NCBI RefSeq assembly: GCF_000015945.1
Contig: NC_009033.1
Span: 1,260,001 to 1,292,000 of the forward strand
DNA from: Staphylothermus marinus F1
Lineage (GTDB): Archaea > Thermoproteota > Thermoprotei_A > Sulfolobales > Desulfurococcaceae
Reading direction: 5' to 3'
Length of the DNA: 32,000 bases
Shown here piece after piece: positions 1 to 32,000 of the stretch (position 1 is the stretch's first letter; every line of letters starts with the position of its first letter). The position numbers were made by a program, and so were the translations under genes. The notes beneath the pieces were generated by a model. It was not told the DNA's origin. It saw only the letters and a program-made list of their open reading frames with translations, and did no database searches.

Positions 1-1179
1 ATTGTTCCACGTATCTAAACGTATATCGATCGGTATTTCATAGTCATCGAGCTTAACAATTACTATTCCCTTATCCTTATAAAATTCTACAATATTTGGA
101 CAATTCTCAACGATCTTTTCCCAACCACTAGTTCTCCTAGTTTCATGCACGCATTTAAGGATTTTTTCCAGCACATTATAGTTTGTAACTAATGTTTCTG
201 AGAATTTTCTATACTTCTCCGATTCTTCAATATATTTCTTAATAATTTTTTGTTGTTCTTCTATATTCTTCTTTATCTTCTCTATGAGCATTTGTTGCTT
301 AGTTGTTTTTTGTTCATAATATATTCTCTTCTCGTATTCACCATAGTAAATATCTAAAACATGGTTTAATTCATCATATTTTTCCACATTTAACTCGTAT
401 AGTTCCTTATATAGTTTGGGTTCGTAAGACGTATAAATGTGTGGCTCGTTATTTAGCTTAACTAGGTAGCCTTTTCCCTCGAGAACTTCATTAATAATTT
501 TTTCGAATATATAAATTAGTGAATATAGATCTGTCTTTTCGATCATATTGATCTTGTAGTTCTTTTTCTCATAGAGTCCGGCACGATATATTAGTTCTTC
601 AGCAATATATCCTGGTAATCCCCATCCTTTAACAATACCTCTAACTAAGTCTTTTCCTTCACCTAGTAGTTCTAATAGTTTCGCATCATCTAGTTTTAAA
701 AGATCTATTCTACCGGGTGGCGGTGTATATTTGCTTCCACGCTTGATGATGCGGTCTCTAAGTTCTTGGAACCTATTGGCATATAATATATTATATGTTT
801 CATTTGTTAATACTAAGAAACCTCGAGGCATGATCTCATTAATAAGTATATATTTTTTGTTTCTACTCTTAACATGTAACTCTATTATTCTCTCCCATCC
901 AAGTTGTTTTACATCTACTATTCTTGCTCCTCGAATATATTTTCTCATAAATGAGGAGAATTTATCGATCTTCTTCTCTAAAGGATCGATGTTTGATACG
1001 TGGAGACGAATGCTTGGCTCAATTTTTAAGTAGCTTTTTCCTTTTCCAGGGCATCTAATTTTTAATAACCAATAAAAACCTGTAAAATATATGTTTTCAA
1101 TGAAACATCCAATGACTTGTTTTCCAAAATTGTTTGTCCAACTATAAATATCTAGTATATCCATTGCTTTTTTAATCAT
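1..1179 (-). CDS. NFACT / FbpA-type protein (archaeal RqcH/Rqc2-NEMF homolog), N-terminal ~393 aa; the C-terminal part runs off the left edge
   Basis: Not in the ORF track because it is open at the window edge. My minus-strand translation from the ATG (CAT at 1177..1179) gives MIKKAMDILDIYSW...KIDKFSSFMRKYIRGARIVDVKQLGWERIIELHV...LINEIMPRGFLVLTN... with no stop down to position 1. This matches the NFACT-N pattern (F..LRK.L.GA.I..V.Q...ERI..L, then E.M.RG-N) followed by a coiled-coil-like K/E-rich region. Confidence 0.65.
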   Translation of the reverse strand, partial: MIKKAMDILDIYSWTNNFGKQVIGCFIENIYFTGFYWLLKIRCPGKGKSYLKIEPSIRLHVSNIDPLEKKIDKFSSFMRKYIRGARIVDVKQLGWERIIELHVKSRNKKYILINEIMPRGFLVLTNETYNILYANRFQELRDRIIKRGSKYTPPPGRIDLLKLDDAKLLELLGEGKDLVRGIVKGWGLPGYIAEELIYRAGLYEKKNYKINMIEKTDLYSLIYIFEKIINEVLEGKGYLVKLNNEPHIYTSYEPKLYKELYELNVEKYDELNHVLDIYYGEYEKRIYYEQKTTKQQMLIEKIKKNIEEQQKIIKKYIEESEKYRKFSETLVTNYNVLEKILKCVHETRRTSGWEKIVENCPNIVEFYKDKGIVIVKLDDYEIPIDIRLDTWNN

Positions 1180-1272
1180 GTTAAACTATCACCTAACCGT
1201 TTTATTGATAAATCCATTTAATGTATATATCGGAAAATAGGGTTTTCAATAAATTGGGTTTGGAGAATAGAT

Positions 1273-1566
1273 ATGTTTAAACCAAGTAAGCTAGATGATA
1301 GAGTCGTTATTATAAGAGCAGTGTTAGGGATTATTTATGGTCTTATTTCCTATTTCCTAGTATATAAACTAAGCATAACTCTTCTAACACTCGATTTATC
1401 AAGTACTATATGGGTTCTAGCCGGAATAGTATATGTTGGATCCGCGTTTTATATTCAATATTGGAGTCGTAGTAGAAGCTTATTCTTAGTATTTGTTAGG
1501 GGATTACTTACTTTTTATGCTACTTGGCTAGCAATATTTCTTGTCCTATACGATCTCCTAGGTTAA
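1273..1566 (+). CDS. small integral membrane protein (about 3 hydrophobic helices), function unknown
   Basis: 97-aa ORF with three long hydrophobic stretches. A GGAG lies a few nt upstream of the ATG. It sits in a gap between flanking genes. Confidence 0.5.
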   Translation: MFKPSKLDDRVVIIRAVLGIIYGLISYFLVYKLSITLLTLDLSSTIWVLAGIVYVGSAFYIQYWSRSRSLFLVFVRGLLTFYATWLAIFLVLYDLLG

Positions 1567-2187
1567 TCCTAATTCCTTCTTAATATTTTCAGGAATCCTA
1601 CCAGTTTTCAAATATTCAACTAATTCGCTTGATAACAATGGTTTGCCATCTATTATAGGGTATCTAAATGGTAATCTAATATAACCATATTCTGTTTCCA
1701 AAGTAACTCCATCAATATACTGTATTTTCTCACTTGATTTATTATACCATAATGAATTAACAAAATATACTGCTCCATCAATACTGTATTGTCCATCACC
1801 AATATTTCTTCTTTTAACATTTCTTAATCTCTTAGAGAGAAGAGCTTCAGTCCGCTTGCGAGGCGGGTGATCACCCAATATACCTCCTATTATAACATAA
1901 TCATTTTCGACTAGATCCTTAAAAGATAATTTTTCCTCAGCTGCTGGATCAAGAATTATTATTTTGTTCTCGTCGACATATCCCTGCTTAACTAAATCTA
2001 TAATACTTTCCTCATAGGTTTTTCCATATTTCTTCATTATCTTATGATATCTTAACGGTAAACTAGTATACCATATATAATCGGATCCATATATAAGTGA
2101 TGAATGACGGTATTCTAGAAACAACCATATACTAAACTCAGGTTCTAAATGTTCTATTATAATTATTGGTTTTCTCATTTCCTTCAC
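1558..2187 (-). CDS. predicted SAM-dependent RNA methyltransferase of the DUF431 (Bmt5/Bmt6-like, SPOUT-type) family
   Basis: 209-aa ORF. The N-terminal IIIEHLEPEFSIWLFLEYRH motif and IIGGILGDHPPR resemble the DUF431 family as I remember it. No profile search was possible. Confidence 0.45.
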   Translation of the reverse strand: MKEMRKPIIIIEHLEPEFSIWLFLEYRHSSLIYGSDYIWYTSLPLRYHKIMKKYGKTYEESIIDLVKQGYVDENKIIILDPAAEEKLSFKDLVENDYVIIGGILGDHPPRKRTEALLSKRLRNVKRRNIGDGQYSIDGAVYFVNSLWYNKSSEKIQYIDGVTLETEYGYIRLPFRYPIIDGKPLLSSELVEYLKTGRIPENIKKELGLT

Positions 2188-2350
2188 GTTTATTATTTTT
2201 GTTTTCTAGTGTATTCATGAATATTTATCATCCATTTGTGCCTTATCTTGTTTCCTTACTAATGTGTTGCATTGTTTTTAGTAGTTTACAAATTATATTT
2301 TCTAAATCCCGTTATAAATAATTTAAATGAAATAATGCAATAATGAATTA

Positions 2351-3142
2351 ATGATGGTAAAGTTGATAAAGACTTATATCAATCCAACCCTTAGCGAAGC
2401 ATTGGAGATCATTAGTAAGGCTGTATCTAGTAAAGAATTAACAATAATTGTTGGCGAGTGTAGTGTTGATTATCAAGGTAGAAGCGAGTCCAGGCTTACA
2501 CTTGGTGAAAGAGTTATAATTATAAAACAAGATGGAGCCTTTCTAGTGCATAGACCAACAGGTTATTCTCCAGTTAATTGGCAACCCGCAACATCTATTA
2601 TTGAAACCCGTCTTGATAAAGATAAACTAATTATAATGGCTGTCAGAAGAAAACCGAGAGAAACTATTTGGGTATATCTAACGAGAATATACACTATTAT
2701 AACTGGTAAACTAGTAGATAACGGCGAATTCATAATGTATATGGATGAACATGAAATAAGAGATATTCTCTATGAACATCCAGAGCTCATTGAGGAAGGT
2801 TTAAAGATCATAGAAAAGGAGAAGAAAATAGGTGAAGGCTATGCCGACTTATTCGGTATTGATGCTAGAAACACCCCTGTCATTATTGAGATCAAAAGAG
2901 TTACTGCGACGAGAGAAGCTATGCTACAATTATATAACTATGTCCAAACATACCAGAAGCAAACCGGCGTCAAACCCAGAGGAATCCTAGTTGCGCCAAC
3001 CATTACCTCCTCAGCAATAGAATCAGCTTACAAGCTAGGACTTGAATGGAAAGAAATAAATCTACAGAAAATATGGAAATATAGAAAAAATAAAAACATA
3101 AAGCATGGGACGCTATTTGACTTCCTCAAAAACAAAAGATAA
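2351..3142 (+). CDS. nucS: endonuclease NucS / EndoMS (mismatch-specific, RecB-like nuclease fold)
   Basis: 263 aa. The N-terminal half-barrel region is GECSVDYQGRSESRLTLGERVIIIKQDGAFLVHRP.GYSPVNWQP. The C-terminal nuclease core is GYADLFGID....PVIIEIKR, a D...E.K motif. Confidence 0.85.
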   Translation: MMVKLIKTYINPTLSEALEIISKAVSSKELTIIVGECSVDYQGRSESRLTLGERVIIIKQDGAFLVHRPTGYSPVNWQPATSIIETRLDKDKLIIMAVRRKPRETIWVYLTRIYTIITGKLVDNGEFIMYMDEHEIRDILYEHPELIEEGLKIIEKEKKIGEGYADLFGIDARNTPVIIEIKRVTATREAMLQLYNYVQTYQKQTGVKPRGILVAPTITSSAIESAYKLGLEWKEINLQKIWKYRKNKNIKHGTLFDFLKNKR

Positions 3143-3689
3143 ACACGTAGATCCAGTTAAGCTATATAATATCACTGCTAGAACATATGATTCACTATAT
3201 AAAGAAGAACAATATACCAAATATAACTATGTCTTTGAAGAACTTAGACTAGTGCCAGGCAAAAACATCCTCGATATAGGATGTGGAACAGGGCTATTAA
3301 TTGAATACTTGTTATCTAAAAAACTAGATTTATTTCATAGATACTTATGTATTGACCCAAGTATTGAGATGTTGAAAAAGGCTATTGATAAGTATAGGGA
3401 TCCAAGAATAATATACATTTTATCATATGCCGAAGATCTAGATTTAATAGATCAATCAATAGATTCGATCTTCATGTTCACAGTATGGGATAATATACAT
3501 GAAACAAATAAAAAGAGTATACTTAAGAAAATAAAAAATTCACTTACTAAAGAAGGATACGCTATAATTACAACTATACCTAGAAATAAGATATATGATG
3601 GGCAGAGATCACCATCCGATCTCGACAATGAATTTAAATATGTTGGTTTTAAAATAGATAACTTCTACATGTATAAAAAATATAGCTAG
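3105..3689 (+). CDS. class I SAM-dependent methyltransferase
   Basis: Motif I ILDIGCGTGLL, acidic post-I residue (CIDPS), 194 aa. The start overlaps the nucS 3' end by 38 nt and is uncertain. Confidence 0.7.
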   Translation: MGRYLTSSKTKDKHVDPVKLYNITARTYDSLYKEEQYTKYNYVFEELRLVPGKNILDIGCGTGLLIEYLLSKKLDLFHRYLCIDPSIEMLKKAIDKYRDPRIIYILSYAEDLDLIDQSIDSIFMFTVWDNIHETNKKSILKKIKNSLTKEGYAIITTIPRNKIYDGQRSPSDLDNEFKYVGFKIDNFYMYKKYS

Positions 3690-3780
3690 GACTAGAATGC
3701 ATCAAAATATTTATTCAGTAAAGCCTTTATATTAGGCATTTGGTTATTGATTTACGAAAGAAAATAACACAGTATTAGGT

Positions 3781-4068
3781 GTGGGAATAACCATGTCAGT
3801 GCCGAAACCCAAAACAGCTACCCCGCTCAAATACTTAAAGAGTGCTGTAAACCAAATAGTTCTAGTTAAGATCAAGGATGGACATGAGTATATAGGAACA
3901 CTAAATATGGTTGATCATACGATGAACGTTGTACTTAGCAATTGTCAAGAATACGGAGACGATGGAAAACCTATTGCTAGATATGGAAAAGTGCTTATTC
4001 GAGGAAGCCACATAGTATTTATAAGCATAAACTATGGACAAGTAGCTCCAGAAATAGCTGTTGGATAG
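3781..4068 (+). CDS. Sm-like (LSm / SmAP) RNA-binding protein
   Basis: Sm1 motif (KDGHEYIGTLNMVDHTMNVVL) and Sm2 motif (VLIRGSHIVFI). The start may be GTG 3781 or ATG 3793. A TATA-like CTTTATATTA lies upstream. Confidence 0.85.
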   Translation: MGITMSVPKPKTATPLKYLKSAVNQIVLVKIKDGHEYIGTLNMVDHTMNVVLSNCQEYGDDGKPIARYGKVLIRGSHIVFISINYGQVAPEIAVG

Positions 4069-4504
4069 GTGTAGTGTTTTGTCAGAGGAATACCTGCTTA
4101 AAGCATACGATATAATGACTCCTGAAATAAGATTCATAGATAAAAATTCTCCTATCAAAGAAGCTGCACTAAGAATGATAAATGAGGGTATTGGGGCATT
4201 AATAGTAGTTGATCAAGAAGGACCCATAGGAATCGTAACTAAGAGAGACATTATATGGGGAGTATTATTTGAGAAAAGAGATCCTGAAAAAGAACCTGTC
4301 GAGAAAATAATGAGCACTCCATTGATAATGATTGATTCTAGTAGTGACATAGTTCAAATACTAGATTTAATGATTAGAAACAATATATCGCATCTGCCTG
4401 TTAGAGAAGGTGATAAAGTAATCGGTATGATAAGTGATATGGATCTATTAGAGGTTTTCAGAGACGTCATAGAGATCGTAAATGCTAGAAGGATCAAAAA
4501 ATAA
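4061..4504 (+). CDS. CBS-domain pair protein
   Basis: Two CBS repeats (DIMTPE...GALIVVD..GPIGIVTKRDI; IMSTP...HLPVREGDKVIGMISDMDLL). The real start is possibly TTG 4079, after AGGTG at 4066..4070. Confidence 0.8.
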   Translation: MDRCSVLSEEYLLKAYDIMTPEIRFIDKNSPIKEAALRMINEGIGALIVVDQEGPIGIVTKRDIIWGVLFEKRDPEKEPVEKIMSTPLIMIDSSSDIVQILDLMIRNNISHLPVREGDKVIGMISDMDLLEVFRDVIEIVNARRIKK

Positions 4505-4731
4505 TGTTATCATCTATTATTGCCCATAATATTCATGAATCAAATTTATATATAGTTTACTTATTCAAGCACACCATTAATCAATAGATATGGAATAGTA
4601 TAAGCTATTATTATCATTCATAAGTATTAACACATACTTATATTATAAGTTAATCGAGTTATTGTTGAATCAATATGTATTTTAAACAGAACAGGCGAAT
4701 TTTTTAGTAGTTGAGATACAAGGTGAACTAT

Positions 4732-5682
4732 ATGCCTGGGAAAAGTCCTGTAAGACGCTCTATTGGTGCACCTAGAAGAGTGGAAAAACATCGTTGGCTT
4801 AGAAGCGATGGTACGCCGAATTTTGAGGATAGAATCTATAAGAGTACCGAAGAATTGGAGATAATAGCTAAAAAACCAGTTAAACAAGCAAGTCCATCGA
4901 CGCCGTTGCTTGAAGCAGTTGAAGAAATGGCTAAAGGATATAGAAGCTTAGTCATTACTGTTTCCAATAAGATTGCGGGGCTATTATTGTCGACTCATGT
5001 CATAAATTATTTGGGCGGGGGAGAATACTTTAAAATAGTTGAGGAAAGACACGGCTACAATATATATTCTGCTCTTCAAGAACCAGTTCAGTCAATTATG
5101 GAAAAGAACCCTATTGTAGCATATATTGATGAAAAACTATCAAATATACTTGAAAAAATGGTTATGAATGAGATAGGTATTGTACCAATAGTTCTACGTG
5201 ATGGAAGAGTTTATGGGATCATAACAGAGCATGATCTAATAAAGTATTTATCGTACAGTATATCTATAGGTGTTAAAGTAGCAGATGTTATGAGCAGCCC
5301 CGTAGTAACAATAGAGTCTGGAAGACCTATTAAGGAAGCAATGGAAAAAATAATCAAGTATGGATTCAGAAGAATCCCAGTTGTCGGTGAAAATGTTGTT
5401 CTAGGGATAATAACCGCAATGGATATTATAAAATACTTCGGCACACATGAAGCATTCAAAAACACGGTCAGCGGAGATATAAGGGAAGCATTAAAGATCC
5501 CGGTAGACGATATCATGGTTAGAGAGCTTGTTATTATAAAACCTGATGACGATCTAGGGTTAGCAGCTCATAAGATGGCTGAGAAAAACGTTGGTTCAGC
5601 TCTTGTAGTTAATGATAAAATGGAGCTTTTAGGTATAGTAACAGAACGTGACATACTCTATGCATTATCAATAAAGAAGTAA
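4732..5682 (+). CDS. CBS-domain protein (four CBS repeats)
   Basis: Repeated CBS signatures (IGIVPIVLRDGRVYGIITEHDL, RRIPVVGENVVLGIITAMDI, GSALVVNDKMELLGIVTERDI). The ATG at 4732 is preceded by GGTG. The track's ORF begins at 4711. Confidence 0.8.
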   Translation: MPGKSPVRRSIGAPRRVEKHRWLRSDGTPNFEDRIYKSTEELEIIAKKPVKQASPSTPLLEAVEEMAKGYRSLVITVSNKIAGLLLSTHVINYLGGGEYFKIVEERHGYNIYSALQEPVQSIMEKNPIVAYIDEKLSNILEKMVMNEIGIVPIVLRDGRVYGIITEHDLIKYLSYSISIGVKVADVMSSPVVTIESGRPIKEAMEKIIKYGFRRIPVVGENVVLGIITAMDIIKYFGTHEAFKNTVSGDIREALKIPVDDIMVRELVIIKPDDDLGLAAHKMAEKNVGSALVVNDKMELLGIVTERDILYALSIKK

Positions 5683-5704
5683 ATATTTATAGGTGATATA
5701 AGCA

Positions 5705-6553
5705 TTGAGGCTTGAATCTCTAATAAGAGAAGATATACCCATTGTCGATAAAAATGATTCATTATATCACGCATTTAAACTAATAGAGAAGACCGGCATA
5801 GATAAGGTAATAGTGACTGAGAACAGAGTATTGAAGCCGGGAAAAGAAGTAAAAGAACTAGCAGGAATACTAACTAGCAGAGATATAGTTCAAAAAATTG
5901 CTACACAAAGAATGAGGCAAACAACTCCTGGCAAACTACACGTTTCAAGCTTTATAAGTATAAATCCAGCATTCATAACCATCGACTCAAGTCTTCTCGA
6001 TGTTTTCAAGCTAATGGTTGACAAAGGCTATGGTATACTTCCCGTACTAGATAAGGAAGGAAATATTATGGGGGGAATTCTCAGAGATACACTTCTTAGA
6101 GTAGCTGAAAAAGATGATACCGAGATTAGACATATAATGGATACAAACCCACTTATCGCTAGAACTACTGATAGAATTCTGAAAATAAGACAAGATATGC
6201 TTAGTAATGATATAAGCTTTATGCCAGTAGTTGATGAAAACGATGAATTAGTAGGATATATAACAATATATGAAGTGGCATATTCACTAATGAGATTCCA
6301 AGATATTGTACCTGCTAAATACAGGAAGGAGAGGATATCACATTTAATAGTAGAAGATGTAATGAGGTTTAGGCCACCAAAACTGAGAATTATAAATACT
6401 GTTTCAGAAGCTGTTATAAGTATTATGAAAAAGAATAGTAGGGGAGCTGTTGTAGTAGATGAGATAGGTAGAATAGCAGGTGTTGTAACTCCTCACATTA
6501 TATTGAAACATATATATACTAATAAAAAGGAATTAATAGAGGAGCTAAGTTAA
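5705..6553 (+). CDS. CBS-domain protein (four CBS repeats)
   Basis: CBS signatures (GILPVLDKEGNIMGGILRDTL, SFMPVVDENDELVGYITIYEV, RGAVVVDEIGRIAGVVTPHII). TTG start follows GGTG. Confidence 0.75.
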   Translation: MRLESLIREDIPIVDKNDSLYHAFKLIEKTGIDKVIVTENRVLKPGKEVKELAGILTSRDIVQKIATQRMRQTTPGKLHVSSFISINPAFITIDSSLLDVFKLMVDKGYGILPVLDKEGNIMGGILRDTLLRVAEKDDTEIRHIMDTNPLIARTTDRILKIRQDMLSNDISFMPVVDENDELVGYITIYEVAYSLMRFQDIVPAKYRKERISHLIVEDVMRFRPPKLRIINTVSEAVISIMKKNSRGAVVVDEIGRIAGVVTPHIILKHIYTNKKELIEELS

Positions 6554-6605
6554 ACATATTTTGTATGCCCTATATCTTATTAATTTCTTCAAAGGTCTTC
6601 AAATT

Positions 6606-7142
6606 ATGTACCGCGATAAAAACGAGAGTGATGAACCAAAATTTATTGTTGACACAATGTTGGGTAATGTAGCTAGATGGCTTCGAATGCTAGGATACGA
6701 TACTTTATATGATCGAAAATATGAGGATTGGAAAATACTGGATATTGCAAGAAAAGAAGGAAGGATAATTATTACAAGAGATAGAGGACTTCATCATCGA
6801 GCGTTAAATAATGGAATTAAAAGTATTTATTTAGACATGGATGAAGTGTCAGAAAGGCTAGCATATATAGCCTATGTTGCGGGTATTAGACTACATATTG
6901 ATATGGATAAGTCGCGTTGTCCATTATGTAATGGTGAATTAAGAAAGGCTAAGAAAAAAGAAGTGGAAGGCAAAGTTCCTAGGAAAGTATATCTGTTACA
7001 TGACGATTTCTGGATATGTACACGATGCGGAAAAATATATTGGATAGGATCACATTGGAGGAAAATTGAAGAAATATTGTCTGAGGCAAGAAAAAAATAT
7101 GAAGCTATAAAAAGAAGTATGGGGAGAAAAATTGTCAGATAA
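6606..7142 (+). CDS. Mut7-C (DUF82) PIN-like RNase domain protein with C-terminal zinc ribbon
   Basis: [22 protein letters not shown]...IITRDR matches the Mut7-C N-terminal pattern. CPLCNG...CTRCGKIYW forms a 4-Cys ribbon. I prefer ATG 6606 over the track start at 6561. Confidence 0.7.
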
Positions 7143-7812
7143 GAAACCAGTTCATCCATCTGAATTAAGCATTAATGATGGTATCTTTCTTGTTAAGCTT
7201 GCTCGAAAAGCTGTTGAGGAAAAGCTTCTCCGTGGAGTAAGCATTGAACCACCCAGAGATCTTCCTGAAATATTCTTAAGACCTGGCATGACTTTCACAA
7301 CAATCGAGACATTGCATCCCGATGGAAAAACAACTCTTAGAGGATGCATAGGATTTCTTGCACCAATATATAGCTTAGTGGAGTCAACTATTAAGTCTGC
7401 ATTAGAAGCAGCATTTAATGATCCTAGATTTCCCCCTCTAAGACCTGAAGAACTAGATAATATTATATTTGAAGTAACAGTATTATCGGAACCTGAGGAA
7501 ATAATTGTACGTAATAGATGGGATCTTCCGAATATGATAAAAATAGGTAAGCATGGACTCGTAGTAGAGAAAGGCTGGTTTAAAGGCACATTATTACCTG
7601 TTGTCCCCATCGAGTATTGTTGGGATGAAGAAACTTTTCTATCAGAAACATGTATTAAAGCTGGATTACAGCCAGATTGCTGGCTAGATCCATCAGTCCA
7701 TATATATTCATATGAAGGTAGAGCCTTCCGCGAAAAGCTTCCACGCGGAGAAATATTTGAGAGAGATATGATCAGGGAATACCGTGAAATATGTAGAAGA
7801 ATGATCAGGTAA
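7132..7812 (+). CDS. AMMECR1-domain protein
   Basis: LRGCIGF...[10 protein letters not shown] is the AMMECR1 signature. 226 aa. TTG start follows GGGGAG. Confidence 0.8.
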
Positions 7813-7919
7813 AGAGAAGAGCCTAGAATAAAATAAGCAATCGATCATTAATCAATGTTATTAACTAATAATTGGATCATTGTGTAAACGGTATTATTAT
7901 ATATTATAGGGGGATTACA

Positions 7920-8747
7920 ATGGTAATCACAATCAAAGACATTATAAATATACCATATGATAAAGCAGAGAAAACAATAATAGAGTTTATCAAGAACAAG
8001 ATCGAAGAAGCTAATCTAAAAGGTGCAGTAATAGGTTTAAGTGGTGGAGTGGATTCTTCAGTTACATTGTTATTGACAATGAAGGCTATTGGAATAGAAA
8101 GAGTTACAGCTTTGATCATGCCAGATACTAGAGTTACGCCAAAAAGGGATATTGAGGATGCATTATGGCTTGTTAAAAAATATGGTATCAAATACTATGT
8201 TATAAGGATTGATGATATAGTTGACTCGTATAGCGCAATGCCGTTCTTTAACATAAACTATAATATACCGACCGGTAATCTTCGTGCAAGAATACGAATG
8301 AACATACTATACTACTATGCTAATTTACATAACTACATAGTGGTAGGGACAGGGGATAGAAGCGAAATATTAATTGGATACTTTACCAAGTACGGAGATG
8401 GAGGTGTCGACATCTTACCTATAGGATCCCTCTTTAAGACCCAAGTCAGAAAAATGGGTGATTATTTAGGATTGCCGGAGAAAATTACTTCTAAACCCAG
8501 TAGCCCAGCCTTATGGCTGGGCCATAAAGCTGAAGAAGAACTTGGAATAAAATATGAAACAATAGACCTAGTTCTCTACGCATTATTCGATAAACACATA
8601 GAACCAGAAAAAGTACCTGAACACACAGGGGTAGATCCGTCCATAGTTGCTAAGATACTGGAAATGCATAGAAAAACCAGACATAAAAGACTATCTCCAC
8701 CAATACCTAGCCTCCCATGGGTTAAAGAACCTATAAGGGAAATATAA
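7920..8747 (+). CDS. nadE: NH3-dependent NAD+ synthetase
   Basis: PP-loop GLSGGVDSSV, then GTGDRSE..IGYFTKYGDGG and the SKPSSP..W motif. ATG 7920 is preceded by a GGGGG-rich SD. The track ORF starts at 7872. Confidence 0.85.
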   Translation: MVITIKDIINIPYDKAEKTIIEFIKNKIEEANLKGAVIGLSGGVDSSVTLLLTMKAIGIERVTALIMPDTRVTPKRDIEDALWLVKKYGIKYYVIRIDDIVDSYSAMPFFNINYNIPTGNLRARIRMNILYYYANLHNYIVVGTGDRSEILIGYFTKYGDGGVDILPIGSLFKTQVRKMGDYLGLPEKITSKPSSPALWLGHKAEEELGIKYETIDLVLYALFDKHIEPEKVPEHTGVDPSIVAKILEMHRKTRHKRLSPPIPSLPWVKEPIREI

Positions 8748-9038
8748 TAATGTTCACTATCTTTTGGTTACTTTAAATTAATCATTTCTTTTATAGATTA
8801 TTATAAGATATATTTGTGATTTGAAAATTGCAATAGGATCACCCTGAGATTCTACGTACTCCTTATAAAGGGGACGAAAAACCTAGCGCAGAAAGAATAG
8901 AACAAACAAAACAAGACATATGGAATCATATAGTTTATTAGTTGCTCATACTTTATTTTTGAAAATAGTATGTCGGGGAAAATGTTCTTTACTTCCAACT
9001 TTATTGTTCAAAAATTCTCGAGGAATAAGGTGATATAC

Positions 9039-9725
9039 ATGTCTTTATCATTGTTGTTGTTAACAGATATTCATGATAGAATAAGATATGTGGATAAATT
9101 AGTTAAGCATTTACATGATACAAGGATATCTATAGATGCAGTGATAATAGCAGGTGATCTAACATACTTTCGTGGAGTAAAACATGCAATTAAAATATTA
9201 GAAGAATTTGCAGTTAAACTAGATAAACCTGTGTATTTTGTGCCTGGAAACTGTGACGATCCTAAATTACTCGATATCGATGAAATAGAGGAATATAAAA
9301 TATACAATATACATGGTAGAAAACGAATATTTAAAAACTACATGATATATGGTATAGGCGGAAGCAATTTTACACCATTTAATACCCTTATTGAATGGAG
9401 CGAAGAAGAAATTGAAAAATTTGTTAATATGGTAATAAATGTGGATAGTAAGCAATTAATAATGGTTACACATATCCCCATATATGGTGTTATGGATAAT
9501 ATTAACGGAGAAAATGTTGGATCACATGTTTTGAGAAAGTTTCTCGACGAGCATGGTGCATTATTATGGGTTACTGGGCATTTACACGAATATAGCGGCT
9601 ACAAGATCATTAATGAGACTATCATAGTTAATCCAGGACCATTCATGAGAGGATACTATAGTATTGCAAGAATTAATAATAGCACCGTAAATGTTTGGAT
9701 AAACAATTTCTTAAAGCCCAAATAA
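9039..9725 (+). CDS. calcineurin-like metallophosphoesterase
   Basis: Motifs LLLLTDIHD, AGDLT, VPGNCD, VTHIP, GHLHE. ATG 9039 is preceded by AGGTGA. The track's upstream extension to 8970 is probably not translated. Confidence 0.75.
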   Translation: MSLSLLLLTDIHDRIRYVDKLVKHLHDTRISIDAVIIAGDLTYFRGVKHAIKILEEFAVKLDKPVYFVPGNCDDPKLLDIDEIEEYKIYNIHGRKRIFKNYMIYGIGGSNFTPFNTLIEWSEEEIEKFVNMVINVDSKQLIMVTHIPIYGVMDNINGENVGSHVLRKFLDEHGALLWVTGHLHEYSGYKIINETIIVNPGPFMRGYYSIARINNSTVNVWINNFLKPK

Positions 9726-10499
9726 TTCGGGATAATCATTTATGAAGCTAAGAAGATCTTTAGCAACATATTTAGGATTAATACCTGTTTTCTCTATATC
9801 TTCTATAGAATTCACACCCGTTAATACTAATAAGGTATCAGCGCCGCAGTTTATACCTAATAAAATATCAGTATCTAGTCTATCGCCGACTATTAAAACA
9901 TCTTTTCTACTCAAACCGTTCATCCTCAATGCTAGATCGAGAATCCATGGATTAGGTTTTCCTATGATTGCATCTGGTTTCTTACCTGTTGAAGCTTCTA
10001 GAAATGCTACAATACTGCCGGCCCCTGGATCGAGCCGGTTTTCTACCGGAAATGTTTTATCGGTATTAGCAGCTATGAACTTAGCACCATTACGTATCAA
10101 TTCAGTTGCATATAATAATTTATTATATGTAACAAATCTATCTAAACCAACTAAAACGTGCTGGGCAGGAGTTCCAATAGTTACTGGTAATAATCCAGCC
10201 TTTGTGCATTCATAATATAATCCCGCCTCTCCTATAATGAATATATTTGAACCACCATTCTCAACTATATATTGGGCAGCGGCGAATGCTGAATTAATAA
10301 CATTTTTCTCACTAGCTTTCAATCCATACCTTCTAATTTTGTAGACATATTCTATACGTGATCTTGTAGCATTATTTGATAAATAAATTATTTTCAACCC
10401 TGATTTTTCAAGTTTCTTTATTGCTTCAATATTATTCTTCAGAGGCTTTTCGCCACGCCAAACAACCCCGTCTAAATCAATGATAACTCCTTTATACAA
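9711..10499 (-). CDS. HAD-superfamily hydrolase, subfamily IIA (NagD / sugar-phosphatase-like)
   Basis: Motif I DLDGVVW, motif II SNN, K in GKP, motif IV GDRLDTDI. 262 aa. Confidence 0.8.
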   Translation of the reverse strand: MYKGVIIDLDGVVWRGEKPLKNNIEAIKKLEKSGLKIIYLSNNATRSRIEYVYKIRRYGLKASEKNVINSAFAAAQYIVENGGSNIFIIGEAGLYYECTKAGLLPVTIGTPAQHVLVGLDRFVTYNKLLYATELIRNGAKFIAANTDKTFPVENRLDPGAGSIVAFLEASTGKKPDAIIGKPNPWILDLALRMNGLSRKDVLIVGDRLDTDILLGINCGADTLLVLTGVNSIEDIEKTGINPKYVAKDLLSFINDYPELFGL

Positions 10500-10503
10500 T
10501 TTT

Positions 10504-10812
10504 TCACACCAGATACTTTGTTTTATTTTGTGTTTTCTCTACAAATTCATCTATTGATCTAGCGAAAATATATAGTCCATTCGGATCGTATAATAGGTCT
10601 TCGCAAACTAGGCTACTAATTTTGTTAAACAAACTTATTTTACCATATATGATCCCGTTTGTAGTCTTAACGCATAGTAGGTATTTAGGCTCATTTTTCT
10701 CATAGATAATTAGCGAATAATAGTAGCCTTGGTTTTCTTTAACTATTTTTCCATATATATTTCTAAGTTTTTCAACAAGTTGTTCTATGCTCAATTCTGA
10801 GAACCCTACCAC
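10504..10812 (-). CDS. hypothetical protein
   Basis: 102-aa ORF filling the gap between neighbours. GTG start with no SD, possibly leaderless. I recognise no motif. Confidence 0.4.
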   Translation of the reverse strand: MVGFSELSIEQLVEKLRNIYGKIVKENQGYYYSLIIYEKNEPKYLLCVKTTNGIIYGKISLFNKISSLVCEDLLYDPNGLYIFARSIDEFVEKTQNKTKYLV

Positions 10813-10862
10813 AATATTGTGGATAATATTTAAATTAATACGTTAATATAAAAAGTCCGGGT

Positions 10863-11105
10863 TTATACCTGGTATAATGCTTTTTTAACTTCGTCTGGAA
10901 CATCATCTTCTCTCATAATTTGTGCTTTAAACGGTGGTTTCCTGGTTTTAACCTGTAATACTAGGTATTTTTCGGGATCGTTAATATCGAAACTGTATTT
11001 CTCCTTTTTATCTTTCTTTTTTAATCTAATATTTAGAACCCTTACCTTGACATACCAACCATCTTTTCTCTCAACATATATATACTTGCCGTGCTTCAAC
11101 CCCAT
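10863..11105 (-). CDS. small basic hypothetical protein (K/R-rich)
   Basis: GAGGTG lies 8 nt upstream of the internal ATG (MGLKHGK...), so I trim the track ORF (10863..11135) to this start. No recognised family. Confidence 0.4.
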   Translation of the reverse strand: MGLKHGKYIYVERKDGWYVKVRVLNIRLKKKDKKEKYSFDINDPEKYLVLQVKTRKPPFKAQIMREDDVPDEVKKALYQV

Positions 11106-11176
11106 TATTTTAGCACCTCTTCGCCATACATACATATATTTTACCTAGTTTAAAATGGGTTTTTTACCTTGTTGCT

Positions 11177-12070
11177 TCATTTTTCGCTCCACGTATAAAA
11201 TCTACCGATCATATAATTTACAATGAATCCCAACATTACACCTATAGCAACAGAAAATAGTAGAGGAGCTCCTATAATGCCTGATAATATTGTTACAGAT
11301 GTTGTTTGTGTTATGAAGCTTCCAATCGATGCAACATGATATTTAAGCCATCGTTTAATACGTGCAAATAATCCTTTACTCAGTTTCAGGTCTCTGAAAG
11401 TCCATAGTTCGTGGAGGATGAAATTCCATGTTAAGCTGGTCTCGAAGCCCATAATTGAGGCTATGAAATGGCTTGTGGTCTGATATAAAATACTATATGT
11501 TGTTAGAAGGCTGAGCACTTGAGCTACGGTGAGATAGTTTATGAAGAATCCAGATAATCCTACTAGTGCAAACTTTATTATTCGAATAGGCTCTAAAACG
11601 GCTAACAATATTTTGCTAGGTAGTCTGCCATATAACATGTAAGTATATATATGTAGTGGAACATCATATACTATTTCAACTACGTGTTTAGCTTTATCTA
11701 CTATATCGTTGAAAGACTTTATTTTCTCATCCATTAATATATTCTTTGAAATAATAGCTGTAATGCTCAGCTTATTCTTGGTTAGAGATGCTAGGGGATT
11801 ATGTATTAGTCGACCAAATAAACGTGCTATGAATGATTTGTTTTTTCCAACTATTATGACTAAGTCTGTATTCTCATATTTCCTTGCAATATTCAATATT
11901 TCGTCTTTATAGGGATAAAGAATATCTGGAATAATGATTATTTTATCTCCATCAATCTCTCTGGCTCGGCTAAGGATCTCGCTTATTTCTTTCACACTAT
12001 TATCGCTTCTATAACCTAGTTTATCGCCAACTTTTGTTCTAATCGTTAATAGTTTGTATTTCTTCATCAA
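11177..12070 (-). CDS. membrane protein with a C-terminal GtrA-like 4-TM domain and a soluble N-terminal domain
   Basis: The C-terminal ~130 aa (FALVGLSGFFINY...HELWTFRD...) matches the GtrA-family pattern. The N-terminal ~150 aa is soluble, with no clear DxD motif. Confidence 0.5.
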   Translation of the reverse strand: MMKKYKLLTIRTKVGDKLGYRSDNSVKEISEILSRAREIDGDKIIIIPDILYPYKDEILNIARKYENTDLVIIVGKNKSFIARLFGRLIHNPLASLTKNKLSITAIISKNILMDEKIKSFNDIVDKAKHVVEIVYDVPLHIYTYMLYGRLPSKILLAVLEPIRIIKFALVGLSGFFINYLTVAQVLSLLTTYSILYQTTSHFIASIMGFETSLTWNFILHELWTFRDLKLSKGLFARIKRWLKYHVASIGSFITQTTSVTILSGIIGAPLLFSVAIGVMLGFIVNYMIGRFYTWSEK

Positions 12071-12205
12071 TGATCACTAATATCTACTGCATGGTTTCGA
12101 CGCATCCATACAATACTATACAATAATATGCTTACTCATAAATTTAATGATTTAGTAATACACTACATATAATGTAGAAACGAAATATTATGCCGGGATG
12201 AAACC

Positions 12206-12844
12206 ATGGCTTCTAATGACTGCGCCGAACTAACCAAGCTTGCCGAAGAAATAAAAAAGTGTCAAAAATGCCCACTACATCTAAGCAGGAAAAACGCTGT
12301 TCCAGGCGAGGGTCCCTGCAATGCCGAGATAATGTTTGTTGGCGAAGCTCCCGGTAGTAAAGAAGATGAAATAGGTAGGCCTTTTGTTGGTGCCGCTGGC
12401 AAGCTCCTAACCCAGTTACTAGAACTTATTGGGTTGAAGAGGCCAGATGTTTACATCACCAATGTTGTAAAGTGTAGACCGCCAAATAACCGTGATCCAA
12501 CCCCTGAGGAAATAGAAGCGTGTTCACCGTATTTAATAAGGCAAATAAAAATTATAAAACCAAAAATAATTGTTGCCTTAGGAAGACATTCAGCTAGATT
12601 CTTGTTTTCTAGAGCTGGTTTAAAATGGTCAAATATGAAGGCAATGCATGGAAAGGTATTTTCTGCGAGAATAGATGGTGTCGAAGTAAAAATTATGGCT
12701 ACTTATCACCCAGCGGCAGCCCTATACTCACCGAAGCTTCGTCCCGAACTGGAAAATGATTTCCATGTTCTTGAGCGTCTTATACAGGATATTCATGGAA
12801 AATCTGTAACTAAGTATAGAACCATACTTGATTTTCTAAAGTAG
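12206..12844 (+). CDS. udg: uracil-DNA glycosylase, family 4 (Fe-S containing, thermophile type)
   Basis: C..C..L cysteines near the N-terminus, GEGP....IMFVGEAPG..ED..G.PFVG.AG, CRPP.NR.P, and HPAA. Confidence 0.85.
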   Translation: MASNDCAELTKLAEEIKKCQKCPLHLSRKNAVPGEGPCNAEIMFVGEAPGSKEDEIGRPFVGAAGKLLTQLLELIGLKRPDVYITNVVKCRPPNNRDPTPEEIEACSPYLIRQIKIIKPKIIVALGRHSARFLFSRAGLKWSNMKAMHGKVFSARIDGVEVKIMATYHPAAALYSPKLRPELENDFHVLERLIQDIHGKSVTKYRTILDFLK

Positions 12845-14600
12845 GAGGTTTATTTCTTATTTTTCCAATAAGATATCCTATGAGAAACGATCCTATTACT
12901 AACGTAATAATAGCTGGTAAAATATCATATCTTAATTCATGCGAAGATACGATCTGAGTATGAATTGTTTTCTCAGATGATAATCTCATATATTGTCTTG
13001 TAATCATTAGCTCAAATACTAAGATTGCTAGGTTCATAGACATGAGTACTCCTAGATCATATGTTTTTTCTCCTTCTATAAGATAATCCTTTACAAGCTC
13101 GATTGTTGTTAGCATAGTTGGTGCTAAATAGCCTGTTTCCGAAGCTATTAGGTATCCTAATCCATTTATTGTTTTATTAAGATCAATTATCGTTTTAGGA
13201 GAAATAAATAGATCAAATAACCCTCTTATTGCTGATAAGTTTTGGTTTAATGTATAGAAATAATATCCTAGATATAGTATTTTCCTAGTATTACTCTGAT
13301 TACTATTAACTATGGATTTAAAATGTTTGATCGTTAAGTTTCCAATATAATTCATTGATTTTAAGTATGTAAGAGAGATATTGATGTAATCGATTATCCT
13401 ATCATAATTATCATTAATATTTGCTAAAAAATCTGGATCCGATTTATTTATGAATAGTTTTAACCAATGATTAACTGTTTGCATCCTAGCTAGACTGAGG
13501 ACATAGTATTCTGTTTTTTGAATTGGATTTGTAACATTATTACCAGCGTAATAATAGAGTTTTGACTGGCTATATCTTATGTATGCGTTGAGGAATACGT
13601 CGAAGTTCCATATATTATAGTATTTGTTGAGAAGTAAAGTTTCATAATTCTCGATTATGTCTTTTGTTTTTGTTAAGTTATGCTGAATCCATTCCTTTAA
13701 CAATGTTGGAATTTTGGGATCGCTTATGGCTTTTCTCGCTAAAATACTTGTATAAATATTTATGTATGCTCTAAACATATATGATGCCGCAGTATAGAAG
13801 TCTCCTATTGAGTAGTACTTGTTAGCTAAAAAGTAATATGTTGAACCATTAATGCTATATATGTTTATATTATGTCTTTGCAAGTATTGATCTATGCTTT
13901 TCTTTAGATTAATATATGAATAGTTGAAAGCATTTATTAAGTGTTTTATGCAGAGCTTTCCCATAACTTGTATACTAGGTAGAATCTTATCACCACTATA
14001 ATAATTATATGCATTAAACACATCAATAGCATAGATATATTTTCTCAAACTAAACCTGAAAAACTGGGGAGGACCTATAACATAGTCTAGGCCGTATCTA
14101 AGTGCAGCATAATATTTAGCATCAATGCCTGATACATTTCCAACGATAAGATTAGGTGCTACAACACCTGTTGCTCCAATCTTTGGAGAATATTTTATGT
14201 TTTTAAATAACCCGATGAATCCTAGTGTGAAAGCTAGTGTGGCACTTGTTCCCTTTAAATCAATTTCTTCTGGAAAAATTATTTTATAATTATATGACTT
14301 ATAATCTATGCCTGTTACTAATGAGGCTAGTCGGAGAGAATAATATATAGAATACAGAGTATCTTCTCCAATAACACCATTCTTTTCTACAATATCTACT
14401 TCTCCGTCTCCTGGAAAATAAGCTTGCAATGTCACATTTACTACAACGCCTACATTACTATCAGTAACAGCTAATAAGTAGGTATTAACTGAGGAAACGA
14501 GATACTCACTAGTTGTTTCAGCTATTATGGATGTTTGAGACAAGACAAGTAGTAATAAAAACATAAAAGCAACTATCTTTATTGTTTTATCAATTTTCAT
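12810..14600 (-). CDS. secreted, C-terminally membrane-anchored protein with an N-terminal Lon-protease-like (S16, Ser-Lys dyad) domain and a large Tyr/Asn-rich domain
   Basis: N-terminal signal/anchor (KIVAFMFLLLLVLS). DLKGTSATLAFTLGFIGLF...IGATGVVAPNLIVGNVSGIDAKYYAALRYGLDYVIGP parallels the Lon proteolytic-domain consensus DGPSAG...MTGEI...G.V.PIGG..EK..AA.R.G....IP. A C-terminal TM helix (ILPAIITLVIGSFLIGYLIG) is followed by KIRNK. The 3' end overlaps udg convergently by 35 nt. Confidence 0.6.
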   Translation of the reverse strand: MKIDKTIKIVAFMFLLLLVLSQTSIIAETTSEYLVSSVNTYLLAVTDSNVGVVVNVTLQAYFPGDGEVDIVEKNGVIGEDTLYSIYYSLRLASLVTGIDYKSYNYKIIFPEEIDLKGTSATLAFTLGFIGLFKNIKYSPKIGATGVVAPNLIVGNVSGIDAKYYAALRYGLDYVIGPPQFFRFSLRKYIYAIDVFNAYNYYSGDKILPSIQVMGKLCIKHLINAFNYSYINLKKSIDQYLQRHNINIYSINGSTYYFLANKYYSIGDFYTAASYMFRAYINIYTSILARKAISDPKIPTLLKEWIQHNLTKTKDIIENYETLLLNKYYNIWNFDVFLNAYIRYSQSKLYYYAGNNVTNPIQKTEYYVLSLARMQTVNHWLKLFINKSDPDFLANINDNYDRIIDYINISLTYLKSMNYIGNLTIKHFKSIVNSNQSNTRKILYLGYYFYTLNQNLSAIRGLFDLFISPKTIIDLNKTINGLGYLIASETGYLAPTMLTTIELVKDYLIEGEKTYDLGVLMSMNLAILVFELMITRQYMRLSSEKTIHTQIVSSHELRYDILPAIITLVIGSFLIGYLIGKIRNKPPTLENQVWFYT

Positions 14601-14615
14601 TTCTAAAATAACACC

Positions 14616-14672
14616 TCAGAGTAACACTGATTAATCATTGCGGGACAGCTCATATTTGCCGGGTATCATCAT
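14616..14672 (-). ncRNA. candidate C/D-box sRNA (2'-O-methylation guide)
   Basis: Minus-strand read: ATGATGA (C, 14672..14666) - 12 nt - ATGA (D'-like) - 11 nt - ATGATTA (C'-like) - 12 nt - CTGA (D, 14619..14616), 57 nt in total. GC-richer than its surroundings. A TATAAAG-like box lies about 30 nt upstream. No target identified. Confidence 0.5.
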
Positions 14673-14781
14673 TCAAAAATAAGTATATGTTTTTACAGCT
14701 CTTTATACTTATTATACTCGCTTATGATCAACTATTTATTAAACATTAAAAACATACTGTATTATAGGAGGAGGATTAACT

Positions 14782-16617
14782 ATGGCTGCACAGCAGAGCG
14801 AACAGCCTAGATACGAAAAAGATATGCCATTTAGAGAACTAGCAGATACTTTTGAGAGGATAGAGATAATTACGTCAAGGACACAAATGACTGTATTACT
14901 TGTTAATTTATTCAAGAAGACTCCTCCAGAAATAATTGATAAAGTAGTCTACCTATTACAGGGCAGATTATGGCCTGACTGGAAAGGTTTACCGGAGCTC
15001 GGTGTTGGTGAAAAAATGCTTATTAAAGCAATAGCTCTTGCTACGCAGAGCACAGAGTCAGAAGTTGAATCTCTCTATAAATCACTTGGCGATCTAGGAA
15101 AAGCAGCTGAGAAGCTTAAAGCTATATATGAAGAGAAATTGAAGAAGGGTGCTATGTCTATTCTCGCATTTGTGCCTGTTAAAAGAGAATTAACTGTGAG
15201 CCAAGTTTATGAGACATTATCGCGTGTAGCATTAGCAACAGGAGAAGGTAGTAGGGATATTAAATTAAAACTATTAGCTGGTCTATTATCGGATGCTTCT
15301 CCTAAGGAGGCAAAATATATCATTAGATTTGTCGAAGGACGCTTAAGGCTTGGTATAGGAGACGCTACTATAATGGATGCATTAGCAATAGTCTATGGTG
15401 GAGGAGCACATGCTAGACCCATTGTTGAGAGAGCTTATAATCTCAGAGCCGATCTAGGGCATATCGCAAAGATACTTGCAACTCAAGGCTTAAACGCCTT
15501 AAAAGGTATTAAGCCACAGGTAGGAATACCTATTAGGCCAATGCTTGCTGAGAGACTAAATAATCCAGTCGAGATACTGAAAAAAGTTGGTGGAATCGCG
15601 TTTGTCGAATATAAATATGATGGTGAAAGAGCACAAATCCATAAATTGGGAGATAAAATATGGATTTACTCCCGTAGATTAGAGAATATTACTCATCAAT
15701 ATCCTGACGTAGTCGATTATGCGAGAAAATATATTAAGGCAAATGAAGCAATTGTTGAAGGCGAAATAGTAGCATACGATCCAGATACAGGAGAGCTTAG
15801 ACCTTTCCAGGAATTAATGCATAGAAAAAGGAAACATGACATACATATTGCTATAAAAGAGGTTCCAGTAAAGGTGTACCTATTTGATCTATTATATGTT
15901 GACGGAGAAGATTATACTCTAAAACCTTTACCTGAGAGACGCGCTAAGCTAGTGGAAATAATAGAGCAAACAGAAACATTCCAGATCGCAGAATATATTA
16001 GAACAAATAATCCAGACGAGTTAGAGAAGTTCTTTCTCAAAGCAATAGAGGATGGCGCTGAAGGCGTAATGATTAAAGCCTTACATAAAAACGCTATTTA
16101 TCAAGCTGGAACTCGTGGATGGCTATGGATCAAGTATAAGAGAGACTATAAGAGCGAAATGATCGATACAGTAGACTTAGTTGTTATAGGAGCATTTTAT
16201 GGTAGAGGCCGTAGAGGAGGAAAATACGGCGCATTATTAATGGCATCTTATAATCCCGATAAAGACGTTTTCGAATCAGTATGCAAGGTGGGTAGTGGGT
16301 TCAAAGACGAAGATATAGATAAGCTACCGGAAATGTTGAAGCCATACATAATAGAGCATAAGCATCCAAGAGTGGTAGCACGCATGAAGCCTGACGTATG
16401 GGTTACACCTGCATTAGTAGCAGAGATCATAGGTGCAGAACTAACTTTATCACCTCTCCATACATGCTGTCTAGACATTATAAAGCCTGGAGTGGGAATA
16501 TCCATTAGATTCCCAAGGTTTATACGGTGGAGACCGGATAAGGGACCAGAAGATGCTACTACCAGCCAAGAGCTTCTAGAAATGTATAAAAGACAACTAA
16601 AGAAATTATCTGAATAA
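14782..16617 (+). CDS. lig: ATP-dependent DNA ligase
   Basis: 611 aa. Adenylation motif [11 protein letters not shown] (KxDG), EGEIV, a DGAEGVMIK-type motif, WLKYK-like WIKYKRDY, and C-terminal OB-fold region. Strong SD GGAGGAGG upstream. Confidence 0.95.
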
Positions 16618-16679
16618 TCATTATAGAATAACATAGCTTGTTAGGATCAAAATAGTGAAAATAAGAGAGGTAAGTATAT

Positions 16680-17453
16680 ATGCCGATAATTACAGTGTTT
16701 GTTGGACCAGCAGGTTCAGGAAAAACAACTCTCGTAAAAACCTATTCTGAATGGCTTAGGAGAACATTATTTATGCATGTAGCAATAGTCAATCTTGATC
16801 CCGGTGTTGAAGAATTACCTTACAAGCCATTATTCGATATTCGTGAATGGTTCACACTACGAGATATTATGCGTAAATATAGATTAGGCCCTAATGGAGC
16901 ATTTCTTAAAGCATCCGAAATGCTTATTTCAAAAATAAATGATCTCTTTAAACATACACCATTTAATGATATCACAAAATGGGATATGATCCTTATAGAC
17001 ACTCCTGGTCAAATGGAGGCTTTCATATTTAGACCTGTAAGTACGGTTTTCTTCAAAATTTTGACAAAGATATCTAACCCTGTTGTAGTGTTTGTTATTG
17101 ATGCTTCAGCAATAGAAACATTATCGGATGCTGTAACACTATGGTTTCTGGGGGTTCTAACTCAAGCAAAGCTTGGATTGACCGTTGTTCCAGTAATTAA
17201 TAAGATCGATATTGCTGGTAGTAACGAACTTGCACGGTTAATCGTTGAAGAGCCGGAGAAATTAGCTGAGATGGCTAAGCACTATAGTGAAGAAGGATTA
17301 TTATCGGAGGTTGTACCGGAACTTGTAAGTATTGCTCTCAAAACCAAGGGTGCCTATAGACCAGTAATGGTTTCAGCTAAAAAAACTAATACAATGGAGG
17401 ATTTACATTATTTGGTTCATGAAGCTTTCTGTACATGCGGAGATCTTACATGA
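16680..17453 (+). CDS. GPN-loop GTPase
   Basis: P-loop GPAGSGKTT, the diagnostic GPNGA motif (LGPNGAF), DTPGQME, and NKID. Confidence 0.85.
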   Translation: MPIITVFVGPAGSGKTTLVKTYSEWLRRTLFMHVAIVNLDPGVEELPYKPLFDIREWFTLRDIMRKYRLGPNGAFLKASEMLISKINDLFKHTPFNDITKWDMILIDTPGQMEAFIFRPVSTVFFKILTKISNPVVVFVIDASAIETLSDAVTLWFLGVLTQAKLGLTVVPVINKIDIAGSNELARLIVEEPEKLAEMAKHYSEEGLLSEVVPELVSIALKTKGAYRPVMVSAKKTNTMEDLHYLVHEAFCTCGDLT

Positions 17454-17535
17454 TCTCTGCGAAAATATTTTGAAGTCAACACTCTTTTATTTATGACATT
17501 ATAATATTATATAATACTTGATATAGGGTGGTTAT

Positions 17536-18036
17536 GTGGTATTTGGAACTTTAACATCTATATTATTAATTATAGGAGGAATAATAACTGCATTAGTCGG
17601 TAAATTCTTATTAAGACTTGTAGTAGGCGTAGCATCTGGAGGATTATTGGCTTATCTAATAGTTAAACTTGTCATGTTAATGAATGGAGGAGTATTGGCG
17701 GCCGTGATTTTAGGGGTGTTAGGTTTCATTATAGGATTCTTTATAGGATGGTTTATTATTAAACTAGCTCTATCAATTATCAGCGGTATAGCTATAGGTA
17801 TAGTGATAGCGAGTTTTCTGGGCTTCATTAGTAATATAGGATTACTATTATTGACCGTTATAATAGCTATCGGTATCTCTTACTTATTATCGGAAAAAAT
17901 AATTTCGCTCATAGTAATATTGGCTGGTATTGCTATGGTTTATCTAGGATTATTAGCATTTGTATCCCCAATGATAGCAGCAGGGATCACTATAGTTTTA
18001 TTAATACTTATATTAATCGTGAAGTTTAAGAAGTAA
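17536..18036 (+). CDS. polytopic small membrane protein (Gly/Ile/Leu-rich), unknown function
   Basis: 166 aa, almost entirely hydrophobic, ending in a basic KFKK tail. GTG start follows GGGTGG. Confidence 0.5.
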   Translation: MVFGTLTSILLIIGGIITALVGKFLLRLVVGVASGGLLAYLIVKLVMLMNGGVLAAVILGVLGFIIGFFIGWFIIKLALSIISGIAIGIVIASFLGFISNIGLLLLTVIIAIGISYLLSEKIISLIVILAGIAMVYLGLLAFVSPMIAAGITIVLLILILIVKFKK

Positions 18037-18141
18037 TTTCATAAAATAAAATCTTTATAGATAAACTAATCATAGTAAAGTAGGCAAGGCTAGTATCTAT
18101 GATAGCACTATAATTCCCCTATGATAAGGTGTTAGTGGAAA

Positions 18142-19785
18142 TTGAAAATATTTAAGCCGAACAGCGAATTATCAAAATATTATTCATTTATTTTTAGGCT
18201 ACCAGGTATATATGCTGTTCTATTGTTAATAATATCTGTTAATGTTCTTTTCTTTATTCATGTCGGATATAATATACTTGTTTATATTGTGTACTTTATT
18301 TTAGTATTTTTAATAGTATCAGTTTACGGTATACTTAGTAATTCTCCATATAAACGTTTAAAGAGATCCTTATTCCTAGCATTAATTACTGAAACATATG
18401 CCTTCATAATAGGTTTTTTCGATATAGGATTAGGTATTGTTTCTTCAACTGTAATGATCATTCTCGGCATACTAGGTGTAGATGGAACAAGTATTGGAAA
18501 GTATATATTATCAATAATACCTCCGTTACTCGTTCTAATTATTTTTAACATGTACAGTTATATTCCACTATTAATAGTTCCAATATTCCTAGACTATATT
18601 ATTTATAAAGTAATGTCAATTCACAAAATAGGTAGTTATCCAGCTCCAGATCTTGGGTCTATGTTTATAAGGAATATACTTGAAAAAAAGAGAGATATTG
18701 AGAAAGTCTTTAAGGATCTAGGGGTAGAGGAGACAGTTCATCCCAGAATAATTTATAATAATAATGAATTATTCATTCTATACTCGGATATCCATTACGG
18801 CCCATTCTCAAATACAGGCAGTAGTATGTTGCCTACACTTCTATATGAGAAATTAAAGCACAGATACGGTTCGGTCGTGGTATTACATGGTATGGGTTCT
18901 CATGATAGAAACATATCTACTTTTGATGAAACAATAAAGTTTGTCGAATACATTATTGAAAATACCGATGATGCGAATAGTGAGTATATAAAGTTCTATG
19001 ATTATGAAAGGATCTCGGATGGAGAATGGGATCTATTAATTCTAGTATTTAATAGATTATCAATAATATTTATTTCAAGAAATGAAGGCATAGATGATCT
19101 TCCCTACGATTTACAAATGGAATACGAATTGAAAGCCGTTCACGCTGGTTTAGGAGACCTCATTCTTGTTGATTGCCATAATCACGAGTTAGAATCCAAG
19201 CCTAATATAGAAGCTTTAAGAAAACTACTTGATAAAGCAATAAACAAGATAAGCGAGATCAAGAGAAATAATAATGAAAAAACACTCATATATAGAGCTA
19301 AGACTATTAAAGCCCGATCACCTGGAGTAATAGGATCGAGAATAACGCTTATACAGTTAGGAGGCGATCCAGAAAAGCTCTTAACATTAATATATATTCC
19401 TGGAAACAATATGGAGCCTGGATTAAGAGAAAAAATAAGAAGTGTTCTCAGCGAAAAATATGGGGTTGTAGAAAAAAGGATCGAAGTATTTACAAGTGAT
19501 GAACATACAGAGACAGGCATTTATTCTTCTACAATATACATTCCAGTCCAATATAATGATAAGCTGTTAACAGCTATATTAAAAGGATATAAAGATCTAT
19601 TGGAGAAAGAGTTCAAAAAAGATCTCAAATATAAAAAACTGAGTGTAAAAACAAAACTAATGAAAAATACTGCTTGGAAACTATTAGAACTTGTTCACAA
19701 TTCTTTCAAACTATCCTTTATATTAATATGGTCATATGTCTTGCTAACACCGCTTATTCTCTTTTTGATTAAGCAGTTTTTGTAG
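18142..19785 (+). CDS. large archaeal membrane protein (N-terminal multi-TM block, soluble middle domain, C-terminal TM); possibly DUF2070 family
   Basis: 547 aa with about 5 N-terminal hydrophobic helices, a soluble ~330-aa region and a terminal TM. The DUF2070 assignment is from memory of that architecture only. Confidence 0.45.
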   Translation: MKIFKPNSELSKYYSFIFRLPGIYAVLLLIISVNVLFFIHVGYNILVYIVYFILVFLIVSVYGILSNSPYKRLKRSLFLALITETYAFIIGFFDIGLGIVSSTVMIILGILGVDGTSIGKYILSIIPPLLVLIIFNMYSYIPLLIVPIFLDYIIYKVMSIHKIGSYPAPDLGSMFIRNILEKKRDIEKVFKDLGVEETVHPRIIYNNNELFILYSDIHYGPFSNTGSSMLPTLLYEKLKHRYGSVVVLHGMGSHDRNISTFDETIKFVEYIIENTDDANSEYIKFYDYERISDGEWDLLILVFNRLSIIFISRNEGIDDLPYDLQMEYELKAVHAGLGDLILVDCHNHELESKPNIEALRKLLDKAINKISEIKRNNNEKTLIYRAKTIKARSPGVIGSRITLIQLGGDPEKLLTLIYIPGNNMEPGLREKIRSVLSEKYGVVEKRIEVFTSDEHTETGIYSSTIYIPVQYNDKLLTAILKGYKDLLEKEFKKDLKYKKLSVKTKLMKNTAWKLLELVHNSFKLSFILIWSYVLLTPLILFLIKQFL

Positions 19786-19827
19786 TGTAATTTAATTGTT
19801 TTCTAGGAAAATTGATAGATGTAAGAT

Positions 19828-19876
19828 GGGGGGGCCAGCCATTATCCGCCGCTCTACCAGGCTGAGCTACGGGCCC
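19828..19876 (-). tRNA. tRNA-Lys(CUU) 5' half-gene: exon covers positions 1-30 (19876..19846), followed by an 18-nt trailer (19845..19828)
   Basis: Minus-strand read: GGGCCCG TA GCTC AGCCTGGTA GAGC G GCGG | ATAATGGCTGGCCCCCCC. This gives an acceptor 5' strand, a complete D-arm with G18G19, and the first 4 nt of the anticodon stem. It then diverges into a trailer whose GGCTGGCCCCCC is the exact complement of the leader of the 3' half at 24665..24676. TTTATA box at -30..-25. Confidence 0.9.
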
Positions 19877-19900
19877 TTTCTCTTGTCCAACTATTTCTTG

Positions 19901-19906
19901 TATAAA
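19901..19906 (-). promoter_or_regulatory. TATA box (TTTATA on minus strand) for the tRNA 5' half
   Basis: Exactly 24 nt separate it from G1 of the tRNA (19876), which is typical archaeal TATA-to-start spacing. AT-rich context lowers specificity. Confidence 0.55.
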
Positions 19907-20004
19907 TAAGCTTTTAAATTTTACCGAATAACTAACGTTTATAATATTAGGTGCAGAGATTATATTTAAATTCCATAATCAACTTTTAAACTATTGATAA
20001 GCGG

Positions 20005-20604
20005 GTGATAAATTTGGTTACTGATATAAAGAGAGAAATAGATTTAAGACCTACGACAAAGATCGAAAACATAGTTGCCACAGTCATTCTTGATCAATCC
20101 CTAGACCTCAACCTTATTGAGAGCCGTGTCCCCAATGTTAGTTATCAACCTGATCAATTTCCAGGTTTAATATTAAGATTAGAAAAACCAAAAACAACCG
20201 CACTAATATTTAAATCTGGCAAAATGGTTGTAACAGGTGCCAAAAGCACTCAACAACTAATAGATGCTGTTAAGAAAATAATTAAGTTGCTGAGAAAATA
20301 TGGTATTAAAATAGTTTCAAAGCCTCGTATACAAATCCAAAACATTGTAGCGTCCGGAGATATTAATGCATACATTAATTTAGAGAGAGCAGCTTATCTA
20401 TTAGAAGACAGCATGTATGAGCCGGAACAATTTCCAGGCCTTATTCATCGTATGAGAGAGCCGCGTGTTGTCCTATTAATTTTCAGTAGCGGAAAAATGG
20501 TTATTACTGGTGCAAAGGAGGAAAGTGAAGTAGAAACAGCAGTTAGAAATATTGCTAAGAAACTATTAGATCTAGACTGTTTATTACCGAAGAAAAGCGA
20601 ATAA
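20005..20604 (+). CDS. tbp: TATA-box binding protein
   Basis: Two direct repeats, each with IENIVA/IQNIVAS...EQFPGL/DQFPGL...F.SGKMV.TGAK. The start is GTG 20005 or TTG 20014, after GCGGGTG. Confidence 0.95.
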
Positions 20605-20653
20605 TAGGGTAGAGTTAAAAATATTACATAATTAAAACATTATACAGCTCTGA

Positions 20654-20714
20654 ATGATGACGTGGGCAGCCTAGGACCAACATCGTAGGGATGAAGACCC
20701 TAGTCTCACACTGA
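20654..20714 (+). ncRNA. candidate C/D-box sRNA
   Basis: ATGATGA (C, 20654..20660) ... GGGATGAAGA (C'-like, 20691..20697) - 13 nt - CTGA (D, 20711..20714). GC-rich island in an AT-rich intergenic region downstream of tbp. The D' box is not convincing (AGGA 12 nt after C). Confidence 0.45.
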
Positions 20715-20817
20715 ATTACCTTTCCTAATAATGTTCCACTACATTATTTCTTTTTTAGGAGAAAAAACAATACAATTTTAATGAATAATTTTCAAATAGA
20801 TCTATTACCATCATGAT

Positions 20818-21264
20818 CTATAAAAGCAGTACTAATTTATTACCACCAGCTCTTTTAGCTTTTCTTAACACGCGAATAGCTCTTCTTCTACCTGGTGTTC
20901 CATGATATGCTTCTCTCCTGTTTTTAGCTTTTCTTCCTAAAACATAGTCTCTAATAACTACAATAGTGATAGATGCACCAACTCTATTAACTTCGTCTTT
21001 TATAACTTTCAGATCCTTAACGATCTCATTTATTTGTTCATATCCATACGGGATCTCGAGTATTGTTTCTTCTGTGCCTCTTTCATAGTCTAATCCATAT
21101 ACCACAACTGCTCTCCATTTTCTCACAAAATTTTCAACAAGACTCGTTAACATACCTGTTACAGTATTAGGTCTATATTGGTCGAGACCATGCTTAACAG
21201 TATATTCTTCGAAACGATCTAGATCTAGAACTATGATTATGCCTTCAACAAGCAAAGCTTTCAT
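20818..21264 (-). CDS. minimal stand-alone GGDEF-like / palm-domain nucleotidyl-cyclase-fold protein (GGDEF replaced by GTEET)
   Basis: 148 aa. VLDLDRFEEY (cf. DxDxFKxxND), ERGTEETILEIP (cf. RxGGEEFvvixP), ASITIVVI (cf. TvSiG), AIRVLRKAKRAGGNKLV (cf. ADxALYxAKxxGRNxV). Same order and spacing as the GGDEF consensus as I remember it. The ATG overlaps the upstream gene's stop (ATGA, 21261..21264). Confidence 0.5.
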   Translation of the reverse strand: MKALLVEGIIIVLDLDRFEEYTVKHGLDQYRPNTVTGMLTSLVENFVRKWRAVVVYGLDYERGTEETILEIPYGYEQINEIVKDLKVIKDEVNRVGASITIVVIRDYVLGRKAKNRREAYHGTPGRRRAIRVLRKAKRAGGNKLVLLL

Positions 21265-22370
21265 CTTATTCTTTCATTTTTTAAAAATATGTTATCGAGA
21301 AACCTCAACCTTTTCGGTATAGGCGGATGGCTACTGAGAACTTCTTTTGCTGGATCAACTGGTGAGTTCTTTATCTTCTCTATTACTTCATCAATATCTC
21401 TATAACTTATGTTCTTTCTATAACTATATGGGTAGAAGGGGTTCGCGATCGCGTCTGTTAATGCGTAAATGAAGAGTGTCCTTAGCTTACTGGAGTCTAT
21501 GTGTTCCCGCATTTCTTTGTTATATGAATAATACATGTGTAGCTTAGCTAGTGCTCGTTGCATCTCCTTATTTCCAGCAACATATGCTCCATGAGCATCT
21601 GCATAGTATTCTCTTAACCTACTAAAAGCTAGAATGAATACTTGTATTATTAAGCTCAATAAAATAGCTCCAACACCGAGAAGCAGTAACAATAATGGAT
21701 TTCCTCCTCTTTCTTGCCTACCATATCCTCCTGTAAGACCCGCTCTCATAAAGACAAGGCCTAGATAATATATTATACTCGGTATAATCCCCATAAACAA
21801 CATTATGAAGTTATCTCTGTGCTTATGATGACCAAGCTCATGCCCTATTACTCCTAATAACTCGTTTCTATCAACAATACCCAACATACCCGTGGTTACA
21901 GCTACATATTTGCCGGTCAAGAAGTTACCGTATGCAAAAGCATTAGGGGGACCATTAACAATCATAGCTTTGGGAGGTTTCATACCTGCTCTTCTAGCAG
22001 CTTCATCAACTAGCCTCTGTAGCTCGGGATCATGCTGTGCTCCATAAGATACATTGATGATTACTGGAGAAATAATATACATTATTACATTCATTATTAT
22101 AACGAAAATAATCAAGTCTGTAAATAATATGCTGTATCCCAAGTTCTCAATAATTAGCCATAGAATATATATCGCTGAAAATCCTCCTACGAAAACTATT
22201 GCACCTGCAATATACATTGATGTATAAAATGAAAACTTATTCGATAATTTTCTAGCAACTCTCGGAGCAATTAAGGAAGCAATAATGTTGAGTGTTATAA
22301 ATCCTATTATGTATGCCAGAAACATTGCAACAACTACTAGAGGATCATAAAACCACCATATCATGATCAC
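21261..22370 (-). CDS. htpX: M48-family zinc metalloprotease, HtpX-like, integral membrane
   Basis: HELGHH (HExxH), downstream REYYADAHG (third ligand Glu), C-terminal SSHPPIPKRLRFL, and multiple TM helices on either side of the catalytic region. Confidence 0.8.
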   Translation of the reverse strand: MIMIWWFYDPLVVVAMFLAYIIGFITLNIIASLIAPRVARKLSNKFSFYTSMYIAGAIVFVGGFSAIYILWLIIENLGYSILFTDLIIFVIIMNVIMYIISPVIINVSYGAQHDPELQRLVDEAARRAGMKPPKAMIVNGPPNAFAYGNFLTGKYVAVTTGMLGIVDRNELLGVIGHELGHHKHRDNFIMLFMGIIPSIIYYLGLVFMRAGLTGGYGRQERGGNPLLLLLLGVGAILLSLIIQVFILAFSRLREYYADAHGAYVAGNKEMQRALAKLHMYYSYNKEMREHIDSSKLRTLFIYALTDAIANPFYPYSYRKNISYRDIDEVIEKIKNSPVDPAKEVLSSHPPIPKRLRFLDNIFLKNERIR

Positions 22371-22512
22371 ATACCTCCCGCTCCTATTCTACTATCCCAT
22401 AATAATGTATAGGCCCATATAAAATCTCACATTAACATCCCCATTATTTATAAGAATTCATATATGAGCCTATACAAGAATATTAAGGTACTACTGAAAT
22501 TATATATAGTAG

Positions 22513-22574
22513 ATGTTGAGGCCGACATAGTCCAACCCCTTATGTAGGGGGATGAAGAAGGGTCGATTATCTGA
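22513..22574 (+). ncRNA. candidate C/D-box sRNA
   Basis: ATGTTGA (C variant, 22513..22519) - 12 nt - CCAA - internal hairpin CCCCT/tatgt/AGGGG - ATGAAGA (C'-like, 22552..22558) - 12 nt - CTGA (D, 22571..22574). GC-rich island in the divergent intergenic region. Shares CCAAC...GTAGGG..ATGAAGA with the 20654..20714 element. Confidence 0.45.
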
Positions 22575-22620
22575 AGAGCAATATGGGCGTGAATATGATG
22601 CATTATAGGGTGCAAACATA

Positions 22621-23637
22621 TTGGCTAAGGAGCTTAAAAAAATTGAGCTCGAATTATATGAGGGAATAGATGATATTAGCGAAAAGATAAGAAGCAGTGC
22701 TTTCGAAGCATATATAACTTTGGAGGGAATGTTTCAAGGAATTATAAGGGTAATAGGAGAAGATATAGCAAGTGTTTTTAAAGAATTAATTAGTAAGAGT
22801 AGCAGAAAATGCATATACAGCAGGATCAGTTTACGAAAAGAAACTGGGACATGGGATGAGCTTGGCATACTTGTATGTAATGGTATAGCAATAGCTGCCT
22901 CAGGGGAAATAGATAATGAGAAATTGTCGGGTATAAAATTATTAGAAAAAATAGCTAGTAGAATAAACAAGAATATTTATTCAGCCGGGGTAATTGAGAT
23001 AACAGAGATATCATTAGACTTTATTAAGAAAAGACTAGGTATCAATATTGATAATTTTGTCTCCACAGAGTCATTAGAAAAATCAGCATCCGAGAAAAAA
23101 CCTTTAAAAACTCAAAAATTCAAAGAAGTCGGTAAAATAATTGAGCCAAAAGAAATAGCTCCAGCCGCCACTATACCAGTCGAAACTTCAACATCGAAAA
23201 CAGCTCCCTTACCTGTTGAATTAGCGAGACAAGTTCTACCGCCGCAAGTCCTCGCATCTCTTGGTTTAACAAGGGAAAATAAACAAGTATTAATTGAGGA
23301 TAAAAATTTTCAACCTATTAAGGTAAAAGAGGCAATATCTATTGATCAATCAATACTTGAATTCAGTGATAAAATGATTAAATATGCATTCGAAAACCAA
23401 GTAAATATATCGCAAGCAATAATTAGAGGAGATAATGAAAAACTTGTTGTAGAAGTCATAGTGGCTCGATTAGGCTTTGCACGTAAAAGACAAAAAATGA
23501 TAAGCCTAGCTAATAACGTAGCAGAACTAATTAGAGATGTATTAGTAAAAAGTAATGTTAATGTTAAAAAAATATCTGTGATAGTCCGCCACGGATTCGA
23601 TGCTGTAAAAGTATCGAGGGATCTATCAGCGAAATAA
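22621..23637 (+). CDS. hypothetical two-domain protein with a Pro/Ala/Thr/Glu-rich central linker
   Basis: 338-aa ORF. TTG start follows GGTG. N-terminal domain ~150 aa, linker (EPKEIAPAATIPVETSTSKTAPLPVELARQVLPPQ), C-terminal domain ~110 aa. I recognise no motif. Confidence 0.5.
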   Translation: MAKELKKIELELYEGIDDISEKIRSSAFEAYITLEGMFQGIIRVIGEDIASVFKELISKSSRKCIYSRISLRKETGTWDELGILVCNGIAIAASGEIDNEKLSGIKLLEKIASRINKNIYSAGVIEITEISLDFIKKRLGINIDNFVSTESLEKSASEKKPLKTQKFKEVGKIIEPKEIAPAATIPVETSTSKTAPLPVELARQVLPPQVLASLGLTRENKQVLIEDKNFQPIKVKEAISIDQSILEFSDKMIKYAFENQVNISQAIIRGDNEKLVVEVIVARLGFARKRQKMISLANNVAELIRDVLVKSNVNVKKISVIVRHGFDAVKVSRDLSAK

Positions 23638-23644
23638 ACTACTA

Positions 23645-24544
23645 TTATAATCCACACATTAAAAAAGCAGTTTCTATATCTTTAAATTCAATAACCGATA
23701 TTCCTTTATTATCTAATTGATAATTATCGATGATGACTAGATCATCTGAAACAATATTCTCAATACCAAACTCAACATCTTCAACTTTTTCATATTCTAT
23801 AGAAACAATAACTCTCGCCTTATTTAGGATGCCATACTTCTTAATTAGAGGCGATAAGTAATTATTATGATCGAGAGAAATAGATGTTCCCGGATGATAC
23901 GCGCTCATTGCCGGCAACACGATTATCTTGTTTCCAACAGTAGTCGGCACTATTAAGAAAGCCGGGAATTTATATGCATTAAAACATCTTAGACTAGGAT
24001 GTTCATGTCCAATCACTACTAAATCATATTTAGATATATCTTTTTCTAAATGTCCATGAATAAAGAGTGTTTTGTAGTTATTAAAATATAATTCATATTC
24101 TCTCATTAATTCTATACCATAATCTTTCAGAATTATTGGTAAGAAATTATCATGATTTCCTCTCACAACTATTATTTCCTCGATACCATTAGACAATAAA
24201 TAATTAAATAGTTCTCTAATTTCTTCTCTTTCCTGCCGGAGAAGCCTATCAAATGCATGTTTGAGATCTCCGTTTATCAGTACACGTTTAGGCTTCAAAT
24301 ATTTAAATACAAAACTTAATGTCTTCAATGTATTTCTTAGCTGGATTTTCGGAATAAACATTCCAGTATAGCTTGTCGAAGCTCTACGACTACTATAATC
24401 TAAACCCCTAGCTACTGATTCCTCAAAACCTAAATGTACATCTGAGAAAATAATCATGTTATGGCTTCTAGAATAAAGAATAGGAGTTCCTAAAACTATA
24501 TGGAGATCAATATCTTTTTCTCTAAACAACGGTCTCAATATCAT
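23645..24544 (-). CDS. metallophosphoesterase (SbcD/Mre11-related archaeal family)
   Basis: Motifs FSDVHLG, NGDLKH, VRGNHD, IHGH, GHEHP. 299 aa. Confidence 0.7.
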   Translation of the reverse strand: MILRPLFREKDIDLHIVLGTPILYSRSHNMIIFSDVHLGFEESVARGLDYSSRRASTSYTGMFIPKIQLRNTLKTLSFVFKYLKPKRVLINGDLKHAFDRLLRQEREEIRELFNYLLSNGIEEIIVVRGNHDNFLPIILKDYGIELMREYELYFNNYKTLFIHGHLEKDISKYDLVVIGHEHPSLRCFNAYKFPAFLIVPTTVGNKIIVLPAMSAYHPGTSISLDHNNYLSPLIKKYGILNKARVIVSIEYEKVEDVEFGIENIVSDDLVIIDNYQLDNKGISVIEFKDIETAFLMCGL

Positions 24545-24611
24545 TTATAGAGACACCATCGAATAAAGTTGTATTCAAAAATGTTTAGAAGGTTATAGAA
24601 AATTATAGAAG

Positions 24612-24676
24612 CGGGCCCGCCGGGATTTGAACCCGGGACCTACGGGTTAAGAGCCTCGGCTATCGGCTGGCCCCCC
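24612..24676 (-). tRNA. tRNA-Lys(CUU) 3' half-gene: 22-nt leader (24676..24655) plus exon covering positions 31-73 (24654..24612)
   Basis: Minus-strand read: GGGGGGCCAGCCGATAGCCGAG | G CTCTTAA CCCGT AGGTC CCGGG TTCAAAT CCCGG CGGGCCC G. This gives an anticodon loop with CTT, the 3' anticodon stem, a variable loop, a full T-arm (TTCAAAT), an acceptor 3' strand fully complementary to GGGCCCG of the 5' half, and discriminator G. No encoded CCA. Confidence 0.9.
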
Positions 24677-24702
24677 TATTTTGAGGAATTATTATTATTG
24701 GA

Positions 24703-24710
24703 TTATTAAA
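24703..24710 (-). promoter_or_regulatory. TATA-like box (TTTAATAA on minus strand) for the tRNA 3' half
   Basis: 26 nt separate it from the first G of the leader (24676). It lies just downstream of the radical-SAM gene stop. AT-rich context lowers specificity. Confidence 0.45.
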
Positions 24711-24724
24711 TCTTATTGTTTTAA

Positions 24725-25768
24725 TCAAGTTTCTCCTACAATTCTGCCTATTAATAAACAATCTTTATCGTTTATTATCCTAACATAATATGTATGATCG
24801 ATCTTTTTTCCTCCACCATAGATCGTTATGAGCCATTCTTTTTTAACTGCTACACCTATATATTCTCCTCGGAAAAGACCTGGAGATACCGTCTTTACAG
24901 CAGTAACATCGTTCTTCCTATAAGGACATGGGTAACGTTTCCTTTTCTCCATACCCCATTCACTCATTTCCCAAGATACTTTGAGTCCAGTGGCTTTCTC
25001 TATTTCTCTAATTTTCCTCCAGAACATTCTCCATTTTAGAGGTTTTACTCCTGGAACCTTTCTTCCATACTTATGTATATTATATTTCTGAATAGTTGCT
25101 GGCGGCCATTTTTTGCCGGCGCCAATTCTATATGCCCACTTAATAACTTCTATAATGTCATCATCGTTAATACCTGGTATCCACACAGGTGTAATATGTA
25201 GATCTATGTTTGTTTCCTGAACAATATATTCAGCAAGCTTTTTAACTTTATCAATATTAAACCATTCTACTCCCTGCAACAATTTTGCTTTCTCATTATT
25301 TAGGGTATCTATACTTAGATTTATACGGTCTAGGCCGGCTTCATTTAACTCATCTATGAGTCTATGAGATAAAAGGGCTCCATGTGTTTCTAAAGCTATG
25401 CTTGAAATATAGGGACTTCTTTTCAGCTTCTTAACTAGATAGGTTAGATAAGGATATGTTAAAGGGTCTCCTACAGTATCAATTAATGCCTCCACACCAC
25501 CTCCTTTAAATCTAGCAATTTCAATAGTTGCTTCATATATAGAATCAGGATCAACTATGAATTCTGCTCGTCTATTCCTACTATGTGGACCAGCATCTAC
25601 ACTACAGAAGATACAGTTTAATGGACAAAGAGTTGTTGGACGAACTTGTAAAACATTCGTTCCTCTATCGATCACTCCAAAACCAATGTATCCATATAGA
25701 GGTGTTCCTTTAACAAAGTATAATGGCCTATTTCTCCAAACTACTCCGATAATCTTAGTCTCTAGCAA
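24725..25768 (-). CDS. radical SAM enzyme (uncharacterised archaeal family)
   Basis: CPLNCIFCS (CxxxCxxC) near the N-terminus, a TIM-barrel-like region with GDPL, and a C-terminal beta-rich extension. 347 aa. Confidence 0.75.
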   Translation of the reverse strand: MLETKIIGVVWRNRPLYFVKGTPLYGYIGFGVIDRGTNVLQVRPTTLCPLNCIFCSVDAGPHSRNRRAEFIVDPDSIYEATIEIARFKGGGVEALIDTVGDPLTYPYLTYLVKKLKRSPYISSIALETHGALLSHRLIDELNEAGLDRINLSIDTLNNEKAKLLQGVEWFNIDKVKKLAEYIVQETNIDLHITPVWIPGINDDDIIEVIKWAYRIGAGKKWPPATIQKYNIHKYGRKVPGVKPLKWRMFWRKIREIEKATGLKVSWEMSEWGMEKRKRYPCPYRKNDVTAVKTVSPGLFRGEYIGVAVKKEWLITIYGGGKKIDHTYYVRIINDKDCLLIGRIVGET

Positions 25769-26303
25769 TATTCATCACATATTCAGTATTGATTGGAGGT
25801 ATTGTTTCGTGTTTAAGAATCCAAGAACTGGGATCACTTATTCCCTTTATATATAGATAATGTGTTGAAACCGCCCCATTTTCATCTATGAATCTATAGA
25901 TTTTAACAGGTATCCAGCCGGGGATTGGGAGATTATAAGCAATAATACGTGTTCCTTTTCTCAATTCCTTACTATATTTCAACGCTAGTTTTCTGGATAT
26001 GCTGGGATAAAGGTATTGATAAATAACAGTTGCGAATCCTAAATAAGTATTGAAAAAATCTTCTTCTAGAACTATAATTCTATCATCTAGCCCCGCCTCT
26101 CTAGCTTTTAAACTTATTAAAGCCGAAAATGAAGGATCAATTTCAACAGCCACTGCTAATGCTCCTCTTCTTGCTGCTTCGATCACTGCTCTTCCATCAC
26201 CCGCACCCAAATCATATAAGACATCTCCTCGACCAACTTTTGCTAATTCTAATGCATTTCTAACAGCTGTATAAGAGCTCGGAATATACGGTACCTTACC
26301 CAT
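25755..26303 (-). CDS. class I SAM-dependent methyltransferase
   Basis: Motif I VLYDLGAGDGR, then AVEID. 182 aa. Its 3' end overlaps the radical-SAM start by 14 nt, so the two are likely co-transcribed. Confidence 0.7.
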   Translation of the reverse strand: MGKVPYIPSSYTAVRNALELAKVGRGDVLYDLGAGDGRAVIEAARRGALAVAVEIDPSFSALISLKAREAGLDDRIIVLEEDFFNTYLGFATVIYQYLYPSISRKLALKYSKELRKGTRIIAYNLPIPGWIPVKIYRFIDENGAVSTHYLYIKGISDPSSWILKHETIPPINTEYVMNIARD

Positions 26304-26629
26304 TTAAAACACCTTATATTATCTGGATTTTTAGCATAGCAGTTTAATTTAAAATTGCTTTAAACAGTTTTCTAAAATTTTTTATTCTTTATACTTATCT
26401 AAGCCCAACTTAGTAGTCAGGACTCACATACATATAAATAATTATAAATAATGAAGAAACTAATTCATCTTATAATTAAGCTTACTTAACTTAAATTAAT
26501 GTTAGTTTCGTTGAGATTTAGGTGCCTAGTCTTCATTAATATTTTTAAGCGTGGGAAAATATAAATGCTAGAGAACAAGTTATCTATGAATGTATCGATA
26601 TTGTTAAGCAAGGGTGTTCACTAACTGAG

Positions 26630-27616
26630 GTGTACGTTTTGGCTGAAAAGCTACTAGAGGTTAGTCATCTGAAGACATATTTTTACACAACGAAGGGTAT
26701 AGTTAGAGCTGTTGATGACGTATCTTTTGAGCTCAATAAAGGAGAGGTATTAGGAATAGCTGGAGAATCCGGCTGTGGTAAGAGCACGACAGCATATTCA
26801 TTGATTAGACTAGTACCGCCTCCTGGAAGAATTGTTTCTGGCGAAATAATTTTTGAAGGAGAAAATCTTCTTAAACTGAGTGAAGACGAGTTTAGGAAAA
26901 AGATCAGATGGAAAAAGATCAGTATGATCTTTCAGGGAGCAATGAACGCTTTAAACCCCGTATTTACCGTTGGAGACCAAATAGCAGAAGTATTAATGCT
27001 TCATAAAGGGTTAACCAAGAAGGAGGCTATGGAAGAAGTATATAAATTATTGGAAATGGTCGGGATCAACCGTAGGAGAGCTCGGAGTTATCCACACGAG
27101 TTATCCGGAGGCATGAAACAACGTGTAATGATAGCAATGGCTCTAGCACTACAACCACCCCTAGTAATAGCTGATGAGCCTACAACGGCATTAGATGTCG
27201 TAGTTCAAGCACAAATAATGAATTTATTGAAGAAGCTGCAGAGAGAACAAAAAATGTCAATTATACTTATCACACATGATCTAAGCCTAATCGCTGAAAT
27301 AGCTGATAAAGTTGCAATCATGTATGCTGGAAAAATAGTTGAATATGGAAAGGCCGAGCATATCTACTACAATCCACAACATCCATATACACAGGGATTA
27401 CTAAAAAGTATCCCTAGGATAAGAGGAGAAATATCAAAGCTAGAATGGATCCCTGGAACGCCACCAGACTTATTAACACCACCTCCAGGCTGTAGATTTG
27501 CTCCTAGATGCAAATATGTAATGGATATTTGTAGGAAAGAAGAACCACCCATGGTAGAAGTTGAGCCAGGACACTATGTTTCATGTTGGCTTTACGCAAA
27601 AAAGTCTGAAGGGTGA
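26630..27616 (+). CDS. ABC transporter ATP-binding protein, oligopeptide/dipeptide (DppD/OppD) type
   Basis: Walker [10 protein letters not shown], signature LSGGMKQR, Walker [14 protein letters not shown]-loop ITHD, and the C-terminal oligopeptide-type extension (HPYT..L....P). The real start is possibly TTG 26639, after GAGGTG. Confidence 0.9.
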
Positions 27617-27621
27617 AATAA

Positions 27622-28779
27622 ATGGCTGAAACTGCATCTATAAATGTATATAGGCCTGTTCCAGATGATAAAACTGTATTGTTCGTGGATAATCTGAGAA
27701 CATGGTTCCCAATACGTAGAAGCTTCACAGAAGTCATTAGAAGAGCTCCTAGAAGATATGTTCACGCAGTAGACGGAGTATCATTTAAAGTTGAAGAAGG
27801 AGATGTTTTCGGATTAGCCGGAGAATCGGGTTGTGGCAAAACAACAACTGGCAAGACTATTTTAAGACTTGTAGATCCAACATCGGGTGTTATTGGATAC
27901 CGTCCCAGAAAGAGATTACTTGATGAATGGAAAGAAATCGGCTATGAGCCTCCGGTTATAGATAAATATGGCGACATAGACATTGCCAGAGTCCCATCAA
28001 AGTTTCTCAAACCACTTAGAAAAGAAATGCAAATAATATTCCAGGACCCTTATGGAAGCTTAAACCCCAGAGCAACAATATACAAAATACTTGAAGAACC
28101 ATTGATCATACACCGTGTCGGAGTAACTAAGGATGAAAGAGTAGACATCGTTGCTAGAGCACTCGAAGAAGTCAAGCTCACTCCTCCCGAAGACTTCATG
28201 TATCGTTACCCCCATATGTTATCTGGTGGTCAAAGACAACGTGTAGGTATTGCAAGAGCGTTAATTCTACAACCAAGATTCATAGTTGCAGATGAGCCTG
28301 TATCAATGCTGGACGTATCCATTAGAGCAGAAATACTCGAGTTAATGATGGATTTAAAGAAGAAACTTAATCTTACATATATATTCATAACACACGACCT
28401 AGCGGTTGCAAGGTATATTACAAACAAGCTAGCAATAATGTATCTAGGAAAAATAGTAGAAATGGGAGAAACACGTAGAATACTTGAAAACCCAATGCAT
28501 CCATACACAAAAGCATTAATTGAAGCAATACCAGAACCAGATCCTAAGAATAGGGAAAGAATAAGAAATGTACCAATAAAAGGCGAAGTTCCAAGCGCAA
28601 TTAATATACCTCCCGGATGTAGATTCCACCCCAGATGTGTAAGCTACGACCAACACCCAGAACTACAAAGATACTGTAGAACCGTTGAGCCATCATTAAT
28701 TGAGATCGAAAAGAATCACTGGGTTTCATGCTGGCTTTATGGAAACCCCGAAGAAATAATTAAAATGATAAGAAAATAA
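27622..28779 (+). CDS. ABC transporter ATP-binding protein, oligopeptide/dipeptide (DppF/OppF) type
   Basis: Walker [10 protein letters not shown], signature LSGGQRQR, Walker B FIVADEPVSMLD, ITHD, and the HPYT C-terminal domain. 385 aa, with an insertion after Walker A. Confidence 0.9.
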   Translation: MAETASINVYRPVPDDKTVLFVDNLRTWFPIRRSFTEVIRRAPRRYVHAVDGVSFKVEEGDVFGLAGESGCGKTTTGKTILRLVDPTSGVIGYRPRKRLLDEWKEIGYEPPVIDKYGDIDIARVPSKFLKPLRKEMQIIFQDPYGSLNPRATIYKILEEPLIIHRVGVTKDERVDIVARALEEVKLTPPEDFMYRYPHMLSGGQRQRVGIARALILQPRFIVADEPVSMLDVSIRAEILELMMDLKKKLNLTYIFITHDLAVARYITNKLAIMYLGKIVEMGETRRILENPMHPYTKALIEAIPEPDPKNRERIRNVPIKGEVPSAINIPPGCRFHPRCVSYDQHPELQRYCRTVEPSLIEIEKNHWVSCWLYGNPEEIIKMIRK

Positions 28780-28791
28780 TTCAAGCCTTTT

Positions 28792-29316
28792 TTACCGTAT
28801 ACTTGCTCTAAGCATAATGATCCTGTACAAACTAACCAATACAGCAACATTACCAATCATAGCAAGGAAAAACGCTGGAAGAACTAAGAAATTATATGGC
28901 TTATATATTCTTTCAATAATGAACGAATAAGAAACATTACCTTCAACATATGTAACATTAAACCTTGCCAGTCCCGGCAAAACTATGTTTACCTTCTTCA
29001 AAACTGTCAAATTATATACATTTACTTTGCCACGAGTACCGAGAACTATAACCCCACGATCACCTGTAATGGATAACTTAGTCCTATAAGACGAACTATT
29101 CAGATAGAGATATAAAACAGTTGAATTCATAGGTATGTGTGTAAAGTTTTTATCAATATATCTGTTTTCACGATAGATAGGGTTCACTGCTACATATAGA
29201 TCACTTATGAAGATCAATAATAAGGCTGAAACAGCTAACAATCCCCCAATAATGGCTATTATTATCTCTCTTTTCATCAATCTCTTAATATCCTGTTCCA
29301 TCCACTCCTCCCCCAT
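28792..29316 (-). CDS. hypothetical bitopic membrane protein (N- and C-terminal TM helices, extracytoplasmic beta-rich middle with several N-x-S/T sequons)
   Basis: 174-aa ORF. Hydrophobic helices at about aa 18-40 and aa 145-165. Sequons NFT, NST, NSS, NLT, NVT, NVS. Confidence 0.5.
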   Translation of the reverse strand: MGEEWMEQDIKRLMKREIIIAIIGGLLAVSALLLIFISDLYVAVNPIYRENRYIDKNFTHIPMNSTVLYLYLNSSSYRTKLSITGDRGVIVLGTRGKVNVYNLTVLKKVNIVLPGLARFNVTYVEGNVSYSFIIERIYKPYNFLVLPAFFLAMIGNVAVLVSLYRIIMLRASIR

Positions 29317-29694
29317 TGTTTATCTATACTATTTTCTATATGTTTTATCATGTGCTAACCGAGTTTTCTAGTATTCTTATATATTGTCCCCATAATTACA
29401 TTCGCTTTTTCCCACTATCATTCTTTTCTCTAAGACTATACACCATGGACTTTGCACAATTTTGTGTATCATGTTTATTCTAGATCTTTCCGTATTAATA
29501 GCTTAGAACGATCTTGTTATTTTTGTCTTAGAAGATAAAACGTACTGTTTGAACTCCAGTAAATATGATTATCACTGTGCAATCCCATTTTTGGGGAAAT
29601 ATTATATTTTTACATATGTTCATGGTCAAATATTTTGCCCATATATAAATCAAAATATTGAAACATATATTCCTATAAAAACTTTTTTAAGGAA

Positions 29695-29719
29695 TCACTG
29701 ATTAATTGTTTAACAGTGA
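29695..29719. promoter_or_regulatory. inverted repeat TCACTG-N13-CAGTGA between a TATA-like box (CTATAAAA, ~29673) and the binding-protein start codon; candidate operator
   Basis: Perfect 6-bp arms read directly from the sequence. The position overlaps the expected transcription start. No known regulator motif recognised. Confidence 0.3.
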
Positions 29720-29747
29720 GACTAAAGGAAGCATTTAAATGGGGTGT

Positions 29748-32000
29748 ATGATTGTGAATTATAAACTCTTGGTTGGAATCATAGCATTAGCTATAGTAAT
29801 ATTATCATTTACTCCCCCAATTCCAATGGCTCAAAACCAAGGACAACCAGTAACCGAGATAACCTGGACAACATCGACACAGGAAGAACCAGCTATACTA
29901 CAGGTTGCGCAGGGTCAAGCAGATGTATTTGCTTGGTCAGTGCCGTTATATAAATATGATGCGATTGATCCACAGTATCGTCAGAACTTGAAACTAATTA
30001 GGTCAACAACTACATATGTTGACATAGCATTAAACCCAGCAGCCAACGTGATCGATCCTAATGCAAATGGTACAGTAGAACTAGTTGATAAAAACCTAAC
30101 TGGTAGACAAATACCAGGACTACTCGTATGGGATCCACCGACAAACTGGGTAAACTGGACACAGATAGGACAAAACATTTCTTGGAGCCAAGTCCACTTT
30201 AACCCATGGGGCATCCGCGAGATGAGATATGCTCTAGAATTCCTAATAGACAGAGACCTAATTGTTAGAAAGATCTATGGTGGAAGCGCTGCACCTGCAT
30301 TAGGAGCAATTAGACCCAGTCATCCATGGTATGATCATGCTAAACAAATATATGAACAACTAGGATTAACTCCGACCGGCGACAAACAAAAGGCACAACA
30401 GATCTTCTTAAATGCATTAAACAAGGTTAGGCAGATCTATCAACAATACGGAATGGATCTTCAGTTAAGAGACGCTTCTGACGCTCCTGGAGGAAAATGG
30501 CTGTATTTTGTGAAAGGTGATGGTAGCGAGGAACCTGTAACTGTCTACTTTGTAATACGTGTAGAAGATGAGAGATTATATATTGGTAGACAAATCGCTG
30601 ATTGGATAGAGAAATACTTCTACATACATGTAGAAAGAATAGAGAAAGAAAGAAGTGTAGTAACACCTGTAATTTATGGAACAAACCCAGTAACAACTAG
30701 CACTGCACTAGGCGGAGTAGTATGGAGCATGTATACTGAAGGATGGGTAAGCATGGGCGAAGACATTGATGTATGGGCAAGATATGATACAGCATTCTTC
30801 TATGCACCACTAAGAGGATATGGTCCAAACCACCAAGTCAAAACGTGGTGGTACTGGTTTAACAGGACAATGTATGAAAAAGGAGTAGACCTATATTATG
30901 GTACATATACTGAGAAAAACGTAGACCAATTATTCAATGAGATCGCATGGATGCTGAGAGCTGGTATTGAACAATCCATAAGAGTATTCGTAACAGAAAA
31001 CTGGGAATACACAGCTGTCAACAAGGACAGAGTAGTTTCTCTAATTCCAGGAAAGGCCAGTGGATTCTGGACACCATGGGCTATAAGAACATTGACAACA
31101 ACTGATGGAAAACTAAAGATCATTGAATACTCATCATCTGGAGCATTATTCATGAGTGCATGGAACACTGTGCTAGGATTCACTGATGTATACAGCGAGT
31201 TAATGGGTAGGCAAATAAGAGACTTCGCATTCTACAGCAGACCTGATACAGGTATTCCAGAGCCGGTACGTGTACAAAGCTTCGATGTTGAACGCGGAAA
31301 CTTCACAATACCAAATGATGCCTACGTATATGATCCTGTACAGGACAAGTGGGTTAACATACAGAACATGAATGATCAGGCAGCAGACTACTTCTACGGC
31401 GGCAAGCCTACATCGGCACCTGTAAAGGTCATATTAAACTACAAGTTTGGTAAATGGCATGATGGATCAGACATAACAATGGCTGATGTCCTATACTGGT
31501 ATGGATTCTACTGGGAATGGAGCTTTGATGATTCACGAGTCACTAATGAAACTGATCCATACTATGATCCAGAAATAGATTCTAGTATGTCATGGATTAT
31601 GGGCACTATTTATGGTATTAAGGTACTCAACAGCACTGCTATTGAAATCTATACATCATATGATGACGTATATAAAGTACTAGTTGCAGCACAAGTTGCA
31701 TTCTGGCCTGATGTACCATGGCATGTGATGGCTGCCGCAGAGTATTTGATTGTGAACAAGGAAACACCGCCAGGTTCATCCTATCCATTCGGATGGACCG
31801 ATCGTGAAGGACAAAGTGTTGGCATAAGCTTCATTGATCCAGGACATGCATCAAAAATACAGAGCGCATTACAAACTCTACAATCACAAAACTTCATACC
31901 ACCATACATATCAACATTCCCAGGATTAACAGTTAATGATGCATCAACAAGATACACAGATGCAATCAACTTTATAACAACATACGGACATGCCATGATC
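29748..32000 (+). CDS. ABC transporter substrate-binding protein, family 5 (peptide/oligosaccharide type); partial, runs off the right edge
   Basis: Not in the ORF track because it is open at the window edge. My translation from ATG 29748 (after GGGGTG) gives MIVNYKLLVGIIALAIVILSF... (signal/anchor), then 751 codons with no stop to position 32000. Trp/Tyr-rich with family-5-like segments (FNPWGIREMRYALEFLIDRDLIV, VWSMYTEGW). Four minus-strand track ORFs inside it are shadows. Confidence 0.7.
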   Translation, partial: MIVNYKLLVGIIALAIVILSFTPPIPMAQNQGQPVTEITWTTSTQEEPAILQVAQGQADVFAWSVPLYKYDAIDPQYRQNLKLIRSTTTYVDIALNPAANVIDPNANGTVELVDKNLTGRQIPGLLVWDPPTNWVNWTQIGQNISWSQVHFNPWGIREMRYALEFLIDRDLIVRKIYGGSAAPALGAIRPSHPWYDHAKQIYEQLGLTPTGDKQKAQQIFLNALNKVRQIYQQYGMDLQLRDASDAPGGKWLYFVKGDGSEEPVTVYFVIRVEDERLYIGRQIADWIEKYFYIHVERIEKERSVVTPVIYGTNPVTTSTALGGVVWSMYTEGWVSMGEDIDVWARYDTAFFYAPLRGYGPNHQVKTWWYWFNRTMYEKGVDLYYGTYTEKNVDQLFNEIAWMLRAGIEQSIRVFVTENWEYTAVNKDRVVSLIPGKASGFWTPWAIRTLTTTDGKLKIIEYSSSGALFMSAWNTVLGFTDVYSELMGRQIRDFAFYSRPDTGIPEPVRVQSFDVERGNFTIPNDAYVYDPVQDKWVNIQNMNDQAADYFYGGKPTSAPVKVILNYKFGKWHDGSDITMADVLYWYGFYWEWSFDDSRVTNETDPYYDPEIDSSMSWIMGTIYGIKVLNSTAIEIYTSYDDVYKVLVAAQVAFWPDVPWHVMAAAEYLIVNKETPPGSSYPFGWTDREGQSVGISFIDPGHASKIQSALQTLQSQNFIPPYISTFPGLTVNDASTRYTDAINFITTYGHAMI

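Follow-up and report, generated by a model that had tools for sequence, protein, structure and literature searches.

The 32,000-nucleotide stretch of DNA that we analysed (the window) contains the split tRNA-Lys(CUU) locus of the heat-loving archaeon Staphylothermus marinus F1, which has been known since 2011, and its sequence indicates with high probability a trans-spliced tRNA gene with two transcription units, the halves being joined at position 30/31. Window proteins match exactly the S. marinus F1 proteins ABN70417.1 and ABN70414.1. The trans-spliced tRNA-Lys(CUU) of this species was published by Chan, Cozen & Lowe (Genome Biol 2011; PMC3218864), who list the 5′ half at 1279876(-) and the 3′ half at 1284654(-) with ligation at 30/31; window coordinates plus 1,260,000 reproduce both positions, and strand, exon sizes, junction, the 4,778-nt spacing and the G-U pair agree as well. 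The same paper describes a canonical hBHBh′ motif with a 13-nt trans pairing that includes one G-U, places Smar_1322-1326 between the halves, scores a strong promoter upstream of each half and reports that tRNA-Lys(CUU) is otherwise missing among the 46 predicted tRNAs of S. marinus. S. hellenicus has a split tRNA-Lys(CUU) too (PMC3218864), and a 2014 review includes S. marinus among split-tRNA cases. The earlier note on this DNA had mentioned a report of a tRNA-Lys(CUU) in Desulfurococcales; that report is real and describes this very locus, so the novelty implied by the note does not hold. Its reading of the locus as a split tRNA-Lys(CUU), joined at 30/31 by way of a leader/trailer duplex and a bulge-helix-bulge (BHB) motif, is borne out by the published locus, covariation, intact orthologues, promoter-like boxes and synteny. 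Beyond the 2011 paper, we show that trailer and leader covary in additional genomes, that the joined product is identical to intact orthologues, that relatives have homologous cis-introns at 30/31 and that the 3′ half, judging by synteny, kept the ancestral position.

Both pieces were found on the minus strand with the sequences and coordinates given earlier. The 5′ exon (19846..19876, minus strand; G1 at 19876, G30 at 19846) covers tRNA positions 1-30 and comprises the 5′ strand of the acceptor stem, the D arm, G26 and the anticodon stem up to its fourth nucleotide; it is 31 nt long despite ending at position 30 because its D loop has a position 17a. [quoted passage not shown] Both exons match Table 1 of PMC3218864, where the mature parts measure 31 and 43 nt. 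Together the two non-overlapping pieces make exactly one tRNA (31 + 43 = 74 nt). ARAGORN found 0 tRNAs in the window and 0 in each half alone, and it identified the joined 74-mer as tRNA-Lys(ctt) with the stems described before. Rfam likewise does not annotate the split tRNA-Lys gene in the window. The expectation that standard annotation would leave the gene out was thus right for ARAGORN and Rfam, but the gene does stand in the literature. The halves have a G+C content of 71%, against 34% for the window. At 22 related loci, including loci of Thermogladius, Desulfurococcus and Thermosphaera, an uninterrupted tRNA-Lys(CUU) gene matches the joined 74-mer with 100% identity.

Each exon carries a flank that can pair with the other. 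The 3′ trailer of the 5′ half (19828..19845, minus strand) consists of A19845, the third nucleotide of the first bulge, followed by UAAU (19844-19841) and GGCUGGCCCCCC (19840-19829). Its pairing partners, GGGGGGCCAGCC (24676-24665) and GAUA (24664-24661), open the 5′ leader of the 3′ half (24655..24676, minus strand). In the outer helix, 12 Watson-Crick pairs are followed by U-G, an A/A mismatch, A-U and U-A. Leader GCCG (24660-24657) forms the central BHB helix with C25G26G27C28, and A21G22A23G24 forms the inner helix with C32U33C34U35; bulge 2 begins with A24656 and G24655. The two 3-nt bulges, G29 G30 A and A G G31, flank the 4-bp helix, and both predicted cleavage sites fall at the exon ends. 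Rebuilt one by one, all hBHBh′ base pairs proposed earlier are standard pairs. The duplex has an energy of -32.3 kcal/mol, compared with -14.1±3.1 kcal/mol for shuffled trailer/leader sequences, 0 of 2000 of which were as strong, and with -4.4±2.5 kcal/mol for random window segments. A chance origin of the pairing is excluded; the earlier note had judged it very unlikely from the mutual fit of the pieces. The 12-mer GGGGGGCCAGCC occurs only at the trailer and leader sites, and a generic inverted-repeat search ranked the trailer/leader region second.

[quoted passage not shown] Its junction register is slightly shifted, at -76.3 kcal/mol versus -64.2 kcal/mol for the BHB conformer (about 12 apart). 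Since the fold favours the shifted register, the BHB is, in this nearest-neighbour energy model, a permitted conformer and not the computed minimum-energy one. C-to-U variants in leader GCCG are compatible with both junction registers, so covariation cannot tell the registers apart.

In other genomes the trailer and leader sequences differ while their complementarity is kept. They form seven sequence families (that of the window and six others), in which cognate duplexes average -37.0 kcal/mol versus -19.6±7.2 kcal/mol for non-cognate combinations. In L021, another Staphylothermus, the window's G-U has become G-C, together with a compensatory change from G-C to A-U. Trailer and leader of L067, L083, L095, L143 and L125 are unrelated in sequence, yet each shows 14-17 bp of complementarity. 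These observations bear on the possibility that the pieces are dead remnants of a rearranged tRNA-Lys(CUU), unexpressed or unjoined, with AAG read by tRNA-Lys(UUU) alone. A rearrangement breakpoint does fall at the tRNA, and it is general knowledge that a U34 tRNA-Lys could in principle read AAG by wobble. Moreover, the wet-lab work of the 2011 paper (RT-PCR and northern; PMC3218864) concerns Aeropyrum pernix tRNA-Asp only and not Staphylothermus, and our literature search found no later experimental paper on a Staphylothermus split tRNA. Against this, the matched trailer and leader have been kept through compensatory changes across genomes, both exons are still 100% identical to functional intact orthologues, the junction still puts the predicted cuts precisely where the exons end, and promoter-like boxes are retained ahead of both pieces. 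We therefore consider dead remnants very improbable and retain the reading as a trans-spliced gene.

The promoter-like boxes lie at fitting distances from both halves. Two overlapping TATA-like boxes precede the 5′ half (19901..19918, minus strand), TTTAAAAG at 19918-19911 and TTATTTATA at 19909-19901; this places them 25-42 nt ahead of G1, in an intergenic region common with the divergent TBP gene. Almost all of the 18 compared 5′ halves have a TTTAAAA/TTTATAA box some 30-40 nt ahead of G1. The 3′ half is preceded by a conserved BRE/TATA-like block, AAGATTTAATAATCCA (24699..24714, minus strand), the TATA part of which has its centre roughly 30 nt ahead of the leader's first G. This block is nearly identical in the window, L021, L027, L030, L033, L041, L067 and L098, and a comparable AAAG-TTTAAWA box occurs at that same distance in 20 of the 20 split-type 3′ halves compared. 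Downstream, a TTTT run 17 nt after the duplex (19808..19811, minus strand) is a candidate archaeal oligo-T terminator of the 5′-half transcript, and another one 10 nt after G73 (24599..24602, minus strand) may terminate the 3′-half transcript. T- or pyrimidine-rich stretches follow the trailers at other split loci as well. These boxes and runs are also what speaks against a single read-through transcript that would contain the 3′ half, five genes and the 5′ half and be processed in cis like a permuted tRNA. The halves do lie on one strand with the 3′ half first, as in permuted tRNAs, and a rare read-through precursor of the adjacent A. pernix tRNA-Asp halves was seen by RT-PCR (PMC3218864). 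Such a transcript would here span 4.8 kb and run antisense to two of the five genes in between, a T-run follows each half, a conserved TATA-like box stands at the proper distance before each, and PMC3218864 scored strong promoters for both; we regard it as extremely improbable beside two separate transcription units.

On their common strand the 3′ half comes first and the 5′ half follows 4,778 nt downstream, so their order is reversed. The intervening stretch (20005..24544, about 4.5 kb) holds five protein genes on both strands: the TBP gene (20005-20604, plus), a hypothetical gene of 148 aa (20818-21264, minus), an M48 peptidase gene (21261-22370, minus), a hypothetical gene of 338 aa (22621-23637, plus) and a metallophosphoesterase gene (23645-24544, minus). 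None of these genes belongs to the RNA. With five genes on both strands between the halves and the 3′ half first, this is no simple intron or cis arrangement. Archaeal tRNA genes are common targets of integrative elements, which leave pieces of the tRNA behind (general knowledge; also PMC3218864), and the two pieces might on this account be partial copies flanking an integrated virus or plasmid, formed by att-site duplication. Such a duplication would repeat one segment, whereas the pieces here are non-overlapping parts of one 74-nt tRNA. Between them lie housekeeping genes (TBP, M48 peptidase, metallophosphoesterase), and relatives whose tRNA is intact have these genes in the same neighbourhood. 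We found no integrase among the ten ORFs scanned from 17.5 to 27.6 kb of the window, and neither mobile-element genes nor a duplicated tRNA segment was seen bounding the 4.8-kb region. We give an att-site origin a vanishingly small probability.

A different origin for the split gene is suggested by a comparison with orthologous tRNA-Lys(CUU) genes, which the earlier note had proposed. At least 49 relatives carry a cis-intron of 13-35 nt exactly at 30/31. These introns start with A in 47 of 49 cases and end with GCCGAG in 34 of 49, like the start of the trailer and the end of the leader here. In relatives the intact gene neighbours the metallophosphoesterase gene, which is also the neighbour of the 3′ half in the window, and the rearrangement breakpoint coincides with the tRNA. 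Most likely, an ancestral short 30/31 cis-intron was broken by genome rearrangement. The 3′ half would have kept the ancestral site beside the metallophosphoesterase gene, and the 5′ half would have landed between the TBP and DUF2070 genes.

We propose that the two minus-strand transcription units each give rise to one half precursor. Precursor 1 would consist of the 5′ exon (1-30) and a GC-rich 3′ trailer of about 18 nt, and precursor 2 of a GC-rich 5′ leader of about 22 nt and the 3′ exon (31-73). Trailer and leader would anneal in trans through 12 Watson-Crick pairs and the G-U, with two more pairs past the A/A mismatch. The C25-C28/GCCG and A21-G24/C32-U35 pairings beside this duplex would then complete a helix-bulge-helix-bulge-helix with two 3-nt bulges, in which the archaeal tRNA splicing endonuclease is predicted to cut between the second and third nucleotides of each bulge, which leaves G30 and G31 as the exon ends. 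The exons would presumably be joined by an RNA ligase into the 74-nt tRNA, to be finished by 5′ and 3′ trimming and CCA addition. The splicing endonuclease and ligase genes are located outside the window.

[quoted passage not shown] 2005, cited in PMC3218864), which shares the isoacceptor, the 30/31 junction, the BHB and the GC-rich complementary flanks, and whose mature tRNA shows only seven differences from that of S. marinus (PMC3218864). However, N. equitans belongs to a distant phylum, its halves lie about 70 kb apart on opposite strands (PMC3218864 Table 1), and its tRNA-Lys is one of six split tRNAs in the genome, unlike the S. marinus locus. According to reviews, the N. equitans halves and joined tRNAs have been demonstrated experimentally; the Staphylothermus halves are known from sequence. 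Within the Desulfurococcales, the split tRNA-Asp(GUC) of Aeropyrum pernix and Thermosphaera aggregans (PMC3218864) is likewise the one split tRNA per genome, with an hBHBh′ motif, a GC-rich stem of about 14 bp and separate promoters, as predicted for S. marinus, and that of A. pernix was verified by RT-PCR and northern (PMC3218864). It differs from the S. marinus gene in its canonical 37/38 junction and in its adjacent halves, about 120-160 nt apart.

Crenarchaeal non-canonical 30/31 cis-introns, which are BHB-processed, resemble the S. marinus flanks in insertion site and in their A... ...GCCGAG ends. They share the insertion site and the exon-proximal nucleotides, and therefore the same central helix and bulges. 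In a 35-nt class of these introns, a GC-rich hairpin of 10 bp corresponds to the trailer/leader duplex. In the cis-introns the arms of the outer helix are closed by a loop, whereas in S. marinus they would lie on separate transcripts. Circularly permuted tRNAs (Thermofilum pendens; Cyanidioschyzon merolae) also have their 3′ part upstream on the same strand and BHB processing of their ends. In their genes, however, the parts are contiguous, separated by a few to tens of nucleotides, and give one transcript joined at 59/60 (PMC3218864). With parts 4.8 kb apart, five genes between them and a TATA-like, promoter-like box before each, we rejected a circularly permuted gene for S. marinus. The tRNA-Lys(CUU) of L083, L095, L143 and L125 resembles in its layout the adjacent tRNA-Asp(GUC) halves, not S. 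marinus. One possibly new point is that, judging by the genomes compared, 30/31 splits look much more widespread among uncultured relatives than one would expect from the two species published so far.

The split tRNA-Lys(CUU) gene lies in two pieces on the minus strand of the window, at the positions that the earlier note had assigned to them. The 5' half comprises a 5' exon running from G1 (19876) to G30 (19846), which is 31 nt long because position 17a is present in the D loop, and the trailer ATAATGGCTGGCCCCCCC (19845-19828); the 3' half comprises the leader GGGGGGCCAGCCGATAGCCGAG (24676-24655) and a 3' exon running from G31 (24654) to the discriminator G73 (24612). We rebuilt the proposed bulge-helix-bulge motif with its flanking helices (hBHBh') pair by pair, and all claimed pairs are standard. 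The outer helix joins trailer and leader through 12 Watson-Crick pairs, followed by U-G, an A/A mismatch, A-U and U-A; it is accompanied by bulge 1 (G29 G30 A), a central helix of C25G26G27C28 with GCCG, bulge 2 (A G G31) and an inner helix of A21G22A23G24 with C32U33C34U35. [quoted passage not shown] At the junction its register is shifted and contains a 2x2 internal loop (-76.3 kcal/mol, versus -64.2 kcal/mol for the BHB conformer), so that the BHB counts as a permitted conformer and not as the computed optimum. The BHB register is argued for by the fact that both canonical cleavage sites fall precisely on the exon ends.

ARAGORN identifies the joined 74-mer as tRNA-Lys(ctt), in which the acceptor, D and T stems have 7, 4 and 5 bp and the anticodon stem has 5 bp, one of them G-U. 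It reports no tRNA for either half alone, in agreement with the claim that only the joined product forms a cloverleaf. No tRNA was found by ARAGORN in the whole window, and no tRNA family match by a permissive Rfam scan of it, as expected because the genes are halves; the prediction that standard annotation omits the split gene is true of these two tools on the window. The tool-free reading of the sequence thus recovered a real gene that both had missed. A sub-threshold Rfam match to the tRNA-like family mascRNA-menRNA covers the 3' half (24613-24673, minus strand; 24.1 bits against a gathering threshold of 42.5) and is an echo of the T arm and acceptor strand without separate meaning.

This gene was already known: it was reported in 2011 and has been repeated in reviews. 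The products of 23645-24544 and 20818-21264 (both minus strand) exactly match ABN70417.1, from the S. marinus F1 chromosome (1,570,485 bp), and ABN70414.1, also from S. marinus F1. Chan, Cozen & Lowe (2011; PMC3218864) place the 5' half of S. marinus tRNA-Lys(CUU) at 1279876(-) and the 3' half at 1284654(-), with precursor/mature sizes of ~48/31 nt and ~65/43 nt, respectively, a canonical hBHBh', ligation at 30/31, a 13-nt trans pairing in which the S. marinus G-U is G-C in S. hellenicus, and five genes (Smar_1322-1326) separating the halves. The published coordinates minus 1,260,000 equal the window coordinates exactly, and the 4,778-nt spacing, strand, exon sizes and G-U pair also agree, so the locus is a correct rediscovery of the published gene. 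The Desulfurococcales report mentioned in the earlier note therefore exists and describes this very locus. S. marinus is also named among split-tRNA species in a 2014 review. RT-PCR and northern analysis in Chan et al. were performed on Aeropyrum pernix tRNA-Asp only, the Staphylothermus case being built on computation and a two-species comparison (PMC3218864); a literature search found no later experimental report on the Staphylothermus split tRNA-Lys(CUU).

Chance complementarity of trailer and leader is rejected. Their duplex has a computed energy of -32.3 kcal/mol, compared with -14.1±3.1 kcal/mol for shuffles of both segments and -4.4±2.5 kcal/mol for random pairs of window segments. Since 0/2000 shuffles are equally strong, the judgement that the fit is very unlikely to have arisen by chance holds. 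The 12-mer GGGGGGCCAGCC occurs in the window solely at 19829-19840(+) and 24665-24676(-), and a generic inverted-repeat search of the window ranked the pairing of 19823-19855 with 24650-24682 second, as the sole G+C-rich pair listed; tandem repeats were not found in the window. The halves have a G+C content of 71%, versus 34% for the window, and the remaining G+C-rich 40-mers (1837, 10010 and 12706) lie inside or overlap listed ORFs and do not look like RNA genes.

Comparison with relatives, in loci from scans of species-representative genomes and metagenomes (L-numbers below), adds covariation. Where the partner 5' half is present in the fetched DNA, the trailer fits its own leader, while the sequences vary between genomes. 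In another Staphylothermus (L021) the S. marinus G-U has become G-C, and a compensatory change from G-C to A-U is also seen. L067 pairs TACCGGCCGGTCTCCC with GGGAGACCGGCCGGTA, and L083, L095 and the two groups from the metagenome scan (L143/L173 and L125/L127/L132/L140) each possess a 14-17 bp duplex of their own. For the seven families the mean is -37.0 kcal/mol (range -32.1 to -42.4) when trailer and leader are cognate, and -19.6±7.2 kcal/mol for non-cognate trailer/leader combinations. This is the pattern that would be expected under selection on trans pairing, and it strengthens the two-genome prediction of Chan et al. with several more genomes.

Transcription signals accompany both halves. 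A BRE/TATA-like box of the AAAG-TTTAAWA type is present in 20/20 split-type 3' halves compared, ~45-58 nt upstream of G31 and ~25-33 nt ahead of the duplex-forming leader; the corresponding block in the window, AAGATTTAATAATCCA (24714-24699, minus strand), is near-identical in L021, L027 and the L030/L067 group. Among the 18 5' halves compared, nearly all show a TTTAAAA/TTTATAA box ~30-40 nt ahead of G1, and the window 5' half has two candidate TATA-like boxes (19918-19911 and 19909-19901) in the intergenic region common to the divergent TBP gene. T-runs follow both halves (19811-19808 and 24602-24599). Boxes and T-runs together fit two putative transcription units. A single read-through or permuted precursor is rejected because it demands a 4.8-kb RNA antisense to two genes and leaves the box before each half unexplained. 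We also reject the idea that the pieces are dead remnants of a broken tRNA, which would lose the compensatory trailer/leader changes, the promoter-like boxes and the exons identical to functional orthologues.

The sequence, pairing, product identity, covariation, promoter-like boxes and synteny, read in the light of established archaeal tRNA splicing, suggest the following route. Two precursors would anneal via trailer and leader; the splicing endonuclease would recognise the BHB and cut each 3-nt bulge past its second nucleotide, which places the cuts after G30 and before G31; the two exons would be joined by a ligase; and end trimming and CCA addition, the latter required because CCA is not encoded, would finish the tRNA. 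A trans-spliced tRNA-Lys(CUU) joined at 30/31, as the earlier note had proposed, is thus supported by the published locus and the comparative tests, at the level of sequence. The inner helix needs the D-arm AGAG to pair with CUCU (C32 U33 C34 U35), which includes two anticodon bases, and this requirement may explain the link of the 30/31 intron site with tRNA-Lys.

When species-representative genomes were scanned with the 3' part of tRNA-Lys(CUU), at least 120 loci in three forms were recovered. An uninterrupted gene, identical at 74/74 nt to the joined S. marinus product, occurs in at least 22 loci (Thermogladius, Desulfurococcus, Thermosphaera and others). The cis-intron at 30/31 that was to be sought in orthologous genes is present, at exactly that position and 13-35 nt long, in at least 49 loci among the matches listed, including L003, L004, L005, L009, L015, L018, L020, L023, L028 (Zestosphaera), L087 and ~40 more. 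Among these matches, 47/49 introns start with A and 34/49 end with GCCGAG, which are the first nucleotide of the S. marinus trailer and the last six of its leader. The D loop reads CCAGG in most 30/31-intron genes versus CCTGG in intact and split genes. Nine Bathyarchaeia loci (L016, L042, L044, L053, L055, L064, L076, L108 and L109) carry a tRNA-Lys(CUU) with a 30/31 intron, so the site is not limited to Desulfurococcales; the same genes have a second interruption in the acceptor/D-arm region. The third form, split-type 3' halves in which an AT-rich stretch and a GC-rich leader replace the upstream 5' half, accounts for at least about 19 loci among the matches listed. Beyond the two published Staphylothermus species these include L012, L025, L027, L029, L030, L031, L033, L041, L056, L081, L084 (Fervidicoccaceae), L098, L101, L103 and L113. 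Each of this group has a TATA-like box and a GC-rich leader with no 5' half in the fetched block; for about 14 split-type 3' halves the partner lies outside the fetched 8 kb. L027 has the S. marinus gene order, but its TBP gene has no adjoining 5' half. Two leaders are matched by trailers on unrelated metagenome contigs (L148 with L081, L165 with L101).

The order on the tRNA strand of the window is radical-SAM gene, 3' half, metallophosphoesterase, hypothetical 338 aa, M48 peptidase, hypothetical 148 aa, TBP, 5' half and DUF2070, a layout that excludes an ordinary intron. Duplicated att sites of an integrated element are rejected as well: the pieces do not overlap and add up to exactly one tRNA, the intervening genes are conserved housekeeping genes, and an integrase was not found among them. 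Where relatives have the gene intact, it sits immediately upstream of the metallophosphoesterase gene at nearly all loci, and TBP adjoins DUF2070 with no tRNA piece between; no homologue of the flank upstream of the intact tRNA was found in the window. The 3' half is therefore at the ancestral position, and a rearrangement breakpoint falls on the tRNA. The 5' half is located between TBP and DUF2070 in the window, in L021 and in L067. Gene order around the halves varies locally (window 20818-22370 versus L021, L067, L036 and L104): the 148-aa gene has the opposite orientation in Staphylothermus (window, L021) to that in other relatives, and the halves enclose the M48 peptidase gene in the window but do not in L021 or L067, where they are 3.6-3.8 kb apart.

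Elsewhere the halves occur in normal order on one strand, 0.4-1.0 kb apart (L083, 415 nt; L095, 445 nt; L143/L173, ~815 nt; L125/L127/L132/L140, 600-1016 nt); their spacer is AT-rich and for the most part non-coding, oligo-T follows the trailer, and a TATA-like box precedes the leader. Each is either a very long intron or an adjacent split gene of the kind seen in Aeropyrum pernix tRNA-Asp. The L132 spacer contains an open stretch of 261 codons. In L125, L127, L132 and L140 the 3' half apparently has an added T-loop insertion (GGGTTCA then CGGCGTGTGTGCCGGCCTA...), which suggests a second intron of the gene. The L095 trailer and leader resemble the two hairpin arms of the 35-nt cis-intron class. 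We infer that insertion or rearrangement has, on more than one occasion, opened an ancestral 30/31 intron whose outer helix was GC-rich; this accords with the "recent, independent splitting" favoured by Chan et al. (PMC3218864). The same-site cis-intron with the same end nucleotides, together with the ancestral position of the 3' half, favours a late, rearrangement-driven origin and ties the split to a widespread intron.

Split tRNAs are rare and bear on a debated question, whether tRNA genes arose as halves or were fragmented afterwards. A new one would therefore be noteworthy; the S. marinus one is not new, and the remaining interest lies in the apparently far wider 30/31 splits of this tRNA in uncultured Thermoproteota. 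We consider it an evenly balanced possibility that the S. marinus locus is one member of a much larger set of 30/31-broken tRNA-Lys(CUU) genes in uncultured Desulfurococcales, Fervidicoccaceae and other Thermoproteota. The matches listed include at least seven trailer/leader families unrelated to one another and at least about 19 species-level genomes, and a literature search found no description of wide 30/31 splits of tRNA-Lys(CUU) in uncultured Thermoproteota. The forms make a graded series at 30/31, from genes that lack an intron, through those with one of 13-35 nt and those whose halves keep the normal order at a distance of 0.4-1 kb, to halves in reversed order that are 3.6-4.8 kb apart. 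If this is true, the pathway from intron to split and the count of independent splitting events could be reconstructed directly from the series, and a confirmed wider distribution would provide a useful natural series on tRNA gene fragmentation.

Three further matches were recorded. A metagenome contig (L123, Ga0190367_1007761, ~2856-2920) has the same 5' half, an intron ending in GCCGAG and then GCTTTTA; the gene is apparently one for tRNA-Lys(UUU), interrupted by the 30/31 intron and, past the anticodon loop, by another insertion. An Acidobacteriia contig (L014, JALLOH010000070.1, 2453-2485) matches the archaeal-type 3' pattern (CTCTTAACCC...GGTTCAAATCCCG) with no recognisable tRNA 5' part found upstream of it, and could be a divergent tRNA, a fragment or contamination. 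A Logan contig (L121, SRR4046664) is identical to window 19847-24632 and ends inside both halves, of which it includes 30 nt (5' half) and 21 nt (3' half). K-mer assemblers break contigs where sequences recur elsewhere in the genome. The contig ends are consistent with the remark of Chan et al. that tRNA-Lys(UUU) is near-identical from position 30 on (PMC3218864).

Follow-up and report, generated by a model that had tools for sequence, protein, structure and literature searches.

Does a small open reading frame (ORF) overlapping a membrane protease gene in Staphylothermus marinus F1 encode an enzyme of the GGDEF type, and do the two genes form a signalling module? The question was addressed within a window of 32,000 nucleotides (NC_009033.1, positions 1,260,001 to 1,292,000), this being the whole stretch of DNA analysed. 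A sequence-only reading had assigned the product to a minimal GGDEF/cyclase/Cas10-type palm fold and had proposed its coupling to the protease. The ORF positions matched those of that reading, and the ATG of the palm gene overlaps the TGA of the upstream 369-aa ORF:

20818..21264 (including stop codon), minus strand: stand-alone GGDEF-like palm-domain protein, 148 aa (ORF, homologues, AF2, Foldseek)
21261..21264, minus strand: ATGA start/stop overlap from the M48 gene into the palm gene; same junction in S. hellenicus
21261..22370, minus strand: M48/HtpX-like membrane zinc protease, 369 aa (Pfam PF01435, E 1e-38; HELGH at 21828..21842)

Judged by its conservation, the 148-aa ORF is a real, conserved gene, because the S. 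hellenicus orthologue is 86% identical with a dN/dS of 0.11, and because 129 homologues were retrieved at E<=1e-3. Rfam and tRNA scans of the whole window gave no matches.

The single 148-aa protein had no Pfam match even at E<=10, PF00990 (GGDEF) and PF18182 (mCpol) included, and no NCBIfam match; the PDB sequence search returned nothing useful. The fold was assigned from a structure model and from family profiles. The AF2 model (pLDDT 95.1, pTM 0.89) has the element order beta-alpha-alpha-beta-beta-alpha-beta-alpha-beta, which is that of the GGDEF-type palm (beta1-alpha1-alpha2-beta2-beta3-alpha3-beta4-alpha4-beta5). Foldseek gave a probability of 1.00 for the model against cyclase, GGDEF and Cas10 palms. 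The top PDB match was the cyclase Rv1900c (E 4.5e-5, TM 0.61-0.67); Csm1/Cas10, the GGDEF domains of PA0575, DgcR, DgcB and DgcZ, GTP cyclohydrolase III and the mCpol protein OptS (TM 0.51-0.55) were also matched, and phage GGDEF proteins were matched in BFVD. Thg1 was outside the top 50 PDB fold matches and weak in the viral library. The model thus shows a predicted complete palm fold of the GGDEF/cyclase/Cas10 type, and AF2, Foldseek and hhalign together bear out the initial fold call.

Fold similarity was greatest to class III cyclases (M. tuberculosis Rv1900c, M. avium Ma1120), with which the palm has a beta-alpha-alpha-beta-beta-alpha-beta core in common at a TM of up to 0.67. The sequence, however, carries no signal to the cyclase homology domain (CHD), the motif register is that of GGDEF and not of CHD, and no CHD match was found in Pfam for the 148-aa protein or among the top family-wide matches. 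Bacterial GGDEF domains were the best sequence-profile matches of the family. Alignment of the A1 profile to canonical GGDEF with hhalign gave a probability of 92.7% (E 4e-7, 124 columns). Searches of PDB with A1 returned mainly Arg/Lys-rich de novo TIM barrels, which are spurious matches; the broader A2 profile remedied this, and nine of its ten best matches were GGDEF domains or diguanylate cyclases (3ign, 2.1e-5; DosC, 3.7e-5). PF00990 itself was matched by 9/54 and 9/18 family members (best E 3.4e-6). By these profile comparisons, homology of the 148-aa protein to GGDEF domains is clear.

The motifs were placed by alignment of the family profile and by the secondary structure of the model:

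21211..21225, minus strand: DLDRF, residues 14-18, end of beta1; D14 and D16 invariant, predicted metal-binding site (A1/A2 alignments; aligns with DIDEF)
21154..21168, minus strand: NTVTG, residues 33-37, N-terminus of helix 2; N33 and T36 invariant, N33 aligned to the guanine-contacting Asp of GHxxGD
21067..21081, minus strand: RGTEE, residues 62-66, beta2-beta3 hairpin at the GGDEF position; G63, T64 and E65 invariant, E66 conserved in at least 90% of sequences
20953..20976, minus strand: ASITIVVI, residues 97-104, beta4, equivalent to the TxSxG strand; T/S-x-S-I-G in Asgard members
20839..20856, minus strand: KRAGGN, residues 137-142, end of the last helix, equivalent to AKxxGRN; K137 invariant, Gly in place of the Arg of GRN

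Profile alignment and model agreed with the four placements read from the sequence at the outset (VLDLDRF at the beta1 end, RGTEE in the hairpin, ASITIVVI in beta4, AKRAGGN in the last helix), the profile alignment pairing DLDRF, GTEE and AKRxGGN with DIDEF, GGEEF and AKxxGRN. No variation was seen among the Thermoproteota, Asgard and Methanopyri members at residues D14, D16, N33, T36, G57, G63, T64, E65 and K137.

Compared with bacterial GGDEF cyclases (PF00990; PleD, WspR, DgcZ, DosC), the palm family has the same palm topology, the DxD-F of beta1, the acidic pair of the hairpin and the AKxxG-x-N helix end, and the TxSxG strand is retained in its Asgard members. The beta1 Asp pair (D14/D16), the hairpin acids (E65/E66) and the phosphate-binding Lys (K137) are all kept in the S. 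marinus protein, as had been read from the sequence. The hairpin differs: GTEE(A/T) stands for GG[DE]EF, so that both acids are present, the second Gly is replaced by an invariant Thr and the Phe is lost, and a six-residue insertion before GTEE lengthens the catalytic hairpin. The canonical guanine-reading residues are missing; in the hhalign register, the Asn of KxxND corresponds to the variable T22 and the Asp of GHxxGD to the invariant N33. The protein has neither an RxxD I-site nor an N-terminal sensor or REC domain, which confirms that part of the sequence-only reading. Both the second Gly of GGDEF and the Arg of GRN matter in diguanylate cyclases. Activity could be lost or changed because these two residues are replaced and because the hairpin is longer by the six-residue insertion.

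These replacements and the insertion count in favour of reading the palm as non-catalytic or merely hydrolytic, that is, as a nucleotide-binding regulator, an NTPase like the degenerate GGDEF domain of GdpP, or an enzyme like GTP cyclohydrolase III. GdpP/YybT (PF24898) and the palm family are both divergent GGDEF-like palms, and PF24898 was matched by as many members as PF00990 (weakly, by 9/54 Thermoproteota and half of the Asgard members), but every one of these matches lay below the Pfam cut-off of 30 bits, and the GdpP domain forms part of a membrane phosphodiesterase with several domains, unlike the stand-alone palm protein. GTP cyclohydrolase III is among the fold matches, yet it is a protein of 250 aa with no sequence-level match to the palm. 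The strict invariance of the metal-binding acids and of the Lys from phylum to phylum is typical of catalysis, and a non-catalytic or hydrolytic role was considered distinctly unlikely. The likeliest identity of the palm protein is that of an active nucleotidyltransferase that is not regulated and whose base specificity is non-canonical.

The family is narrow in distribution, comprising Desulfurococcales and relatives, Methanopyri and Asgard archaea, and its members are 140-180 aa long with invariant acids and no extra domains. Sequence identity falls in an orderly way by lineage, and inheritance appears vertical. Archaeal GGDEF relatives were already described as MK0296 (M. kandleri) and APE1864 (A. 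pernix) by Galperin in 2005 (PMC1183210) and by Anantharaman, Iyer and Aravind in 2010 (PMC2904730), the latter reporting small stand-alone proteins with the acidic catalytic residues kept and no signalling domains. The palm family answers to the same description and occurs in Aeropyrum sp. (L087) and in Methanopyri MAGs (P0146, P0188). On taxonomy and description, the 148-aa protein very probably belongs to the MK0296/APE1864 family and is a candidate orthologue of these two proteins. The novelty implied at first is not supported, as what is very probably this family was noted in 2005 and 2010 and several members are already auto-named 'GGDEF domain-containing protein'. The present analysis adds the invariant GTEE signature, the occurrence in Asgard archaea, a structure prediction and a survey of neighbourhoods. 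The statement that GGDEF signalling is considered rare or absent in Crenarchaeota agrees with the literature, in which its conventional form is regarded as absent (PMC5847659, PMC10249747), and c-di-GMP has been undetected in the archaea examined so far (PMC10249747).

Neighbourhoods were counted in 61 related loci with full flanks. Apart from the protease gene, the S. marinus locus includes:

20005..20604, plus strand: TATA-binding protein (TBP) gene, convergent with the palm gene here (PF00352 in related loci)
23645..24544, minus strand: Metallophos phosphoesterase (TIGR00024-like), in a Desulfurococcales syntenic block with the palm gene
24725..25768, minus strand: radical SAM protein, distantly MoaA-like but far below the MoaA cut-offs, same syntenic block

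In Desulfurococcales the palm gene lies next to TBP more often than to any other gene; TBP was adjacent in 34 of the 61 loci. Asgard and Methanopyri members have different neighbours. Adjacency to TBP, Metallophos and radical SAM genes was rejected as a functional link, being absent from Asgard archaea and Methanopyri, and was treated as inherited synteny because only one order shows it. Nothing conserved across lineages that could serve as a partner, receptor or degrading enzyme was found beside the palm gene, a point against the explanation favoured below.

The same survey bears on whether the palm could be an antiviral guard enzyme of the mCpol/Panoptes type, constitutively making a decoy cyclic nucleotide. 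OptS, a stand-alone palm of roughly 120 aa without GGDEF, is a constitutively active cyclic-dinucleotide synthase (PMC12657218), and the palm protein resembles mCpol (Panoptes OptS; PF18182) in size (about 120-150 aa), in stand-alone architecture and in lacking the full GGDEF motif. The OptS fold match points the same way, as do the PF18182 matches, although these are marginal (3/54 members, E >= 0.035) and the sequence profiles favour GGDEF over mCpol. No CARF, SAVED or TM effector gene adjoined the palm gene in about 90 loci; in place of a defence island, it lies in a housekeeping block with DNA ligase, GPN GTPase and TBP, and the apparently vertical inheritance also argues against a role in defence. 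The defence reading was rejected because the PADLOC scan gave no matches, and such a function is extremely improbable.

The neighbourhoods were also considered with respect to a nucleic-acid-directed nucleotidyltransferase, which would extend RNA or DNA ends or prime synthesis, like Thg1 or the ancestral palm, and release no free signal. Such an activity was raised as a possibility for GGDEF relatives by Anantharaman et al., who also proposed the ancestral palm (PMC2904730). Frequent neighbours of the palm gene are information-processing genes (TBP, RadA with Cdc6, TGT, RsmB-like), but they vary by lineage and perhaps reflect inherited synteny only. The protein is basic (pI 9.8), its C-terminal 40 residues strongly so (pI 12), though this tail might just as well hold triphosphates. 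Among the relatives there is a Toprim-palm fusion (P0157; PF01751, E 6e-7), which is consistent with action on nucleic acids but is a single case, with the hairpin GTEQ. The poor fold match to Thg1 stands against this reading, which was judged rather unlikely overall. Replacement of Thg1 by the palm was likewise tried as an idea and rejected, since Thg1 was no top fold match and M. kandleri encodes Thg1 too.

There remains the pairing with the protease. The upstream gene encodes an HtpX-like M48 membrane protease, as first read: HELGH occupies residues 177-181, and about five segments are hydrophobic; the NCBIfam HtpX equivalog scored it at 201.7 bits, below the cut-off of 275. According to the initial proposal, the two co-expressed proteins could make up a module for nucleotide second-messenger signalling or regulation; in such a module, the protease might for example be under the control of the cyclase product, or the cyclase under that of the protease. 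The ATGA overlap, kept in S. marinus and S. hellenicus, speaks for this proposal, and an M48 gene was the immediate neighbour of the palm gene in 10 of the 61 fully flanked loci. The two genes, however, lay on the same strand in three of these loci and were convergent in seven, so that they cannot be co-transcribed in the latter; convergence is the arrangement in most other Desulfurococcaceae loci with both genes as neighbours. The head-to-tail overlap was seen only in S. marinus and S. hellenicus, the third same-strand locus having a gap of 275 nt. In a 'Staphylothermus sp.' MAG (L008, L009), M48 was missing at the position of the palm gene, and no M48 gene was adjacent to the palm gene in the Pyrodictiaceae, Acidilobaceae, Asgard or Methanopyri loci. 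The functional module was rejected on these counts; it can be taken as largely refuted by the comparative data, with very little likelihood left to it. By gene order, the overlap is a local quirk of Staphylothermus and would not mark a conserved two-gene module. Such a module of cyclase and protease would have been the greater novelty, yet it lacks support from the comparative data. One further idea was that an A/T-rich stretch within the 3' end of the M48 gene acts as an internal TATA box, from which a leaderless palm mRNA would start; this was dropped because the stretch is not conserved in S. hellenicus.

The explanation favoured as probable is that of a vertically inherited, archaeal, stand-alone GGDEF-related palm, likely a sensor-free nucleotidyltransferase that does not make canonical c-di-GMP and whose overlap with M48 does not constitute a module. 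A homo-oligomer of the palm would bind NTP with Mg2+ or Mn2+ and catalyse nucleotidyl transfer, and activity would be constitutive or limited by substrate, not gated by a sensor. The product could be a cyclic or linear di- or oligonucleotide distinct from canonical c-di-GMP; alternatively, the enzyme could add a nucleotide to another acceptor. The last 40 residues, which are very basic, might help to hold a triphosphate or a nucleic-acid partner. As a more specific proposal, advanced tentatively and with a minor share of our confidence, the GTEE-palm family may be a constitutive minimal nucleotide synthase of Desulfurococcales, Methanopyri and Asgard archaea, making an undescribed archaeal nucleotide signal or metabolite that is not c-di-GMP, the gene for the receptor lying at some other place in the genome.

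Archaea are considered to lack conventional GGDEF signalling; in contrast, strong purifying selection maintains a GGDEF-related palm with an intact predicted catalytic core in three of their lineages, Asgard included. A direct enzymatic assay is timely because stand-alone mCpol palms without GGDEF were found in 2025 to be active cyclases. Enzymatic activity, if true, would mean a new nucleotide product or a new RNA-directed activity for archaeal biology. As to the overlap itself, it would give local co-translation of the palm and M48 genes in S. marinus and S. hellenicus, and it probably arose by in-place inversion of the palm gene between TBP and M48.

The positions of the palm gene and the upstream protease gene, as well as their overlap, were confirmed in the sequence as the sequence-only reading had given them:

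The palm gene and the M48 gene
20818..21264, minus strand: palm-protein ORF, 148 aa (ORF listing)
21261..22370, minus strand: M48 protease ORF, 369 aa (ORF listing; PF01435)
21261..21264, minus strand: ATGA overlap of the palm ATG and the M48 TGA (sequence)

The M48 gene product matched Peptidase_M48 in Pfam (PF01435, E 1e-38) and resembled HtpX, scoring 201.7 bits and thus below the NCBIfam equivalog cut-off of 275. It carries HELGH at residues 177-181 and about five hydrophobic segments. The small downstream ORF is a genuine gene. Its product had 129 homologues at E<=1e-3 and was 86% identical to the orthologue of S. hellenicus; comparison of the two genes (dN 0.067, dS 0.598, dN/dS 0.11) showed strong purifying selection. 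An A/T-rich, TATA-like stretch, ATATTTTTAAAAAA (21277..21290, minus strand), lies inside the M48 coding sequence, some 13-26 nt ahead of the start codon of the palm gene; it is not conserved in S. hellenicus.

Searches with the palm protein as a single query returned no matches in Pfam, NCBIfam or PDB sequences, and the motif-level assignment to the GGDEF/palm fold was therefore tested with family data. An alignment of 54 family sequences (A1) was used as AlphaFold2 input and gave a confident model (pLDDT 95.1, pTM 0.89) with the elements beta1 (6-15), alpha (18-25), alpha (34-50), beta2 (53-56), beta3 (66-72), alpha (75-94), beta4 (99-108), alpha (116-121), alpha (124-138) and beta5 (144-147). 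The predicted topology is that of the GGDEF/cyclase palm, and the palm fold was shown to be complete. The matches listed by Foldseek against the PDB all had a probability of ~1.0 at 11-19% identity; they comprised class III adenylyl cyclases (Rv1900c, E 4.5e-5, TM up to 0.67), Cas10/Csm1 and Cmr2, the GGDEF domains of PA0575, DgcR, DgcB and DgcZ, GTP cyclohydrolase III, and the mCpol OptS. Among viral models, phage GGDEF proteins matched best.

Alignment of A1 with a canonical GGDEF protein using hhalign covered 124 columns (probability 92.7%, E 4e-7) and paired DLDRF with DIDEF, TEE with GEE, and AKRxGGN with AKQQGRN; relative to GGDEF, a six-residue insertion, LDxxRG, precedes TEE in the family. 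With a wider family profile including Asgard and Methanopyri members (A2), 9 of the 10 best PDB matches were GGDEF domains or diguanylate cyclases (3ign, 2.1e-5; DosC, 3.7e-5). PF00990 was matched individually by 9 of 54 Thermoproteota and 9 of 18 Asgard/Methanopyri members (best E 3.4e-6), and the degenerate GdpP-type GGDEF model by similar numbers. Based on the combined AlphaFold2, Foldseek, hhalign and A2 results, the sequence-only reading was therefore correct in the fold it assigned and in where it placed each of the four motifs. Judged from these profiles, GGDEF, rather than mCpol or Cas10, is the nearest sequence family. Three members matched the mCpol model, marginally, and PADLOC found nothing in the window; an mCpol-like defence enzyme is a disfavoured reading of the palm protein.

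Residues D14, G26, P32, N33, G57, R62, G63, T64, E65, E66, K137, G140 and G141 were invariant in the 54 sequences of A1. When members from Thermoproteota, Asgard archaea and Methanopyri were taken together, D14, D16, N33, T36, G57, G63, T64, E65 and K137 were invariant, and L15, F18, G26, Y30, P32 and E66 were conserved to at least 90%. The family thus retains the acidic residues of the two-metal site of GGDEF enzymes, as well as their phosphate-binding Lys. Differences from GGDEF were found at the base-reading positions: in the hhalign register, the guanine-reading Asn is replaced by a variable residue (T22 here) and the guanine-reading Asp of GHxxGD by the invariant N33. Furthermore, Gly stands in place of the Arg of GRN and an invariant Thr in place of the second Gly of GGDEF; the Phe is gone, and the family has no RxxD I-site. 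The palm protein would be expected to bind an NTP with metal and to catalyse nucleotidyl transfer, probably as a homo-oligomer by analogy to GGDEF enzymes, class III cyclases and mCpol, with a base specificity other than that of the GTP-specific diguanylate cyclases. OptS, a stand-alone palm of ~120 aa nearly devoid of a GGDEF motif, is a constitutively active cyclic-dinucleotide synthase (PMC12657218). A hydrolytic or purely binding palm remains as an alternative.

No transmembrane segment and no extra or regulatory domain was found in the palm protein. It is basic (pI 9.8), with a pI of 12 for the last 40 residues and of 4.9 for residues 1-108. This basic tail, information-processing neighbour genes, and a Toprim fusion in a relative suggest a nucleic-acid-directed transferase as a further alternative. 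The fusion protein, P0157 (292 aa, from a 6450-bp NCBI contig), carries a Toprim domain (PF01751, E 6e-7) at its N-terminus, joined to the palm, and its hairpin reads GTEQ.

When 1.84 billion representative proteins were searched exhaustively with an HMM, only 44 clusters were found at E<=1e-3; the family is narrow and sharply set apart from bacterial GGDEF domains, which number in the millions. Divergent members were contributed by Methanopyri and by Asgard archaea (Loki-, Odin-, Hel- and Hodarchaeales and 'Asgardarchaeum'), all of them keeping [R/E]GTEE. Their neighbourhoods differed from the Desulfurococcales pattern and among themselves. The palm gene lies directly upstream of RadA and Orc1/Cdc6 on the same strand in two loci from Hel- and Lokiarchaeota (L089, L094), next to PHP_C and ribosomal protein L35Ae at one divergent locus, and next to ESCRT-II at one. 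It overlaps the 3' end of a 528-aa tRNA-guanine transglycosylase (TGT) gene, followed by PNP, in 'Asgardarchaeum' (L090, 5001-5474), and that of a 522-aa SerA-like phosphoglycerate dehydrogenase gene in Methanopyri (L092, 5001-5435; L093, 5001-5432). Such overlap with the 3' end of the upstream gene recurs across lineages, each time with a different partner. No partner conserved across lineages was found among the Desulfurococcales, Asgard and Methanopyri loci examined.

For neighbourhood analysis, 80 further loci were taken from species-representative genomes, and neighbours were mapped by tblastn and unbiased ORF clustering. Adjacency (<=450 bp) was counted over the 61 loci with at least 2.5 kb on both sides. 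The TATA-binding protein (TBP) gene was adjacent to the palm gene in 34 of these (same strand in 21), and the M48 gene in 10. Only three M48 neighbours were on the same strand: those of the window, of S. hellenicus, and of one MAG with a 275-nt gap. In a MAG labelled Staphylothermus sp. (L008, L009), M48 was missing from the palm locus. The gene order in Thermosphaera and another Desulfurococcaceae genome is DUF2070(+), TBP(+), palm(+), M48(-), with palm downstream of TBP and convergent with M48. An in-place inversion of the palm gene has produced the head-to-tail ATGA overlap of S. marinus and S. hellenicus. The coupling to M48 results from this inversion, which is specific to Staphylothermus, and the pairing proposed by the sequence-only reading as a cyclase-protease module is neither conserved nor supported.

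In many loci from Desulfurococcales, Pyrodictiaceae and Acidilobaceae, the palm block also includes the genes of a TIGR00024-like Metallophos phosphoesterase and of a radical-SAM protein that is distantly MoaA-like (70 bits; cut-off 284). Metallophos, TBP, palm and radical-SAM genes lie within ~3.5 kb in Desulfurococcaceae, Pyrodictiaceae and Acidilobaceae, with order and strand repeatedly changed (window 20005..25768; loci L001, L027, L033-L039, L043, L047, L050-L057, L071-L087). The block was absent from the Asgard and Methanopyri loci; with the adjacency limited to one order, it was therefore treated as inherited synteny. Divergent from the M48 gene lies a gene for a 338-aa protein (22621..23637, plus strand) that matched neither Pfam nor NCBIfam; it is conserved close to palm and M48 in 11 related loci.

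According to reviews, c-di-GMP is undetected in archaea and diguanylate cyclases are found almost only in bacteria (PMC10249747, PMC8646023); according to Galperin et al. (2018), the one archaeal GGDEF domain detected was from Methanocella arvoryzae (PMC5847659). M. kandleri MK0296 and A. pernix APE1864 had been listed as 'truncated sequences' and not counted as diguanylate cyclases (Galperin, 2005; PMC1183210). Activity of these proteins was later predicted because the three acidic residues are kept, and a signalling role was judged unlikely (PMC2904730). Aeropyrum and Methanopyri sequences belong to the palm family, which was therefore concluded, indirectly by taxonomy and description, to be the MK0296/APE1864 family. 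The family implied to be new had thus been seen before, and some members already bear the automatic name 'GGDEF domain-containing protein' (UniRef, JGI, NCBI). The literature search found no experimental work on any member. Added here are an invariant GTEE signature, accompanied by the hairpin insertion, the confident structural model, the Asgard extension, and the Staphylothermus-specific origin of the M48 coupling.

The other genes of the window are housekeeping genes (NucS, CBS proteins, Mut7-C RNase, AMMECR1, NAD synthase, UDG, DNA ligase, GPN GTPase, ABC ATPases), and Rfam and tRNA scans of the window gave no matches. A 596-aa ORF without Pfam match (12810..14600, minus strand) sits between the UDG-family glycosylase and DNA ligase genes. 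Three consecutive CBS-domain proteins of 147, 323 and 282 aa (4061..6553, plus strand) are followed by Mut7-C RNase, AMMECR1 and NAD synthase.
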